A stretch of DNA of 64,000 bases, taken from NCBI GenBank assembly GCA_964485195.1, contig CAZAIK010000004.1, positions 33,673 to 97,672 on the forward strand, in the 5' to 3' direction. Below the pieces are notes generated by a model that saw only the letters and a program-made list of their open reading frames with translations, had not been told where the DNA came from and searched no databases. Every line of letters begins with the position of its first letter. The first letter of the stretch is position 1. The stretch is from an uncultured Methanosarcinales archaeon. GTDB taxonomy: Archaea; Nanobdellota; Nanobdellia; Woesearchaeales; CAIVOO01. Both the position numbers and the translations under genes were made by a program. Shown here one piece after another: positions 1-64,000 of the stretch.

Positions 1-158
1 TTATTTTCTCCTTGTCAGGAAAATGAAGCTCTTGTGCAGCATCATCCTCTTCAGCCAGCCCAGGCTCAATCTTGAACGCAATTTCAGAAGTGGAGTGCTC
101 CTTGCCGGGCTCTTTTTGGAATATTTCAAGGATCTTGAACTCAGTATCATTCATTGTT
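1..158 (-). CDS. Partial CDS (3' end runs off the window). N-terminus MNDTEFKILEIFQKEPGKEHSTSEIAFKIEPG looks like a winged-helix/HTH domain.
   Basis: Reverse-complement ORF with ATG at 156-158 preceded by GGGGGTG (SD-like). HTH-like pattern. No stop codon inside the window. Confidence 0.35.
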
Positions 159-176
159 TCAGCACCCCCTGAAACA
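155..176. promoter_or_regulatory. Inverted repeat TGTTTCAG-N6-CTGAAACA overlapping the start of the minus-strand gene. Candidate Lrp/AsnC operator.
   Basis: Perfect 8-bp arms seen directly. A second copy lies at 221-241. Confidence 0.35.
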
Positions 177-190
177 ATATATATTGTTTT

Positions 191-200
191 TATATATAAA
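191..200. promoter_or_regulatory. TATA-like box (TATATATAAA) in the divergent intergenic region.
   Basis: AT-rich archaeal TATA consensus between divergent genes. Confidence 0.3.
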
Positions 201-220
201 TCTTTGCAATCCACTAGTTT

Positions 221-241
221 GTTTCAGAAAAATCCTGAAAC
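221..241. promoter_or_regulatory. Inverted repeat GTTTCAG-N7-CTGAAAC, second copy of the candidate operator.
   Basis: Perfect 7-bp arms, about 70 nt upstream of the Lrp start at 310. Confidence 0.35.
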
Positions 242-309
242 TTCAGAGATTCTTTATAAAAAAGGTTTATTTAGCAATTAACCTCACAAATAAGAATTCA
301 GGGGGTAAA

Positions 310-774
310 ATGCAGAACATGAACACAAAAGACTTGCAAATCATAGCCCATCTCAGGAATAACGCCCGCATGCCCCTCACGACCATGAGCAGGAAAACAA
401 GCATTCCAGTGTCGACGCTTTTTGACAGGCTCAAGGCAAATGAAAAGGAACTGATAACAAAGCACACAGCATTGATAGACTTCGCGAAACTGGGTTACGG
501 AATCAGGACAAGCATAGCGCTCAAAGCCGAAAGGGAAGACAAGGAAAAGCTAAAGCAGTTTCTGGTCAACCACCATTTAGTAAACTCAGTGTATAAGGTA
601 AGCAATGATTATGACTTCATACTGGAAGGAATATTCAGGGAGATAAAAGAAATGGAGCAGTTCTTTGATGATATGGAGAATTCATTCAGCATTTCTGACA
701 AAAAAATCTTGTTCATAACAGAAGACCTGAAAAGAGAGTCATTCCTCAGCGACCCCCGCCTGATATTCGGATAA
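310..774 (+). CDS. Lrp/AsnC-family transcriptional regulator (HTH plus RAM/ACT-like domain).
   Basis: N-terminal HTH segment (IIAHLRNNARMPLTTMSRKTSIPVSTLFDRLKANEKELI) followed by LIDFAKLGYGIRTSIALKAE, typical of the Lrp RAM domain. GGGGGTAAAATG ribosome-binding site. Confidence 0.8.
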   Translation: MQNMNTKDLQIIAHLRNNARMPLTTMSRKTSIPVSTLFDRLKANEKELITKHTALIDFAKLGYGIRTSIALKAEREDKEKLKQFLVNHHLVNSVYKVSNDYDFILEGIFREIKEMEQFFDDMENSFSISDKKILFITEDLKRESFLSDPRLIFG

Positions 775-902
775 TGATTAATTCTTCCAGAATATTTTCA
801 GGAATTCTTAAACAACCCATATAAATCATTTTCTCTTTTCCCTGAGAATGAAAAGCCCTGAATGCTACATCCTTGGCATAAGGAAGCTTGAAGTGAAGGA
901 GA

Positions 903-1334
903 ATGGCGACAGAAAAAGAAAGACTATTGCTACAGCATCTGAGGCAGAATTCCCGGAAAAGCCTGACTAAGATAAGCAGGGAAACAGGCATTCCAGTGTC
1001 CACACTGTTTGACATTCTGAAAAGATTAGAGACGCGTTTCATACAAAAGCACGTTTCTCTCATTGATTTTTCAAAATTAGGATACGGGCTGAGAATAAAC
1101 TTTGCAATGAGCGCGAAAAAGAAAAAACAGCTGAAAGAATTCCTGATGAACCATCCAAACATAAATTCTTTATTCTCCTCAATTAACGGCCAGGATTTTT
1201 ACGCTGAATGCGTATTCAGAAGCCTGAAAGAATTCACTGAATTCAAGTCAGGGCTTGAACAGTTTGAAATGGAGAACGTGCAGGAAACATTTGTGGTGGA
1301 AGAGCTGAAAAGAGAGGGATTCATATTAAGCTAA
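903..1334 (+). CDS. Second Lrp/AsnC-family regulator, tandem paralog.
   Basis: LLQHLRQNSRKSLTKISRETGIPVSTLFDILKRLE ... LIDFSKLGYGLRINFAMSAKK, clearly paralogous to the 310..774 protein. Confidence 0.8.
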   Translation: MATEKERLLLQHLRQNSRKSLTKISRETGIPVSTLFDILKRLETRFIQKHVSLIDFSKLGYGLRINFAMSAKKKKQLKEFLMNHPNINSLFSSINGQDFYAECVFRSLKEFTEFKSGLEQFEMENVQETFVVEELKREGFILS

Positions 1335-1339
1335 AAAAA

Positions 1340-1939
1340 TCAGGCTTTTTTGAATGAGAAAAAATATGTTCTGTTGTTTGGATCATCCTGTATTCCTGAA
1401 ACAAGTATCTCCAGGTTTGGATAATCCTTAATGACATTTTCAGATGCTATTGCAGCGATATTGTTTGCACTTTCTTCGCTTACAGCCCTGGCAGCCTCCG
1501 AAGTTGTATAAGCCACTTTTTCACCGTTAACATAATAGGAAGTTATAAGTTTGGCAGAGCTTCTTCGGAGATATTCCGAGCACTGCTGCGCAGCTTTTGG
1601 GTGAGTTAGTGTTTCTTCAATGTCCCCTGTGCGCGCTCCCTTCAGCCCTATAATGTTCATCCTGACAGGTATGAGAAATTCGTCAACTTTCACTATTCTC
1701 TTGTCTCTCAAGGCAATGGAGTTCCCTGTCAATTCAAAATCAATAACCCTTTTTGTCTGCTCAACCGGTCCTGAGGACGAATTGAAATAAGGAAGGATTC
1801 CCTGATCGACTTCTTCATCAATAACTGACTGCAGCACTTGGCTGACATCTGAACAGAATAATGTTTCAGGCATTTTATACCTTTTCAACACAGCTTCTTC
1901 AGAGAAGCTTCCTTTTGGTCCCAGTGTCGCGATTTTCAT
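1340..1939 (-). CDS. Prephenate (or arogenate) dehydratase catalytic domain only. No ACT regulatory domain.
   Basis: MKIATLGPKGSFSEEA matches the PDT N-terminal motif. At 199 aa it ends before any ACT domain. Paralog of the full-length PheA at 7280. Confidence 0.7.
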   Translation of the reverse strand: MKIATLGPKGSFSEEAVLKRYKMPETLFCSDVSQVLQSVIDEEVDQGILPYFNSSSGPVEQTKRVIDFELTGNSIALRDKRIVKVDEFLIPVRMNIIGLKGARTGDIEETLTHPKAAQQCSEYLRRSSAKLITSYYVNGEKVAYTTSEAARAVSEESANNIAAIASENVIKDYPNLEILVSGIQDDPNNRTYFFSFKKA

Positions 1940-2025
1940 ATTGAACAGAGAAATTTTTTATTTAATAACTGCTTCTGCAAAAAGACCGAAAATATTATGG
2001 TAACATCCAGAAGCTTTCCAGTTTT

Positions 2026-3711
2026 TTGTCGGGAATCCATTTTAATCAAAATAATAATTATTTTCTCATGGGGCACGAAACAATAAGGGACGTCAGAAAG
2101 CTTTTCCTCAACAGGGATAATATGGACGAATTCATTCGTTTAACAATCGGCGCCTTGACAGAGATGGTTAACTGGTATACCGGAATCGAGATTGAAAATA
2201 ATTTGAAGATTAATCCAGGCGATTACAAAAATGTGGGGGTGCACAATGGCTGTTCTGTTGAGGAGGCAGGCAAAAGAACAATAGAGCGGATACCGGAAGA
2301 GCTGCCAAAACAGCTGACTGAATCCTTAAACAGTGAACTTGAAGAGATAGTGAATTTCCTGAAAAACGAAATAAGGTTCAATGAGAATTTTATGGGCCAG
2401 ATGCACCCCTCCCAAAACATCGCTTCCTACGCTGCAGGAATAGCGGCTAAGTTTGTGAATGGAAATACCGTTACAGGCAGTGTTTCAAGGGCCACATCCC
2501 AGATTGAGCAAAACAGGGCAGTGCGTTGGCTTTGTGAAATTTTGGGGTATTCCCCTGAAAAAGCATCTGGCACCATTGTTTCAGGGGGGACAAAAGCAAA
2601 TTTAACAGCCCTGGTGATAGCAAGGAACCGTGCATTGTTCCATCTTCAGGAAATAAACAACGAACCGTTTGAGCAGTACCTGTTAACACCTGAGCAAATC
2701 CTGGATTTTAGCGAAAAAAGCTCTGCAATTATGGAAAACCACGGGGTTGCTAAAGTGGGAATGCAGGCGGTTAAGCCAAAGTGCGTCTTATACATGCCGG
2801 AAACAGCACATTACAGCCTTGTGCAGATACCCAATTTTATCGGGTTGGGAATTTCAAATATCAGGAAAATAAAAACAGACAAGAACCACAAAATAATAAT
2901 CCACGAGCTGACAAGACAGATAGAGCTGGACAAGTCAAGGGGAAATTACATAATAGGAATTATAGGTATTGCAGGAACAACAGAGGCGGGGGCTGTGGAT
3001 GACTTGGAATCTCTTGCAGGCATTGCTGAGGCATATAATCTTCACTTTCATATCGATGCGGCACATGGGGGTCCTTTCAGGATGGTGAGGCCAAACTTGT
3101 TCAAGGGGATGGAAAGGGCGGATACTATAACAGTAGACCCTCATAAAATGCTTTATTCACATTACAATGCGGGAGCTTTGCTTGTTAAGAACAAGGAATT
3201 CCTGAACCTGCTCAAGGCAAAAGCAGGATATCTGTTTGACAATGGTGTTTTAAACATAGGTGAGAACAGGATTGCCTGCTCAATGGGGCTGGAATCAGCC
3301 CTGCAAACATATGCTTCGCTGAAAGTTTTTGGTGAGGAAGGCTTGAAAGCACTTCTGAACCACAGCTTGGAGCTCACACAGAATTTTAAGAAGGTTATAG
3401 ATGCAGACAAAGACGAGGTGGGGAGGCACATCAAGCTTGTCAATCCCGAGCCGGACCTTAACCTGCTTTGTTTCAGGTATGAGAACACGGATTTAAGCAA
3501 AGAGGAACTGGACAGAATAAACAAGGAAGCCCAGCGCAGGCTTGAAGAGGAGGGAAAGTTCTATTTTTCAAGCGACAATATGAGCTACAGGCGGGGCATT
3601 GCAGTTCTCAGGGCTGTAATGATGAATCCCTTCACTACGGATGAAATTGTAAAATCGGCCTATGAGAGAACGAAGGACCTGATGTTGGAGGTGAAGAATG
3701 AGGGATTATGA
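2026..3711 (+). CDS. Group II pyridoxal-phosphate-dependent amino-acid decarboxylase, possibly aromatic/tyrosine decarboxylase-like. Unusually long at 561 aa.
   Basis: Motifs SGGTKANLTALVIARNR, HIDAAHGGPF and TVDPHKMLYSHY (PLP-lysine). The first codon is TTG; ATG at 2068 is an alternative start. The end overlaps the TyrRS start by 14 nt. Confidence 0.75.
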   Translation: MSGIHFNQNNNYFLMGHETIRDVRKLFLNRDNMDEFIRLTIGALTEMVNWYTGIEIENNLKINPGDYKNVGVHNGCSVEEAGKRTIERIPEELPKQLTESLNSELEEIVNFLKNEIRFNENFMGQMHPSQNIASYAAGIAAKFVNGNTVTGSVSRATSQIEQNRAVRWLCEILGYSPEKASGTIVSGGTKANLTALVIARNRALFHLQEINNEPFEQYLLTPEQILDFSEKSSAIMENHGVAKVGMQAVKPKCVLYMPETAHYSLVQIPNFIGLGISNIRKIKTDKNHKIIIHELTRQIELDKSRGNYIIGIIGIAGTTEAGAVDDLESLAGIAEAYNLHFHIDAAHGGPFRMVRPNLFKGMERADTITVDPHKMLYSHYNAGALLVKNKEFLNLLKAKAGYLFDNGVLNIGENRIACSMGLESALQTYASLKVFGEEGLKALLNHSLELTQNFKKVIDADKDEVGRHIKLVNPEPDLNLLCFRYENTDLSKEELDRINKEAQRRLEEEGKFYFSSDNMSYRRGIAVLRAVMMNPFTTDEIVKSAYERTKDLMLEVKNEGL

Positions 3712-4915
3712 GCTGGAGAGAATAATAGAGGAGCTTCAGAGGGGAGCTGTGGACTTCATCACGGACAAAGAGCTAGCTTGGAAATTCATCTCTGCTGAAA
3801 AGGAAAGGAGGTCTGTTGTTGTTAAATATGGTGTTGACCCCACTGCGCCTGAGGTACACATCGGCCATACCGTGACTTTGAGGAAATTAAGGCAGTTCCA
3901 GGATTTTGGCCAGCAAGTGACATTTTTGATAGGGGATTTTACCGCGAGAATTGGCGATCCTTCAGGAAAGGATGATGCAAGGAAGCCGATGACGGAAGAA
4001 GAGGTGGCTTCAAATGCAGAAACCTACAAAAAGCAGATATTCAAGATATTAAACCCTGAAAAAACAAACATCGTGTACAATAGTAGCTGGCTCAAACAGC
4101 TTATGCTTGAAAACTGCCTTAAGCTTTTGGGGAGCGGAACTATCAATGACCTGATAAAAAGGAGATCGTTTGCAAAAAGGTTTGAGGAAGGAAAGCCGGT
4201 GTCGGCAATAGAATTAGTATACCCTTTTCTGCAGGGCTACGACTCTGTTTTCTTGAATTCAGATGTTGAGGTAGGAGGAACAGACCAGTACTTCAACCTT
4301 GTTTTCGCGAGGGAATTGCAGAAAAAATATGGGCAGGAGCCTCAAGCAGTAATCACAATGCCCCTCCTTGAGGGGCTTGACGGCGACGAAAAGATGAGCA
4401 AGAGTCTTGGCAATCACGTGGGGATTGATGAGGACCCAAAAACAATGTATGCAAAAATAATGTCCTCAAATGACAGGGTGATGTTCAAGTATTTCAGGCT
4501 GCTCACCCAAATCCCCCTTTCAGATGTGGAGAAACTGGAAAAAGAGGTGGAAAAGGGAAGCTTACACCCGATGGATGTGAAGATGAAACTTGCTTTTGAT
4601 ATTGTTTCGCAGTATCATGGAAACCCGCAGGCTGGCCAGGCGCAGGAAGAGTTTATCAACATCCACAGGCACAAACAAACACCCTCCGAGATGCCGACAT
4701 ATTTCCTTGAATCGGGAAAGCCGGCAACCATAGCGGACGTACTGGTTGAGGGGGGCATTGCAAGCTCAAAAAGCCAGGCAAGAAGGCTGGTCCAGCAAAG
4801 AGGCGTGAGACTTAATAACATAACACTTGAAGATGCGGACAGGCCAATTGAGTTTGAAGACGGGGACACAATCAACGTAGGGAAAAGAAGGTATCTTCAG
4901 TTGAAGTATAAATAG
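3698..4915 (+). CDS. tyrS: Tyrosyl-tRNA synthetase, bacterial type, with a C-terminal S4-like RNA-binding domain.
   Basis: HIGH motif (PEVHIGHTV), KMSKS, FLIGDFTARIGDPSGK, LQGYD, and a C-terminal S4-like segment (SKSQARRLVQQRGVRLNN). 405 aa. Confidence 0.85.
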   Translation: MRDYELERIIEELQRGAVDFITDKELAWKFISAEKERRSVVVKYGVDPTAPEVHIGHTVTLRKLRQFQDFGQQVTFLIGDFTARIGDPSGKDDARKPMTEEEVASNAETYKKQIFKILNPEKTNIVYNSSWLKQLMLENCLKLLGSGTINDLIKRRSFAKRFEEGKPVSAIELVYPFLQGYDSVFLNSDVEVGGTDQYFNLVFARELQKKYGQEPQAVITMPLLEGLDGDEKMSKSLGNHVGIDEDPKTMYAKIMSSNDRVMFKYFRLLTQIPLSDVEKLEKEVEKGSLHPMDVKMKLAFDIVSQYHGNPQAGQAQEEFINIHRHKQTPSEMPTYFLESGKPATIADVLVEGGIASSKSQARRLVQQRGVRLNNITLEDADRPIEFEDGDTINVGKRRYLQLKYK

Positions 4916-5134
4916 ATGAACAAGCAGGGATTCAGCCACTTGTTAAAGCATTCCGAAGAGTTAAAGATTGTTTCTTTTTTTGAGAAGATAAAGAACCTCG
5001 TTGACTCTGTTGACATAGTCATTGACTGCCCCCTTCGGTTGTTGCGAAACCATATGAAAACATCCTGGAGATTCCCGGAAATAATCCGTAAAGCAAGGGC
5101 CAATTCTTTTTAACTTAAAAGAACAGAAAAAATC

Positions 5135-5868
5135 ATGAAAAAGTCAGATATTTTGATTGTAGGAACAGGAATCGCAGGAAGCCTGGCAGCTTATGAACTC
5201 CAAAAAATAGGGATAGATTATACATTAATAACTGAACAGGCAAATCCCCTCAGAAATGTCTCCAGCCTGAGCTTCGGCCATTTCAGGATTGCACGCATTG
5301 GCGAACTGGAGCAGTTTGTGAAAAGATGTGTTTTTGAGTTGGGGGAGGATGAGGAAAAAATGATGCTGGTGTATTCCAACAGCCATCTGACCTCTAGATT
5401 ACTGGGTGAGTTGGGGATGCCATTTGAAAAAAGGAGTTTTGGAGTCATCCCCACAACAAAGGGAAGGGGAGGGGCGTGCTTGTTGGCGAAACAGTCAGAA
5501 AAGGCTCGTTTGTTGATGAAAACGGAAAAGCGGTATTTGACAGGAGAACAGAGAAAATGCTGAAGCAGGATAATTACCACGAAATATTTCCTCAGATAAC
5601 AGAGCGAATCAGAACAAGGGAAAAACAAGGCCACAAGGTTTATTTTATGCAAGGGGATAATATGATTCCCATAACCCCCTATGTTCATTACACTGCGGGA
5701 GGGATTAAAACAGACAGGCTAGGCAGGGTTGAAGGGTGTGAAGACCTTTTTGCAGTGGGTGAATGCCAGGCCAACGGATTCAAAAACAACGGCAGGCTTC
5801 CTGGATATCCCTTCACATCCGCGGTTGTTTACTCAAAAATCCTGGCAGAATATTTCAGTAAGATTTAA
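5135..5868 (+). pseudogene. Frameshifted, miniature FAD-dependent oxidoreductase related to L-aspartate oxidase / succinate dehydrogenase flavoprotein.
   Basis: ORF 5135..5563 carries the N-terminal DILIVGTGIAGSLAAYEL FAD-binding site. ORF 5476..5868 in another frame carries HYTAGGI and LFAVGECQANG...NNGRLPGY. The capping domain is missing; the two pieces total about 245 aa against roughly 500 expected. Confidence 0.5.
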
Positions 5869-6037
5869 ATATGACATATGAGTAACAATGAATATGAGCA
5901 AAGCAGGCAAACAGAATTTGAATGAGTTTGCTAGCCAGTACTCTGGGTTCTATTATTTTTATTGAACAGGGATTCTCTTTTTAGTAGGAATCCCATCACA
6001 AGAAACCTAGAGCCAGCACTATAAAAAAAGTTTGGAG

Positions 6038-6162
6038 CCTCGCTTAGCTCAACGGCAGAGCGTTCGGCTGTAGAAAACACAAGACAAGGTCCCTTATGGG
6101 GTGAGAATGAAATGTGTTCAGCTGATACCGAAAGGTTGCCAGTTCAAATCTGGCAGCGGGGA
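6038..6162 (+). tRNA. tRNA-Tyr (anticodon GUA) with a 53-nt intron at the canonical 37/38 position (6074..6126). C1-G72 pair and A73 discriminator.
   Basis: Cloverleaf folded by hand. Acceptor CCTCGCT/AGCGGGG, D-stem GCTC/GAGC, anticodon stem TTCGG/CCGAA, loop CTGTAG|A, T-arm GCCAG-TTCAAAT-CTGGC. Confidence 0.75.
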
Positions 6163-6177
6163 TACGGAGGTAACAAA

Positions 6178-6450
6178 ATGGAGCTGAAAGAAATAAGAGA
6201 GCACCTGGACAGGCTGGACAATGCGCTTGTCTGGATTTTGGCAGAAAGGATGAGTTTTATTCCGAAGGTTGCGGAATTTAAAGCAAAAAACAAGATGGAG
6301 AGGTACCAGCCCGAGAGGGAAAAGGCAATTCTGGAATCAAAGAAAAAACTGGCAGAACAGCAGGGGGTTAATCCGGCTTTGGCAGAGGGCCTGTTCAAAA
6401 GGATTATAGAGGACGCCCACCGCATCGAAGAGGGAATAATAGGAAAATGA
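6178..6450 (+). CDS. Chorismate mutase, AroQ class.
   Basis: MELKEIREHLDRLDNALVWILAERMSF is the typical CM motif. Starts 16 nt after the tRNA-Tyr 3' end. Its stop overlaps the next start. Confidence 0.8.
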   Translation: MELKEIREHLDRLDNALVWILAERMSFIPKVAEFKAKNKMERYQPEREKAILESKKKLAEQQGVNPALAEGLFKRIIEDAHRIEEGIIGK

Positions 6451-7283
6451 GGCCAGAAACAATCTCAATCATCGGCGGAACCGGCAAGATGGGCAGTATG
6501 TTCAGGAACATCTTTGAGAAAGAAGGATACAAAGTTGTTGTTAGCGGAAAAAACACAGAGATAAGCCCTGAAGAGGCAGCTGCCAAAGGAGATGTTGTAA
6601 TAGTCACGGTTCCCATAAGGAAGACAATCGAAACAATCAAGAAAATAGGGCCCCATGTTAAAAAAGAAGCTCTCCTGACTGATTTTACCTCAGTGAAGGT
6701 GGAGCCTGTCAAGGTAATGCTTGAGAGTTCTGAAGCAGATGTCATTGGGGGGCATCCTGTTTTCGGCCCCACGGTTAAACTGAAGGGACAGTATTATGTC
6801 TTATGCCCTGCCCGGGGAGAACGATACCTTGGCTGGTTCAAGGGATTTCTGGAAGGGAGGGGTTGCAAGGTAATCATCAAGACCCCAGAAGACCATGACA
6901 AGACTATGGGGATAATCCAGTGCTTAACCCATCTGAGTGTAATTGCAATGGGAGGGGTTTTAAAGAGTATGAACATCGATATAGGTAAAACACTTGAGCT
7001 TGCATCCCCAATCTACAAGATGAGAATAGGAATAGTGGGAAGGATACTCAATCAGGACCCCGAACTTTACTCCGACATCCAGATTTACAACTCAAGCTCT
7101 ATGGAGATAGGAGAGGAATACAAAAAATCAATTGAAAAGCTCCTGAAGATAATTGAAGCAAGGGACTTGCAGGCATTTGACAGGTTTTTCAAAGAAGCGA
7201 AAGAATATCTTGGGGACTTTTGCAAACAGGCGCAGGAGGAAAGCGATTATATGCTTAAAAAACTGGCTGAGAGGGAAAAGTGA
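6447..7283 (+). CDS. tyrA: Prephenate dehydrogenase.
   Basis: N-terminal Rossmann motif IIGGTGKMGSMF. GGHPVFGP. Overlaps its neighbours by 4 nt on both sides. Confidence 0.8.
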   Translation: MRPETISIIGGTGKMGSMFRNIFEKEGYKVVVSGKNTEISPEEAAAKGDVVIVTVPIRKTIETIKKIGPHVKKEALLTDFTSVKVEPVKVMLESSEADVIGGHPVFGPTVKLKGQYYVLCPARGERYLGWFKGFLEGRGCKVIIKTPEDHDKTMGIIQCLTHLSVIAMGGVLKSMNIDIGKTLELASPIYKMRIGIVGRILNQDPELYSDIQIYNSSSMEIGEEYKKSIEKLLKIIEARDLQAFDRFFKEAKEYLGDFCKQAQEESDYMLKKLAEREK

Positions 7284-8104
7284 AAACAGGTACATTAGGG
7301 CCCAGGGGAAGCTTCAGCGAAATTGCTGCCAGGAGGCATGATAAACAAACAGAAATTGTTTTCTTCAGGCATATCTATGAGATTTTTGATGCTGTTAGAA
7401 ATGCAGAGGTTGATGAGGGTGTAGTTCCCATTGAAAATATGATTGAAGGCACGGTCAGGGAAGTGCTTGACAGGTTGTATGAGAACGACTTGAAAATCAT
7501 CAAGGAAGTGATCGTTCCGATACACCACTGCCTGGCAGCCCAATCTGATGATTTCAGCAAAATAATCTCGCACCCCCAGGCACTGGCACAGTGCTCTGTT
7601 TTTCTGAAGCAGCATAAGGAAAAATATGTTGAAGTGGAAGAAACAACAAGCACCTCAAAAGCCATGGAGATTGCTGGGGAAAATCTGGAATGCGCAGCCA
7701 TTGGCTCTCCAAGGGCGGCAGAGTTGAATAACCTCAAAATTATAGGCACAGAGATTGAGAATAACGAGAGAAATGCAACAAGATTTATCATAATCAGCAG
7801 GACCCAGGAGGAAAGAAAACAGGAAGACGCGAAGTTCAAAACGAGCATAGCGCTGCATCCTGCTGAAGACCGCCCGGGCCTTTTGTTTGATATTCTCGCT
7901 ATCTTTAAAATACAAAATGTCAACCTCACAAAAATAGAGTCAAGGCCCACTGAAAAAAAGCTGGGGGAGTACATATTTTACATTGACTTTGAAGGACATC
8001 GGCAGGATGAAAATATAAAACCTGTAATAGATTTCTTAAAATCAATTGTTCCAACCATAAAAATATTCGGGAGCTATGAAACAGAGAATGACAGTCAGCA
8101 ATAA
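7280..8104 (+). CDS. pheA: Prephenate dehydratase with a C-terminal ACT domain.
   Basis: TLGPRGSFSE, HPQALAQC, and a C-terminal ACT domain (GLLFDILAIFKIQNVNLTKIESRP). GTG start. Confidence 0.85.
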   Translation: MKTGTLGPRGSFSEIAARRHDKQTEIVFFRHIYEIFDAVRNAEVDEGVVPIENMIEGTVREVLDRLYENDLKIIKEVIVPIHHCLAAQSDDFSKIISHPQALAQCSVFLKQHKEKYVEVEETTSTSKAMEIAGENLECAAIGSPRAAELNNLKIIGTEIENNERNATRFIIISRTQEERKQEDAKFKTSIALHPAEDRPGLLFDILAIFKIQNVNLTKIESRPTEKKLGEYIFYIDFEGHRQDENIKPVIDFLKSIVPTIKIFGSYETENDSQQ

Positions 8105-9185
8105 AGTAAGGAATATGGACCTGAGCGGCGTCAGAAAAATGTTTGAGATGGCATCTAGTATTGAAAACCCTGTCAGCTTAACGATAGGCGAGCCTGATTT
8201 TGACATTCCTGAAAATGTAAAGCAAAAGGCAATAGAGGCAATTAAAAAGGGAAACACAAAATACACTCCCACAACAGGAATCGTCGAATTGAGGAGAGCT
8301 CTGCTGGAAAAACTCAAGAGCGAAAATAATATCACTGTTGGCGAGGAACAGCTCATAGTAACTTCAGCTGCTTCAGGGGCCCTGTCAATAATCCTTACAA
8401 CAATTCTGGAAGAAGGGGATGAAGTTATCATACCTGACCCTTATTTTGTGGCATACAAGCATCTTGTAATACAGAATGAGGCAACCCCCGTATTCGTGCA
8501 TTCAAAAAAGGATTTTTCGCTTAATCTTGAGAAAATAAAAGCAGCAATCAACAGTAAAACAAAGGCAATTTTGATTAATTCTCCCAATAATCCCGCAGGA
8601 AAGGTTTACTCGAAGGAGGAATTAGGAAAACTTGCTGAAATTGCGCGGGAAAACAACCTGCTTATAATCTCGGATGAGATTTATGAGAAATTTGTATTTG
8701 ACAAAAAGCATTTCAGCGTAGGCAGCATTTATGAGAACACAATAACAATAAATGGATTTTCAAAATCCCATGCAATGACAGGCTCAAGAGTTGGCTATTG
8801 TGTTGGGCCAAAGGGAATAATCCAAAACGCAATAAAGGTCCAGCAGGTCAATTTTGTGTGCGCGCCCACAGCGTTTCAGTATGCAGCAATAGAGGCATTA
8901 AAAACTCCTGTGGATAAAGAGCGGGAAGAGTACAGGAAAAGAAGGGATATGATTTATGAAGGGCTGAAAGGCAAGTACGAGATGGTGAAGCCCGAAGGAG
9001 CATTTTACGCTTTTGTAAAATACCCCTACAGGGGCGATAAATTTGTCAGGGACTGCCTTGAAAAAAATCTCCTGGTAGTTCCAGGAAAAACATTCTCAGA
9101 AAAAGATAGTCATTTCAGGATATCGTTTGCAGCAAGCCGGGAAACAATAAAGAAAGGGATAGAAATACTTAATTCCCTTATTTAA
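8076..9185 (+). CDS. Class I aminotransferase (aspartate/aromatic aminotransferase family).
   Basis: LTIGEPDFDIPENV, NSPNNPAGKVY, and SKSHAMTGSRVGY carrying the PLP-lysine. Confidence 0.85.
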   Translation: MKQRMTVSNKVRNMDLSGVRKMFEMASSIENPVSLTIGEPDFDIPENVKQKAIEAIKKGNTKYTPTTGIVELRRALLEKLKSENNITVGEEQLIVTSAASGALSIILTTILEEGDEVIIPDPYFVAYKHLVIQNEATPVFVHSKKDFSLNLEKIKAAINSKTKAILINSPNNPAGKVYSKEELGKLAEIARENNLLIISDEIYEKFVFDKKHFSVGSIYENTITINGFSKSHAMTGSRVGYCVGPKGIIQNAIKVQQVNFVCAPTAFQYAAIEALKTPVDKEREEYRKRRDMIYEGLKGKYEMVKPEGAFYAFVKYPYRGDKFVRDCLEKNLLVVPGKTFSEKDSHFRISFAASRETIKKGIEILNSLI

Positions 9186-9501
9186 CCCATCCGCACCTGT
9201 TCTCTTCCTTTACGCATCCGCATTCATAGCCCTGCGTTACTGGATGGTTTTCCACAATCTCGCAGGTTGAAAGCATATCTTCCCACTTTGCTGTGTCGTT
9301 CGTGCAGATAGTGTGGCCTCCTCCGCAGCCGTAATCAAAATTTGTGCAGTCTGAATCGCTGGTGCAGGCGCCGTCAGACCAGTTGAAAGTGAAGGACCTG
9401 TAAGTTGCCGAGTCAGTATCCATAGAGCAGGCTGTCAGAACCAAGACTGCAGCGATTAACGGAACCATTAATATTGTTGCGGTTTTACGCATAGCCCTCA
9501 T
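9178..9501 (-). CDS. Small secreted cysteine-rich protein with a lipobox-like signal peptide (LTAC).
   Basis: MRAMRKTATILMVPLIAAVLVLTAC... with 8 Cys in the mature part. Confidence 0.5.
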   Translation of the reverse strand: MRAMRKTATILMVPLIAAVLVLTACSMDTDSATYRSFTFNWSDGACTSDSDCTNFDYGCGGGHTICTNDTAKWEDMLSTCEIVENHPVTQGYECGCVKEENRCGWVK

Positions 9502-9532
9502 ACACCTCACATTCTTTATAAATTTTTTTGTT

Positions 9533-10291
9533 TTAACCAAGCAAAGCGCCAGCAGGCATCGCCCCGGACAGGTATAAAACAATCACGATTGCCGGTTCGT
9601 GAAGCAGATAAATCAGCAATGAGCGCCTGCCCAGGAAAGCCAGGGATTTCACTGCCGGAAATCCTGACAAATCCGGAATCCGAAACCCTCTTCTGGAATT
9701 CATGTAGAGTGCATTGCCTATAAAGATTCCAACCAATACCAGGCCGAACCAGGGCAGGACGGGGAAATAGTCAAAAGAATAAAGCTCCCTGGGCGTGAAA
9801 CCAAGCCACAGGAGCCATTTGAAATCAAACGTGAAATTCCTCAGGAACAGCCCCGCAGTTATGAACACTGCCCCGAGCAGGAGATTAAGATATTTGTGCT
9901 TCAGCAAGGGGTAGGCGAGAATTATTGAAATTCCGATAAGGTGCAAGATACCGAATATCACAAAACCTTCCCGCAAAAAAATAAATGTGATTAATGTTAT
10001 CAGCAGCCCCCACGAGAATATCTTAACCCCTCTTTTTAGATATCTCCCCAATAACTGCTTTTTTGTTTTGTTCTCCTTAGCCCGCGAAAAACTGAGAGTC
10101 AATGAAATTCCCACGAGAAGAAGGAAAATGCTTGCCGTGATTCTCGCGAAAACAAGCCAGAACCCGGAAGTCAGGACAAAACTTTTGCCGGCGAAATAGT
10201 TAAGGTCGTAAAGGAAATGGAAGACTATCATCATAACTATTGCTGTTCCTCTCAGAGAGTCCATTTCCCAGAAACGAAAATTGGCAGCCAC
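9533..10291 (-). CDS. DUF1624-family membrane protein (HGSNAT-like acyltransferase fold).
   Basis: EMDSLRGTAIVMMIVFHF signature and multiple TM helices. Confidence 0.6.
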   Translation of the reverse strand: MAANFRFWEMDSLRGTAIVMMIVFHFLYDLNYFAGKSFVLTSGFWLVFARITASIFLLLVGISLTLSFSRAKENKTKKQLLGRYLKRGVKIFSWGLLITLITFIFLREGFVIFGILHLIGISIILAYPLLKHKYLNLLLGAVFITAGLFLRNFTFDFKWLLWLGFTPRELYSFDYFPVLPWFGLVLVGIFIGNALYMNSRRGFRIPDLSGFPAVKSLAFLGRRSLLIYLLHEPAIVIVLYLSGAMPAGALLG

Positions 10292-10327
10292 AATACCATA
10301 ATGGGAAGGGATTATATAAATAAGTTA

Positions 10328-10894
10328 TCAAAGCACCCTTCTCGGGAGGAGGTATATGTAAGCCGAGCTTATGAAGCACAAAGCTGCCATTATCATAAAA
10401 ATTGCGCTGAACCCCGCCAGCGTTACAATAACTCCCCCGGCAATTGCGCCGAATGCCACTGAAAAGTAATCCATTGCCTCCCAGGTTCCCCATTCAATAC
10501 CTATTCTCTTCTTTGTGGTGTGCCCAGAAAAAAGCGCGTCAAATGCCGGGGAATAAAATGCCTCGGCAAAGCCTATTATGACCTGGACTATGAAAAGAAA
10601 GATTATTGAGTTGACGAAAGTGTAAAGGACAAAGCCTATGCCCATAACAAGATAGCCCAACACCACTATCAGGTCCTTTCTTTTTACATTGTCCGCGTAT
10701 TTTCCTGCGATGAGGGTGGTTACTCCTGCAGCCAAAGCGAATATTCCCGCTGTCAGGCTTGCATCAAGCAGGCTGCCCCCTATCCTTTCAACAAAAAGCG
10801 CGTAAATAGGGCCGAGCATTGCCCCTGCAATAAGAACCAGTCCGTTTGTAATCAGCAAGACCCTTAACGCCCGGTTGAACAAAAAGTGTTTCAT
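10328..10894 (-). CDS. MFS-like 6-TM membrane protein (half transporter, or truncated).
   Basis: Six hydrophobic helices with MFS-like loop motifs. Only 188 aa and no second 6-TM half nearby. Confidence 0.45.
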   Translation of the reverse strand: MKHFLFNRALRVLLITNGLVLIAGAMLGPIYALFVERIGGSLLDASLTAGIFALAAGVTTLIAGKYADNVKRKDLIVVLGYLVMGIGFVLYTFVNSIIFLFIVQVIIGFAEAFYSPAFDALFSGHTTKKRIGIEWGTWEAMDYFSVAFGAIAGGVIVTLAGFSAIFMIMAALCFISSAYIYLLPRRVL

Positions 10895-10933
10895 CAGCCT
10901 GAAAAAGATTAAAGAGGTATTTAAATATTTGTT

Positions 10934-11593
10934 TCAAAGGTTCTCTTTTATCGCGTTGCTAAGAACATTGAAGGCCTTTGCTGTATCTTTCTCGTCAACA
11001 GTGACTGTCCATTCGGTGAATGTTGAAACCACGTCCACTATGCTTATGTTCTCCCAGGCAAGAGCCCTGGTTATGAGGTAAAAGAGCCCCACAATCCTGT
11101 ACGACTCTTCTGACAGGTTTATGGTAATGCTTGATATGTTCCTTATGAGCTTTTTTATCATGCTCTTTGGAAAGATTTCAGTTATCCTTTTTTCATATTT
11201 TGAATTTGTGATTATCATAACCTCGTGCAGTCCGTGGGTCATTGTCAGGAAATCACCTTTCCTCAAGTTTATCAAATTGTAAATCTTTTTCAGGTATTCC
11301 TGCACATTCTCCATCTTGAACACTGTTATCTCAACAAGGTTCGACCTCACCACTATGTCCGTGCTCTCGTCAAATTTTGCCTTGGGGGAAAATGATTTTT
11401 CCAGCTGTTCCTTAACCCTTCTTATGGCCATGTTCACTGCAGAGAATTTCACCTCTTTTCCAAGCTCTTCCTGTACCTTGGGGATGAGCTCTTCTGCAAG
11501 GGCGGCGTTGTTTATGACGCCTCTTGAGAGGGCTTCCTGGACAAAAGGGTGGTCTTTCACGTATTTCCTCACTACCTGAGCGACATTTACCAT
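10934..11593 (-). CDS. Hypothetical protein.
   Basis: 219-aa ORF with a coding-like composition. No motif recognised. Confidence 0.4.
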   Translation of the reverse strand: MVNVAQVVRKYVKDHPFVQEALSRGVINNAALAEELIPKVQEELGKEVKFSAVNMAIRRVKEQLEKSFSPKAKFDESTDIVVRSNLVEITVFKMENVQEYLKKIYNLINLRKGDFLTMTHGLHEVMIITNSKYEKRITEIFPKSMIKKLIRNISSITINLSEESYRIVGLFYLITRALAWENISIVDVVSTFTEWTVTVDEKDTAKAFNVLSNAIKENL

Positions 11594-11681
11594 TCCAAAT
11601 CTCCTTTATTTGTGAATTATTTTACATTACGTTATTATACTATTTAAGCTTTACCCTGCTCAAGAAAGTTCAGGAGGTAAA

Positions 11682-12659
11682 ATGAGCATACCAATACAAG
11701 CGCGCCAGTTAAGAGGGGGGTTTGCAGCAATGATAACCCCCAAATTTCATAATGGAGACATAGACTATGAAAAGACAGACACGCTGATTGAGGATTTTGT
11801 CAGATGCGGGACAGGCATTGTTGCAGCAGGAACCACAGGAGAGTCAGACACTCTGGACAGGACAGAACACGAACACGAAGACTTTGTTGAATATGTCCAC
11901 AGCAAGGTAGCAGGCAGAGTCCCCTTTATGGCGGGGGCTGGGTCAAACTCAACTGAAAAGGCAGTCAGGATGGTAAGAGAGCTTGAAAAGAGGATAGGGC
12001 CTGCCACATTCCTGTCAAAAAGCCCCTATGGCAACAAGCCCACGCAAAACGGAATAATTCTGCACTATGCTGCAATAGCAGATGCCCTCAACGAGCCGGA
12101 AAGCAACATAGTCCTTTACAATGTCCCTTCAAGGACAGCAAGGAATGTTGAGGCTGCCACAGCATTAAGACTGGCAGAAAACCCAAGGATAATAGGGGTA
12201 AAGGAATGCCCTCCTTCCCTTCCAGACGGCAGTCCCGATATGGGCCAGCCAAGGCAGATAGCTGAAGGTGCTGAAGAAAGAGGTCTGGATTTTGTCCTGG
12301 GATGCGGAGAAGATGGAATCCTTGCAGAAATGCTTTCCATTGGAGGAAGGTTCGGGGTTTCAGCCACAGCAAACATCTGTCCCAGGATTTACAGCAGCAT
12401 CTTTGACGCCTGTGAAGAAGGAAAATATGACAGAATGCAGGAGATACAGCAAAGGCTAAACCCTCTTGTCAGTGCCACATTTTTCGTGACAAGCCCCATC
12501 CCCCTGGCAACTGCATTCAACAGCGGGTTAAGGCTTCCTTTATGCAGGGAGAATGGTGTTGAGGAAAATATGCTCAAAACTTTAAGTGATTACAGCGCAG
12601 CTGAATTGGGGATTGACTTAACCAAGTATAATGAAAAAATCCAGCTAAGGGAGGATTAA
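11682..12659 (+). CDS. dapA: DapA-family aldolase (4-hydroxy-tetrahydrodipicolinate synthase family).
   Basis: GTTGES, YNVPSRT, IIGVKEC (Schiff-base lysine). Carries an insertion PPSLPDGSPDMGQ... Confidence 0.7.
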   Translation: MSIPIQARQLRGGFAAMITPKFHNGDIDYEKTDTLIEDFVRCGTGIVAAGTTGESDTLDRTEHEHEDFVEYVHSKVAGRVPFMAGAGSNSTEKAVRMVRELEKRIGPATFLSKSPYGNKPTQNGIILHYAAIADALNEPESNIVLYNVPSRTARNVEAATALRLAENPRIIGVKECPPSLPDGSPDMGQPRQIAEGAEERGLDFVLGCGEDGILAEMLSIGGRFGVSATANICPRIYSSIFDACEEGKYDRMQEIQQRLNPLVSATFFVTSPIPLATAFNSGLRLPLCRENGVEENMLKTLSDYSAAELGIDLTKYNEKIQLRED

Positions 12660-12660
12660 G

Positions 12661-13248
12661 ATGAAGGAAGGAAGATACGCAATCATGGTGAACGGCCTGC
12701 CGGGGGAAATGGCAACCCTTGTTGCAAATGAGATGCTGAGAGCCCCTATAAATGGCAGAGGTTATGTCCTGTGCAGCTACGCAATTACCGGCGATAAAGT
12801 GAATGAAGACATTGAAAAGCTAAGGAGAATTTCCCTTGACGGAATGAGTTTGTGCCAGAGAAATCATCCAAGAATGAACAAATTCATAAGGCACGCAAGG
12901 GAATCTGCCGGCGACAACCTCATAGCAGTTGACTTTGCGCGGGTAGGGCAGGGAGATTTAAATGCCGAGCTTTATTTTGACAGGAGAATACCTTTTGTTA
13001 TGGGAACTCGCAGCGTTGATTACACCCAAATGGACAGGGAAGCAAGAGCTTCAGGCATTCCGTGCGTGGCAACACACTTTTTGCGTTCAGCTGACCTTTC
13101 CAGGGAGCAGGAAGATTATCCCGACCACGGCATTATCAGGGGCACGCTGGCTTCCATAGATTTTCTCATAGGGGTGTTGAACAATGGAGGGGAGGCAAGA
13201 AGATACGGAGTCAGCGACGTCCTGAACGCCCGAAGAAATTTCGCTTAA
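12661..13248 (+). CDS. Truncated DapB (dihydrodipicolinate reductase) paralog lacking the central catalytic region.
   Basis: Aligns with the 43033 protein at the N-terminus (YAIMVNGLPGEMA vs YAIIVNGQPGKMA) and C-terminus (GTLASIDFLIGVL vs GTLKALDFLIDVI). Lacks the E-HH-K-DxSGTA motif. Confidence 0.55.
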   Translation: MKEGRYAIMVNGLPGEMATLVANEMLRAPINGRGYVLCSYAITGDKVNEDIEKLRRISLDGMSLCQRNHPRMNKFIRHARESAGDNLIAVDFARVGQGDLNAELYFDRRIPFVMGTRSVDYTQMDREARASGIPCVATHFLRSADLSREQEDYPDHGIIRGTLASIDFLIGVLNNGGEARRYGVSDVLNARRNFA

Positions 13249-13355
13249 CGATATTATATCCGAAGCCGACTTTATATCAAAGATAATAGAGGAGGATGAG
13301 GCAAGATAACTAAATGTTTTTGCAGAGTTTGCCCCCCCGAGCGAAAAAAGAGGAA

Positions 13356-13853
13356 TTACTTTTTAGAAAATTTTGCGAAAAAACCTTTCTTCTTTTCTGT
13401 TTCTTGTCTCTTTTTTCCACCATATACTTTTAGAACATCCATAAATTTTTTTAAATCTAAACGAACACCACTTAAACCCTCATTTTTATATTCTTCTTCA
13501 GGGGACCCCAGACCAAATGAGTAAGGTACAAAATTCGACCATAGTGTGTCGCTGTTTACCTCTCTTCCGTTAATTACAACTTTTTTGGGAAGTTTTCCTT
13601 TCAAATTCCTTCCCTCTAGAAGTTTATTAAGTTCATTTGCTCCGCCCACATACGGATAAAAACCAGTTTTTTTGGGATTTATTTGCCTTTTTGGAGGTTT
13701 GTTTAAATTAAAAACAAAAGCTTTCCCCCTTTGTGCTGGATCGTCTAGCTCTAAAATCTCAGGATTAATGACATAAACTGCCACTACATTATTATTCTCA
13801 AAATATGCAAAGTCAGGAATAGGTTCCTCTTCAAGATTCTTCTTTTTTCTCAT
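13356..13853 (-). CDS. Hypothetical lysine-rich protein in an AT-rich segment.
   Basis: 165-aa ORF. The locus is visibly more AT-rich than its flanks. Confidence 0.4.
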   Translation of the reverse strand: MRKKKNLEEEPIPDFAYFENNNVVAVYVINPEILELDDPAQRGKAFVFNLNKPPKRQINPKKTGFYPYVGGANELNKLLEGRNLKGKLPKKVVINGREVNSDTLWSNFVPYSFGLGSPEEEYKNEGLSGVRLDLKKFMDVLKVYGGKKRQETEKKKGFFAKFSKK

Positions 13854-14057
13854 AAATTAAAATAGATATATTTCATTTATATAAATTTCGTTTTTTAATG
13901 ATGGTAAGTAGGAATAGACATCAAGCGAGGGGGCAAATTGCATATAACCTATAGCTTTAACAGAAGTTTTCCGTCGCAGAGCGATTTGGGAAAATCTGAG
14001 CCAAGGTGTTTTCCATTTTTAATTAATTTTATAAAGGGTGAATCACAAACCTGCATT

Positions 14058-14396
14058 ATGAAACAGGTAATACTTGTAAGGCAGGACCTGCAGCTGCCAA
14101 AGGGAAAATTGGCTGCGCAGGTGGCCCACGCTTCTGTTGAGTGCGTGCTGAAGTCTGACCAGAAAAAGATGGGCAAATGGCGCCTTTTCGGAATGAAAAA
14201 ATCCGTGCTAAAGGTTAAGAATCTCAGGGAGCTGAAGAAGTATGCTGCAAAGGCGAAAAAGGCAGGGCTTATCCACGCTTTAATCAAGGATTCCGGCAGG
14301 ACATTTTTCAAGAGATCCACCATAACCTGCCTGGGCATAGGGCCTGATGATGAGGAGAAGATTGATGAGCTGACAGGAGAACTGAAGCTCGTTTAA
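14058..14396 (+). CDS. pth2: Peptidyl-tRNA hydrolase, archaeal PTH2 type.
   Basis: MKQVILVRQDLQLPKGKLAAQVAHAS matches the Pth2 signature. Confidence 0.8.
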   Translation: MKQVILVRQDLQLPKGKLAAQVAHASVECVLKSDQKKMGKWRLFGMKKSVLKVKNLRELKKYAAKAKKAGLIHALIKDSGRTFFKRSTITCLGIGPDDEEKIDELTGELKLV

Positions 14397-14447
14397 TATC
14401 CATTCTTTAATAGTAAATTTTATATATCTGGTGGTGCTTCCGATTAT

Positions 14448-15152
14448 ATGATAGAAAGAGGAAAAATCCTGAGTTGCTATCCTTCAGGTTCGTATGAATT
14501 CAGGAAGGTAAGCGAGGAAATCAGCAGGATAGGCAAAAAGCTGGACAGGGAGCTGAAAGAAGGGCTTGTCCTGGCAGAACCAAACCCCCGGCTAAAAGGG
14601 TGGCTGAAAAGAACCAGGGAGCTTGAAAATAAAACCCTTGAAGAAAGCGCCAGTATTCTCACAACGCTTTCAGAAAGTATAGACCAGTTTGACGAGCAGA
14701 TGATTGCCAGGTTCAGGAAACAACCCGCAACATTCAGCTGCAGCCAAAGCAGAAGAACTGGCCCAGATTATTTCCCCAATCACAACCTTACCGAGATCAT
14801 AATGGCTGTGAACGAATCCACAAGCCTTATCAAGAAGCCCAGTGAGAATTTTGTTGTGAAACACACAGGGACAGGAGCAGCCTTCCTGGGAAAAGGGAAG
14901 CATTCACAAATAAGCGAAGGATATGTTTACACCGGAGAATTCGGAAGGGATTTCTTCACCGCGCTTGACAACCCTGCAAGTTTTGTTGGAGGAAAAAAAC
15001 AGGTAAGCAGAGCAGGAGACATAATAATGCTTGAGGAAAAGAATCCCCGCCTCGCATCAGAGCACAGCGAAATTTTCTTTCTCGGCAACGAGATAGTTTC
15101 AAAATACCTGGGCACGCTTTATGATTTGTACGCTTCCGGGCCTTCTGTTTAA
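14448..15152 (+). CDS. Hypothetical protein.
   Basis: 234-aa ORF. No recognised motif. Confidence 0.4.
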   Translation: MIERGKILSCYPSGSYEFRKVSEEISRIGKKLDRELKEGLVLAEPNPRLKGWLKRTRELENKTLEESASILTTLSESIDQFDEQMIARFRKQPATFSCSQSRRTGPDYFPNHNLTEIIMAVNESTSLIKKPSENFVVKHTGTGAAFLGKGKHSQISEGYVYTGEFGRDFFTALDNPASFVGGKKQVSRAGDIIMLEEKNPRLASEHSEIFFLGNEIVSKYLGTLYDLYASGPSV

Positions 15153-15199
15153 TTTCCCCATCAAAAACTATATAAACCCTTTTTCTACCACAAACTAGA

Positions 15200-16687
15200 A
15201 TGGCAGAGGGAAAGGAATCAGAGGCTTCTGTGATCAGGGACAGGTACAGGAAGCTGGAAGAATTGAAAAAAAAGGGGATAAATCCTTATCCTTACAGTTT
15301 CAACAGGAAAGACACTGCATCAGAACTTCTTGCAAAATTTGACAAAAAGCTGAAGGCAGGAGACCATACCAACAGCAGGGCGGTTGTTGCAGGGAGGGTT
15401 ATGGCAAAGCGGGAAATGGGCAAGCTGACTTTCTCGCACTTGCAGGATTCCACAGGAAGAATCCAGATCCTGCTGAAAAGGGACAATGACAAGGATATGC
15501 ATGAACTTTTCAGGCTCTTTGACATAGGCGACATAATAGGTGTCAAGGGAAAGGTTTTCAAGACAAAAACAGGGGAGCTCACAGTAGAGGCTGAAAGCGT
15601 ATCCCTGCTTTCCAAATCACTATACCCCCTGCCGGAAAAGTATCACGGCATTCACGACACGGAGTTAAAATACAGGAGGAGAAGCCTGGACCTGATAATG
15701 GACCCACAGGCGAAGGAGGTTTTCAGGAAGAGGGCAGAGATATACAAGGCAATAAGGGAATTCCTTGAAAAGAATGGTTTTATGGAAGTGCACATACCTA
15801 TTCTGCAGCCGCAGTACGGGGGGGCAAATGCAAGGCCTTTCATGACAAAGATTAATGCCTGGGACATGAATGTTTATCTCAGGATAGCCTATGAAATCCA
15901 CCTGAAAAGGCTTCTGGTCGGGGGCTTTGAGAAAATATATGCCCTGGGCTCCTGCTTCAGGAATGAGGGTGTTGACAAGACGCACAACCCGGAGTTTTCA
16001 ATGATGGAAATACAGTGGGCGTACAGGGACTACAAAGACGCGATGAAACTGACAGAGGAGTTGTGGAATTATGTTGCCAAGAAAGTGCTGGGCAAGACGA
16101 CAATAGAGTATCAGGGAAAAAAGATTGACTTGAAGCCGCCCTGGGAGAGAATAACAGTGAAGGATGCAATCAAGAAGTATGCTGACATTGATGTTGACAA
16201 ACTGACTGATGAGGAACTGAAGGAATTGTTCATAACATACAACCTGAGCATAGAGGGAGACCTCACAAGAGGGGAAATAATAACAGCTCTGTTTGAGGAA
16301 CTGGTTGAGGACAAATTAACAAAACCAACACAGGTCATAGACCATCCCAGGGAGTCAAGCCCGCTTGCAAAGCCCCACAGGGAAAACCCCGAGCTTGTGG
16401 AAAGGGTGGAGCCGTTCATCAACGGCTGGGAAGTGGGCAACTGCTATTCTGAATTGACAGACCCTGTCCTGCAAAGGAAACTGCTGGAAGAGCAGGTTGA
16501 GAAAGGAAGGGGCGGTGATGAAGAGGCCCACCCGATGGATGAGGATTTCATAAGGTCCCTGGAATACGGGCTCCCTCCAAATGTGGGGATAGGAATAGGT
16601 ATTGACAGGATGGTAATGCTCCTGACAAATGCCAAAAGCATAAGGGATGTCATACTGTTTCCGATGATGAAGCCAGAGGGAGATTAA
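15200..16687 (+). CDS. lysS: Lysyl-tRNA synthetase, class II.
   Basis: N-terminal OB fold followed by the class II core (CFRNEGVDKTHNPEFSMMEIQWAY) and motif 3 (GIGIGIDR). Confidence 0.9.
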   Translation: MAEGKESEASVIRDRYRKLEELKKKGINPYPYSFNRKDTASELLAKFDKKLKAGDHTNSRAVVAGRVMAKREMGKLTFSHLQDSTGRIQILLKRDNDKDMHELFRLFDIGDIIGVKGKVFKTKTGELTVEAESVSLLSKSLYPLPEKYHGIHDTELKYRRRSLDLIMDPQAKEVFRKRAEIYKAIREFLEKNGFMEVHIPILQPQYGGANARPFMTKINAWDMNVYLRIAYEIHLKRLLVGGFEKIYALGSCFRNEGVDKTHNPEFSMMEIQWAYRDYKDAMKLTEELWNYVAKKVLGKTTIEYQGKKIDLKPPWERITVKDAIKKYADIDVDKLTDEELKELFITYNLSIEGDLTRGEIITALFEELVEDKLTKPTQVIDHPRESSPLAKPHRENPELVERVEPFINGWEVGNCYSELTDPVLQRKLLEEQVEKGRGGDEEAHPMDEDFIRSLEYGLPPNVGIGIGIDRMVMLLTNAKSIRDVILFPMMKPEGD

Positions 16688-16947
16688 TGCTTGGACAATT
16701 AATAAATGACCTGGAAAAGGGAGTGCAGTATGGGGTTTCCAGGGGATTGGAATTCGCAATGCAGGATCCGGAAATCCGCGAGGAAAAACCCGATGATGTT
16801 TATTATATGAAAAGTTTCTGCATAGCGGCAAGTTTTGGAAGGATAATGGGAGGAAGCATAGCACTGTTATTCATTGATGTGCCAACTTTGGGGCTTCTCC
16901 CACTGTACAACTATTATAAACACAGGAAGAATTATCAGCAAACCTAA
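16687..16947 (+). CDS. Small hypothetical protein.
   Basis: 86-aa ORF. Weak support. Confidence 0.25.
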   Translation: MLGQLINDLEKGVQYGVSRGLEFAMQDPEIREEKPDDVYYMKSFCIAASFGRIMGGSIALLFIDVPTLGLLPLYNYYKHRKNYQQT

Positions 16948-17405
16948 AACTTTCTGACAATCTTGTCCTTGTTTGCGCGGGCGTAAATCCATACCTCTTT
17001 CTTCGAGGGCATGACAACAATGTCAGCCATTTTGTCTTTTTTTGTAATAAGGTAATGGCCGGAGATATCAACTCTTGATTCATCACAGCATCTTTCCAGC
17101 ATTTCAAGGCGGGGCTTGGTCGCTGCAATCAAGACTGCCTTAAGCGATTCAGAATCATACATTTGCCTTGTCATTGCAGCAAGGTTCTCCTTCATCTCCC
17201 TGAATGTCACTCCTTCAGTTTCGCCGCCGACGATTTCGCAAAGCCCTGCTGTCCTGTCACAGCCGGCCAGGGCGATGGCAGTGGGGTTTATGTTTTCAAT
17301 GACAATAGGCAAGTCACTAACTTCATAGTTTATCCAGGGAGGCCATCCTGCCAGGTTAAGAACTGTATGTTTCCCTATACGCCCTCCGGATCCTGACAGT
17401 CTCAT
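16944..17405 (-). CDS. Hypothetical protein.
   Basis: ORF with MRLSGSGGRIGKHTVLNLAGW. No confident family assignment. Confidence 0.4.
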   Translation of the reverse strand: MRLSGSGGRIGKHTVLNLAGWPPWINYEVSDLPIVIENINPTAIALAGCDRTAGLCEIVGGETEGVTFREMKENLAAMTRQMYDSESLKAVLIAATKPRLEMLERCCDESRVDISGHYLITKKDKMADIVVMPSKKEVWIYARANKDKIVRKF

Positions 17406-17442
17406 AAACAATTCTTAATGTGAGAAAAATATTTAAGCTTTA

Positions 17443-18399
17443 CTAAACACAATTTAGCATAACTGCCTTTGAAATGTCTGATATTTTTGCATTCAGGGTT
17501 TTGAAATTTTCCATGAGGATTACAAACTGCTTGTTGATTGTGGAGTTCCCGTTCTGCAGGAATTCATCACATTTTTCGTATATCTCCGGCTTTGTTGTCT
17601 CTATCTCACAGGCCACGTTCATGTCCTTGCCGTAATAGGCTTTCATAGAACTCAGGTATCTTGATTTAATCTTGTTGAATAACTCTGAGACTTCAGCAAG
17701 GCTTTTCTCATCAAGTTTGAGACCTGCCAGGCACTTGCTGATTCTCTTGATGCTGTCACCTATTTTTTCCATGCGAAGCGAAACCTCCCAGTCAAGAAGG
17801 ACGTCCTTTGGTTCTGTTTCAAACATCTTTGAAATCTTTTGGTCTTCAAGGGCGGCGGTTATCATACGCCTTACAAGCCAGGTCAGCCTGTTCACATCTT
17901 CATCCCTGTCATAGATGCTTTTTACAGTCTGTTTTCCGATTTTTGTCACGGCATCGTCTGTCATGGACCTTATTATTATGTCTATCCTCCTCATCAAGGC
18001 TTTTATCGAAACTTCCTTTACATTTATGAGGTCTTTTGTTATAATCTTGTCTGAAGTCTGTTCAAGAATCTCAAGCCCGGCAAGGTTCTGGACAAGTTCC
18101 TTTACCTTGACAAGGTTGTCCTCGTCAAGCTGCCTTATTTCTATGATGTTGTAATTATTAAGGTAGGCCGCGATAAGCTCGCATCTGATAACACCGTAAG
18201 ACTTGTTTGCGCCGTCAATCTGCTTCTCCTTGATCTCCTTTTCCCTGTCAGAGCGCGCAGAGGTTATGACCAGCTCATTTGGCTTCTCTTCAATGTAGAG
18301 AGGGTCCCCTTTCTCCAGCTTATTGCCTGAAATCCAGTTTTTGGGCAGAGAAATAACATATGACGAACTTCCAAAACTGATTAGCTTTCTTGTCTCCAA
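17443..18399 (-). CDS. PhoU-like regulator with an N-terminal AbrB/SpoVT-type swapped-hairpin domain.
   Basis: KLISFGSSSYVISLPKNWI is an AbrB-like motif. The remainder is alpha-helical and PhoU-like. Confidence 0.55.
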   Translation of the reverse strand: METRKLISFGSSSYVISLPKNWISGNKLEKGDPLYIEEKPNELVITSARSDREKEIKEKQIDGANKSYGVIRCELIAAYLNNYNIIEIRQLDEDNLVKVKELVQNLAGLEILEQTSDKIITKDLINVKEVSIKALMRRIDIIIRSMTDDAVTKIGKQTVKSIYDRDEDVNRLTWLVRRMITAALEDQKISKMFETEPKDVLLDWEVSLRMEKIGDSIKRISKCLAGLKLDEKSLAEVSELFNKIKSRYLSSMKAYYGKDMNVACEIETTKPEIYEKCDEFLQNGNSTINKQFVILMENFKTLNAKISDISKAVMLNCV

Positions 18400-18574
18400 T
18401 TTGCACCCCCTATATGCTCATATATGCATCTATTTAAATACTTTTCGCTATTCTGAAACTATCGTAAAGTTGTAGTGGGCACTAAGGGATATTTTTTAGA
18501 ATATATTCTATATACATTATATCAGGCATTTTTAAATTAAAAACCTGCCTGAAAATATTCCGGAGGTGATCAAA

Positions 18575-18709
18575 ATGAGGATAGTAAGGGTGTCAAAACC
18601 AAGGAAGGAAAAAGACCTTAAGGATGAGTTTGAGCTGATGCTGGAAGAAGACGGCATGACTGCAGAAGAAGAGGCATTTATCAGGGGCTGGGAACAAGGC
18701 AATTATTAG
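18575..18709 (+). CDS. Candidate 44-aa small acidic protein, absent from the ORF track.
   Basis: GGAGGTGA Shine-Dalgarno 6 nt upstream of the ATG. MRIVRVSKPRKEKDLKDEFELMLEEDGMTAEEEAFIRGWEQGNY. Confidence 0.3.
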   Translation: MRIVRVSKPRKEKDLKDEFELMLEEDGMTAEEEAFIRGWEQGNY

Positions 18710-18742
18710 AAAATTTTTTAATCTCTTTCTTATTCAGGAGCT

Positions 18743-18937
18743 GTGATGGTGGACAAGAAACGCCTGGAGGAGATACAGGAAGCATACTCTGCCCAGCTGA
18801 AGAGGAAGGACCAGGAGATAGAGGAGCTGAAAAAGGAGAATGACCTTCTGATGAAAACAGCTATGAAACAGTCTGACAAGGCCAAGCAATGGGAAGACAT
18901 AGCAAAAAAGGTGATGAGGGAAAAAAAGAAAGACTAA
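18743..18937 (+). CDS. Small coiled-coil protein.
   Basis: 64-aa K/E-rich heptad-like ORF. Confidence 0.35.
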   Translation: MMVDKKRLEEIQEAYSAQLKRKDQEIEELKKENDLLMKTAMKQSDKAKQWEDIAKKVMREKKKD

Positions 18938-19368
18938 TCCCTGCTAAAAGCATTTCTCACAAAACTGCCGATGTAAAACAAAATCCCCAAGGCAATAGCA
19001 GATGCAAAAACCCCCACAAATATCCCTGCTAAAATTAAAAGAGTGGGGCCTAATCCTTTTATTATGTAAATAACAAAAAAAGGAATGTAAACAATAAGCA
19101 GGCCCACAAGAACATTAAAGAAAAACTCCCAGAAATGAAATTCATACACAGGGTTTAATTCTCCGCATTCAGGGCATTTCCTTTTCCTATATGCAAATCT
19201 TGTGTGGCAGTTCGGACAGCTGATTTTATCTGTCTTTTTCCTGCTGAAAAAAGATTTTTTTTGTTTAGCGCCTATTCTGTGCGGAGCGCATTTGAAACAA
19301 AAGACTTTCCCGTTTTCCTTCACATATGTTCCAGGGACAACGGCTTTACCACACTTTGAGCATTTCAT
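18934..19368 (-). CDS. Zinc-ribbon membrane protein.
   Basis: Two CxxC pairs (CSKCGK...CFKC, CPNC...CPEC) followed by TM helices. Confidence 0.5.
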   Translation of the reverse strand: MKCSKCGKAVVPGTYVKENGKVFCFKCAPHRIGAKQKKSFFSRKKTDKISCPNCHTRFAYRKRKCPECGELNPVYEFHFWEFFFNVLVGLLIVYIPFFVIYIIKGLGPTLLILAGIFVGVFASAIALGILFYIGSFVRNAFSRD

Positions 19369-19468
19369 ATCACTGCAGTTTTCTCATTCTTTAAAAACCT
19401 TACTGAATGCAGGTAGAATCAAGTTGGCTGAATCAAAAACTTAATAAACAGAATAATCAACAAAAACT

Positions 19469-21166
19469 TTGATGGAAGAGTTCAAAAAAGAGATTATAAG
19501 AACAGTAGGCAAAATTGTCAATGCAACAGATTCCATGCTTGAGATTCCGCCGGACTCTTCAATGGGAGACTTGGCATTGCCTTGCTTTTCATTTGCAAAG
19601 GACCTGAAGAAAAACCCGGCAGACATAGCGAAAAAGATAGAAGAGGAGGCCAGTCCGGGAGAGTTAATAGAGGAAATCAAGGCATTCGGGCCTTATGTCA
19701 ATTTCTTCATCAACAAGGAAAAGCTTGCGGAATTGACACTGAAGGACATTGTGAAATTAAAGCATTCTTACGGAAAGTCACTGACGGGAAAGGGAAAAAC
19801 CATAATGGTGGAATACTCATCCCCCAGCCTCAACAAGCCCCAGCACCTGGGGCACGTTAGAAACAACGTGCTGGGCTTCTCACTTTCAAGAATCTTTGAA
19901 TTCTCCAGCTACAAGGTGATAAAGGCCAACCTGATGAATGACAGGGGAATCCACATCTGCCAGTCCATGCTTGCCTATAAGGAGTGGGGCGAGAACAAGG
20001 AGCCTGACAAGAAGCCCGACCATTTCGTGGGGGGCTTCTATGTGATGTTCCACAACAATGTGAAAGAAAAGCCAGAGCTTCAGGAAAAGGCCCAGCAAAT
20101 GCTCAGGAAATGGGAGCAGGGCGATAAGGAGATACTGGCCTTGTGGAAAAAGATGAACAACTGGGTCTACAAGGGATTCCAGGAAACCTACAACAGCCTG
20201 GGAGTGGATTTTGACATTTATTATCACGAATCTGAATTTTACCACAAGGGGAAGAAAATCATTGATGAATCCCTGAAAAAAGGCCTGCTGAAAAAGAGCA
20301 AGAACGGTGCTATATACGCAGACCTTGAGGAATTCGGGCTTCCTGAAAAATATGTTTTGAGAGCTGACGGCACAACTGTTTACACAACCCAGGACATTTA
20401 CCTTGCAAAGCTGAAATTTGAACAGTATGACCTGGACAAATCCCTCTATGTCGTAGCAAGCGAGCATAACCTGTATCTTCAGCAGCTTTTCGCCATACTG
20501 AAAAAGATGGGTTTTGGCTTTGCTGACAAGTGCTACCACAGGACATACGGCATGGTTTTTCTCCCTGAAGGAAAGATGAAGTCAAGGGAAGGAACTGTTG
20601 TTGACGCTGATGACAGCATAGGAAGGATGAAAGGGCTGGCAAAAGAGGAAGTTGAAAAGCGGTACGAAAAACTGGGGGAAAAGGAAAAAGACAGGAGAGC
20701 CAAAGCAATAGGGTTGGCAGGGCTAAAGTTTTACATGCTGAAGCAGGATCCGGTGAAGGATATCTATTTTGACCCGAGGGAGTCCATTTCCTTTGAGGGG
20801 GAAACCGGCCCTTACATCCAGTACGCATTTGCCAGGATTTGCTCCATATTGAGAAAATTCGGAAAGCCGATAAACGAAAACATTGATTTTTCCCTGGTGA
20901 AAAAAGAGGAGGAGATAAACTTGATAAAGCATTTGGACTTGTTTTACACTGCTGTGGAAGAGTCAGCAAAGCACTATGACCCTTCCAAAATCGCGCATTA
21001 TCTTACAGGCCTTGCCCAGATGTTCAATAATTTTTACCATAACTGTCCTGTGCTCTCTGAAAGGGAGGACCTTAAAAAAGCGCGCCTCTTGCTGGCATAC
21101 TGCACAAAGCAGGTGCTTGGGAACGGCATCTCACTGCTGGGGATTGAAACCCTGGAAGAGATGTAG
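19469..21166 (+). CDS. argS: Arginyl-tRNA synthetase.
   Basis: SSPSLNKPQHLGHVRNNVLG (HIGH region), a class I core, and a C-terminal DALR-like anticodon-binding domain. Confidence 0.9.
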   Translation: MMEEFKKEIIRTVGKIVNATDSMLEIPPDSSMGDLALPCFSFAKDLKKNPADIAKKIEEEASPGELIEEIKAFGPYVNFFINKEKLAELTLKDIVKLKHSYGKSLTGKGKTIMVEYSSPSLNKPQHLGHVRNNVLGFSLSRIFEFSSYKVIKANLMNDRGIHICQSMLAYKEWGENKEPDKKPDHFVGGFYVMFHNNVKEKPELQEKAQQMLRKWEQGDKEILALWKKMNNWVYKGFQETYNSLGVDFDIYYHESEFYHKGKKIIDESLKKGLLKKSKNGAIYADLEEFGLPEKYVLRADGTTVYTTQDIYLAKLKFEQYDLDKSLYVVASEHNLYLQQLFAILKKMGFGFADKCYHRTYGMVFLPEGKMKSREGTVVDADDSIGRMKGLAKEEVEKRYEKLGEKEKDRRAKAIGLAGLKFYMLKQDPVKDIYFDPRESISFEGETGPYIQYAFARICSILRKFGKPINENIDFSLVKKEEEINLIKHLDLFYTAVEESAKHYDPSKIAHYLTGLAQMFNNFYHNCPVLSEREDLKKARLLLAYCTKQVLGNGISLLGIETLEEM

Positions 21167-21254
21167 GCAGAATGCAATCCAGCAGCAAATATAAGCATAA
21201 CCTTTAAAAACAAAAACTACTTCTGAATCATTAAAACCTTAAAAGAGGCGTTCC

Positions 21255-23873
21255 ATGGACATTTTGCTCATAATAATTATTGTAGTTTTGGCTATAATCG
21301 GCTTTAAAGTCTTCAGTCTGCTATTCTCTGCCATTGGCAAAATCCTCATAATCCTCCTGCTGGTCCTGGTGGCTTATGCAGTTTTTGTGCACGCTGACAG
21401 GGACCTGGCCTTTGAAGGGTATGTCTTCCCGGACCAGAGCATAACTGTAGACGAAAACCCTTTTATCATAAAATTTGAGCCTGACCAAAGGCCTTCCAGC
21501 ATACAGGTTGACTATTATCAAAAATATTTTTTCATTAACAAAGGCCACTGCAAAACCATAGTGAACGTGGATATCTGTTTTGCGAACACGATATATGACC
21601 TGGAATTCAACAAATTCAAGGCGAATATAAGCGCATACAAGGTAGAGCCGGACCTGACAATAAGAAGGACAATAAACGATTCCAGGCTTGTTGTCGGCGA
21701 AAGCGCAAGGATATTCATCAATGTAACAAACGGCGTGGGCATACCTGCCAGTGATTTCAGGTTTACAGACTCCTTTTCCCCTGAAGAGTTTGAGATAGAG
21801 GATGTCGACGGGGACTGCATTGGGGAAAACAACAGCATAACTTATGCCGGAACTTTAAGGGAAAACGAAAAAATATCCTGCGAGTACGAGCTCAGGGCGC
21901 TAAAGGAATTGACAAGGTCTTCCAGGGCAAGGGCAAGCTATTTTAACGGAGTCGAGGATGAGGTATTGTTCTCAAACCCCATAAACTTTGAAGTGGACCC
22001 CGCTTTCTCCATAAAAACCAGTTTTAACGAGTCTGACAGGAAAGTATATGAGGGAGAGAAGGTTCTTTTCATCGTCAATATATCAAATAAGCATCCTGAC
22101 GAGGAGATGGAAAATGTGGTGCTTGATATTTACCTTCCTTCAGGCCTGGCTTTTGAAAGGACAAGCTCTTTTGAAGTGTATTTCAACCGGACAAGCAACA
22201 GGACCATACGCTCCCAAAGGATTGAGAGGGTTAGTGAGGGGGTTTACCAGTTCACAGGCAATCTTTTGGAGGGCACTTCCAAATTCATTGTAATGGAATT
22301 GAAAACAACAAATACTGGCAGGTCTGACATACTCCTGGACGCTTCCTATGAAATTGGCACAGAGAAAAAAGAGGTTAATGAAAAGGAATCCCTGGAAGTT
22401 GAGCACAAGGAAATAGTTCTTTTTGCTAATTTTGAAGACGGGGCAATCTTTGATTCAGGAGAAGAGAAGCTGATAAAAATAGGGGTCTCAAATCCCAGCG
22501 ATCATATACTCCTGAAGAACATAAACATCAGGGTGGACACTTCCATTGCAGATAACCTTTCCGGCTCTGTCCTGGCACTGGACAAGCTCAAGGCAGCAAC
22601 CCTGATAAACAAGCGTGTAAAGATGCCCTCTGTTGATAGCAACAGGAATTACCAGTTTGACGTGATCGCAAGTTATGACACGGAATACGGAGTTCATCAC
22701 GAGGAAACATTCGAATATGACTTCAAGATAGAAGCAACAAGGGGCCTTTCAGTCAATCACGACATCAGCAGGACCTCTGTGGAGGCAGGAGAGACTTTCA
22801 CGGTCAAGACAAGGATAACAAACAACAGGAATACCGACATTAAGAACATAAGGGTCTTTGATGTTGTGCCCCAGGAATTCCAGAGAAAAGGCCTGAATTC
22901 GATAAGCAACCTTAATGTGCTGGCAAAAGACACAGTGACGGCATATGAGTACAGGATGGCCGCTCCTGAAGTGGAAACCCCCAAAGTATACTCATTCAGG
23001 ACCACTGCAAGATTTGAGGAGGAAAACAAGACCTATGCTTTTGAAAGGCAGTTCCAAATAACAGTAAATCCAAGGAAAGTAGACCTTTCCATTGCCAATG
23101 CAGTTTCAGACCCAACCACTTATGAGGGGGCTGTGCTGGACATACTTTACACCCTGCAGAACCCAGATGATGAAAAGACATTGAGGGACATAACATTGTC
23201 TTTCCCTGTCCAGCAGGATGTTGACCTGATAGGCCACAGGAATTTTTCAATAAACCGGCTGCTGCCAGGTGAAAGTTACACATTAAGAAAGATTCACAAG
23301 ATAAGGCTGAAAAATAACGGCTCCATAAGGCTGAACCCCGCCCTGATTGCTTATGAGGATGAGAACGGGAACACATTCAAAAAGAATTCATCCTCTTTAT
23401 CATTGAACGCCAAGGAGGGGTACATCACAGGCCCGGCTTTCTTTATAACCAAGGAATCAAATTCCTCTGCGACAAGGGGAGAGATGGTGACTGTCAGAAT
23501 AACTGTGGAGAACATTGGCACTGAGAAGGGAAAAATCACAATCGCAGACTCCGGAAAGGCGTGGAACCTGAACGTGGGGCCGGAGGAAAAGAATGCAATA
23601 ACCTATAAGATAAGGGCGGAAACCGCAGGCCGGCTGAATCTAAAACCTGCCTCTGGAAAATATGAATACAGGAACAAGCCTGCGTACACAGTGTCCAACA
23701 GCGCGTTCACAGATGTCAAAGAAAAAGTAGTAACAGAGCTGGAAGAAGAGGAAGAAGAGGAAGAAATACAGAACGTAACAGTTGAAAAAGTGGAGGAACC
23801 CGAAGAAAAGGGATTCTTCCAGGTTGTCTGGAATGCTATAAGCAATATCTTTAAAGTGTTTTCAGGGAGGTGA
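21255..23873 (+). CDS. Large (872 aa) membrane-anchored surface protein with repeated beta-sandwich domains (DUF11/CARDB-like) and an acidic poly-Glu C-terminus.
   Basis: N-terminal TM segment; repeated V-x-V-x-N-x-G motifs (for example VTVENIGTEKGKIT); EEEEEEEE linker. Confidence 0.6.
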   Translation: MDILLIIIIVVLAIIGFKVFSLLFSAIGKILIILLLVLVAYAVFVHADRDLAFEGYVFPDQSITVDENPFIIKFEPDQRPSSIQVDYYQKYFFINKGHCKTIVNVDICFANTIYDLEFNKFKANISAYKVEPDLTIRRTINDSRLVVGESARIFINVTNGVGIPASDFRFTDSFSPEEFEIEDVDGDCIGENNSITYAGTLRENEKISCEYELRALKELTRSSRARASYFNGVEDEVLFSNPINFEVDPAFSIKTSFNESDRKVYEGEKVLFIVNISNKHPDEEMENVVLDIYLPSGLAFERTSSFEVYFNRTSNRTIRSQRIERVSEGVYQFTGNLLEGTSKFIVMELKTTNTGRSDILLDASYEIGTEKKEVNEKESLEVEHKEIVLFANFEDGAIFDSGEEKLIKIGVSNPSDHILLKNINIRVDTSIADNLSGSVLALDKLKAATLINKRVKMPSVDSNRNYQFDVIASYDTEYGVHHEETFEYDFKIEATRGLSVNHDISRTSVEAGETFTVKTRITNNRNTDIKNIRVFDVVPQEFQRKGLNSISNLNVLAKDTVTAYEYRMAAPEVETPKVYSFRTTARFEEENKTYAFERQFQITVNPRKVDLSIANAVSDPTTYEGAVLDILYTLQNPDDEKTLRDITLSFPVQQDVDLIGHRNFSINRLLPGESYTLRKIHKIRLKNNGSIRLNPALIAYEDENGNTFKKNSSSLSLNAKEGYITGPAFFITKESNSSATRGEMVTVRITVENIGTEKGKITIADSGKAWNLNVGPEEKNAITYKIRAETAGRLNLKPASGKYEYRNKPAYTVSNSAFTDVKEKVVTELEEEEEEEEIQNVTVEKVEEPEEKGFFQVVWNAISNIFKVFSGR

Positions 23874-23876
23874 ACA

Positions 23877-24275
23877 ATGGGAATCTTTTCATTCCTAAAA
23901 AAGAAAAAGAAGCCTGAAGAAAAAAAGGGAAAAGGCGCAATGAACCTGGATGTCAACCTGCCGCCAATTGAGCCGGTAAAGCCGCATCCCTCTGCTCCGG
24001 AAACCCCTGAAACAGCCCCGGAACACCCTTATCCCGGCCAGGGCAGGCAGCCGGAGCCCAGCCCTTACACTCCTCCCTCCTTTCCTTCACCAGAACAGCC
24101 CCAGGCATTTAAGGAAGCTGAGTCATACCGTGCTGAGGTTGCCAACAAGGACCTGGCCAAGAGCCTGGACCTGCTATCTGCCAAATTAGACGCGATAAAG
24201 GTGATGATTGAGAATCTCAACCACAGGATTGACAAGCTGGAGCAGAAGGAGAAGAGAGAAACAGTAAGATGGTAA
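23877..24275 (+). CDS. Proline-rich protein with a C-terminal coiled coil.
   Basis: PxP-rich middle section (PPIEPVKPHPSAPETPETAPEHPYP) and a C-terminal heptad. Confidence 0.4.
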   Translation: MGIFSFLKKKKKPEEKKGKGAMNLDVNLPPIEPVKPHPSAPETPETAPEHPYPGQGRQPEPSPYTPPSFPSPEQPQAFKEAESYRAEVANKDLAKSLDLLSAKLDAIKVMIENLNHRIDKLEQKEKRETVRW

Positions 24276-24733
24276 AGAAGGTTTCTGCGAAGCTCCTGTT
24301 CATCCTTGCTATCAGTCTGCTCGTTGCCGACCAGCTAACCAAGATGATGGTCAGGAACCTTGGCGAATCAGTGCCTGTAATAAAAAACATATTTCACATA
24401 ACCTTTGTAATGAATTTTGGAGTGGCATTTGGCCTGTTGCAGGGTTACAACCATATCGTGATATGGCTTTACCTCGTGGTACTGGGCCTGATAATATTCT
24501 TTTACGACAGGTTTCCAAAAGACAGGTTCACACAGGCAATGCTTTTTATAATCATAGCAGGAATCTTAGGAAACTTTGTAGACAGGATGGCATTCGGCTA
24601 TGTCATTGACTTCATAGACTTCAGGGTATGGCCTGTTTTCAACCTGGCAGACCTTTATCTTAATATAGGGATAATAGGGTTAATAGGAAGGGAAATCCTG
24701 AAAGGAAAATCAAAGAAAGCAACTGCTGACTGA
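24269..24733 (+). CDS. lspA: Lipoprotein signal peptidase (signal peptidase II, LspA).
   Basis: Aligns with the LspA boxes: NFGVAFGLL, GNFVDRM (catalytic Asp), VFNLAD (catalytic Asp). Four TM helices. Confidence 0.8.
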   Translation: MVKKVSAKLLFILAISLLVADQLTKMMVRNLGESVPVIKNIFHITFVMNFGVAFGLLQGYNHIVIWLYLVVLGLIIFFYDRFPKDRFTQAMLFIIIAGILGNFVDRMAFGYVIDFIDFRVWPVFNLADLYLNIGIIGLIGREILKGKSKKATAD

Positions 24734-24735
24734 TT

Positions 24736-25089
24736 TTAAAACTCGCTTTCCATCTCTTCCAACGGCTTAAGATACCCTTTTGACTTGAGCCATTTGACCT
24801 GTGTTGGAGTGTACTTGAATATTATGTCCCCTTTTGTCTCTCCGGAATATTCCCACGGCTCCACAATAACTATAAATCCCTGCTTAACCCACAGTCTCCT
24901 TTTCAGCCTGCCGGGCACCCTGCAAATTCTTGTCTTGCCGTCGAAACACTTGACTTCCATACGGCCGGAGCCAAGCATCCTGGAAACTATCCCCAGGGAC
25001 TGGTTTCCTCTCGGCAGCTTGATTCTTCTTATCTCTGTTTGTATCCTTTGATGCTCTGCGGCAGCTTCTGCTTCTCTCTTCTTGCTCAT
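24736..25089 (-). CDS. Translation initiation factor aIF-1A.
   Basis: GRMEVKCFDGKTRICRVPGRLKRRLWV...GDIIFKY is the S1-like OB signature of eIF1A. Confidence 0.85.
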   Translation of the reverse strand: MSKKREAEAAAEHQRIQTEIRRIKLPRGNQSLGIVSRMLGSGRMEVKCFDGKTRICRVPGRLKRRLWVKQGFIVIVEPWEYSGETKGDIIFKYTPTQVKWLKSKGYLKPLEEMESEF

Positions 25090-25140
25090 ATCCCTGGAAT
25101 AAAGCCGAAAATTTATAAATGTTTGTAATTCTGTTTTTTT

Positions 25141-26286
25141 ATGCCTGCAAAATTTTCCGAAGCGCAGACCAAGGATGTGGTGCACGGGCTGGAAGGCGTA
25201 AAGGCAGTCGCGACAATAAAGTCAAAAGTTGACGGTTCCGGTGAAGGCGCGCTTTTCTACGAAGGGTATAATATTTCTGAGCTGGCAGAAAAATCCTCTT
25301 TTGAGGAAGTTGTTTTTCTTTTATTGTACGACAAGCTTCCCAACAAGAAGGAACTGAACGAGCTTGAAAAAAAGCTAAGGTCTTACAGAAAACTTGATGA
25401 AAACGTTGTTGAATTGTTAAGGAAGGCAAAAGGGCATCCCGTGGCTGTTTTGAGAACAGCTGTTTCCGCGCTTTCATCTTTTGACAAAGAGTCCGAAGAT
25501 TCCTCTTATGAGGCAAATGAAAGAAAAGCTTTAAGGCTGATAGCCCAGATTCCTGTAATAATCGCTGTTTACAACAGGCTGAGGAAAGGCGGGGAATTGA
25601 TTGAGCCTGAAGGGAACCTGAACACAGCGGCTAATTTTGTTTATATGCTCGCCGGAGAGAAAGACGAGCTGAAGTCAAGGATTATGGACATTATTCTGGT
25701 TCTGCACGCTGATCACGGCCTGAATGCTTCAACTTTTGCTGCAAGAGTGACAACGTCAACGCTTTCTGATATGTATTCCGCGATAACCTCCGCAATCGGG
25801 ACATTGAAAGGTCCTCTTCACGGAGGAGCGAATGAGCAGGTGCTGAAGATGCTGCTGGGCCTTGAAGGCGATGTCAAGGAATGGGTTATGGGCAAGATTG
25901 CAAAAAAGGAAAAGATAATGGGAATAGGCCATCGCGTTTACAAAGGAGGGGATCCAAGGGCGAAGATACTGAAAAGATATGCAAAGGAATTAAGCGAGGA
26001 AACAGGCAAATCCAAATTATATGAAAGGTTGAGAACAATAGAGGAAACAGTTGACAAGGAAAAAGGGCTCAAGCCCAATGTTGACTTCTATTCCGCGCTG
26101 GTCTTCCACTGCGCAGGAATCCCCCCTGACTTGTTCACACCAATATTTGCGATGTCAAGGATAGCCGGATGGGCCTCCCACGTGCTTGAGCAATACGCCA
26201 ACAACAGGCTGTTAAGGCCCAAGGCTGTTTATGTTGAAGAGCTGGCTCCCCTTGGAAGAGAATATATTGAGATTGATAAAAGATAG
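25141..26286 (+). CDS. Citrate synthase.
   Basis: GPLHGGANE and GHRVYK motifs and a C-terminal SRIAGW. Confidence 0.85.
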   Translation: MPAKFSEAQTKDVVHGLEGVKAVATIKSKVDGSGEGALFYEGYNISELAEKSSFEEVVFLLLYDKLPNKKELNELEKKLRSYRKLDENVVELLRKAKGHPVAVLRTAVSALSSFDKESEDSSYEANERKALRLIAQIPVIIAVYNRLRKGGELIEPEGNLNTAANFVYMLAGEKDELKSRIMDIILVLHADHGLNASTFAARVTTSTLSDMYSAITSAIGTLKGPLHGGANEQVLKMLLGLEGDVKEWVMGKIAKKEKIMGIGHRVYKGGDPRAKILKRYAKELSEETGKSKLYERLRTIEETVDKEKGLKPNVDFYSALVFHCAGIPPDLFTPIFAMSRIAGWASHVLEQYANNRLLRPKAVYVEELAPLGREYIEIDKR

Positions 26287-26495
26287 ACATTTCTGGAACT
26301 GTAAGGTTGTAGTCGTTTAATTGTGGTAATGCTGGCACTGCGCTCCTCTGCTTCATTAATCTCTTCTAAACCCTATTTATTCGTAGTTTGAGAGGTTATA
26401 AGATAACTCCGCTCGGCAGTGACAGCGCCAACACAGAACACTTGACTTAACCATATTTGAGAAACATTTTTAAAAACAAAGCAAAAAAGGATTAC

Positions 26496-26957
26496 ATGCC
26501 AAAAGCTGTGCTGATTCCAGCGTGGAAGCGTCTCGTCGCTTTTATCATAGACATTCTCATCGTGGATTTCCTGTTGCTCTACCCTTTTACAGACATATCT
26601 GAAAAAGCCTTTTCAGCAGTCCGCGCCGATTTCCTTATTTTTCAGGGCTCCCTGGTTGCACTAATCCTGTCTGTTTCAGCAATCTACATTCTTTATTTCA
26701 CGTTTTTTGAATGGATTCTCGGGCAGACCATTGGAAAGATGTTCATTAGGTCCACATCAGCGAACCTTAATAACAAGCAGATGAATTTCTGGCAGGCCCT
26801 GGGCAGAAACCTTTTTTTAATTCCTGTTGTTCCCTTCGTATTCCTCTGGGTTTTGGACCCCATATTTATCATATGGAAGGGCAGGTCCCTTAGCGAAATA
26901 TTTACAAAGACAAAAACAATTGAGGGTGAAAAATGGCTGGAAAAACAAAAACAGTAA
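26496..26957 (+). CDS. RDD-family membrane protein.
   Basis: RLVAFIIDILIVDF matches the RDD domain pattern. 3-4 TM helices. Confidence 0.55.
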   Translation: MPKAVLIPAWKRLVAFIIDILIVDFLLLYPFTDISEKAFSAVRADFLIFQGSLVALILSVSAIYILYFTFFEWILGQTIGKMFIRSTSANLNNKQMNFWQALGRNLFLIPVVPFVFLWVLDPIFIIWKGRSLSEIFTKTKTIEGEKWLEKQKQ

Positions 26958-27823
26958 TATTGATATTAGTGGGACTCTTTATCTTAAGCTGGCTCCTGGT
27001 TTCCCTCTTTAGCGAGTCAAAGTTCGGAAACGTCGCCCACATAGAAGTTAACGGGATAATACTTTCTGAGGACACAGGAGGGCTTTTCGGAGATGCAATA
27101 GCTTCATCGACAGACATCGCAGGTTTTATTGAAGATGCTAATGAAGACATCAATATAAGGGCAATACTTCTTGAGATTAACTCTCCCGGAGGAGCTCCTG
27201 TTGCTTCTGCTGAAATAGCGGATGCTGTGAAGAAGTCCAACAAGACAGTTGTGGCGTGGATCAGGGACACTGGAACTTCCGGAGCTTACTGGGCCGCCTC
27301 CCCTGCCTACAAAATCGTGGCCCACCCCCTGTCAATAACAGGAAGCATAGGAGTTCTGGGCTCTTATCTTCAGTATTCAGGACTGCTGGAAAGGTTCAAC
27401 ATAACGTACGAGAGATTGGTGGCGGGAGAGTACAAGGACATGGGCAGCCCGTTCAAGAAGCTGGAGCCGGATGAAAAGAGAAGCCTGCAGCACACCCTGG
27501 ACTTAATGCACGAGTATTTCATCCAGTCTGTCGCTGAAAACAGGGGGATGAGACTTGAAGAAATGCGGGAAATCGCTGACGGGAAATTCTTTCTGGGAAT
27601 GGAAGCCAAAGAAACAGGACTGGTTGATTTCCTTGGCGGGCAGGAAATAGCAGAGGAGATAATAAAGAAAAGGGAAAACCTTGCAGCGGTCCACCTGGTA
27701 AAATATGAGCAAAAAAGAACCTTGCTTGATATGCTTGCCAGCGTTGTGGGCAATATGGGCTTTTCCTTTGGCAAGGGCTTCTCGCACGGACTGCTTGAGC
27801 AAAGAGCTCCTGCCTGGACCTGA
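26933..27823 (+). CDS. sppA: Signal peptide peptidase SppA (S49 family).
   Basis: AILLEINSPGG and GTSGAYWAAS...GSIGV motifs. Confidence 0.8.
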   Translation: MAGKTKTVILILVGLFILSWLLVSLFSESKFGNVAHIEVNGIILSEDTGGLFGDAIASSTDIAGFIEDANEDINIRAILLEINSPGGAPVASAEIADAVKKSNKTVVAWIRDTGTSGAYWAASPAYKIVAHPLSITGSIGVLGSYLQYSGLLERFNITYERLVAGEYKDMGSPFKKLEPDEKRSLQHTLDLMHEYFIQSVAENRGMRLEEMREIADGKFFLGMEAKETGLVDFLGGQEIAEEIIKKRENLAAVHLVKYEQKRTLLDMLASVVGNMGFSFGKGFSHGLLEQRAPAWT

Positions 27824-28201
27824 TTTCAGTTAAATTTTTATATTTCAGCTGATTTTAGGCGCTAAGTGGGGGCGGATTCAAACCTGGAGTCAAGAATAAA
27901 AACTAATTCTCTGGTAGCGCGCAAAGAAGGCAATGTCATTTATCCTGCAGCGTTCTTTAATAGCAAGGGAATACCCAACAGGCCTTTGAACACTGATGAA
28001 ATTGCGAAAGTGGTGAGAATGGATTTTGCGCACGGCACTCCCCTGATAAAGCAGGATTTTGAGAAATGGAAAGAGCTGGCAATAAATGTATCTGTTTACT
28101 GCGCGACCGTTGCAGGTGTTGCTTCACTGGCATACATAACCTGCAGGGGAATAGTTGAGATAGCAAAATATTTTTGATTGTTAACAGGCGCATTTTTGAC
28201 C

Positions 28202-28618
28202 TTAATCCAGTGATTTGAACATTATGTGCTGGTCTTTTGTTTCATACCACTTGGGGATTCTTCCCACATCCTCAAAGCCGAACCTTTCAAAGAATTCCCT
28301 GTCAGGAGTGTCAAGCGCAACCCTCTTAAATCCCTCTTTCCTTGCCTCTTCAAAAAACTTCTCCATAAGCTTGCCGGCATAGCCCTGTATCCTGCAATTT
28401 TTCCTGACAACTATGAAGTACAGCCAGCAGGAGTTCTCACCCTCAGCCCTCGCTCCCAAGGCGCCTATTATTTCTCCATCTTCTGTGATTTTTAGACATA
28501 TGGAATCTTTGCTGATTATTAAGTCATTTACCAGCTCTTTAGTGTAAGCCATCCTTTCACTTTCCTCCATGATCTCATAAATCCTGTCAATGTCCTTGGT
28601 AGTGGCATATTCTATCAT
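28202..28618 (-). CDS. GNAT-family N-acetyltransferase.
   Basis: RKNCRIQGYAGKLMEKFFEEARKEGFKRV matches GNAT motif A. Confidence 0.7.
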   Translation of the reverse strand: MIEYATTKDIDRIYEIMEESERMAYTKELVNDLIISKDSICLKITEDGEIIGALGARAEGENSCWLYFIVVRKNCRIQGYAGKLMEKFFEEARKEGFKRVALDTPDREFFERFGFEDVGRIPKWYETKDQHIMFKSLD

Positions 28619-28653
28619 TCTCTCCCCAAGAAAACATTGTTATAAAAATTTTT

Positions 28654-29283
28654 CTAAATGTCCTCCAGGTTAACAATGGCTTTTTTGGTTTCTCCATAGG
28701 CTATTCTGGGGCACATTGTGTTAACCCAGCACTGGATAAAGGGAAAATTATCCAAATACGAAATGTTCAGTGTTTCTGTCAGGAAGTAAAAGAACTGCTT
28801 GTCTGGATATTTCTTCCCGAGCCTTTCCCTGTCAATATCAGCTGCCTGTCCTTTTTTTGTCGTGATTAAAACACCAATCTTGTCTGCTCCCAGGAATTTT
28901 GTTATCGTCGCTTTTTTCCTTGTCCTGGTTTTTTGCATTTCCATTTCACTTATCTCGAAAACCTCATTTTCAAGAGGGTTGGCTGTGACTATTTTCTTAA
29001 TGCCTTCCAACCCTGTCGGATGGAACCTTCCCGAGCCGATGAACAATATGCAGTCAGCTTTTCCAGAAATCTTTCCTGCGTTAATGACATTGCATCCCAG
29101 AACCTGCCCGCCCACAAAAACCTTCCTCTTGTTTTTCTCAAGAAACTCCCTTGCCTCCTCCAGCTTGTGCAGGTGCTGGGCTGTCGTAACAATCCCAACT
29201 ATATCAGGCAGTTTTTCCAGGGCTTTTTTAAGCACAGGGATTATGTCAACATCAGACTCTGCAGGTATGAATACTGTTTTCAT
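28654..29283 (-). CDS. Dph2-like 2-(3-amino-3-carboxypropyl)histidine synthase homolog, missing the N-terminal domain.
   Basis: VGIVTTAQHLHKLEEAREFL, QVLGC and NTMCPRIAY match Dph2 domains 2 and 3. At 209 aa it lacks domain 1 (about 340 aa expected). Confidence 0.55.
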   Translation of the reverse strand: MKTVFIPAESDVDIIPVLKKALEKLPDIVGIVTTAQHLHKLEEAREFLEKNKRKVFVGGQVLGCNVINAGKISGKADCILFIGSGRFHPTGLEGIKKIVTANPLENEVFEISEMEMQKTRTRKKATITKFLGADKIGVLITTKKGQAADIDRERLGKKYPDKQFFYFLTETLNISYLDNFPFIQCWVNTMCPRIAYGETKKAIVNLEDI

Positions 29284-29696
29284 TCTGTCTTAATATCCCC
29301 TATGTTTTTTAAAGTTATCCACGCGCACATATTCCCATGACCTTTTTTGCTTATCTTGAATGTTTTTAGCCTTCTCACGTTCTTGATGAATATCAGCGTG
29401 CAAAATTTTTTGTCTTTTACCATGCCCAAACGAGAAAGGCTAATGCCAATCCTGCTGCCGTACTTTTTGATAATCCCCTCTATTTTGGCTTTGTCCAGAT
29501 GTTCAAAAAACAATGCCTTTTCAACTTCACACTTTGCCGACACCGGTTTTCCGGGCTCTTTGAGATAAACAGTTTCCCCTGCCCTTATATTACCAAAAGG
29601 CGCTTTCCTGGACCTGTACCATCTGGACTCTATGCTTTTTTCTCCTGAAAGAATCATCCCGAAGAAAGGCTGCCTTACAATTGCCAGATGGTCCAT
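29280..29696 (-). CDS. ASCH-domain (PUA-like) protein.
   Basis: AIVRQPFFGMILSGEKSIESRWY matches the ASCH signature. Its stop overlaps the Dph2-like start. Confidence 0.6.
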   Translation of the reverse strand: MDHLAIVRQPFFGMILSGEKSIESRWYRSRKAPFGNIRAGETVYLKEPGKPVSAKCEVEKALFFEHLDKAKIEGIIKKYGSRIGISLSRLGMVKDKKFCTLIFIKNVRRLKTFKISKKGHGNMCAWITLKNIGDIKTE

Positions 29697-29777
29697 TTTG
29701 GCAAACTTATTGTTGTTGAGGATATATAAACCTTGCTGACCTAAAGATTTAAATTATTAATCCTGCTTATCCTTTTC

Positions 29778-30083
29778 ATGAGGGTGTTATTCATCTGCAA
29801 CCAGAACCTGCACAGGAGCAGAACTGCTGAAGACGTATTCAGGGGATTGTTTGAAACCAAATCAGCCGGGCTTTTCAATGAAAAACCAGTGACAGAGGAG
29901 CAGGTTGCCTGGGCAGACCTTGTTTTTGTTACGGAGGACTTTCAAAGGAAGGAGATTGCGAAAAGGTTTCCCAAACAATATATGAAGAAAAGAATAGTTT
30001 CATTTAACATTCCTGACGCTTACCAGTACGGGGATGAAAAGTTAATAACACTGTTAAAAAAGGGAGTCAGAGCATCACTTTAA
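29778..30083 (+). CDS. Small low-molecular-weight phosphotyrosine phosphatase / arsenate reductase-like protein.
   Basis: VLFICNQNLHRSRTAE contains the CX5R P-loop. Confidence 0.6.
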   Translation: MRVLFICNQNLHRSRTAEDVFRGLFETKSAGLFNEKPVTEEQVAWADLVFVTEDFQRKEIAKRFPKQYMKKRIVSFNIPDAYQYGDEKLITLLKKGVRASL

Positions 30084-30171
30084 CCATCTCTCAACCTGTT
30101 TTCCCGCTTCCTCTTTCGTGCTGTATGTTTCTGTCCTTCAGTTCTCCCCTTACCATTCCTCATCCTGATTT

Positions 30172-30678
30172 TCATTTTTCTTCCAGTCTCTTAATGATTT
30201 TTTCAACAGAATCAAGCGTTGTCTTCTTTGCCTCATCAAACACGTCAGTTACAACCTTTTCAGCGGATTTTTCAAGGCCTTTCAGCCGGTGGCTTAAGTC
30301 CCCCACCTGGCTGTTCTCACATATGGGAAGCTTTTGGCCTGTTTCTGCATTAAGGAGATATGCCTTGTCCCCTCCCTCGGTGTGCTCTACCAGGACACGC
30401 AAATCATAAGGATTATTTGCAAATTTCTCTGCCGGCTCTTTCCCTGCGTTTATCCTCTTTATGGCCCCATAGCCAGTCTCCACTATTTCCTGGGCTGTAT
30501 TTTCATCTTTTGTCTTCCCCAGCTCTTTCAGAAGGGTTTCTTCATACTCTTGTTTTTGGAAGACAACCTGGTTGAAAATGCCGGCTATGTCAGGTATGTT
30601 TTCATAATTGGTCTTAATGCCCAGATAGCCTGTTCCCAGTGCCGCAAAGGCGGCAATCGTGGCAATTGTCCTTTTCAT
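30172..30678 (-). CDS. Secreted or membrane-anchored hypothetical protein.
   Basis: Signal/anchor sequence MKRTIATIAAFAALGTGYLG. Confidence 0.4.
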   Translation of the reverse strand: MKRTIATIAAFAALGTGYLGIKTNYENIPDIAGIFNQVVFQKQEYEETLLKELGKTKDENTAQEIVETGYGAIKRINAGKEPAEKFANNPYDLRVLVEHTEGGDKAYLLNAETGQKLPICENSQVGDLSHRLKGLEKSAEKVVTDVFDEAKKTTLDSVEKIIKRLEEK

Positions 30679-30769
30679 AAGAAACCAGATCACGGCGTCA
30701 TATTTATTTTTAATAAGTTGCGGGAAGGACGACAACATTATTTAAACGACAAGGGAGGTTAGGTTGTGA

Positions 30770-31102
30770 ATGCAGGAAAAAACCCTCCTGAAACTTTCCC
30801 TTATTGTGAGCATAACAGGCATCGCGCTCCTGTTTTTTATCTCTGTTTATGCGGAAAGTAATGAAAATTTTCAGTTATTGGGCGAGGGGGATTTTGCAGT
30901 GGTCAGAGGACAGGTCTTAACAGCAAGGACATCAGGGAATATAACCTTTCTCAGGGTCGCTCCCGAGGGGGCAATAACAGCGGTAATCTTTGGAAATGAT
31001 TACCTCGCTCTCGGTGAGGGGGACAATGTCGAGATGAGAGGTGTTGTGGAAGAATACAAGGGGGAAAAAGAGCTTATAGTGGAAGAGATGAGGAAGATAT
31101 GA
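30770..31102 (+). CDS. Small secreted protein.
   Basis: Signal/TM segment followed by a beta-rich domain. Confidence 0.4.
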   Translation: MQEKTLLKLSLIVSITGIALLFFISVYAESNENFQLLGEGDFAVVRGQVLTARTSGNITFLRVAPEGAITAVIFGNDYLALGEGDNVEMRGVVEEYKGEKELIVEEMRKI

Positions 31103-31981
31103 TTATGCTTTTTCCTGGAGGTAAAGCAGGTCCTCTGTTGTGATTTTTTCACCTTTTTTGAGCTTGTCCTCCACTTCCTCTTTCTTTGCTTTTACCCGCT
31201 GTCTTGATATTTTGGGCTCTTCCTTCTTCCTTGCTCTCTCCTTTTTCTTTTTTTCAGCTTTGCTGCCGATTTCAGCTGCATTGGAGAGTTTTAGGTTTAG
31301 CTCCTCGCTGACTTCGTTGAATTTCTTCCTTTTTTCCTCAAATGATTTTGATAGCTCTTTTTCTTTCTCCCTCAGCTCGTTTAGCTGTTTGGAGATGGCG
31401 CCTATCTGCTCGTGCTTTTCCTGGCTCTCCCCTGCCTTCTCCTGTATCCTGTTATGAACTTCATCTGCCTTTTTCCTTGCCTCATCCGCCTCTCTGGAGA
31501 GCTTGTGCGTTTTTTCTATGATTTCCCTGGAATCTCCGGCTTCATCAAGCATTTTCTTTTTCTCCTTGATGAGCTTCATTATCTCCTTTTCCTTGCCGTG
31601 GGACATAACCTGCGTTTCAACTTTCCTTTCCAGCCCCTCTATTTCCTTCTTGATGCTCACAGGGTCGGTCTTGATGTTGGACTTCTGGAGAGCCTGCTTT
31701 TTTTCCCTGTTGGCTTCCTTTAATTTTGATAGAATCTCCTTGAGATTTTCATTAAGCTCCTGTCTTTTTTCCTTTAATTCTTTCACCCCTCCAGTGAGCT
31801 TGTTCCTTTCGCTCTTGAGCATTTTGAGGTTCCTAATATGCTCCCTTATCTTTTCCCTTAACTTCTTGAGCTCAGAAAAAGCGCTCTCTTTCTCTCTGTC
31901 AGAATCATTCAGCCTTTTTTTCAGGGCAGAGATGTCTCTGGAAAATCCTCTTGTCTGATTCAAGTCTTCTCTTTCTGCCAT
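31103..31981 (-). CDS. Lys/Glu-rich coiled-coil protein.
   Basis: Heptad repeats across 292 aa. Confidence 0.45.
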   Translation of the reverse strand: MAEREDLNQTRGFSRDISALKKRLNDSDREKESAFSELKKLREKIREHIRNLKMLKSERNKLTGGVKELKEKRQELNENLKEILSKLKEANREKKQALQKSNIKTDPVSIKKEIEGLERKVETQVMSHGKEKEIMKLIKEKKKMLDEAGDSREIIEKTHKLSREADEARKKADEVHNRIQEKAGESQEKHEQIGAISKQLNELREKEKELSKSFEEKRKKFNEVSEELNLKLSNAAEIGSKAEKKKKERARKKEEPKISRQRVKAKKEEVEDKLKKGEKITTEDLLYLQEKA

Positions 31982-32052
31982 CCTTTATCACGGTCATCCT
32001 GCGGTCATAGCCGCTGATTTTGGGCTTCATTCAAAACAGGAAAGCAAAAAAA

Positions 32053-32361
32053 TTATCCGAAGAGGGAACCCAGACCTGCTGCAGCCTGCTCTTCAGATAC
32101 CTTTTCTTCCTTTGCTTCTTCCTTCTTTTCAGGCGCTTTTTCTTCAGCTGCAGGCGCTTCTGCTGCCGGAGCTGCCGCCGGAACAGCCGCTGCCTTTTCA
32201 ATGGCCTCGTCAATATTGACTCCTTCCAATGCAGCCACAAGAGCCTTGACTCTTGTGTCATCAACCTGCACGCCAGCTGCCTCAAGCACCTTCTTTACAG
32301 ATGCTTCGTCTACCTTTTTCCCTGCTTTGTGAAGCAACATTGCTGCATATACATATTCCAT
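32053..32361 (-). CDS. Ribosomal stalk protein P1 (L12e).
   Basis: [11 protein letters not shown] and a C-terminal [18 protein letters not shown]. Confidence 0.9.
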
Positions 32362-32379
32362 TTTTTACCTCCTTAAATG

Positions 32380-33246
32380 TCAAACATTGGTCTTGTTCTT
32401 CAGCGCGCTTGCCTGCGCCACGGCCCTTGCAAGTATTAACCCAACAACTTCCTTCTCCAGTATTCCCTGCTCTATCGCAAGTGATTTTGCCTCGCTGAAA
32501 GCCTTGGTCACAAGCAGTTCTATGTTTTCCTTTGTCAATATGCCCGCTTCAACAGAAAGGTTGAAAGCCTGCGCTGCCGCCTTGCTTATGCTGTCAAAGT
32601 ATTCCTTCTCGTCAATGTCAAGTGTTTCTGCGGCGAGTATGTCGCCGTTTTCAAATATTGCTGTTACGTCAAGCCCTATTTCCATGGGCTTTATGTTGAA
32701 CTTGGACAAAAGATTGGCAACCTTCTCGCTGATTACATCTCCCTTTCTTGCAGCCATGAAGTCTGACTTTATGGCCACCTTGCCCTGCTCGATTCCAGCC
32801 TTTACGCCCAAGGCGCCAAGCTCTCCCACGATGGGACCGGGCCCGAATTCAGTGGGCCCTGCAGGGATTATCAAATCCTTGGGGGCTGTCTGGCCCGCCT
32901 TTGCAGCTGCCGGTGTCTTGTTCTTCTTTATCCTGCTGAAAATCCTGAAGGGATCTTCCCTTGTGAACATTAATGCGGGGATGCCTTCCAGGTAATTTTC
33001 AAGCTTTTCAATGCCCTTAACCTCTTTTTTTAAATCTTCAAGGGCTATTTTCATAAGCCTCTTCTTGGTCATGTAAATCCTGAGATGATCCTTTAATCTC
33101 CTCTTGATCATCTGAAGCTGTGCGCAGGGAAGGTTGGTCATGTCAACTATTCCTATCACAGGGTACTCCTTTACCAGATTCTCAACTTCCCTTACCTGCT
33201 TCTTCTTCTTTTCTGTTATGTGAGGTTTTGGTTTTTCTTCAGGCAT
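32380..33246 (-). CDS. Ribosomal protein P0 (L10e), acidic stalk protein.
   Basis: L10 fold, with a C-terminal region similar to P1. Confidence 0.85.
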   Translation of the reverse strand: MPEEKPKPHITEKKKKQVREVENLVKEYPVIGIVDMTNLPCAQLQMIKRRLKDHLRIYMTKKRLMKIALEDLKKEVKGIEKLENYLEGIPALMFTREDPFRIFSRIKKNKTPAAAKAGQTAPKDLIIPAGPTEFGPGPIVGELGALGVKAGIEQGKVAIKSDFMAARKGDVISEKVANLLSKFNIKPMEIGLDVTAIFENGDILAAETLDIDEKEYFDSISKAAAQAFNLSVEAGILTKENIELLVTKAFSEAKSLAIEQGILEKEVVGLILARAVAQASALKNKTNV

Positions 33247-33247
33247 T

Positions 33248-33907
33248 TTACATCAGCTTTTCCGGTTTGCTCATAGTGAATTTGATAAAAACATCCTTGA
33301 CATTGTTCCTTCCTTTGGGAAGCTTGGACTCGAGCTGCGAAAAGGCCTCCACAACGTTGTCAGCAAGCTCCTCGTCGCTGAGGCTTTCCTTGCCCACAAA
33401 TATCTGCACCAAGGGAGAGGTTTTTGCTGTTATCTTGATAGTGTCCTGCAGCTTACCATACAAAGGCTTTAATGATGCCTTGGGAGGCACCACGCACCCC
33501 GCCTTGGGATTGGGCATCTTTCCCCTCGGCCCCAAGGCCTTACCAAAGGCTGCAGCAACCTTGGGCATTATGTCTGCCTGGGCAATGAAAAAGTCATATT
33601 CAGACGCAAGCTTTTTCATCTGCTTCTTGTCCTTTGTGTAACTGCTGAACTCGTCCACAGATATTGCCTTGTCGCAGACAGACCTGGCCTCTTCCAGAAG
33701 TTCAGGCCCCACCAGGGCGCAAACTTCCCTTTTCTTGCCGGTTTTCTTGTGAAAGGTTAAGAAGAAATCAACCTGCTCTTCGGATTTTTTCAAATCAATG
33801 TCTTTAAGATTTATGATTAAGTCAGTGCTTTGGTTAAATTTTCTTTTTTTTGCAGTTTCCCTCAGCTTCTTTAAAGCTTCTAAAACCTGTTTCTTTTCCA
33901 TTTCCAA
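33248..33907 (-). CDS. rpl1: Ribosomal protein L1.
   Basis: L1 family pattern (GKALGPRGKMPNPK). Confidence 0.85.
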   Translation of the reverse strand: MEMEKKQVLEALKKLRETAKKRKFNQSTDLIINLKDIDLKKSEEQVDFFLTFHKKTGKKREVCALVGPELLEEARSVCDKAISVDEFSSYTKDKKQMKKLASEYDFFIAQADIMPKVAAAFGKALGPRGKMPNPKAGCVVPPKASLKPLYGKLQDTIKITAKTSPLVQIFVGKESLSDEELADNVVEAFSQLESKLPKGRNNVKDVFIKFTMSKPEKLM

Positions 33908-34080
33908 CCCCTTCTATGCGCGCCAAGCTTATAGTATTAGCGGGATAGAGGAGTGGAAAAGCAGGGTGTTTATAAAGCTATCGGGATTTGGAAAGCAAGC
34001 TCTTAATCATTATATCGAAACCTTTATATACTACCCCCTCCTTAAATATTTCAGAGATGATTTCTGAGGGGAGTGCTTAA

Positions 34081-34728
34081 ATGCCAGAGAATTCAGAACA
34101 GCTTAAGACAGGAACAACAACAATCGCTGTTGTGTGTAAGGACAGCGTGGTATTGGGAGCTGACAGAAGGGCCACTGTAGGCGGTGGCATGATTGTCAAC
34201 AAGGACGTCCAGAAGATTTACCCCATTTCTGAGCATATGGCACTGACTATGGCAGGAAGCGTCTCTGACATACAATTAATAGTAAAGTTCATCAAGGCTC
34301 AGATCCGGCTTAAAAAAGTCAGGAGCGCAAGGGAGTTAAGAGTAAAGGAAACTGCAAACTTGCTGGCAGGGATTGTTTATGAAAACATAAGGAAGTTCAG
34401 CGCAATCCCCGGGCTTTCGCATTTCCTGCTTGGAGGATGGGATGAGGACGGACTGCACGTTTATGACATCTTTCCGGACGGCTCTGTAACAGACGTCAAG
34501 GATTATGTGAGCTCAGGCTCAGGAAGTGTTTTTGCTTATGGTGTTTTGGAAACACTGTTCAAGAAGGACTGCTCTGCTGAGGAAGGGACAAAGATAGTGA
34601 TAAAGTCCCTTAACGCGGCACTGCAGAGAGACACTGCTTCAGGCTCAGGATTTGATGTGGTGCAAATAACAAAAGATGGAGTTAAGAAGGTTCTGGGAAA
34701 AGAACTGAAACTTAAAGTTGAAGCATAA
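34081..34728 (+). CDS. psmB: Proteasome beta subunit.
   Basis: Propeptide followed by TTTIAVVCKDSVVLGADRRAT, with the active-site Thr. Confidence 0.9.
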   Translation: MPENSEQLKTGTTTIAVVCKDSVVLGADRRATVGGGMIVNKDVQKIYPISEHMALTMAGSVSDIQLIVKFIKAQIRLKKVRSARELRVKETANLLAGIVYENIRKFSAIPGLSHFLLGGWDEDGLHVYDIFPDGSVTDVKDYVSSGSGSVFAYGVLETLFKKDCSAEEGTKIVIKSLNAALQRDTASGSGFDVVQITKDGVKKVLGKELKLKVEA

Positions 34729-34761
34729 AAAATTTCTGTGAAATTAGAAATTTTCTGAAAA

Positions 34762-36654
34762 ATGGGAGACATAATAAAGGAGATTTTAAGTCAGCTGCCG
34801 GAGAACAAGGTAAGCGACGCTGTATTTGAGGGCGCCAACATTGTTCTCTACACAAAGGACATAGAATTTTTCCTGGACAACAAGGGAGTAATAAAAAAGA
34901 TAGTTGACAATATCAAGAAAAGGATAGAATTAAGGCCGGACCCTTCCTGCACTATGGATGCTGAAAGGGCTGAAAAGACCATAAAGGAATTGCTGCCTGA
35001 GGAGTCAGGAGTTGGCAACATAATCTTTGACCCCCAGCGCTCGCAGGTGGTGATTGAAGTTGAAAAGCCGGGCGTTGCCATCGGGAAGAATGGCGACTTG
35101 CTCAGGGGAATAAAGGAGAAAACACACTGGGTTCCCCTCATCAAGAGAACGCCACCGATAAGATCCTTGGTGGTTGAGAACATAAGGTCGGTGCTTTACC
35201 AGAACTCTGACTACAGGAGAAAGTTCCTTAACAAGATAGGGCACAGGATTTATGACGGCTGGATAAGGGGAAAAAAGCACGAGTGGATAAGGGTTACCTT
35301 TCTTGGAGGCGCAAGGCAGGTGGGAAGGTCGTGCATGCTTATACAAACCCCTGAGTCAAGGGTTATGATGGACTGCGGAATTAATGTTGCTGCAGAAGGG
35401 GAGCAGATGTATCCCCAGCTTGACGCGCCTGAAGTCAAGATAGACGAGCTGGATGCAGTCATAATCACCCACGCGCACCTTGACCATTCAGGGCTTGTCC
35501 CCTATCTTTTCAAGTTCGGCTACAGGGGGCCTGTTTACTGCACTGAAGCAACAAGGGATTTGATGGCCCTGCTCCAGCTGGACTTTGTGAAAATACAGCA
35601 GGGAGAGGGCAAGGATCCCATTTACACTGCCGAGGACATCAAGGAGATGGTAAAGCACACAGTCTGCCTCAGCTATGAGGAGGTTAGCGACATAACCCCT
35701 GATGTGAGATTGACACTTTACAATTCAGGCCATATCCTGGGAAGCGCAATGGCCCACCTTCACGTGGGAAACGGACTTCACAATCTGCTTTATACAGGCG
35801 ACTTGAAATTCGGAAAGACGCAGTTGTTCGCGCCTGCCGCCACCAGGTTCCCGAGGCTGGAGACACTGATATTGGAAAGCACTTACGGCGGCAAGGAAAA
35901 CGTGACGCCTCCCATTAAGGAGGAGGAGGAAGATTTCAGGAAGGTCGTGACAGACACAATCTCAAGAGGGGGCAAGGTCCTTATGCCTGTGCTTGGCTCT
36001 GGAAGGGGAGAGGACATGATGGTCATACTTGAGGAGATGATGCGAACAGGCAGGATAGAAAAGGTGCCTATTTACATTGACGGAATGGTGTGGGACATTA
36101 TGGCAATCCACACAGCTTATCCCGAATTCCTCAACAGTTCCATAAGAAAGAGAATATTCCACAAGGACGAGAATCCTTTCCTTTCAGACATTTTCAAGAG
36201 AATAGGCTCCAAGAAGGAGAGGCAGCAGGTAATTGAGAATTCAGGGCCGTGCGTCATTCTCGCAACTTCCGGAATGCTTGTGGGCGGCCCTTCTGTGGAA
36301 TACCTCAAGGCGTTGGCTGACAACCCTAAAAATTCCATAATTTTCACCTGCTTCCAGCCGGAAGGAAGCCTTGGCTACAGGATAAGGGCGGGTGAGAAGG
36401 AATTCACATTTGTAGAGGGAAAGAAAACAGAAGTTGTCCGGATAAACATGGACGTTCACAGGATGGAAATCACGGACCACGCAGACAGGAGGCAGCTGGT
36501 CAATTTCGTGCACAGGTGCGAGCCCAGGCCCAGAAAAATCATAATCAACCACGGGGAAAGCTCAAAATGCCTTGACCTGGCAAGCTCGCTTCACAGGCAG
36601 TACAGGGTTGAGACAGTCTGCCCCAGGAACCTGGAAACCTTGAGGCTGAAATAA
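34762..36654 (+). CDS. Archaeal CPSF1-type ribonuclease (KH domains, metallo-beta-lactamase, beta-CASP). Transcription termination factor aCPSF1/FttA.
   Basis: N-terminal KH repeats, HAHLDHSG metal-binding motif, beta-CASP region. Confidence 0.85.
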   Translation: MGDIIKEILSQLPENKVSDAVFEGANIVLYTKDIEFFLDNKGVIKKIVDNIKKRIELRPDPSCTMDAERAEKTIKELLPEESGVGNIIFDPQRSQVVIEVEKPGVAIGKNGDLLRGIKEKTHWVPLIKRTPPIRSLVVENIRSVLYQNSDYRRKFLNKIGHRIYDGWIRGKKHEWIRVTFLGGARQVGRSCMLIQTPESRVMMDCGINVAAEGEQMYPQLDAPEVKIDELDAVIITHAHLDHSGLVPYLFKFGYRGPVYCTEATRDLMALLQLDFVKIQQGEGKDPIYTAEDIKEMVKHTVCLSYEEVSDITPDVRLTLYNSGHILGSAMAHLHVGNGLHNLLYTGDLKFGKTQLFAPAATRFPRLETLILESTYGGKENVTPPIKEEEEDFRKVVTDTISRGGKVLMPVLGSGRGEDMMVILEEMMRTGRIEKVPIYIDGMVWDIMAIHTAYPEFLNSSIRKRIFHKDENPFLSDIFKRIGSKKERQQVIENSGPCVILATSGMLVGGPSVEYLKALADNPKNSIIFTCFQPEGSLGYRIRAGEKEFTFVEGKKTEVVRINMDVHRMEITDHADRRQLVNFVHRCEPRPRKIIINHGESSKCLDLASSLHRQYRVETVCPRNLETLRLK

Positions 36655-36792
36655 CAGGACATTGTGCCCGAACTTCTTAAACCTAAGGCAAAACTTTTCA
36701 TTAACCCAGGTTAAATGCCGGCACAGAAAATGTAACAGCTGGCTTAACCATCATACCACAATATTTAAATACACTTTAGTATAAAGCAGGTT

Positions 36793-37722
36793 ATGAACAT
36801 CTTCACAAAGGGGGAGCAGCCGGACATCAAGGATTATGTCGGTGAATTTGTCATCGTTCTTGGCAAGAGGGGCTCCGGAAAGTCAAATGTTCTTACAGTT
36901 GTTGCCGAGGAATTGCTGAAGCAAAAAGTGAGCATGTCAGTGCTTGACCTTGAGGACGAGTTCGGAGGTTTGATAGAGGAAAAGGCTGTTTCTTCCCCAA
37001 AGGCGGATGTCAAGAAGATTGCAAAAGACACCATTATGAAAAACAGCCCGGTCCGGTTTGATTTAAGTGATATGGACGAGAATGAAATGCAGGAATTCCT
37101 TGCAGACTACCTTAACGCCCTCTGGGATGTTGAGAAAGCTCAGAGGGTTCCTCACTGCATAGTTATCGACGAGCTGTGGACATTCGCTCCCCAGTCATCC
37201 AAGAAAACAGGGCTGGCAAGGATATTCCAGAAGATTGCCCTGAGAGGGAGGAAGTACGGCCTGTTCGTCCTGGCAGCCTCGCAAAGAAGCTCTAACATAA
37301 ACAAGGACATAATAACACAGGCGGGAATTTATTTTCTTACAAAAGTGACCCATCCTGCTGACCTGAAGGTTTACAGGGAAATAATAGGGGACAGGAAGAT
37401 TGTTGACGAGGTTCCCAAACTGCAGGTGGGTGAATGCATTTATGTTGAAGGGGACCAGAAGCTGAAGAGGAAGGCGAGGCTTGCTGAGACAGAGCTGGGA
37501 GGCAAAACCCCGACGCTTGAAAAGTCAAAGCCGGCGGGAGAGCCGCATAAAAAAACAAAGAAGAAGAGTCAAAACAAAATGATATTCCCCCTGGTGCTGG
37601 GCCTGGTATTCATTGCGGCAACAGTCATCTCTGCCTTTTTCATAGGCATTTTTGCCGTAATGGTGGCAATTGCCCTGGCAATAATATTCTTCAATGTTGT
37701 TTACCGCAAGAAGAGTAAATAA
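36793..37722 (+). CDS. FtsK/HerA-superfamily P-loop ATPase (DUF87-like) with a C-terminal transmembrane anchor.
   Basis: Walker A VIVLGKRGSGKSNVL, Walker B HCIVIDELW, and a C-terminal hydrophobic helix. Confidence 0.5.
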   Translation: MNIFTKGEQPDIKDYVGEFVIVLGKRGSGKSNVLTVVAEELLKQKVSMSVLDLEDEFGGLIEEKAVSSPKADVKKIAKDTIMKNSPVRFDLSDMDENEMQEFLADYLNALWDVEKAQRVPHCIVIDELWTFAPQSSKKTGLARIFQKIALRGRKYGLFVLAASQRSSNINKDIITQAGIYFLTKVTHPADLKVYREIIGDRKIVDEVPKLQVGECIYVEGDQKLKRKARLAETELGGKTPTLEKSKPAGEPHKKTKKKSQNKMIFPLVLGLVFIAATVISAFFIGIFAVMVAIALAIIFFNVVYRKKSK

Positions 37723-37761
37723 TACACAATATTTAAATATTAATAGGCAGGAGTATCTGTT

Positions 37762-38001
37762 ATGGCTGAGAAAACCAAGGAGAAAAAGATTACCAAGGAA
37801 ACCATAATAGCAGACGCTGTTGAAATCAATCCCGACGCTCCCAAGGTTATGTTCAAGTACGGGCTGCACTGCATTGGATGCCACGTTGCATTGTGGGAAA
37901 CCATAGAGCAGGGATGCAAGGGCCACGGAATGAGCGACGAAGACGTGGAAAAGCTGGTAAAGGAGCTGAATCAAAAGCCGAAACCTGAAAGCAAACCCTG
38001 A
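37762..38001 (+). CDS. DUF1858-like redox-disulfide domain protein (hybrid-cluster-protein-associated type).
   Basis: TIIADAVEINPDAPKVMFKYGLHCIGCHVA matches the DUF1858 pattern, including a CxxC. Confidence 0.55.
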   Translation: MAEKTKEKKITKETIIADAVEINPDAPKVMFKYGLHCIGCHVALWETIEQGCKGHGMSDEDVEKLVKELNQKPKPESKP

Positions 38002-38042
38002 GAAACTAAAATTTTATAAAGTCCAATGTCAAAAGCAAGAAG

Positions 38043-38270
38043 ATGCCAGTGCTTACAAAACCATCAATGCACATTCTTGAGGGAGCGTCCTTGCTAGTGG
38101 GGGTTGTGGCATTGCTTACCAGCATACTTTATTTCCTTGACTCATACGGATTCATAAACATTGCCTATGAGATATCGCAGGAAACCTTAATGCTCTTTTT
38201 TGCTTTAATGACCCTGATTTCGGGCATAGTGTTGATAGCCTCAACAATTGGAATGATAGGGCTAAAATGA
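38043..38270 (+). CDS. Small two-TM membrane protein.
   Basis: Two hydrophobic helices in 75 aa. Confidence 0.35.
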   Translation: MPVLTKPSMHILEGASLLVGVVALLTSILYFLDSYGFINIAYEISQETLMLFFALMTLISGIVLIASTIGMIGLK

Positions 38271-38800
38271 AAAAGACAATCATTGCGTTAATCGCAGTAC
38301 TGCTTCTTCCTGTCACTTTCGCAGGGGACGAGCAGATCTTCAAGGGAGATGAATGGCTGGCTGTTGATGACAATGAAGTTCACAGGATAAAATTAATTGA
38401 CGTGACCAGCAGCGGGGACGCCTGCGGAATAGAAGTTGACGGGGAAACACACTGGATTGATGTCGGAGCTGACGCACGAATTAACGGGGTTTACATAAAA
38501 GTTTTTGACGCTTACCCTGTGCATTCCCAGACACAGGACAACGATGCCTGCGAGATTTTCATTTCAGGCAGCCTGACAAAGGAATACAGGACTCCTTTTA
38601 TCGCTGAAGTTGATGACGAGCCAGAGGAGGATATGCCTGAGGAAGAGGAAGAAATCAATATCACCGAGCCTGTAATAAGCGCGGAAGAGAATGTAACAGG
38701 AACTGAAGTCAATGCAACATTTGACAATGTTCAGGAAGGGAAAAAGCCCTCCTTGTGGGAGTGGATTAAAGGATTGTTAAGGGCTCTGTTTGGAAAGTAA
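38267..38800 (+). CDS. Secreted acidic protein carrying a two-Cys domain paralogous to a domain of the large surface protein at 56999.
   Basis: Signal peptide. VHRIKLIDVTSSGDACGIEVDGETHWIDV...INGVYIKVFDAYPVHSQTQDNDACEI aligns with residues around 250-320 of the 808-aa protein. Confidence 0.55.
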   Translation: MKKTIIALIAVLLLPVTFAGDEQIFKGDEWLAVDDNEVHRIKLIDVTSSGDACGIEVDGETHWIDVGADARINGVYIKVFDAYPVHSQTQDNDACEIFISGSLTKEYRTPFIAEVDDEPEEDMPEEEEEINITEPVISAEENVTGTEVNATFDNVQEGKKPSLWEWIKGLLRALFGK

Positions 38801-39103
38801 AAATTCTTTTTAGTCTCGCATTAACCTTGCTGCTCATCAGCTTCTTTTGCCCCATTGCCACGCAAGAATAAATATTTAATTGCCGAAGGCAATTTAAGGC
38901 AACCCTGGCAGTAAAGGCAGGTTCAAAAAAACCGGGAGCCTGGTTAAGAGTTGCCTTATTTTAGCTTTTGTTTTTCCTTTTCTAAACTATCAAATACAAA
39001 ACCACAACCTTTAAAAACACCCTTTCTTTCTTTTGTTCCACAATGAGAATTGGTGGTTGTATTCATCACTAGAACTTCTGATTTTGATAGTTTTAACTCT
39101 TAT

Positions 39104-39190
39104 GGCGGTAATAGTTTAGTGGCAGAATACAGGACTGTGGCAGAATACTGCGGAAATCCTGTGGCCCGGGTTCGATTCCCGGTTACCGCC
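39104..39190 (+). tRNA. tRNA-His (anticodon GUG) with a genome-encoded G-1, a C73 discriminator, and a 15-nt intron (39141..39155).
   Basis: Hand-folded. Acceptor GCGGTAA/TTACCGC, G-1 at 39104 pairs with C73. Anticodon stem CAGGA/TCCTG, loop CTGTGG|A. T-arm CCGGG-TTCGATT-CCCGG. Confidence 0.7.
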
Positions 39191-39206
39191 CTGTCATATT
39201 TTATAG

Positions 39207-39530
39207 GTGGAAAAAATGGATATTAAGGAATTTCAGGACAGAGTATTGAAAGTATTTTCTGAAATGGATAAGGTGCCCAATAGAAAGGAGCACACGAAAC
39301 AAAGTGCATTGATCCATTTAATGGAGGAAATAGGGGAGATAGCAAGACAAGTAACAAGCGAGTATCACAGGCCTGAAAAATTCAATAGAGAGAATTTAGG
39401 CACTGAAATTGCAGATGTTTTGATGTTCATTGTTGTCCTGGCAGAAATGTATCAGATTGATCTTTCAAAAGAGATGCAGGAAAGCATTAAAAGAGTTGAG
39501 AACAAAATAAAAGAATTAAACACAGAATAA
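39207..39530 (+). CDS. MazG-like nucleotide pyrophosphohydrolase.
   Basis: EE-x-GE and E-x-x-D motifs (LMEEIGEIARQ, EIADVLMFIVVLAEM). Confidence 0.6.
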   Translation: MEKMDIKEFQDRVLKVFSEMDKVPNRKEHTKQSALIHLMEEIGEIARQVTSEYHRPEKFNRENLGTEIADVLMFIVVLAEMYQIDLSKEMQESIKRVENKIKELNTE

Positions 39531-39531
39531 A

Positions 39532-40794
39532 ATGACTGAATTAACACCAAAAGGGATGAGGGACTTTTTGCCTGAAGAGAAGATAATCAGGGCCAGGATA
39601 GTTGAGACCCTGAAGGAAATGTTTGAAAGGTATGGCTTTAATCCCCTGGAAACACCTGCCCTGGAAAGACTGGAGGTTCTCACCTCAAAATATGCAGGAG
39701 GAGAGGAAATCCTTAAGGAAATTTTCAAGCTGAAGGACCAGGGCGGAAGGGAACTGGGATTGAGATATGACTTAACAGTTCCGCTTGCAAGGGTAATGGC
39801 GATGAATCCCGAGCTCAAGATGCCTTTCAAGAGGTATCAGATTGGAAAGGTATGGCGGGACGGCCCCATAAAGCTGGGAAGGTACAGGGAATTCTGGCAG
39901 GCAGATGTCGACATTGTCGGATGCAGGTCGGTGAAGGCAGATGCGGAAATACTTGCCCTTGCAAACTCTGTTTTCAACGCTCTCGGGCTTGACGTTGTCA
40001 TTCAGGTCAATAACAGGAAGCTCTTGAACAGGATAATTGAATATTGCGATGCCAAGGGAAAAGAGGAGGATGTTATTCTTTCCCTTGACAAGCTTGAAAA
40101 GATTGGGGAGAAAGGAGTAAAAAAGGAACTGGAAGAGAAAGGGATTGATAAGAAAACAATTGAAAAAATAATGAAAACAATCTCCATTGAAAACCTGGAC
40201 GAGCTGGAAAAGCAAATAGGAAAGTGCGAAGGCATTAATGAATTAAGGGAATTGTCGGGATTAACAAACTTGTTTGGGGCTGAAATAAAAATAACCCCTA
40301 CACTTGCGAGAGGTTTGAGTTATTACACCGGCCCTGTTTATGAGGTTTTCCTGAAGGAAGGAGAAATCAAGTCTTCCCTTGCCGGCGGGGGGCGCTATGA
40401 CAAAATGATTGCACAGCTGATAAGGAAGAAGGAGGATGTTCCTGCAGCAGGAATAAGCTTTGGCATTGACGTAATCTCCGAAGCTATCAAGCTGGAGAAA
40501 AAAATGAAATTAAGTAAAAGTGTTGCTGATGTCTATGTTGTCCCGATAGGTGACGTGATGGAAAAGGCAGTTTCCTTATTGCAGGTCTTGAGAAGAAATG
40601 GGGTCAAGGCTGACATTGACCTTATGGAGAGGGGCATTTCCAAAAATCTTAGTTATGCGAATTCATATGGTATTCCTTTTGTGATTTTTCTCGGGCAGAA
40701 GGAGGTGGGGCAGAACAAGGTCAAATTGAGGGACATGGAGAAGGGGGAGGAAAAGCTGTTAAGTGCTGATGAAGTTATGAAGATTTTACGATGA
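39532..40794 (+). CDS. hisS: Histidyl-tRNA synthetase.
   Basis: TPKGMRDFLPEE motif 1 region, class II core, GGGRYD motif 3. Confidence 0.9.
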   Translation: MTELTPKGMRDFLPEEKIIRARIVETLKEMFERYGFNPLETPALERLEVLTSKYAGGEEILKEIFKLKDQGGRELGLRYDLTVPLARVMAMNPELKMPFKRYQIGKVWRDGPIKLGRYREFWQADVDIVGCRSVKADAEILALANSVFNALGLDVVIQVNNRKLLNRIIEYCDAKGKEEDVILSLDKLEKIGEKGVKKELEEKGIDKKTIEKIMKTISIENLDELEKQIGKCEGINELRELSGLTNLFGAEIKITPTLARGLSYYTGPVYEVFLKEGEIKSSLAGGGRYDKMIAQLIRKKEDVPAAGISFGIDVISEAIKLEKKMKLSKSVADVYVVPIGDVMEKAVSLLQVLRRNGVKADIDLMERGISKNLSYANSYGIPFVIFLGQKEVGQNKVKLRDMEKGEEKLLSADEVMKILR

Positions 40795-41192
40795 ATGAAA
40801 CTGAGAAAATAGTTGATGTTCTTGAGAAAGTCGTTTCAGGCGGCAAGGTTTTTGAAAGGACAGGCAGCTGGGTCATAGACAATCTTGCAAGCAGCAATCT
40901 TGTCGGCGTTATTTACGGGAAAAGGGCAGCTTCATACGCATTTGAGATAAGGAAAAGCAGGGAAGCTGTAACATTTTACAATTACCACAGGAGGGCTGTT
41001 AAGGGCAAGGGCACGGAATCACTGAAACTGCTGGAATACTTTCTCGGGCTCTTGGCCAAAAGGATTGGAAAGCCGATAATCCTTGAGTTTCCAAAGCTGG
41101 GCCAGGAGGAAACAGCCAAATGGCTCAGGAAGAACGGCTATAGAGAGGTTTCTGGAAAGGCGGGGGAGGTGTTCGTGAAGGAGGTAAAATGA
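40791..41192 (+). CDS. Putative GNAT-like small protein.
   Basis: Weak match to GNAT motif A (VKGKGTESLKLLEYFLGLLAKRIG). Overlaps the hisS stop. Confidence 0.35.
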   Translation: MNETEKIVDVLEKVVSGGKVFERTGSWVIDNLASSNLVGVIYGKRAASYAFEIRKSREAVTFYNYHRRAVKGKGTESLKLLEYFLGLLAKRIGKPIILEFPKLGQEETAKWLRKNGYREVSGKAGEVFVKEVK

Positions 41193-41307
41193 GTTTGTAT
41201 TTATTTCTCTATTGAAATAAACTAAATATTAACTGCTGTTAAGTGGTAAAAAACGAAACCTTTATATACAACTTCTTCTTACTTTTAACCATCATATGGT
41301 GGTAAAA

Positions 41308-41805
41308 ATGCAGAAAATACTGGTTTTGGTGTTCATATTGGCTGTATTCTCACTGGGATGGCTTAGCAGCAGCATGTACGCAGTTGCCTCAGCCTCTGAA
41401 ACACCAGTAAGAGAGCCTTTTGGCCAGCCACAGTCTGTGATGAAAACCCCATCAGACAGGGTTTCAGAAGACAGAATACACGTCTTCAGCGACAGGATAG
41501 TCCTTGACATCCAGAATGCCTCGTGGTCAGTGTTCACCCCCACACGCTCCATGGAGCCATTGATAAGCGAGAAAGCCAACGGCATAGAGCTAAAGCCAAG
41601 AACCCCTTCTGAACTGAAGATTGGAGACATAATATCCTACAAGTCACGCTTCACATCAGGCCTCGTAATCCACAGGATAACGGATGTGGGCTATGACGAA
41701 AACGGCTGGTATGCCATAGTGAAAGGGGACAACAACCCAGAGCAGGACCCCGGCAAGGTAAGGTTTGACCAGGTAAACGGAGTGCTGATTGGGATAATCT
41801 ATTAA
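41308..41805 (+). CDS. Signal peptidase I, archaeal Sec11 type.
   Basis: N-terminal TM helix; RSMEPLI with the catalytic Ser; a VKGDNN box. Confidence 0.75.
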   Translation: MQKILVLVFILAVFSLGWLSSSMYAVASASETPVREPFGQPQSVMKTPSDRVSEDRIHVFSDRIVLDIQNASWSVFTPTRSMEPLISEKANGIELKPRTPSELKIGDIISYKSRFTSGLVIHRITDVGYDENGWYAIVKGDNNPEQDPGKVRFDQVNGVLIGIIY

Positions 41806-41828
41806 CCCTTTTGATGTTGTAATCTAAA

Positions 41829-42959
41829 ATGTCACTTACAGAAAAACTTTACAGAAACCAGGATAAAGAATTTCTTGACAAGGCGTGGGAGGAATTCCTG
41901 TTTTTCCACCCAAAACTGAGATGGCTTAACTACAAATTTGTCAAGCAGGCCCTCGATGAAAATGATAGGAACTTTTTTGTAAACCTGATAAGAATGACAT
42001 ACTTTCCCAAACAGGAAAACGATGTTGTGGAAGAGGAATTCAGGAAAGCCATGAACAAGGGCATAAACGCAGTGAATTCCCTTTGCAATCAGCACCTGCC
42101 CAAACCGGATTTATTCCTTATTAATGAAATTCATCCTCCGCTTAACTTGTTTGAACTCGTTCATCAGGCAAGAGAGGAATGGATAGAGGGAAGAAGAAGA
42201 GACAGCAAGCACCCAAGGGATTACGCGAAAATCCTCAAGGCTTATGACAGGATACGGGCTTTCGGATTGGGATACAATGTTAAGATGCTGGAAGAATCGC
42301 CTGAAGTCCTTGATTCTATCAGGCAGTATGAAATGGTTCTGAAATGGTTTGACGAGGCACTAGGTTTTGATGGCCTGAAAGAATGCGGCCTGGAGACATT
42401 TTGCAACACCTGGAACACCCGGGCAGGAGTGGATGTTTACGGAGCTGAAGTGCCAATGAAATCAAGGCTGAAAATCCTGGACAATGACAACAACCTGAAA
42501 TATGATTCTTTGATGATGAAAATGTATCTTAAGAGAGCCTTCCCGAATATTATGACAGACCACACAGGGGCTGAATTCATAGTTGAAGATGACACTGCAA
42601 GGAAACAGCTAATCAACTACCTGCAAAACCAGCTAAGGATAACAGGCAGGATAGAGTCATTCAAAAAACAGGGAAGGGGAAAGAAAAGCAAAAAAACAAG
42701 CGAACATTCAAGCTCTGATTTCGGTGTTGTGAAATTTGTCCTGCGCCCTCCCATTGAGGTGGAGCCGATCGCAGGCTACGACCTCGGCTCAAAAGTGTAT
42801 GAAAGGGTGCCTGTTGAAGTGCAGGTCTTAACGCTTGAAGACGACAAAATCAGGAGAATGCATCCCGACGTAAAGCACGATGCGTACAAGAAGAAGCAGT
42901 TATCAAGGCTTTTCCCGCTAATATTCCCTGAACAGATTTACAAGCACTTGCTGGACTAA
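41829..42959 (+). CDS. Hypothetical protein. The C-terminal region weakly resembles a nucleotidyltransferase / RelA-SpoT-like synthetase.
   Basis: 376-aa ORF. Motif order GRIESFKK ... DFGVVKFVL ... GYDLGSKV ... EVQVLT ... H-x-x-YKKK parallels the RSH synthetase motifs. This is not confirmed. Confidence 0.4.
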   Translation: MSLTEKLYRNQDKEFLDKAWEEFLFFHPKLRWLNYKFVKQALDENDRNFFVNLIRMTYFPKQENDVVEEEFRKAMNKGINAVNSLCNQHLPKPDLFLINEIHPPLNLFELVHQAREEWIEGRRRDSKHPRDYAKILKAYDRIRAFGLGYNVKMLEESPEVLDSIRQYEMVLKWFDEALGFDGLKECGLETFCNTWNTRAGVDVYGAEVPMKSRLKILDNDNNLKYDSLMMKMYLKRAFPNIMTDHTGAEFIVEDDTARKQLINYLQNQLRITGRIESFKKQGRGKKSKKTSEHSSSDFGVVKFVLRPPIEVEPIAGYDLGSKVYERVPVEVQVLTLEDDKIRRMHPDVKHDAYKKKQLSRLFPLIFPEQIYKHLLD

Positions 42960-43032
42960 ATCTTTATAAATAATGAATATCTTTCTGTTTTAAGAGGGCG
43001 AACGGCCCAAGCGTTCTTGGGGGAGGATTAGA

Positions 43033-43965
43033 ATGGGAAGTGATGATTTTGAAAAGGGAGCCAACCTTATGCCTAAAAGTTCTTCAGTCAGTGAAAGAGA
43101 TTACGCGATCATTGTGAATGGCCAGCCGGGCAAGATGGCAAAAATAATCGCCCAGGCTGTCTTGCCCTTATGGAGGGATACTTCTTCAGGAAGAAAAATT
43201 GGACTTTTAGGCGCGTCAATGACCGGGCAGGGAATGGGGGCATCTTACAGTTTGGAACCGAAAAATGCAGGCTTTAAGTGCTTTAAGATAACCTTAGTCC
43301 CTCCTGAAGAACACGACAGTTTCTTGAAAGAAATGAAGGAGCAAAGGCCAAATGAGCAAATCATAGCAATAGACTTTGTAAAAGGAGATGGGCAGGCGGA
43401 CAGGAATGCCCAATTGTATTTTGAAAACAAAATCCCCTTTGTGATGGGAAGCACAGGGGCAGATTATGAGGCGATGGACAAATTGGCAAGAGAGGCAGGA
43501 ATTCCCTGCCTTGGATTTCCAAACATGGACATGAGGCTGGGCGCGTGGATGTACGGAGTCCAGCAGATGGCAGAGAGATTCCCAGGGGCGTTTGAAGGGG
43601 CAACAGTGAAGATATGGGAAAGCCATCAGGCAGGCAAGGCAGACACAAGCGGGACAGCAAAGGCGATGCTAAACCAATTCGGGGAATTGTCAAGAACTGA
43701 ACTGACAATTGATGACATTGCAGTCATAAGAGACCCAAAATTCCAGGAAGCTGTGTTGGGTGTTCCAAAGGATTTTTTGGGATGGCACGCATATCACAAC
43801 ATAGAAGTCAGGGACAATGACGGCAATTCAGAAAGGCTGGCTTTCAAAAGGCACGGAGGGGCAAGCTATGCAAGAGGCACATTAAAAGCCCTTGACTTTT
43901 TGATTGACGTGATTGAAAACAAGGGGGAAGCGAAAAGATACACAATGTTTGACACTTTTCTCTGA
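43033..43965 (+). CDS. dapB: 4-hydroxy-tetrahydrodipicolinate reductase.
   Basis: N-terminal NAD site (YAIIVNGQPGKMAKII) and the catalytic motif IWESHQAGKADTSGTAKAM (E-x-HH-x-x-K-x-D-x-SGTA). Confidence 0.75.
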   Translation: MGSDDFEKGANLMPKSSSVSERDYAIIVNGQPGKMAKIIAQAVLPLWRDTSSGRKIGLLGASMTGQGMGASYSLEPKNAGFKCFKITLVPPEEHDSFLKEMKEQRPNEQIIAIDFVKGDGQADRNAQLYFENKIPFVMGSTGADYEAMDKLAREAGIPCLGFPNMDMRLGAWMYGVQQMAERFPGAFEGATVKIWESHQAGKADTSGTAKAMLNQFGELSRTELTIDDIAVIRDPKFQEAVLGVPKDFLGWHAYHNIEVRDNDGNSERLAFKRHGGASYARGTLKALDFLIDVIENKGEAKRYTMFDTFL

Positions 43966-44014
43966 TTTTTTTATTTATTAGAGAAGATTTTAAATAAAAA
44001 AGTATTTTTATAAT

Positions 44015-45124
44015 ATGATAATGAATGATAGAATAAATATTTCAGACGGATCTGCTAAACATTTTCTGGCAAGAGCTAGCAATATATCAGAAAAGGCAGC
44101 ATCGCTAATTGAGGAAAAATTTCGACAGTTTCTTTCCAAGTCAAAAGAAAGGGAAATATTCAGAAGAAAGTATGGATTTGCTCCCTTAAACATAACTATT
44201 TCACCTACTTATTGGTGCAATCTTTCTTGTTCAGACTGCTATTCTAACAGCTTAAAAGAAAATTCCGGAGTACTAAGCCATGACATTACTGATAGAATAA
44301 TAAAAGAAGCCAGTGAAAAATGGGCAGTTCCTTTTTTTACACTAACTGGAGGAGAGCCATTACTTTATGCAATTGAAAGTGCTAAAAGACACAAAGACGC
44401 TCTTTTTCAGGTTTATACAAATGGGACATTGATAAATCGTGAGGTGGCGGATAACCTTTCTGACCTAGGAAATATCTTTCCTTTGATAAGCATTGAAGGT
44501 TTTAAAGATGAAACAAACGGGATTCGAGGGGAAGGAGCTTATGACAGAACAATGAAAGCAATGGAATTGCTCACAAAAACCAAGGTTCTTTGGGGTATTT
44601 CTTTTACACTCACTTCGCAAAACGCAAATGTTTATGATACTGATGACTTTTTAAGCATGGTAATTGGCAAAGGCGCATTACTGGGCAGGTTTCTTACTTA
44701 TATGCCGGTTGGAAGAAACGCGGATTTTAGAAAAGTTCCTTCCACTGAACAAAGGAAGAGACAAGGAGATGCTTTAAGAAAATTCAACAGGGACTTTTAT
44801 ACAATTGATTATTTGAATAATCCTGACTTAGTTGAAGGCTGCGCCGCCGCGGGTTTAAGATATGTTCACGTAGACCCTTCAGGAGCTGTTCATCCTTGCG
44901 TTTTTATCCCTGTTCCAGCTCAATTCAATCTCGTTGGTGCTTACGAGGGAGCTTATGAAAATTTACAGATAAATTGTTTGGAAGATATTCTGGTGAAAGA
45001 CCCGCTACTGCAAATGACACGTAACATAGCCAAAAAAAGGCCAAAAGATAGCTGCTGTTTAGTGATAGATGGTCCTGACGAGTTCAAAACACTAAAAGAG
45101 TGCGATTTTTCTCTTAATGTATAA
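44015..45124 (+). CDS. Radical SAM enzyme with a C-terminal Cys-rich (SPASM/twitch-like) region.
   Basis: YWCNLSCSDCY is a CX3CX2C motif; GGEPLL follows; the C-terminus has Cys at GCAAAG, HPCVF, INCLED and DSCC. Confidence 0.65.
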   Translation: MIMNDRINISDGSAKHFLARASNISEKAASLIEEKFRQFLSKSKEREIFRRKYGFAPLNITISPTYWCNLSCSDCYSNSLKENSGVLSHDITDRIIKEASEKWAVPFFTLTGGEPLLYAIESAKRHKDALFQVYTNGTLINREVADNLSDLGNIFPLISIEGFKDETNGIRGEGAYDRTMKAMELLTKTKVLWGISFTLTSQNANVYDTDDFLSMVIGKGALLGRFLTYMPVGRNADFRKVPSTEQRKRQGDALRKFNRDFYTIDYLNNPDLVEGCAAAGLRYVHVDPSGAVHPCVFIPVPAQFNLVGAYEGAYENLQINCLEDILVKDPLLQMTRNIAKKRPKDSCCLVIDGPDEFKTLKECDFSLNV

Positions 45125-45180
45125 ACAATCCACGCAAAGCTTTTTAAATGAACCTTTTTTTAACAATTCAGGGGGTTAAA

Positions 45181-46065
45181 ATGGCTTCTTTAGAGGACTG
45201 GAAAAAGGCCGGGAAAATAGCTGCAGAAGCTCTGGAATACGGAAGGTCCCTTGTGGGGAAAGGCGTGTATCTCAAGTCTGTTGCTGACAGGATTGAGGAG
45301 AGGATAAGGGACAAGGGCGCGATTCCCGCTTTTCCCGTGAACATCTCCTGCAATGAAATAGCTGCCCATTACACCCCTGACCCGAATGACGAGACAAAGT
45401 TCGGCGATGATTTAGTGAAAATAGACGTGGGCGTATGCTACAACGGCGCAATAGGAGACACAGCATTGACTGTTGACCTGTCAGGAAAATATTCAGAAAT
45501 GGTCAAGGCTGTTGAGGAAGCCCTGCAAAAAGCAATTGAGACAATAAAGCCCGGAGTGAAGCTTTCCGAGATAGGAGCGGCCATAGAAAAAACAATAAAA
45601 AAGCACGGGTTTGTTCCGATACAGAACCTGTCAGGCCACGGCCTGGACGATTTTAACATTCACACGAAATTCTCAATACCCAACATTGACAACGGCGACG
45701 AGAGGGTTTTGCAAAAGGGCGATTTTATAGCAATTGAGCCATTCGCAACCTTGAAAGGAGGCGAGGGAAGGGTGGTGGAAGGCCCCAAGACAGAGATTTT
45801 CAGCCTGGTAAACAGGAAAGCAGTCAGGAACCAGACCGCAAGAAAAATACTCCAGCAGATTGAGCAGTACAAGACACTGCCCGTTGCCACGAGATACTTC
45901 AACTTTCCCAAGTTCCAGATGGATTTGGCATTGAGGGAGATGGACAGGCTGGGAGTGATAAAGCTTTATCCCATACTCACAGAACGCTCAAAAAATCCGG
46001 TTGCGCAGGCAGAGCACTCCTTGTACGTTGATGACGAGCCGATTATACTGACAAAAGCTGATTAA
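45181..46065 (+). CDS. map: Methionine aminopeptidase, type 2.
   Basis: ASLEDWKKAGKIAAEAL and the metal ligands (D...D...H...E...E pattern) of archaeal MetAP. Confidence 0.85.
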   Translation: MASLEDWKKAGKIAAEALEYGRSLVGKGVYLKSVADRIEERIRDKGAIPAFPVNISCNEIAAHYTPDPNDETKFGDDLVKIDVGVCYNGAIGDTALTVDLSGKYSEMVKAVEEALQKAIETIKPGVKLSEIGAAIEKTIKKHGFVPIQNLSGHGLDDFNIHTKFSIPNIDNGDERVLQKGDFIAIEPFATLKGGEGRVVEGPKTEIFSLVNRKAVRNQTARKILQQIEQYKTLPVATRYFNFPKFQMDLALREMDRLGVIKLYPILTERSKNPVAQAEHSLYVDDEPIILTKAD

Positions 46066-46652
46066 TGCTTGTTCCTCCCCCTTCCCTCTACAATCTCAAA
46101 CCTTTTCAGGACTTCCTCGTTTTGGGGATAATTTTCACCATACCCCCTTATGAATTCCCTGAAGCACTCCTCCCATATCTGGTGATGCTTTGACTCAAGT
46201 GCCTGGCGCAGCAAGTGCAAGTCCACTGCCTTGTCCTCTGTCTTTTCCGAGACAAAGCTGAGCCCGAAGTCTATGAAATGGATCTCATCCTTAAGAATCA
46301 TATTGGAGGTTGTCAGGTCCCCGTGGATAATGTGTTTCTTGTGAAGCGCTGCCACTTTCTCACCCATCTCCCTGCTCAGCTTTTTGTGGTTCTCGTGCAG
46401 GACATCCTTGACGAGCAGACCTTCTATAAATGAAAGCCTTAGCAATCCGTTTTTATCGTCAGATTCCAGCACCCTCGCTGCAGGAAAACCCATCTCTTCA
46501 AGCTTTTCCAGGATTTTTGCTTCCCTTCTCGTCCTGCATTTCCTCAGGCTGGCGTCAATCTCAGGATGCCTGTACTCTTTCTTGAACCTGTTCTTGACTA
46601 CCAGATTCTCTTGTTTTGTTACAATTGCTTCCGCTCCCTGCGCCAGTTTCAT
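46062..46652 (-). CDS. bud32: Bud32 / Kae1-associated kinase (KEOPS subunit).
   Basis: IIHGDLTTSNMIL catalytic loop. Small atypical kinase of 196 aa. Confidence 0.8.
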   Translation of the reverse strand: MKLAQGAEAIVTKQENLVVKNRFKKEYRHPEIDASLRKCRTRREAKILEKLEEMGFPAARVLESDDKNGLLRLSFIEGLLVKDVLHENHKKLSREMGEKVAALHKKHIIHGDLTTSNMILKDEIHFIDFGLSFVSEKTEDKAVDLHLLRQALESKHHQIWEECFREFIRGYGENYPQNEEVLKRFEIVEGRGRNKH

Positions 46653-46677
46653 AATAAAAAGAAAAACAGATATTTAT

Positions 46678-48231
46678 TTAATTGTTTTGCTCGGCTCTTT
46701 TTTCAGGATGAAATTCTCCTTTGTTTAGCTTTGCTTCGCATTCAGGGTCAACAAGGATGACACATCCTTCATTTCCTACGTTTTGCTGTATTCCCAGACC
46801 GGTGAGGGATTCTTTGATTATTCTTTCTTTTTCCTGTTTTTCCATTTCTCTTTCTGCTTCTTCCAGTTTTCTTAGTTTTCGCTTTTCATCAGCTTTTTCC
46901 CTTCTGCGCTCTACGAACCTGCCTAATGTATTGGAATACGTGAAGCCAACACCTGCGCCAATCCCTCCCCCGACTACTGCAAGGGAGGCTCCGATGCCTC
47001 CAAGCATAACCCCGAAACCACCAGATACTGAAGCCCCTATCTTTCCTGTGCTTTCTGTAAAACTGTCCCAGCCTTTTGCAATCCTCAGCGACAGTTCGCT
47101 CCGGTAATATACAGGGTATTCCTGAATGATTTCATCCAGGTTTAACTGGCCTAATGGATGCAAGATATGTGCCATCGCAGCACTAAAATTACCGCCCTGC
47201 TGATCCATAACCCTTCCTTTTATCCTGATCTGCTCACCTGAATTTTTTACAGTTAACACATAGCGTGGACCTTCCAGCTCAACAGCGTCTTCGCTGGACT
47301 CCAAAGCAAAGAACATTGTTTCTACAAGTTCCTTCCTGTCCACAACCCTTTCAGGTGTACAGACATATTTGATGCAGCTCTCTTCAGAAGCAAATTTCCC
47401 GGGGTCAAAACCCAGGTTTTCAACAGCATCTTCGGCGATTAACCTTGATTCCTCGTACACCCTGTCTCTTGTTTTTTCATCTGAAACCCTGCTAAGACGG
47501 TAACCGTCTGCTGTAAACTGGTCGCTAATATGAGGATTAAGAACTGTTAATTTATGAAAATTTGTTCTCTTTTCATCTCCACAGGGCAGCTGCCTGATTA
47601 TATCAAGATATATCTGCAACGGCTCTGAATAATCCCTTCGCTCTGGTGGCTTGTCATCTTCTTCTATTTCCATCCCGAAAGCTTTATGGTATTTCTTTTT
47701 CATCAAGTCAGGATTCGCGCTAGTTTTGCCTTTTAGTGCCAGCTCCAGCCCTCTTTCCTTTGCTTCTCTAAGCTGGGTCCATATGGCATTTCTTTGTCCA
47801 GGCTCAGCTATATTGACCTCAAGCATTTCTTCAACTCTCCTAACTGATTCTGCAGCTGTGTCATTTGCATCTGTTTTGGCTTCAAAACGTGAGCGTTTAA
47901 CTACATAAGATATGTCTTCATCAGGCACTTTTCTTTGAATTTTTATTAAGTCAAGCGGAAAATTATTCAGAAAAACCTGGGCTTGTTCTTGGTCCAATGC
48001 GAGTTCAATATCTGCAAGGATTATTGGGTTCACGAACGTAAGAGCTCTTCTGCCTTCAAGAGTCTTGCCAAGCACTTGATAACCAAAGTCAATTCCGCCA
48101 TTATTGCCAAAAGAAATTGAATACAATGATATTCTTCCCTTATCTATCAAATTAGATATAGTGAAGGAGAGGTCGCCTAAAGAAAAACTTTTACTGATCT
48201 CCACAGGCCTGGAAACTTGTCTGTATGGCAT
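46678..48231 (-). CDS. Large hypothetical protein with a C-terminal glycine-zipper hydrophobic segment and a charged coiled-coil tail.
   Basis: 517 aa. GKIGASVSGGFGVMLGGIGASLAVVGGGIGAGVGF followed by RRREKADEKRKLRKLEEAEREMEKQEKER. Confidence 0.5.
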   Translation of the reverse strand: MPYRQVSRPVEISKSFSLGDLSFTISNLIDKGRISLYSISFGNNGGIDFGYQVLGKTLEGRRALTFVNPIILADIELALDQEQAQVFLNNFPLDLIKIQRKVPDEDISYVVKRSRFEAKTDANDTAAESVRRVEEMLEVNIAEPGQRNAIWTQLREAKERGLELALKGKTSANPDLMKKKYHKAFGMEIEEDDKPPERRDYSEPLQIYLDIIRQLPCGDEKRTNFHKLTVLNPHISDQFTADGYRLSRVSDEKTRDRVYEESRLIAEDAVENLGFDPGKFASEESCIKYVCTPERVVDRKELVETMFFALESSEDAVELEGPRYVLTVKNSGEQIRIKGRVMDQQGGNFSAAMAHILHPLGQLNLDEIIQEYPVYYRSELSLRIAKGWDSFTESTGKIGASVSGGFGVMLGGIGASLAVVGGGIGAGVGFTYSNTLGRFVERRREKADEKRKLRKLEEAEREMEKQEKERIIKESLTGLGIQQNVGNEGCVILVDPECEAKLNKGEFHPEKRAEQNN

Positions 48232-48304
48232 AGCAGGAGAAAAAAAGGCGAGTATATAAACCTTTTGATTTTTTATCTACTATTAAGTCATTACAAAATA
48301 TATA

Positions 48305-48817
48305 TTATTTATACTTATTAGGATGCTTATAGAATCCAAACGCCTTTGCAAACCTCGGAAAACGTGCGAAAGGCCTGATGAACCTGCCGAACCTTCCGCT
48401 TCTTCCCATTTCTGCAGCAACCCGCTTGCCTTCCTCCTCAACCTCAACAGTTCCGTGCACAATCCTCTGCACCCTTGTGATGTCTTCGGCGGCGACAAAC
48501 AACCCTATCATCTCCTCAACAATCCTTGCCACAACAAAAACAGGAAGGACAGCTATTATCTCAATCCAGTATTTTTTGAGAAATTTCGGAGCGTTCTTTG
48601 TCCTTATGAACTTGAAAGTCAGGTCAACAATGAAAAAGGCAATGATGATGTAGTCAGCAATCTCAACATAAAGATGGTACGGTTCAATAATTTCAGGGAA
48701 GAAAAGGTCAAGAACAATAAGCACCACAAGCACTGCCAGAAGGAAAGGGATTAACTTGTCAACAGCAACCTCAATCTTATGCCAAGATCTTTTCATCAGA
48801 AAAGGAAAATAAGACAA
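48305..48817 (-). CDS. Membrane protein with helices resembling an ion-transport voltage sensor, and an Arg/Phe-rich C-terminal tail.
   Basis: TM helices with charged residues (FIVDLTFKFIRTKN, IIAVLPVFVVARIVEEM). Tail GRSGRFGRFIRPFARFPRFAKAFGF. Confidence 0.45.
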   Translation of the reverse strand: MSYFPFLMKRSWHKIEVAVDKLIPFLLAVLVVLIVLDLFFPEIIEPYHLYVEIADYIIIAFFIVDLTFKFIRTKNAPKFLKKYWIEIIAVLPVFVVARIVEEMIGLFVAAEDITRVQRIVHGTVEVEEEGKRVAAEMGRSGRFGRFIRPFARFPRFAKAFGFYKHPNKYK

Positions 48818-48852
48818 GCTTTAAAAATATGCCCGGTTTTTCTGGTTTTCAC

Positions 48853-48942
48853 AGCCCCGTAGTCTAGCGGCCAAGGATGTCAGGCTCTGGAGACTGGTTC
48901 AGGAGAAACCTGGAGACCGCGGTTCAAATCCGCGCGGGGCTA
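48853..48942 (+). tRNA. tRNA-Gln (anticodon CUG) with A1-U72 and a 17-nt intron (48891..48907).
   Basis: Hand-folded. Acceptor AGCCCCG/CGGGGCT, D-arm GTCT-AGCGGCCAA-GGAT, anticodon stem TCAGG/CCTGG, loop CTCTGG|A, T-arm CGCGG-TTCAAAT-CCGCG, discriminator A. Confidence 0.7.
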
Positions 48943-48943
48943 C

Positions 48944-49156
48944 TTATGTTCTTGTAATTATCCTGTAACCAAAAAACACAATTGCGATTACCAGGATTAT
49001 TATTGCTGATGTTGTTATGGGGAAGTAGAATTTCATATTGCCTTTGTCTATGACTATGTCTCCGGGAAGCTTGCCGGGCCTTATGCCGAACTGCCACAGC
49101 ACCCCCATTATTATCATCACTGTCCCTATTATTACCAGCAGGGCGGAGGTCTTCAT
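48944..49156 (-). CDS. DUF2905-like small membrane protein.
   Basis: GKLPGDIVIDKGNMKFYFPITTSAIIILVIAIV matches the DUF2905 pattern. Confidence 0.45.
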   Translation of the reverse strand: MKTSALLVIIGTVMIIMGVLWQFGIRPGKLPGDIVIDKGNMKFYFPITTSAIIILVIAIVFFGYRIITRT

Positions 49157-49209
49157 TTTCAGGAGGGGAAATAGCAAATCTTTTTAAGTATGTTTGCATA
49201 TTTAATGAT

Positions 49210-49854
49210 ATGAAACCAATAATAGCCACGACCCTGTCCGGGCTTTTCATCAAGTCAAAGCCGTGGAAAGAGGCCCACAATCTCTGGTTTGAGCAGATGG
49301 TGAAGGAAACAGGTGATGAGTCCCTGAGACAGTGGGTTGGCAAGGCAAATTATTTTGAGGGAGTTAACCTTGCCATGAGCAAGCTTATGCCTGACGCTTC
49401 CAGGGAAGAACGCACAAGGGAGGCAAGAAGGAGGTTTATGCAGACGGTCACTGATTACATCAAGGAGCACAATGATGATGTGATCAACAGGAAAATTGTT
49501 GAATATTTCAAGTCCTTGAAGGACAGGTTCAGGCTTGCGCTGATAACAACAAACACTGCGAAGTTCCTTAACGAAATTCTTGAGGAGACAGGCCTTGATG
49601 AATTGTTTGATATTGTGGAATGCTCTTCATCTGTTGAGGAGGATGACAAGATTGCTGTTTTTGAAAGGTTTTTTGAGAAATACGGCAAGCCTGTTGTTTA
49701 TTTCGGGGGGAAGAGAAGAGATACCTATGATTATTGCAGGGAAAGGAACATCTTTTGCGTGTTTGCAAACCTTGAGAACGCTGAAGGTATAAGCGTGAGA
49801 ACTGTTAAGAATATTGACGAGATTAAGCAGGTGATTCAGGAGCTTTCTTCCTGA
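49210..49854 (+). CDS. HAD-like fold protein lacking the catalytic Asp dyad (possible pseudoenzyme).
   Basis: IIATTLSGLF stands in place of the HAD motif hhhDxDGTL. LITTNT and a C-terminal motif-III-like region. Confidence 0.4.
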   Translation: MKPIIATTLSGLFIKSKPWKEAHNLWFEQMVKETGDESLRQWVGKANYFEGVNLAMSKLMPDASREERTREARRRFMQTVTDYIKEHNDDVINRKIVEYFKSLKDRFRLALITTNTAKFLNEILEETGLDELFDIVECSSSVEEDDKIAVFERFFEKYGKPVVYFGGKRRDTYDYCRERNIFCVFANLENAEGISVRTVKNIDEIKQVIQELSS

Positions 49855-50567
49855 GGCTTTTCCTTTTTCTTCACAGGTTCTTTCTTCCTGGGGGTTGTTT
49901 CCTTCTTTTCCTCTTCTTTCTCTTCCTTTTCCTCTTCAGCTGGCTCCTCCGCAGGCTGTTCCTCTTCACTAATGCCTTTCTCCTCCAGGGGCTGGGCAAG
50001 CTGCATAACCCTTATCTCAGAATTTTTCAGGGGGCAGACCTTTCGTAATGCCTGGCCCATTGCCTTTTGCAGTTTCTGGGCTACCAAGTCCTGCACCAGC
50101 TGGTTGTAGTCTGTTTTTCCCAAATACTCTTTTAATTCCTGCCTTGCCAGTTTCCTGAGAAGGGTTTTTTTGGAATTGTCAACTTTGTTTCTTGTAACCA
50201 GCAGGGCCTTCATTATAACTTCCTTGCCGTCTGCTGTTTTGAGCCTGAAAACCTCATCAATCCTGTCCCTTCCTTTCCTGATCTGCCTTTTTATCTGCGC
50301 TGCTGACAGCTCTATTTTCTTGACATCAGCCAATGCGTTGTTTCCCTGCATATTGGTGATTTTGAATGTTATCTGGGTGTTTTGCTTTCTTATCTCTCCT
50401 GTCACAGCAGCAAGGCTTATCCTTATCTCCTTCCCCATGACCTTCTCGCGCTCAGAGGCAGGGGTTTCGCCGATAAACGCGCTTCTCATATACTTTGGAC
50501 CATAAACAGGGAACCACTTCTTGGATTTCCACGGGTCTATTGCCCTTGACTTGGTTTTTGCAGCCAT
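49836..50567 (-). CDS. Ribosomal protein S3Ae (S1e) with an acidic/lysine-rich C-terminal extension.
   Basis: MAAKTKSRAIDPWKSKKWFPVYGPKYM is the S3Ae N-terminus. Tail EEEQPAEEPAEEEKEEKEEEKKE. Confidence 0.85.
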   Translation of the reverse strand: MAAKTKSRAIDPWKSKKWFPVYGPKYMRSAFIGETPASEREKVMGKEIRISLAAVTGEIRKQNTQITFKITNMQGNNALADVKKIELSAAQIKRQIRKGRDRIDEVFRLKTADGKEVIMKALLVTRNKVDNSKKTLLRKLARQELKEYLGKTDYNQLVQDLVAQKLQKAMGQALRKVCPLKNSEIRVMQLAQPLEEKGISEEEQPAEEPAEEEKEEKEEEKKETTPRKKEPVKKKEKPQEESS

Positions 50568-50619
50568 ATCCTGGGAGTTTTGGGAATTATTTATAAATAT
50601 TACTAAATATAAGGGGCGC

Positions 50620-51006
50620 ATGCCTCAAACCATAATACTTGACACCAATTTCCTGATGATACCCTGCCAGTTTGGAGTGGATATTTTCTCAGAAGTTGAC
50701 AGGATATGCGATTTTGAATATGAGCTGGCAGTTCTGGACAAGACAGTGGGGGAGTTGAACAAGATTATAAGCGAGCAAAGGGGAAATAAAATCTCAGCTG
50801 CCAGAATGGCGCTTGAACTTTTGAAAAGGAAAGATTTAAAAATAATTCGCACACCTTTTCCAAAACCTGCTGATGATTTGCTTGTGGAGGAGGCAGAGAA
50901 GGGCGCTATCGTGGCAACACAGGATTCAGCCCTTAAAAAAAGGATTAAGGGGAAGAAGGGGAGAATAATCTTTTTAAGGAACAAGAAATTCCTTCAGCTT
51001 GATTAA
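50620..51006 (+). CDS. PIN-domain protein (archaeal Fcf1/Utp24-like), in the conserved cluster upstream of rpoE.
   Basis: IILDTNFLM carries the PIN Asp. Position in the conserved PIN, rpoE, spt4, S24e, S27ae array. Confidence 0.7.
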   Translation: MPQTIILDTNFLMIPCQFGVDIFSEVDRICDFEYELAVLDKTVGELNKIISEQRGNKISAARMALELLKRKDLKIIRTPFPKPADDLLVEEAEKGAIVATQDSALKKRIKGKKGRIIFLRNKKFLQLD

Positions 51007-51008
51007 AA

Positions 51009-51587
51009 ATGTTTTACAAAATAGAATTAAAAGACAAAATAAGGGTCACTCCTGACCTTTTCGGACTGAAGCTGGAAGATGCAGTTGTTAAGATGGTCAA
51101 GTCCAAGTACGAAGGTTATGTTTCCCAGGACTTGGGAGTAATCATTGACGTGATTGACGTCAGGTACATTGGGGAGGGCATCATACTTCCCGGCGACGGC
51201 TCCAGCTTTTATGACACAACTTTTGAGCTGTTGACTTTCAAGCCTGAAATGCAGGAAGTCGTCATAGGAAAGATAAAGGACATTGCAGATTTCGGCGCTT
51301 TCCTCACCCTTGGACCCATAGAGGGAATGGCGCACATAGGCCAGTCAATGGATGATTATGTTTCCTTGAGCAAGGAAAAAGTGCTGACGGGCAAGGACAC
51401 CAAAAGAACCCTCAAGGTGGGGGATGTCTGCAGGGCGAGAATCATTGCAATAAGCTTCAAGGACCCTGCCAGCCCTAAAATAGGGCTTACCATGAGGCAG
51501 GCCGGGCTGGGAAAGCTTGAATGGGTGGCTGAAGACATAAAGCAGAAAGAACCAAAACCTTCAGACAATAAAAAGGAGAAGAAATGA
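51009..51587 (+). CDS. rpoE: DNA-directed RNA polymerase subunit E (Rpb7-like, S1 domain).
   Basis: MFYKIELKDKIRVTPDLFG N-terminus and S1 domain (GKIKDIADFGAFL). Confidence 0.85.
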   Translation: MFYKIELKDKIRVTPDLFGLKLEDAVVKMVKSKYEGYVSQDLGVIIDVIDVRYIGEGIILPGDGSSFYDTTFELLTFKPEMQEVVIGKIKDIADFGAFLTLGPIEGMAHIGQSMDDYVSLSKEKVLTGKDTKRTLKVGDVCRARIIAISFKDPASPKIGLTMRQAGLGKLEWVAEDIKQKEPKPSDNKKEKK

Positions 51588-51766
51588 AAAAGGCGTGCAA
51601 GAAATGCAAGATATTCGTGGAAGGCAGCGAATGCCCTGTCTGCAAGGGAACGGACTTCGTGACAAACTGGAAGGGAAGGGTATATGTCATTGACGAGCAG
51701 AAGTCCTCAATTGCAAAGAAAGTGGGGCTGCCTGTGAAAGGCGAGTATGCAATCAAGGTAAAGTAA
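51584..51766 (+). CDS. spt4: Transcription elongation factor Spt4 (RpoE2).
   Basis: Zinc ribbon CKKC...CPVC, with VTNWKGRVYVID. Confidence 0.8.
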   Translation: MKKACKKCKIFVEGSECPVCKGTDFVTNWKGRVYVIDEQKSSIAKKVGLPVKGEYAIKVK

Positions 51767-51767
51767 A

Positions 51768-52205
51768 ATGAAGCTGGAAATAAAGGAGGAAAAGGAAGCT
51801 CCCCTGTTGTCAAGGAAAAGGGTAAAGCTTTATGCAGCTTTTGAGAAGGAGACGCCTTCAAGGGAATTCATAAGAAAGAAGGTGGCTGAAGCCCTTAAAA
51901 CAAAGGAGGAGCTGACCATAATCAAGCACATCTATCCCATATTCGGAAAAAGGGAGTCAAAAATAATCGCTCACATTTACAAGAGCCCTGAGGATATGAA
52001 GAGGATTGAGGAGAAGCATATCCTGAAAAAGCACGTTAAAGAGGGAAAGAAGGAAGAAGAGCAGGCTGAAGCAAAAGCAGAACCCGAAGAAAAGAAAGAG
52101 GGGGCAGCCGAGGAGAAAAAAGAGGCTCCTGAAGCAAAATCAGAGCCCAACAAGAAAGAGGCCAAGGACGAAAACAAAGAAGAGAAAGCACAAAAAAAGG
52201 AATAG
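51768..52205 (+). CDS. Ribosomal protein S24e with a K/E/A-rich C-terminal extension.
   Basis: LLSRKRVKLYAAFEKETPSREFIRKKVAEAL matches the S24e core. Confidence 0.85.
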   Translation: MKLEIKEEKEAPLLSRKRVKLYAAFEKETPSREFIRKKVAEALKTKEELTIIKHIYPIFGKRESKIIAHIYKSPEDMKRIEEKHILKKHVKEGKKEEEQAEAKAEPEEKKEGAAEEKKEAPEAKSEPNKKEAKDENKEEKAQKKE

Positions 52206-52214
52206 TAATCAAGA

Positions 52215-52439
52215 ATGGCAGAGAAAAAGCAAAAGGAAAAGAAGAAGAAGCCAAGCCTGAAGCAGGGTTCCTATTACAAAATAGAAGGAGAAAAGATATC
52301 CAGAAGCAGGAAGTCCTGCCCAAAATGCGGACAGGGTTATTTCATGGCAGAGCACAACAACAGGCTTGCCTGCGGACGATGCGGATATACAGAATTCAGA
52401 AAAAAGGAAAAGTCAGGGGAAAAGTCAGCCCAAGCTTAG
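52215..52439 (+). CDS. Ribosomal protein S27ae.
   Basis: CPKCGQGYFMAEHNNRLACGRCGYTEF zinc ribbon. Confidence 0.85.
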   Translation: MAEKKQKEKKKKPSLKQGSYYKIEGEKISRSRKSCPKCGQGYFMAEHNNRLACGRCGYTEFRKKEKSGEKSAQA

Positions 52440-53156
52440 TCCGCCGTCGATAACAAGCACTTCTCCGGTGATAAAGTCAGCGTCTTCTGAGGCAAGGTAA
52501 AAAACTGCCTTTGCAATCTCTTCAGGCCTCGCCATTCTCTTCAGCAGGGTTCCCTTTATGATTTTTTCCCTTTTCTCTTCTCCTATGCCTCTCTCCATCC
52601 TGGTGTCAGTAGGCCCCGGAGCCACGGCATTGACATTTACATAGGGTGCAAGCTCCTTAGCCAGCCCTTTCGTGAAATTAACCATGCCTGCCTTTGAAGC
52701 GCAGTATGGAAGAATGCCGGGGCGGGTGAATTCACCTTTCCCCCGGACAGAGGATATGTTTATTACCTTCCCTTTCTTTTTCTTCAGCATTGTTTTCGCA
52801 GCTTCCCGCGCACAAAGAACAGCCCCCACAAGGTTTATCTCAAGGACCTTCATCCAGTCCTTCTTATTTGTCCTGAAAAACTCTTTTTGATTAAGGATTC
52901 CAGCATTGTTGACCAGTACATCAATGTCACCAAGCCTTTTCCTTGCCTTCTCAAACATAATCCTGACCTGCTTTTCGTCAGTGATGTCTGCTTTTATGTC
53001 CATCCCATCGCTGTATTTTTTAACATCTTCAACTACTTTTCTTGCAGACTCTGGCTTTTCCACATAGTTCACTGCAACATTAAACCCTTTTTTGGCGAAT
53101 TCCAGTGAAACAGCCCTTCCTATGCCAGTATTGCCTCCTGTTACCAGAACATTCAT
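52425..53156 (-). CDS. Short-chain dehydrogenase/reductase (FabG-like).
   Basis: VLVTGGNTGIGRA, NNAGI, and a YCASKAG catalytic triad region. Confidence 0.8.
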   Translation of the reverse strand: MNVLVTGGNTGIGRAVSLEFAKKGFNVAVNYVEKPESARKVVEDVKKYSDGMDIKADITDEKQVRIMFEKARKRLGDIDVLVNNAGILNQKEFFRTNKKDWMKVLEINLVGAVLCAREAAKTMLKKKKGKVINISSVRGKGEFTRPGILPYCASKAGMVNFTKGLAKELAPYVNVNAVAPGPTDTRMERGIGEEKREKIIKGTLLKRMARPEEIAKAVFYLASEDADFITGEVLVIDGGLSLG

Positions 53157-53210
53157 AATCTTTAAAAAAGAGATTACATTTATAAATATATCCCTACCAC
53201 CTACCTAAAA

Positions 53211-53519
53211 ATGCTGAATTTTAGCAGAATGGGGGGGTTAATTCCTGTTATTGTCCAGGATTCAGCCACAGGAGAAGTCCTGATGCTGGGCTATATGAAT
53301 GAGGAGGCCCTTCAGGAGACCCAGGAGACAGGAAAAACCACTTTTTGGAGCCGCTCCCGCAACAAGCTGTGGACAAAGGGAGAGACAAGCGGAAATTTTT
53401 TGGAAGTGAAGGAAATATGGGCTGACTGCGATGAGGACAGCTTGCTGATAAAGGCAAAGCCCGCAGGGCCGACGTGCCACACAGGAAAGAAGAGCTGCTT
53501 TTTCAACAAAATAAAATGA
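53211..53519 (+). CDS. hisI: Phosphoribosyl-AMP cyclohydrolase.
   Basis: GLIPVIVQD...[17 protein letters not shown]...DCDEDSLL...CHTG matches the HisI signature. Confidence 0.85.
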
Positions 53520-54409
53520 GCCAAAATAATGGGAACAACAACAAACTCAAGCTAGGGATTCCAAAAGGAAGCTTGCAAGACACAACTATCTCCATCTTCA
53601 GGAAAGCAGGATTTCACATTGTTCCAAACGGGCGTTCTTACTATCCTGACATTGACGATCCCAGGATACAGTGCATTCTCATAAGGGCGCAGGAAATGGC
53701 AAGATATGTTGAGGAAGGCCTTATTGACTGCGGAATCACAGGGAAGGACTGGATTATAGAGACTAAGGCGGATGTCCTGGAACTGGCTGACTTCATCTAT
53801 GCAAAGACAGGGTTAAGAAAGGTGAAGTGGGTTGTGGCAGTCCCGAAGGACTCAGACATAAAGACAGTTAAGGATTTGGAGGGAAAGCACATCGCCACAG
53901 AGGCAATGAACCTTGCCAAAGAATACCTGGACAAGAAAGGGATAAATGCAAAGCTGGAATTCTCCTGGGGAACAACAGAGGCAAAGCCCCCCACGCTTGC
54001 CGACGCCATCATAGAGGTTACAGAAACCGGCGCTTCATTAAGGGAGAACAACCTGAAAATAATCGACACAGTGCTGGAATCCACCACAAAGTTCATCGCC
54101 AACAAGGAAGCAGTCAGGGACGAGTGGAAAAAGAACAAGATGGAAAAGATGATAATGCTTATTGAAGGGGCTTTGCAGGCAGAGGAAAAGGTAGGAATAA
54201 AAATGAATGTTGAAAACAGCAACATGAGCAACGTACTTTCGCTGCTTCCCTCGCTGAAAAAGCCAACCATAAACTCGCTTGCTGAATCAGGATGGATGTC
54301 TGTGGAGGCGATTGTTGATGAGAAGGTTGTGAGGGATTTAATACCAAAGCTCAAGAAAAACGGGGCAGAGGGCATCATAGAATACCCCTTGAACAAGGTC
54401 ATTTTCTGA
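53516..54409 (+). CDS. hisG: ATP phosphoribosyltransferase, long form.
   Basis: [14 protein letters not shown]-terminus; the catalytic and C-terminal regulatory domains. ATGA overlap with hisI. Confidence 0.8.
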
Positions 54410-54469
54410 ATTCTATAGAAAAAGTTATATACCCTGAGACCATACTGTCTTCTCAATAGGGGGTGAATC

Positions 54470-54724
54470 ATGGAAAAAAAGAAAGTAGGCAAAATAACCC
54501 ATTTTTTTCCGAAAATAAGCGTTGCAGTGATTGAGCTTGAGGATGAGCTGAAACAAGGGGACACCATAGAGATAGAAGGGCACGGAAAAAGCTTTGAGCA
54601 GAAGGCTGATTCAATGCAGGTAAATCATCAGCCTGTCGATTCTGCCAAAAAAGGCGACGCCATTGGGATGAAAGTCAGCGAAAACGTCAAGGAAGGCGAC
54701 GTGGTTTTTCTGAAAACTGAATGA
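54470..54724 (+). CDS. Small beta-barrel protein (EF-Tu domain 2-like).
   Basis: KGDTIEIEGHGKS...KGDAIGMKV...GDVVFL pattern. Confidence 0.4.
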   Translation: MEKKKVGKITHFFPKISVAVIELEDELKQGDTIEIEGHGKSFEQKADSMQVNHQPVDSAKKGDAIGMKVSENVKEGDVVFLKTE

Positions 54725-54996
54725 TTTTTTTTATTAATTATCTGGATCCTGCAGTGTCGTAATCATCGCTACGTCTTAACATTAAATACTGGTTCTGGAA
54801 AAAAGAACACAAAGGCGGTACCTTCAAAATTAAAAGAAAAAACCGCCGCTCTTAATAGATGCAGACTGATGCTCTGTGGCTTTTCAAAAGCTTGCGGGTT
54901 CAAACCTGGCAGGGCGATGCTGAAAAAACGCTTCGCATTTTTGTCAAGTTAAAAACTGTTCATTTTTAACTAAGTCCCGCCGGCGCCGACCTCACA

Positions 54997-56205
54997 ATGT
55001 TCGCAGAATTGCTGATATTTGTCATTTTCGGAATATTTTTCGGGGTGCTGACAGGCATAACCCCGGGAATCCACATTAACCTGATTGCTGTGATTTTGCT
55101 GTCCATTTCCCCTTTCCTGCTGTTTTATTTCAACGTCCTTTCTGTGGTAAGCCTTATAATCGCAATGTCCGTCACGCACACCTTCCTTGACTTCATCCCC
55201 TCCACATTCCTGGGAGCTCCTGAGGAGGCAACAGCAATGGCTGCGCTGCCGGCCCACAAACTGCTGCTGAGGGGGATGGGCTATGAGGCTGTTAAGCTTT
55301 CAACAATAGGAAGTCTTTTATCATTAATCCTTGTCGCCTGCTCCTCCCTGATCCTGATAAGGGCGGTCCCGGCAATCTTCAGCTCAATAAAGGACTACAT
55401 AGGCTGGATTCTCCTCGCCATAGTAATCTTCATGATAGCAAAAACAGGAGCGAAGAACAGGGTATTCTGGAGCGCTTTTGTTTTCATTCTTGCAGGTGTT
55501 TTCGGAATAATAGTGTTCTCAATGCATATCAAGGACCCTCTTTTTCCGATGTTCTCTGGAATGTTCGGGGTTTCAATGCTCTTCACCTCCATCTTTGAAA
55601 GGGTTGTGATCCCAAAGCAGAGGACCACGGAGATGATAAAGGTAAGGAAAGGGAATGTCATCAAGGCAACTGCCGCAGGCAGCTTTTCAGGGGGATTGAC
55701 AACAATATTCCCCGGGCTGGGGCCTGCACAGGCCGCGGTGATAGCGAGCCAGTTTATGGGGAAAATCGGGATTTACAGCTACATAATATTAATAGGCGGG
55801 ATAGGCACTGCCTCAATGATAATGTCCCTTGTAACGCTTTTCACGATTGAAAAGGCAAGGAACGGCTCAATAATAGCTGTGCAGAGCCTGCTGGGCAATA
55901 TGGGAATGAATGAATTCTATGCCTTCATTGCGGTGACATTCATTGCAGGAGGGGCAGCTGTTTTCCTCTCGCTTTACATTGCCAAGATATTCTCGGGCAT
56001 CATCACGAGGATAAACTACCAGCTGCTGTGCCTGCTCATCATTATGACAATTATGATATTGTCAGTAATATTGACAGGGTGGATAGGCGCCCTAATCCTT
56101 CTGGTATCGACAACACTGGGGCTGCTGCCTCCACTGCTGAACGTGGGAAGAAACCACTTAATGGGAAGCCTTCTTCTTCCAGTAATATTTTATTTTATTC
56201 TTTAA
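54997..56205 (+). CDS. TctA-family (DUF112) membrane protein.
   Basis: Duplicated G-x-L-T-G-I-x-PG motifs (GVLTGITPGIHINL; GGLTTIFPGLGPAQAAV). At least 10 TM helices. Confidence 0.6.
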   Translation: MFAELLIFVIFGIFFGVLTGITPGIHINLIAVILLSISPFLLFYFNVLSVVSLIIAMSVTHTFLDFIPSTFLGAPEEATAMAALPAHKLLLRGMGYEAVKLSTIGSLLSLILVACSSLILIRAVPAIFSSIKDYIGWILLAIVIFMIAKTGAKNRVFWSAFVFILAGVFGIIVFSMHIKDPLFPMFSGMFGVSMLFTSIFERVVIPKQRTTEMIKVRKGNVIKATAAGSFSGGLTTIFPGLGPAQAAVIASQFMGKIGIYSYIILIGGIGTASMIMSLVTLFTIEKARNGSIIAVQSLLGNMGMNEFYAFIAVTFIAGGAAVFLSLYIAKIFSGIITRINYQLLCLLIIMTIMILSVILTGWIGALILLVSTTLGLLPPLLNVGRNHLMGSLLLPVIFYFIL

Positions 56206-56208
56206 GAA

Positions 56209-56634
56209 TTATTCTGCCTTTTTCCTGTAATTGCTTATCCACTTCTTGACTTCTGCTGTTTTGGGAAATCCCCATTGCCTGGCTTTTTCATCAGCATCCC
56301 TCTCCAGTTTCATCCCGTCTCCTTTTTTCCAGTTCCGCCCCTGAAGGGCGTGACCTAATTCGTGGGCAATGACATATCTCAGAACATTTACAGGGATTTC
56401 TCCTGGCAATATCAACTGAAGGATTGTGAATTTTCCATTAACACCGGGGAAGTGCATCGCCTGCCCCAACGACCCTTCGTGCAGGGCGGCAATAACAAGA
56501 TTCTTGGTCGCTTTCTCATATTCCTGTTCATTTAAGGATGATAAAACTTCTTTTAGTGCGTCCTGCGCCTTTTTATAGAATTGCAGGCTTTTCTGGGAGC
56601 TGATGAACCCTTCAATTTCCTTTTGCGATGGCAT
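56209..56634 (-). CDS. Small HExxH zinc metallopeptidase-like protein (ImmA/IrrE-like).
   Basis: VIAHELGHALQG motif in a 141-aa protein. Confidence 0.5.
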   Translation of the reverse strand: MPSQKEIEGFISSQKSLQFYKKAQDALKEVLSSLNEQEYEKATKNLVIAALHEGSLGQAMHFPGVNGKFTILQLILPGEIPVNVLRYVIAHELGHALQGRNWKKGDGMKLERDADEKARQWGFPKTAEVKKWISNYRKKAE

Positions 56635-56985
56635 ACTCTGCTCTGGACAATTTTTCCAGCCTTTTTATATCTTTTTAAATAAAAGCTCCCGGGGATTTTT
56701 TAAACTCCAGAGTGATAAATGTCTTGCGCTGCTGAATATTCCTGCTGTTACGGCCTGAAAAGAGAAATCATTGTCGAGGAAAAAGGGCATTACGAAAACT
56801 TTATAAAGGAGAACCTTTATTTTTAGTGCTGGAGGCTAAGTCTCCCCCGACATTAATACCCCATCGAAAAAACGCAAAGTATAAAAATAACCTAAATCAG
56901 TTTCACATTACTTCCATAAAAAAGATTGTTTGTAATGAACTTATGGACGCATAAGGTTCATACAAACCCGATAACTACTAATAAC

Positions 56986-56993
56986 AGGAGGTG
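56986..56993 (+). promoter_or_regulatory. Strong Shine-Dalgarno (AGGAGGTG) 6 nt upstream of the surface-protein ATG.
   Basis: Direct sequence: acAGGAGGTGtttaaATGG. Confidence 0.5.
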
Positions 56994-56998
56994 TTTAA

Positions 56999-59425
56999 AT
57001 GGAAGTTAAGAAGGCAATTAAGAAAGTTGTTGCCTTAGGCGCTGGAGCTACCATGATGGGAGCAACCCTGATGGGAGCTGTGGCAGCAGACCTAGCAGAT
57101 TACCCTGCGCCGTTCGTAAAGAACGGACAGTTCGACGCATTCATCGTCGTGGGTGATCAGGCAGCAGCTGAAGACGTTGTCGGCGCAGTCGACATTGGCG
57201 CAAGTCTTCAGTTCGAGATGAGAGAGGAGGAGTTCGTTTCTACCGGGACTGCAAATGTTCTTGTTTCCGATGGGGTAAAAATCAAGGGAACTGGTTCTGA
57301 AGTCCTGAACTACAACGAATCCATCGGAGAAGTGAGAGACACGACTCTGGACGAGGAAGACATGCCAGTGATGTTGGCAGAAGGCCGATACTCTGAGAGC
57401 GAAGGAGCAACAGACAACGACGAGAATTATGTCCAGGAGCTTTTGCTTAACAACACAAACGGCATAACACTGCACGACCAGCCAGATGATTTGGACCACG
57501 ATGACTACCTGGAACTGCTGGATGACGGGCCAATATATGTCTACACTCTGGAGTTTGACGACCCGGTTGAGTTTGAGACATCATCATCTGTGGACGGCTC
57601 GCTAGACGACGACATAGAGGGAACGCAGATAGAGATACAAGGAAACCTGTACACCATAACAGATGTCAAGTTTGAGAACAATGCAAACCTGTCGGACATG
57701 ACATTGATGGCAGGAGACACTCTTGTATGGCTGATGCAGGACCAGGTGATTGAGAAGACAGTCAACGGCGTTAGCCACGAGATAAAGGTCGTTGACGTGA
57801 CCGACAACGAGGATTCCTGCGGAGTCTCTGTGGACGGATTCGTGGCCTGGATTGATGTTAAGTCAGACAAGACCATCAACGGAGTGAACATCGGAGTGCT
57901 TGACGCAAAAGCTGTACACGCACAGCTGCAGGACGTTGACATCTGCGAACTGAACATCGGAGCTACAGAGATAGACATAGAGAACGCTGAGGTAGATGGG
58001 TTCAACTCTTCAAATCTTGGAGGTTCTTCCATCACAGTAGACGGAATGGAGATTGACGACGCAGAAGTAGGCCTTGTAAGCGAAGGAGATGGAAAATGGG
58101 GCGGTATAATAATTGAGTTCACGCCAGACGATGACGTGTTCTTGGCAACTGACCAGGAATTCATTGACCCAGTGCTTGACAACTTCAAGTTTTTGATGGG
58201 AGGCGTGACAACACCGAGAGAGGAGATTGAACTGAAAACTTCCGGTTCAAAGGACGCAGAGCTGACCTTCATCAACAACGACGGAAAGAAAGTTGAAATC
58301 CCGCTCTATGTCAACGACGCAGAGACAGGATTCGGCCTAGGTTCTGACGACGACGAGCCATTGCTGCTTGAAGGAGACACCTTTGACTGCGGAACATCCC
58401 TGGAGGACTGTGACGGGGTGCTGTTATATGCACTGACAAGCGGAGACACCGCTCACGTGCTTGAAATAACAAACCTTGACACAGACGACACAGAGGTTGA
58501 CCTCAAGGACCTGACCTACGGAAGGAACTTCGATGACAAGAATTATTCCAGTTCAATCAGCCTGGGCTCACTGGGCTCAATAACCCTGACGGACTCTGGT
58601 TCAGGAGTAATCACCGCAACAAACCTTGACACAAACAACAACAACTACGCAGAGACCAACTACGGAGGAAATCTTACGCTTGACTCTGCAGATGCTTTGG
58701 GAGGAACTGTAGCAGCTAATGACACAGTTACTGAAGTCTTCCTGTTCACAGAAGACGATACTGACGACACAGATATTTCTGCACAGACCCTGAACGTGAC
58801 TGCGCAATACGACAGGTCGGATGACGATGAGCTTGAAATCTCACTGACCACAACAGGCGTTGTTTTCGAGCCTACAGGCGGTGTGGACGAGAGCGAAGAC
58901 AATTCCGACGTGAGGTACTACACAACCCTTCACGGAACAATTGTTGAGGTTGACGACGAGGACGACGACTACGTGACAATAATGTATCCGCAGGAAGAAG
59001 TTGAGATAAATGCTTTCATAGCACCAACATCTGCTCAGATAACATCATCTGGCGGAGACATCTCAACAATGACCCTGGACAAGATAAACGTCGGAGCAGC
59101 CAGGCTTGCATCTGAAGTGGATGTGGGAAGCGAGAACCTCATACTTGTAGGAGGGGCTTGCGCCAACGCAGCTACTGCAGAAGCTATGGACCTGCCTTTC
59201 AACGCAGCAGGATGTGAGGGCGACCTCCAGAGCGGGGAAGCAATCATAAAGCTGGTTGAGCACGACACAGGCAAGGTCTCAATGGTCGTGGCTGGTATGG
59301 ACGCAATCGACACAAGAAGGGCTACAAGGGTTGTTTCAAACTACGCTGCTTACGACCTGAGCGGAAGCGAAGCAAGAGTAACAGGAACAAGCCTGACCGA
59401 CATAAAAGTGAGCATGCCTTCATAA
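56999..59425 (+). CDS. Large, highly acidic secreted surface protein (S-layer-like).
   Basis: Signal peptide MEVKKAIKKVVALGAGATMMGATLMGAVAA. 808 aa, very D/E/T-rich. Contains the two-Cys domain shared with the 38267 protein. Long 5' UTR, strong SD and an oligo-T terminator. Confidence 0.65.
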   Translation: MEVKKAIKKVVALGAGATMMGATLMGAVAADLADYPAPFVKNGQFDAFIVVGDQAAAEDVVGAVDIGASLQFEMREEEFVSTGTANVLVSDGVKIKGTGSEVLNYNESIGEVRDTTLDEEDMPVMLAEGRYSESEGATDNDENYVQELLLNNTNGITLHDQPDDLDHDDYLELLDDGPIYVYTLEFDDPVEFETSSSVDGSLDDDIEGTQIEIQGNLYTITDVKFENNANLSDMTLMAGDTLVWLMQDQVIEKTVNGVSHEIKVVDVTDNEDSCGVSVDGFVAWIDVKSDKTINGVNIGVLDAKAVHAQLQDVDICELNIGATEIDIENAEVDGFNSSNLGGSSITVDGMEIDDAEVGLVSEGDGKWGGIIIEFTPDDDVFLATDQEFIDPVLDNFKFLMGGVTTPREEIELKTSGSKDAELTFINNDGKKVEIPLYVNDAETGFGLGSDDDEPLLLEGDTFDCGTSLEDCDGVLLYALTSGDTAHVLEITNLDTDDTEVDLKDLTYGRNFDDKNYSSSISLGSLGSITLTDSGSGVITATNLDTNNNNYAETNYGGNLTLDSADALGGTVAANDTVTEVFLFTEDDTDDTDISAQTLNVTAQYDRSDDDELEISLTTTGVVFEPTGGVDESEDNSDVRYYTTLHGTIVEVDDEDDDYVTIMYPQEEVEINAFIAPTSAQITSSGGDISTMTLDKINVGAARLASEVDVGSENLILVGGACANAATAEAMDLPFNAAGCEGDLQSGEAIIKLVEHDTGKVSMVVAGMDAIDTRRATRVVSNYAAYDLSGSEARVTGTSLTDIKVSMPS

Positions 59426-59458
59426 AGGCAGCTTATTTTTTTTCTTTTTCTTTTGTTT
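59416..59458 (+). terminator. Hairpin (GCCTT-CATA-AAGGC) followed by a T8 and T-rich tract, immediately after the surface-protein stop.
   Basis: Seen directly. Oligo-T tract of the archaeal intrinsic-terminator type. Confidence 0.45.
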
Positions 59459-59698
59459 TGAACGAGAACTAGTTTGGAATCTTTAAAAATTAAAACAATA
59501 AATATCTCCCAGTCAATTCTTAAAACTCTTATTTGTTTAATTGCTGTTGGTTTTTGTTGCCAGAATTGCAGATATATCACTGTTTATAGACAATATTATT
59601 CCATCCTGCGTGGCAATAAGAACAAAAGAGTGATAATTACTCTGTTTTAATGCAGGACTATAGCAAGATTTTTATTTTTATCAACATACCCTAAAAGA

Positions 59699-60367
59699 AT
59701 GAGTAAAAATAGAATGCCAAAAGTTCTTGTGGGATGTCCCACTTATGAAGGCAAGGCCTACTGCTTTGATGAATATGCAAGGTCTGTGCAGAACCTTGAC
59801 TATGGCAATTATGACATACTGCTGGCTGACAACTCCAAAACAGAGGAGTATTTCAATAAAACAAGAGAAAAACTGCCTGCAATTAGGGTGCAAAACTATG
59901 AAAATCCCAGGAAGACGCTTGCTGAGGCCAGGAATGCCCTCCGTAAGAAGGCCCTCGAGGGAAATTATGATTTTTTCCTCAGCCTTGAGCAGGACGTAAT
60001 CCCCCCAGAAAATGCGATTAAAAAATTAATTTCCCATAATAAGGACATTGTCACGGGGAACTATCTTGTGCCGAAGAGAATCAACAACAAGGTTTTTCCG
60101 GTCTCGCCCGTGCTGATAAAAAGGAACGGAAAATTCATCACAGCTGACAGGGGTGTTCTTGATTCTGAGAATCTGGCGGAGATAGAGGCCTGCGGGCTCG
60201 GCTGCGTTCTGATAAGCAGGAAAGTGCTTGAGAAAATAAAATTCAGGCACGAGGAAAACAGCAGAACGTGGGATGACATGTTCTTCTCAAAGGACGCAAG
60301 GCAGGCGGGCTTTCAAATATTCCTGGACCCAACGATTAAGTGCAGGCACCTCATAAAAAGAGGTTAA
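59699..60367 (+). CDS. Family 2 (GT-A) glycosyltransferase-like protein.
   Basis: GT-A N-terminal region (VLVGCPTYEGKAYCFDEYARSVQNLDYGNYDILLADNS) and a DxD-like LEQD. Confidence 0.55.
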   Translation: MSKNRMPKVLVGCPTYEGKAYCFDEYARSVQNLDYGNYDILLADNSKTEEYFNKTREKLPAIRVQNYENPRKTLAEARNALRKKALEGNYDFFLSLEQDVIPPENAIKKLISHNKDIVTGNYLVPKRINNKVFPVSPVLIKRNGKFITADRGVLDSENLAEIEACGLGCVLISRKVLEKIKFRHEENSRTWDDMFFSKDARQAGFQIFLDPTIKCRHLIKRG

Positions 60368-60463
60368 GTCAGTTAATAAGTGAAATGCTGGCACTGCGCT
60401 CCGTGCCAATGCTGATTAGGAGTTCAGTCGGTTTATTTGGAATCTCACAGCAATTATAGCAAT

Positions 60464-60661
60464 ATGAAACTTACAGTTGTCCTGGAAAGACAGGAAGAGG
60501 GAGGCTACAGTATACGTGCCTTCCTTGCCCGGATGCGTTTCGCAGGGGATACAAGAGAAAAAGCGCTTAGAAACATAAAAGAAGCAATTGAGCTGTACCT
60601 TGAGCCTGATACCAGCGAAATTCTGGAGTATAGCGGAGAGAAGGTTAAAGTCGCTATATGA
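60464..60661 (+). CDS. hicB: HicB-family antitoxin (UPF0150).
   Basis: MKLTVVLERQEEGGYSIRAFLARMRFAGDTREKALRNIKEAIELYLE matches the HicB pattern. Confidence 0.7.
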   Translation: MKLTVVLERQEEGGYSIRAFLARMRFAGDTREKALRNIKEAIELYLEPDTSEILEYSGEKVKVAI

Positions 60662-60663
60662 AG

Positions 60664-60892
60664 ATGCTCACTTTCTGGACTTGAACTTATTAAACACCTG
60701 GAAAAATTTGATTTTGTGGCTACAAGGAGAAAAGGCTCTCACGTGAGACTTGAAGAGTATAATAGCACAGCTAAAAAGACGATAAAAATAACTGTTCCGC
60801 TTCACAAGAACCTGAAAAAAGGGACCCTCATCAGGATGATTAAAAGCGCTGGCTTAACACTTAAAGGTTTTGAAAAGTTAAAGAATTCATAG
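60664..60892 (+). pseudogene. hicA: HicA-family mRNA interferase toxin gene with an early +1 frameshift. No in-frame start for the conserved reading frame.
   Basis: The frame beginning at 60668 encodes SLSGLELIKHLEKFDFVATRRKGSHVRLEEYNSTAKKTIKITVPLHKNLKKGTLIRMIKSAGL, the HicA GSH motif. The ATG at 60664 is in another frame and reaches TGA after 6 codons. Confidence 0.6.
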
Positions 60893-62104
60893 GCATTTTC
60901 CTGCGAAGCAGTTGTGCTTGTCCCTCACCAGCTTTATCCTTGCTTCGCTTCCAGCACTTTTGGCACAGCCAAACGCATTAATGCTTCTCTCGTCAGAAGC
61001 TGCTATTTTCTCGTTTCCATACATCCCCTCGCACATTAATTCAGCCTTTATTGCCTGGCCCTTCCTGAAGGGCTTTGGAAGCGTCTTTGACTTGTGAATC
61101 CCGAAATCCCCTGCTTTCAGCACCAGTTTCGTGTTGTACTTCTCTTCCAGCTTTCGCAGCTTTTTGTAAAACTCATTCCAGGACATCTGTTTTGCGGGCT
61201 TTCTTCCGTGCTCGTATTCCAGGAAATTCTGTATTCCCACCTTAATCCTGCTTTTCTTGCAGGCCTTTATTGCAAACTGTACCAGTTTCTCAATCTCCCC
61301 GTCATTAAGTCCGGGAACCCAGACAGGAGCTATGAGCATATCTGACTTTTTTCCCACATACCTGATTATTTTCTTGACGTGCTCCAGGTCGTAGGGAAAA
61401 TTTGCCATCTTCCCCGCAGTTTGCTCGTTGAGGGCGTCAAGGGAAATGTTAAACCTGGTCAGGCCCGCATCCATCAGCTCGTCAGCCATTTTTTCAGTCA
61501 GGAGCGTTGCGTTGGTGTCCATTGATATTGCACCCACATTCGCCATCCCCGCGATTTCCCTGACCAGCTCATTAAGCTCAGGGTAAAGCAGGGGCTCCCC
61601 GTGGGTTCCAATATGGCAGTTCCACCTTTCCCCTATGAAGCCCGCCAGCTTTTTTATCTCCTCAACCAGATAATCCCTCTCGATAAGAAAGTCAGTCTTT
61701 TTGCCAGAGCCGGCGCCTTCGTCAATGGAGCAGTAAACACAGTTCAGGTTGCATCCTGTCACGGGCTTAACCTCTATGACATTTGTGTTCCTGTAGATTA
61801 TCCCGAAGGCCGTGTTGCCTATGAGGGGAATGCCTGAATTCCTGTGTATGTACACTGTTTTTTTCTTTGTAACAGCATTTGTCAGGCTTCCCATATGCTT
61901 TTCAACAAGAAAATTGAATTTCCTTTCAGCCCGTTGCCGCGGAATGTTCTTGAAAACAATGCTGTTTTCATTTGCCTTAAAATCACCTATCCTCTCAACC
62001 TCCTCCCTTGGTATTTTCAGGTAATAATTCCTCAGAAACAGGACTTTCAGCGCGTTCTCCTCCTCCAGAAATCCCAATTGCTCGTATTCCAGCCTGGCAT
62101 TCAT
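60887..62104 (-). CDS. Radical SAM enzyme with an N-terminal extension of about 115 aa and a C-terminal 4-Cys cluster.
   Basis: VTGCNLNCVYCS is a CX3CX2C motif at about residue 117; GTHGEPLLYPE follows; C-terminal Cys at CEGMYG, FGCAKS and HNCFAGKC. Confidence 0.65.
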   Translation of the reverse strand: MNARLEYEQLGFLEEENALKVLFLRNYYLKIPREEVERIGDFKANENSIVFKNIPRQRAERKFNFLVEKHMGSLTNAVTKKKTVYIHRNSGIPLIGNTAFGIIYRNTNVIEVKPVTGCNLNCVYCSIDEGAGSGKKTDFLIERDYLVEEIKKLAGFIGERWNCHIGTHGEPLLYPELNELVREIAGMANVGAISMDTNATLLTEKMADELMDAGLTRFNISLDALNEQTAGKMANFPYDLEHVKKIIRYVGKKSDMLIAPVWVPGLNDGEIEKLVQFAIKACKKSRIKVGIQNFLEYEHGRKPAKQMSWNEFYKKLRKLEEKYNTKLVLKAGDFGIHKSKTLPKPFRKGQAIKAELMCEGMYGNEKIAASDERSINAFGCAKSAGSEARIKLVRDKHNCFAGKCL

Positions 62105-62165
62105 TTTATAAACTGCTATTCAAAAACTATTTAAATCCTGTTGTTTTTGCCTGAGCCGGGGGAAA

Positions 62166-62852
62166 ATGGAAAACGAAGTTGTAATAACCTACGAAACCCT
62201 CTTTGAAATCCTGCGAAGGGAGAAGTCCCGCGAGGAACTTCAGGAACTGCCGGAAAATTTTGAAGAGGAAGTCAAAAAATATTTGGAAGAGAAAAAGCAG
62301 TCATTATTCCCTGATTCTGATGACAAATTCTCAGAGCTTGAGCAGGAAAAAACCAGGAAGCAGATCCTCAACATCAAAAAAATCCTCAATGATGTTTATG
62401 AAAGAAGGGAAAAGAAGATTGCAAACATAGCCCTGAGCAAGAGCAGGATTCCCAAGAGCGTGATTGACATTTCCAGGCTGACGGATAAGGAAAAAAAGCT
62501 TTATGAGGAGCTTCTGGCTGTATTGAACAGCGCAAGGCAGGACACTTTAAGCAATGTTCTTCTTGAAAATTCAAACATTTCCGGGAAGCAGGAACAGGCT
62601 GAAGAGAGGCAGCAAGAAACCGGGCCTGAAAAGGAAGAAACACAGCCCCAGGAAGGGCAAAAGGCCTCGTTCAGGACAGCTGAAAGCGAGACAAAAACAG
62701 TCAGGTTCAAGTGCGACGTTTCCCAGTTTGTGGGGCCAAATCTTGAGATTTACGGGCCTTTCAAGTCAGAAGAAACAGCAGTCCTGCCCCTGAAGGTGTG
62801 CAATGTGCTCATTAACAAGGAAAAGGCAGAATTTGAGGATTCTGAGGAGTAA
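62166..62852 (+). CDS. GINS subunit (Gins15/Gins51-like), DNA replication.
   Basis: N-terminal A-domain pattern TYETLFEILRREKSREELQELPENFEEEVKKYL. C-terminal B-domain-like VRFKCDVSQFVGPNLEIYGPFKSEETAVLP. Confidence 0.55.
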   Translation: MENEVVITYETLFEILRREKSREELQELPENFEEEVKKYLEEKKQSLFPDSDDKFSELEQEKTRKQILNIKKILNDVYERREKKIANIALSKSRIPKSVIDISRLTDKEKKLYEELLAVLNSARQDTLSNVLLENSNISGKQEQAEERQQETGPEKEETQPQEGQKASFRTAESETKTVRFKCDVSQFVGPNLEIYGPFKSEETAVLPLKVCNVLINKEKAEFEDSEE

Positions 62853-62883
62853 ACTTTTTAAATAAGTCTCTTACACCTCTTAT

Positions 62884-63198
62884 ATGGCAAAATACCCAAA
62901 ATTAGTCAAGAGGCTCTGCCCTCACTGCAAAAAGCACGCAGAGCACAAGGTAACCCAGTCCAAGAAAAGGACTAGAGGCACTGCCAACCCTCTCGCCTGG
63001 GGCTCCAGGATAAGAATCAAGAGAAGGGGTAGGGCGAGGGGCCACGGCAACACAGGAAAGTACAGCAAGCCCGCAAACCCAAAAATGACCGGCAAGAAGC
63101 AGTCAAAAAAGACAGATTTCAGGTACGAGTGCAAGGAGTGCAGCAAGCAGCACGCGCAGGGCAAGGGATTCAGGGCAAAAAAAATAGAGATGGTGTAA
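62884..63198 (+). CDS. Ribosomal protein L44e.
   Basis: [12 protein letters not shown] ... GyGN ... CKECSK zinc-ribbon pattern. Confidence 0.85.
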
Positions 63199-63199
63199 A

Positions 63200-63379
63200 A
63201 TGAAAAAACAGGCTTCCAGCAAGTTCATAAAGGTCAAATGCTCAAAGTGCAAGAATGAGCAGATAATATTCGGAAAGATATCCTCAAATGTCAAATGCCT
63301 GGTTTGCGAGAAAATGCTAGCAGAACCCACCGGAGGCAAGGCCAAGATAAAGGCAAGGATTCTGGAAGTGCTGGAATAA
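63200..63379 (+). CDS. Ribosomal protein S27e (59 aa, absent from the ORF track).
   Basis: Manual translation [59 protein letters not shown], a C4 zinc finger. Confidence 0.8.
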
Positions 63380-63384
63380 TCACG

Positions 63385-64000
63385 ATGCTTCTTAAAAGAA
63401 AAGGATGGCCTGAGGAAGGCGAACTGGCGATATGCACAGTCACAAAGATAACAGGCAACTGCGTGTTTGTGAATCTTGACGAGTACAACAAGTCAGGAAT
63501 GATTCACATTTCTGAAGTAAGCCCCGGAAGGATAAGAAACCTGAGGGATTTCGTGAAGGAAGGAAGGGTTGTGATATGCAAGATCCTTAAGATAGACGAG
63601 CAAAAGGGGCACATAGACCTCTCTCTCAGAAGGGTTTCTGAGAGCATGAGAAGAAAGAAGAATGAGGAGATAAAGCAGGAGCAGAAGGCAGAGAAGATTG
63701 TTGAGATGGTCGCGCACAACCTGAAAGTTGATGCCAGGAAGCTTTACGAGGCAGTCGCTCCCAAGATTCTTGAGAAATACGACTTCCTGTATAATGCATT
63801 TGAGGATGTTGCGCTTAAAGGCGGCTCCCTGGCGGACCTGGGAGTGGACAAGAAATACGCAAAGGCCCTTGACGAGGCAGTGAAGCAGAAAATCACGCCG
63901 CCGGAAGTGTCAATAACAGGAACCTTCACGCTCTTAACATACGCTCCCGACGGCGTACGAGTCATAAAGACAGCGCTGAAGCCAGCAGAGGAAAAAGAAG
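63385..64000 (+). CDS. Translation initiation factor aIF-2 alpha subunit (partial; 3' end beyond the window).
   Basis: Manual translation MLLKRKGWPEEGELAICTVTKITGNCVFVNLDEYNKSGMIHISEVSPGRIRNLRDFVKEGRVVICKIL (S1 domain). Sits in the conserved L44e, S27e, aIF2alpha operon. Confidence 0.85.
   Translation, partial: MLLKRKGWPEEGELAICTVTKITGNCVFVNLDEYNKSGMIHISEVSPGRIRNLRDFVKEGRVVICKILKIDEQKGHIDLSLRRVSESMRRKKNEEIKQEQKAEKIVEMVAHNLKVDARKLYEAVAPKILEKYDFLYNAFEDVALKGGSLADLGVDKKYAKALDEAVKQKITPPEVSITGTFTLLTYAPDGVRVIKTALKPAEEKE

Follow-up and report, generated by a model that had tools for sequence, protein, structure and literature searches.

Canonical bacterial-type LspA and Lgt enzymes in Woesearchaeota, a predicted lipoprotein-processing pair in an unexpected domain

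The Woesearchaeota, a lineage of DPANN archaea, carry a lineage-wide pair of lipoprotein enzymes, Lgt and LspA, which is probably derived from bacteria and has been overlooked by the archaeal lipoprotein literature. The window, by which we mean the whole 64-kb stretch of DNA analysed here, encodes an LspA (signal peptidase II) that is a real and intact member of its family. Taken jointly, our results are best explained by a functional type II signal peptidase that would act in Woesearchaeota after a bacterial-type Lgt, a reading to which we assign a probability of about 0.8, as judged from sequences and a structural model. The parts of this explanation that were directly observed are the LspA family, its residues and fold, its genomic context, the synteny, the occurrence of Lgt in the lineage and the lipobox proteins.

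Archaea have so far been described as devoid of this machinery. A 2018 FEMS review found no archaeal genome with homologues of signal peptidase II, Lgt or Lnt (PMC6098224), a study in Nature Communications in 2025 described archaea as being without Lgt and Lsp homologues (PMC12462473), and a 2026 mBio paper based on RefSeq genomes considered Lgt "absent from archaea" (PMC13251419). It is this premise that motivated the search for AliA and AliB. The first-pass annotation of this DNA described canonical Lgt/Lsp machinery as generally considered absent or rare in archaea. Our full-text literature searches found no paper reporting LspA or Lgt in DPANN archaea. GenBank records already carry PGAP names for the Woesearchaeal LspA and Lgt, so the news lies in the recognition of these genes and in their context, rather than in a new protein family. 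Indeed, the window LspA is an ordinary-looking member of a known family in an unexpected domain and not a new kind of system. What is corrected is the phyletic picture: both canonical enzymes are chromosomally encoded and conserved across Woesearchaeota as a lineage, and LspA becomes an obvious candidate for the enzyme that cuts lipoprotein signal peptides in one lineage of archaea at least.

The gene at the centre of this analysis is the following.

24269 to 24733, plus strand: lspA, with an ATG start and the stop codon included, 154 amino acids.

Its product matches Peptidase_A8 in Pfam (PF01252; E=4.5e-31, 108.4 bits, for a gathering cutoff of 25) and the NCBIfam equivalog lspA (TIGR00077; 100.7 bits against a curated cutoff of 73.95), and its sequence retrieves solved LspA structures with HMMER (6RYO, E=1.2e-18; 5DIR and 9EMZ, around 1e-11). 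Five boxes are present, DQLTK (residues 21-25), NFGVAFG (49-55), GNFVDR (101-106), VIDFID (112-117) and FNLAD (124-128), which bears out the earlier identification of an LspA with all its signature boxes at this position. Olatunji et al. (2020; PMC6952399) described 14 highly conserved LspA residues, which in LspMrs are D21, K25, N52, G54, G102, N106, D109, R110, V116, D118, F132, N133, A135 and D136, with D118 and D136 as the catalytic dyad. Once mapped onto the window protein through a HMMER alignment, 14/14 are kept (D21, K25, N49, G51, G98, N102, D105, R106, V112, D114, F124, N125, A127 and D128). Across 58 archaeal and bacterial relatives, no variation occurs at D21, K25, N49, G51, N102, D105, R106, D114, F124, N125 and D128, and conservation reaches at least 90% at G98, V112 and A127. 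The predicted catalytic dyad is therefore composed of D114, in the V-x-D-F box (VIDFI), and D128, in FNLAD. The first-pass annotation had placed the catalytic aspartates in GNFVDRM and VFNLAD; the second of these stands, but the aspartate of GNFVDR (D105) corresponds to D109 of LspMrs, a conserved residue outside the catalytic dyad, and the partner of D128 would be D114 instead.

The AF2 model of the protein, built from the alignment of the 58 relatives (pLDDT 92.2, pTM 0.84), has the four transmembrane helices and the beta-cradle of the LspA fold. With Foldseek, its matches in the PDB are LspA structures only and no other fold, with TM-scores of 0.84 to 6RYP, 0.81 to 6RYO and 0.71-0.76 to the chains of 5DIR. 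Compared with the bacterial enzymes of MEROPS family A8 (LspMrs of Staphylococcus aureus, 6RYO/6RYP, and LspPae of Pseudomonas aeruginosa, 5DIR), the window LspA presents the same four transmembrane helices and beta strands, a similar size, the 14/14 conserved residues including the aspartate dyad, 27-33% identity and TM-scores of 0.76-0.84. It differs from the S. aureus enzyme by a loop between the two dyad aspartates that is 4 residues shorter, and from bacterial LspA in general by its host, a Woesearchaeota archaeon, and by its neighbours, which include aIF-1A, proteasome and aCPSF1 genes instead of the ileS-lspA-lgt-rluD arrangement. Judging from its conserved residues, the window LspA would be enzymatically active.

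In bacteria, LspA acts together with Lgt. The search for lgt that had been proposed in the first-pass annotation, run with tblastn on the 64-kb window, found none. Nevertheless, two relatives of the window carry both genes on the same contig, with a PF01790 protein located 4.3 kb upstream of lspA in locus L005 (GCA_019322805.1) and 3.2 kb upstream in locus L094 (GCA_019322485.1). The Lgt of L005 passes the TIGR00544 equivalog model (203 bits against a cutoff of 118.9), matches the Escherichia coli Lgt structure 5AZB (E=2e-42) and keeps the motifs SFHGG, GRxGNFINGE, HPSQLYE and FR...E. None of its best 120 database relatives falls below 55% identity, and every named one belongs to Woesearchaeota or Nanoarchaeota, so that the Woesearchaeota Lgt clade contains at least 120 proteins. 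In GCA_030651135.1, Lgt is flanked by genes for S10, aEF-1alpha, RpoK and exosome subunits, on a 272-kb contig that also encodes aCPSF1. The best bacterial Lgts among the matches listed (Geobacteraceae, Nitrospirota and Desulfobacterota) share 40-50% identity with the Woesearchaeal protein. Lgt is thus a conserved chromosomal gene of the Woesearchaeota lineage, and it may also be encoded in the window's own genome.

A scan of genome contigs with the Woesearchaeal Lgt, using the generic pattern IGNFINGE, mostly listed matches from Desulfobacterota and Nitrospirota, along with at least seven archaeal-labelled loci. A lspA gene within 10 kb of Lgt was found in 0/7 of the archaeal-labelled loci listed; therefore, the genome-level co-occurrence of Lgt and LspA rests on the two contigs mentioned above. 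An Lgt gene (L017:10001-10867, PF01790, 257 bits), from a contig labelled as an uncultured Methanosarcinales archaeon, was excluded as archaeal evidence because its neighbours (an MFS transporter, a CoA ligase, an aminotransferase, a macro domain protein and a hydrolase) are diagnostic of neither domain. No CN_hydrolase/LNT_N protein was found among the annotated neighbours. In comparison with the bacterial Lgt-LspA(-Lnt) pathway, Woesearchaeota thus share Lgt and LspA, located on one contig in two MAGs, as well as frequent canonical lipobox peptides. They differ in that they presumably have archaeal membranes, perhaps derived from a host, and in that lgt was not found in the 64-kb window.

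The surroundings of lgt display a feature of their own. Directly upstream of it lies a conserved three-gene block (L005:1804-4952 and L094:2846-5981), of which the first gene encodes an extracytoplasmic thioredoxin/DsbA-like protein of about 335 aa and the second a 447-aa protein with a CPYC thioredoxin-like domain fused to a multi-TM region, resembling DsbD/CcdA. The third encodes a 257-aa protein with six TM segments and no family match; it overlaps the start of lgt, which it also precedes in L090 and L091. Together with lgt, this block in L005 and L094 may form a cluster for disulfide and lipoprotein maturation.

Candidate substrates were sought with a PROSITE-style scan for lipoprotein signal peptides in the window and 12 archaeal loci (266 kb), which gave 16 matches, 10 of them judged convincing on inspection, a count that, for these loci, answers the earlier suggestion to enumerate the lipobox proteins in favour of their presence. 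The single clear lipoprotein candidate of the window is the following.

9178 to 9501, minus strand: candidate substrate, a small Cys-rich secreted protein with the lipoprotein signal peptide MRKTATILMVPLIAAVLVLTAC/SMD and the lipobox LTAC (signal peptide scan).

This protein, already pointed out in the first-pass annotation for its lipobox, indeed has a classic lipoprotein signal peptide. It has 46 homologues. The cysteine is invariant in the closest ones, in which the lipobox reads LAGC, VSGC, ILGC, LLGC, ITAC or ISGC and the residues at positions -3 to -1 vary; in distant homologues, a TM anchor replaces the lipobox. Directly upstream of the gene and on the same strand, we found a HGSNAT/DUF1624 membrane acyltransferase (9533-10291, minus strand; PF07786, 256 bits). 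Of the ten convincing cases, four are lipobox genes located directly downstream of lgt (L010:7829-8248, L011:10778-11113, L020:4871-5815 and L038:8197-8619). The proteins of L010, L020 and L038, and another lipobox protein in L091 (15007-15537), have in common a cupredoxin-like C-terminal domain. Halocyanin is the classical lipid-modified archaeal protein, and these four cupredoxin-like proteins would, from their sequences, be halocyanin-like lipoproteins.

We propose that lipobox proteins such as the product of 9178-9501 would be exported and that their lipobox cysteine would then receive a lipid, in thioether linkage, from a bacterial-type Lgt whose gene would lie in another part of the genome. 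LspA, as a four-TM membrane aspartyl protease, would cut directly before the lipid-modified cysteine by means of D114 and D128, and SppA may degrade the released signal peptide. The lipid that the cysteine would carry deserves particular attention. Bacterial Lgt uses ester-linked phosphatidylglycerol as its lipid donor, and the membranes of Woesearchaeota would have to offer such a lipid or an archaeal analogue that the enzyme accepts. In one MAG, a truncated PlsY-like ORF (glycerol-3-phosphate acyltransferase, PF02660; L090:6774-7232, minus strand, 152 aa) is found two genes upstream of lgt on a 272-kb Woesearchaeota contig, with a TIGR00023 score of 87 bits that is below the cutoff of 137; this neighbour of lgt is a hint, and not evidence, that bacterial-type acyl lipids are handled.

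We slightly favour the view that the archaeal cells of Woesearchaeota operate an entire Lgt-LspA lipoprotein pathway of bacterial descent. If it holds, either Lgt and LspA would have adapted to ether-linked lipids such as archaetidylglycerol, or DPANN membranes would contain bacterial-type diacylglycerol phospholipids, the option at which the PlsY-like gene hints. Both options would invalidate the claim that Lgt and Lsp are missing from archaea and would make these archaea a natural system in which to test how lipoprotein enzymes deal with the lipid divide, and the enzymes would be candidates to complement the aliA/aliB mutants of Haloferax. In any case, the finding raises a testable question, namely which membrane lipid a bacterial-type Lgt transfers in a DPANN archaeon, and opens experiments on lipoprotein enzymes across this divide.

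The foremost alternative regarding the partner of LspA is that it acts not after Lgt but after lipidation by the archaeal enzymes AliA and AliB (arCOG02177/02178), cleaving at an archaeol-modified cysteine and so filling the place of the missing archaeal lipoprotein signal peptidase. The haloarchaeal AliA/AliB system (PMC12462473, PMC13631571) reaches the same end, i.e. thioether lipidation of the lipobox cysteine followed by removal of the signal peptide, and it has no known signal peptidase; AliA and AliB show no detectable sequence homology to Lgt, whereas the Woesearchaeota enzymes belong to canonical bacterial families. The missing lgt in the 64-kb window would fit this alternative, as would the report that AliA occurs in DPANN "with some gaps", that DPANN are rich in predicted lipoproteins and that the archaeal lipoprotein signal peptidase is not yet identified (PMC12462473). 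However, canonical Lgt is both common and highly conserved in Woesearchaeota, two MAGs carry it close to lspA on one contig, and none of the annotated membrane proteins of the window (HGSNAT, MFS, TctA, RDD and an ion-transport protein) is AliA-like. We therefore regard a partnership with AliA/AliB as unlikely and retain the action of LspA after a bacterial-type Lgt.

The immediate neighbourhood of lspA in the window comprises the following features.

21255 to 23873, plus strand: 872-aa membrane-anchored surface protein with DUF11/CARDB/BatD-like repeats and N-terminal TM segments (family matches).
23877 to 24275, plus strand: 132-aa ORF with a Pro-rich middle and a C-terminal coiled-coil-like stretch (ORF call).
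24736 to 25089, minus strand: aIF-1A, convergent with lspA, the two stop codons being 2 nt apart (PF01176, TIGR00523).
26933 to 27823, plus strand: SppA-type signal peptide peptidase (S49), 2.2 kb downstream of lspA (PF01343, 140.9 bits).

The gene of the surface protein is the first of an apparent three-gene unit that ends in lspA, and equivalents of 872-878 aa lie upstream of lspA in loci L002 and L003. The 132-aa ORF has no family match in Pfam or NCBIfam, but ORFs of similar size occupy the same position in these relatives (136 aa in L002, 131 aa in L003), and a 7-nt overlap (ATGGTAA) between its stop codon and the start of lspA makes translational coupling probable. As a whole, the apparent operon (21255-24733) is kept in L002 and L003 but not in the sub-clade of L005 and L094. 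On the opposite strand, aIF-1A is an archaeal informational gene and was used as a conserved synteny marker; its start is probably an internal ATG, giving 117 aa as in its relatives. After lspA and aIF-1A, a pair formed by an RDD-family membrane protein and the S49 SppA (26457-27823) occurs in the window, L002 and L003, and from this conserved neighbourhood, SppA may be involved in clearing the cleaved signal peptides.

This setting could also suggest that the window protein is a paralogue of the LspA family with a diverged role, processing non-lipidated substrates or protecting the cell from LspA-targeting antibiotics. Indeed, an apparent operon with the 872-aa DUF11/CARDB protein and the 132-aa protein is unlike the bacterial ileS-lspA-lgt, and the loop between the dyad aspartates is shorter than that of S. 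aureus. Nevertheless, the protein passes the TIGR00077 equivalog cutoff, it keeps all the conserved residues that contact substrate and globomycin, a single lspA copy is present per locus, and the lineage possesses both Lgt and lipobox substrates. Such a change of role thus appears quite improbable, and a housekeeping signal peptidase that would process Lgt-modified lipoproteins is preferred.

The protein search retrieved 3020 LspA homologues. The closest, 47-69% identical, are metagenomic proteins, and the named near homologues are first annotated as signal peptidase II of Candidatus Woesearchaeota archaeon and then belong to Omnitrophota and Heliorestis, these closest bacterial homologues being 43-47% identical, similar to many archaeal ones. 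Genomic context was examined for seven homologues, five archaeal (L002, L003, L005, L092 from GCA_964403775.1, and L094) and two bacterial (L007 and L093). In 5/5 archaeal loci, whose LspA proteins are 41-69% identical to that of the window, lspA adjoins aIF-1A or is one gene away from it, and with the window included, the lspA/aIF-1A junction is present in six independent assemblies from different samples. In contrast, the two bacterial loci show the order ileS-dksA-lspA-lgt-rluD amid mur, fts and mre genes. A wider order is kept in L002 and L003, running from ArgRS through the 872-aa surface protein, the protein of about 132 aa and lspA to the opposite-strand aIF-1A, the RDD protein and SppA; of these two loci, only L003 has a citrate synthase between aIF-1A and the RDD protein.

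The conservation of aIF-1A synteny at an LspA identity of only 41-69% points to an old acquisition and vertical inheritance, and not to a stray gene or a chimera. A phylogeny of LspA had been suggested as a check. In the NJ tree, the archaeal LspA that are named or verified by context are all placed apart from the bacterial ones, but this split has a bootstrap of only 44/100; therefore, the tree proves neither a single origin nor a donor, and we claim no donor. Synonymous sites are saturated between the archaeal lspA genes, leaving dN/dS mostly undefined; where omega could be computed, it ranges from 0.07 to 0.27, and dN is low. Together, the synteny, the NJ split and the saturated dS with low omega point to purifying selection on a gene that was acquired long ago and has been inherited vertically since. 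The flat GC and the conserved aIF-1A synteny argue for a transfer that would be ancient and lineage-wide, with bacteria as the probable source, rather than a recent event in the window genome, and an ancestor of the Woesearchaeota probably took up the Lgt/LspA pair from bacteria and passed it on vertically. The horizontally acquired bacterial pathway envisaged in the first-pass annotation is accordingly upheld at the level of the lineage, with its abundant Lgt, two linked contigs and lipobox proteins, but not within the 64-kb window as regards lgt.

The contig itself is unambiguously archaeal and belongs to Woesearchaeota. The window encodes aIF-1A, proteasome beta, aCPSF1/FttA, Rpo7, Spt4, S24e, S27ae, L44e and S3Ae, together with a ribosomal P0 with the archaeal/eukaryotic insert domain, L1, an S-layer protein and a diphthamide synthesis gene, and its aCPSF1 shares 72-82% identity with proteins assigned by name to Candidatus Woesearchaeota archaeon. 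The GC content is flat across the window (about 0.44) with no island around lspA, and an independent Logan assembly of SRR7048220 is 100% identical to the window sequence across lspA. The earlier judgement that the flanking genes are archaeal and a chimera unlikely is thereby corroborated, and contamination or a chimera is rejected on the lspA/aIF-1A synteny and the independent assembly. Although LspA and Lgt are otherwise hallmarks of bacteria and the homologues of Omnitrophota and Heliorestis are as close as many archaeal ones, the reading of lspA as a bacterial gene that is stray, non-functional or of recent transfer, or as the product of chimeric assembly or binning, is effectively refuted by the junction shared between six assemblies, the Logan assembly, the flat GC, the 14/14 intact functional residues and the saturated dS with low dN.

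Other features of the window concern its host more generally. Two regions (1340-9185 and 25141-26286) hold biosynthetic genes that are unusually many for a DPANN archaeon, with an aromatic amino acid cluster (chorismate mutase, prephenate dehydrogenase, two prephenate dehydratases and an aminotransferase) as well as a DHDPS-family gene and a citrate synthase. In addition, ARAGORN predicted a tRNA of 91 nt whose four-base anticodon (ctgg) was left unassigned (48853-48943) and a tRNA-Ala(GGC) of 87 nt (39105-39191), lengths that suggest intron-containing archaeal tRNAs.

Follow-up and report, generated by a model that had tools for sequence, protein, structure and literature searches.

The locus at positions 60464-60892 of the stretch of archaeal DNA analysed here (64,000 nt, hereafter the window) is very probably a genuine, recently decayed Class 2 hicBA type II toxin-antitoxin cassette in a DPANN-like genome, with both of its genes dead. 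The locus consists of hicB, encoding a small HicB without a DNA-binding domain, followed by hicA, which is the architecture of Class 2 hicBA. Its relatives are pairs of a 66-aa HicB and a 74-aa HicA from Woesearchaeota and other DPANN archaea, and comparison with intact relatives revealed three frame-breaking indels in the window module within ~170 bp. The hicB-hicA pair proposed in a preliminary description of this DNA was borne out by profile searches, in which the translation of the HicA frame (60662-60889) matched PF07927 with 53.5 bits (cut-off 27; E = 2.6e-14; profile positions 3-58 of 58) and a frame-repaired HicB matched PF15919 with 45.4 bits. The same description offered two alternatives, an inactivated toxin with an orphan antitoxin or a sequencing indel, and inactivation is the better of the two. 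The toxin gene is indeed inactivated, but the antitoxin is not an orphan: because hicB is also scrambled, both genes are pseudogenised.

Intact HicA is an RNase with a dsRBD fold, and HicB neutralises HicA through direct binding; in DPANN archaea, hicBA cassettes are mobile and occur very frequently. The HicA fold has been described as an alpha-beta-beta-beta-alpha dsRBD (PMC10865869), and the toxicity of Burkholderia pseudomallei HicA, likewise dsRBD-like in fold, requires Gly22 and His24 (PMC3969222). Class 2 hicBA comprises a small HicB (63-103 codons, no DNA-binding domain) encoded upstream of hicA, and Class 1 or Class 2 is the usual form of hicBA in archaea (PMC10865869, Gerdes 2024). 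We read and translated the region in all three forward frames. As expected of Class 2, a small hicB of 65 codons (66 when repaired) with no further domain lies directly upstream of hicA, although DNA alignment revealed that both reading frames are disrupted. A candidate archaeal TATA-like box, GTTTATTTGG, was read from the sequence at 60431-60440 on the plus strand, ~24-33 nt upstream of the hicB ATG, and TTTATATA is found at the same distance upstream of hicB in two intact relatives (L002 and L004). Rfam detected no structured RNA in 60300-60950, even at E <= 1, and a tblastn search identified no hicA or hicB paralogue within the window that could complement the module in trans.

The hicB open reading frame (ORF), at 60464-60661 on the plus strand, is open for 65 codons from ATG 60464 to TGA 60659-60661, and the preliminary description had called it intact. 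Protein and DNA alignments, together with the PF15919 profile, instead revealed a pseudogene with a compensated double frameshift. In a codon-level MAFFT alignment of the window with three intact relatives, the first indel is a 2-nt deletion between T60506 and A60507 (GGAGGCT--ACAGTATACGTG), so that the Tyr/Phe codon of GG(Y/F)T keeps only its first base. The second is a 1-nt deletion in a Gly codon, at the GGGG run of 60545-60548 (CAGGG-GAT in the alignment, CAG GGT GAT in the relatives), and it brings the original frame back. Since the two deletions sum to -3 nt, the ORF stays open with 65 rather than 66 codons, while the 12 codons 17-28 are read in a different frame from that of the family. 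Frame translations located the ancestral codons, T-VYVPSLPGCVSQ-G, in what is now the +1 frame at 60507-60547 on the plus strand, where the hicB ORF reads SIRAFLARMRFAG. At 60510-60548, the +1 frame spells out the motif VYVPSLPGCVSQG, a hallmark of small HicB antitoxins; likewise, the HicB beta2-turn motif (T)VYVPSLPGCxSQG is missing from the ORF and present only in the +1 frame.

This displacement is reflected in the profile scores. Against the Pfam models for small HicB (PF15919 and PF21748; curated cut-off 27 bits), the 65-aa protein as read reached only 15.3 bits with PF15919 and aligned over residues 26-48 alone, compared with the above-threshold 45.4 bits of the repaired HicB, in which the scrambled codons of the ORF were taken from the +1 frame. 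A search with the repaired HicB retrieved more than 5,500 relatives, the best of which were 82-83% identical over 100% of the length and exactly 66 aa long. In an alignment with 16 HicB relatives, the mean column identity of the family was 82% and the consensus TVYVPSLPGCISQG was nearly invariant; the +1-frame segment fits this consensus, whereas the as-read segment does not. Outside the scrambled stretch, hicB keeps the consensus at every invariant column, so that family similarity is found at both ends of the ORF. The as-read protein is a singleton, the sole member of its 90% cluster among ~15 billion proteins, and its occurrences are confined to this contig in NCBI (102,833 bp) and to Logan. 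The comparison with related hicAB loci that the preliminary description had recommended thus showed the frameshift in hicA but contradicted the intactness of hicB, which hides two indels.

The true start of hicA was placed by comparison of the hicB-hicA junction with that of L001, L002, L004, L014, L016 and L019. It is ATG 60658, contained in ATATGA at 60656-60661, where it overlaps the hicB stop codon (ATGA); from here the plus strand encodes a stub of 8 codons, MKMLTFWT, that ends at TGA 60682-60684 (60658-60684 overall). A second ATG, at 60664, lies in the same frame as ATG 60658. The preliminary description had correctly noted that ATG 60664 belongs to a frame other than that of HicA and is followed by a stop after six codons (we place this stop at TGA 60682-60684), but it took this codon for the only ATG and missed the one at 60658. 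Its suggestion of a frameshift within the first 10 codons of hicA proved accurate, and we located the lesion at codon 5, at ~60671. In the DNA alignment it appears as a 2-nt deletion relative to intact relatives, at 60671-60672 on the plus strand (ATGAAGATGCTCAC--TTTCTGG); equivalently, it can be described as one missing codon plus an extra base, C60671. Deletion of C60671 yields a full-length HicA of 77 aa, MKMLISGLELIK..., and in this protein (MKMLISGLELIKHLEK...) the residues LISG fit the family N-terminus MKLPLISG.

Downstream of the frameshift, the body of the HicA domain (SGLELIKHLEK...KGSHVRLEE...TVPLHKNLKKGTL...) matches PF07927 at 60674-60892 on the plus strand, shares the hicB reading frame, has no usable start and terminates at TAG 60890-60892. 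The absence of a start codon from the conserved HicA frame, as initially described, was confirmed: no ATG, GTG or TTG occurs from TGA 60659-60661 until GTG 60716. Starting at GTG 60716 would remove helix alpha1, and the locus holds no complete, start-initiated HicA ORF. A search with the HicA frame returned 120 relatives, the best of which were 74 aa long and 62-69% identical, and several of these best relatives are annotated as HicA of Candidatus Woesearchaeota, Pacearchaeota or Nanoarchaeota. The Gly-Ser-His motif is kept as KGSHV, with G25, S26 and H27 in invariant or nearly invariant columns. Three substitutions, G17D, K32E and I59M, are peculiar to the window and fall at columns that do not vary among 15 relatives; compared with its relatives, the window HicA also has two codons inserted internally and extends two codons further at the C-terminus. 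As the frame extends two codons (Asn-Ser) beyond the stop of the relatives, there is no intergenic space for a terminator. The 3' ends of the HicA frame and the convergent radical SAM gene share 6 nt (60887-60892).

We recovered seven distinct intact pairs, in which a hicB of 66-69 aa is directly upstream of a hicA of 74-75 aa. The 4-nt ATGA overlap is present in six of the seven, and in the remaining pair (L018) the genes abut without overlap. The pairs occupy at least seven different genomic contexts, and such a different neighbourhood for each pair is as expected for a mobile cassette. A second HicA-domain gene was observed at 2330-2388 (minus strand) of L018, ~1.2 kb from its intact hicBA pair, which indicates that such archaeal genomes can carry several nearby copies of hicA. 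The Class 2 hicBA loci of Woesearchaeota and other DPANN archaea, for example L001 (GCA_016185875.1 JACPMS010000065.1) and L004 (GCA_018303655.1 JAGVXT010000012.1), have the same gene order as the window and share with it the ATGA overlap and a small HicB without a DNA-binding domain (66 aa in its repaired form), whereas the window alone has three frame-breaking indels, the insertion and extension in HicA and the three unique substitutions. Classical bacterial HicAB, as in E. coli K-12 and Burkholderia pseudomallei (PMC3969222), has the PF07927 HicA domain and the Gly-Ser-His motif in common with the window. By contrast, hicA precedes hicB in these systems and HicB bears a C-terminal HTH or RHH domain (Classes 3/4), while the window has the reverse order and a bare toxin-binding HicB.

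The module is flanked, as reported previously, by a radical SAM gene and a copy of a repeated element. The radical SAM gene occupies 60887-62104 on the minus strand, and its stop codon is overlapped by the TAG of the HicA frame. The nearest genome found through this gene was L012 (68% identity), in which an S-layer-like gene adjoins the radical SAM gene directly, with neither hicBA nor a glycosyltransferase. Homology between the window and L012 ends at ~59453 and resumes at ~60896, and the glycosyltransferase gene and hicBA of the window (~1.4 kb) replace a ~255-bp spacer of L012. In the more distant L013, the glycosyltransferase adjoins the radical SAM gene without hicBA. The absence of hicBA from the syntenic site in both L012 and L013 suggests that the cassette is a lineage-specific acquisition. 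In the window, a gene for a 222-aa Anp1/GT2-like glycosyltransferase lies at 59699-60367; with this gene and hicBA both missing in L012 and the glycosyltransferase present in L013, the interval that separates the S-layer and radical SAM genes (~59454-60895 in the window, compared with 6216-6492 in L012) appears to be variable.

The repeat beside the module is a 36-nt copy at 60367-60402 (plus strand) and forms a direct repeat with 26311-26346; the two copies are 81% identical and have an exact core of 19 nt in common, AATGCTGGCACTGCGCTCC. Exactly two copies of the core occur in the window, against 0.03 expected by chance. Each copy of the 36-nt repeat coincides with the stop codon of a gene on the plus strand or follows it closely; the repeat has no Rfam match, and the first copy does not preserve the hairpin seen in the second. 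We rejected the interpretation of the two copies as att sites of an integrated element, because the 34 kb between them contains core genes, including those for ribosomal proteins S24e and S27a, and a tRNA.

We then considered whether the hicBA of the organism might be intact and the three indels mere sequencing or assembly errors in the contig, and we regard this as unlikely. A single-base correction, the deletion of C60671, does restore an ATG-initiated, full-length HicA, an outcome that the preliminary description had held to speak against an inactivated toxin; furthermore, one hicB indel is inside the G homopolymer at 60545-60548, and a contig from SRR7048218 begins at 60709, inside hicA, a break that could reflect low coverage or heterogeneity. 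However, the one-base correction does not make sequencing error likelier, because hicB contains two further indels, 125-165 bp upstream of the hicA frameshift, two of the three indels appear in the alignment as losses of 2 nt in non-homopolymer sequence, an independent assembly is identical, and such clustering has a low probability. The single-run Logan assembly SRR7048220_8196, the product of an independent assembler, matches the window over 57834-64000 with one substitution (62689) and no gaps, and it therefore carries all three indels; since this contig may share the sample of the window, the match rules out artefacts of the assembler or of polishing but would not expose a systematic error in the reads. 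Long ORFs, including ones of 808, 872 and 630 codons, cover ~90% of the window, and a window-wide survey of frame breaks yielded one other disrupted-gene candidate, at 5135-5868. Under a Poisson model that assumes 1-10 background frame-breaking indels across the remaining 63.6 kb, the probability of at least three indels in 429 bp is 5e-8 to 5e-5, and the clustering of three indels in a window otherwise nearly free of frame breaks makes random sequencing error improbable. The HicA body also shows decay that does not involve indels, namely its unique substitutions at three invariant columns. Exact-pattern scans of JGI metagenome contigs, including a pattern tolerant of indel length at both hicB sites, detected no alternative or intact allele of the exact locus, and the protein search with the repaired HicB likewise returned no such intact allele and no relative above 83% identity.

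A second group of explanations accepts the indels as real and assigns a function to what is left. It is quite improbable that the locus is a functional remnant, in which the 65-aa HicB variant is still produced and kept (say, to counter incoming hicBA elements as an anti-addiction or decoy antitoxin) or in which a 58-aa HicA is initiated at GTG 60716. The compensating indel keeps the hicB ORF open, its N- and C-terminal parts follow the family consensus, the candidate TATA-like box is retained, and the truncated HicA still scores 37.8 bits with the GSH motif kept. On the other hand, the scrambled segment is the most conserved of the family, the as-read HicB falls below the Pfam cut-off, and the variant is a singleton without conserved relatives. 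A compensating pair would be expected in approximately one-third of random double indels, and a 12-codon out-of-frame stretch would be free of stop codons by chance about half the time. The 58-aa HicA fragment lacks helix alpha1 of the dsRBD fold (PMC10865869), and no source searched contains a protein record of it. The narrower proposal that the double frameshift of hicB was itself selected, giving an expressed 65-aa protein with a new 12-residue segment that could act as an anti-addiction or decoy protein against related hicBA after loss of the toxin, appears highly unlikely to us. Recoding, either by programmed +1 frameshifting from ATG 60658 or by read-through of TGA 60659-60661 into a HicB-HicA fusion like that of Class 12, is hardly credible and was rejected, together with an alternative genetic code, on the basis of TGA usage and the lack of fused relatives. 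Fused HicB-HicA proteins, with a small HicB domain and HicA in a single ORF, do exist as Class 12 (PMC10865869), and the hicB ORF and HicA body of the window similarly share one frame, with only the TGA and two codons between them. In contrast to Class 12, a stop codon intervenes in the window and the HicB part is itself scrambled. TGA terminates 18 of the 53 window ORFs of at least 150 aa and is thus a normal stop here, no fusion was found among the close HicA and HicB relatives (listed lengths 54-80 aa and 65-92 aa), neither a slippery nor a prfB-like motif occurs, and a shift after 60672 would drop the invariant Ser-Gly. Given that native hicA lies one base out of the hicB frame and has itself been frameshifted, the shared frame is an arithmetic by-product.

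Genuine decay of both genes, the reading we favour, can be outlined as follows. In its intact form, the cassette would have been expressed from a leaderless or short-leader bicistronic mRNA, with the ATGA stop/start overlap suggesting that translation of hicA was coupled to that of hicB. Its products would have been a toxin-binding HicB of 66 aa, with a partial RNase-H-like fold and no DNA-binding domain, and a HicA of 74-77 aa, a putative ribosome-independent RNase with the dsRBD fold and a Gly-x-His site. The frameshift at codon 5 has killed the toxin gene, with translation from ATG 60658 predicted to end after 8 codons, and the two compensating deletions have scrambled 12 codons of the antitoxin gene, including the P-x-LPGC-SQG motif. 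Judging from sequence, neither product is expected to function, and the locus is then a pseudogene pair heading for deletion. A defective 65-aa HicB protein may still be made, given the open ORF and the TATA-like box, and the second, compensating indel could be a trace of earlier selection for retention of the C-terminal half of HicB.

With regard to the order of loss, our data weakly suggest that the toxin was lost first and the antitoxin afterwards. Loss of the antitoxin beside an active toxin would be counter-selected; in addition, further substitutions have hit invariant positions of hicA, whereas hicB still follows the consensus outside the scramble. The identity of HicB exceeds that of HicA by a mean of 11 points in the window pairs versus 3 in the intact pairs, among which the maximum is 18. 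The excess divergence of HicA is thus within the range of intact pairs, and the toxin-first order is weakly supported for this reason.

The other disrupted-gene candidate of the survey comprises two overlapping plus-strand ORFs in different frames, 5135-5563 and 5476-5868. They match the two ends of one FAD-dependent oxidoreductase (DAO 1-122; FAD_binding_2 1-74 and 337-411 of 414), and 5135-5868 probably represents another pseudogene, frameshifted and with part of its interior deleted. The ORF pairs 26457/26933 and 51768/52215 were also inspected as possible broken genes and proved to be separate genes (RDD/S49 peptidase and S24e/S27a, respectively). Two tRNA genes of the window gave unusual calls. 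Rfam identified a 125-nt tRNA at 6038-6162 (plus strand) that was missed by ARAGORN, presumably because it contains an intron, and the tRNA called by ARAGORN at 48853-48943 (plus strand) has an uninterpretable 4-base anticodon, which suggests that it also contains an intron.

Annotation of the module should mark both genes as pseudogenes rather than record hicB as an antitoxin beside an unannotated gap. The locus also calls for caution, as a compensated frameshift can hide in an ORF that is open and resembles its family at either end, and is revealed only through comparison of the alternative frames with relatives. A decayed toxin-antitoxin insertion of this sort is of an ordinary kind, and its importance is small beyond correct annotation; it provides one further snapshot of the decay of chromosomal toxin-antitoxin insertions in small archaeal genomes.
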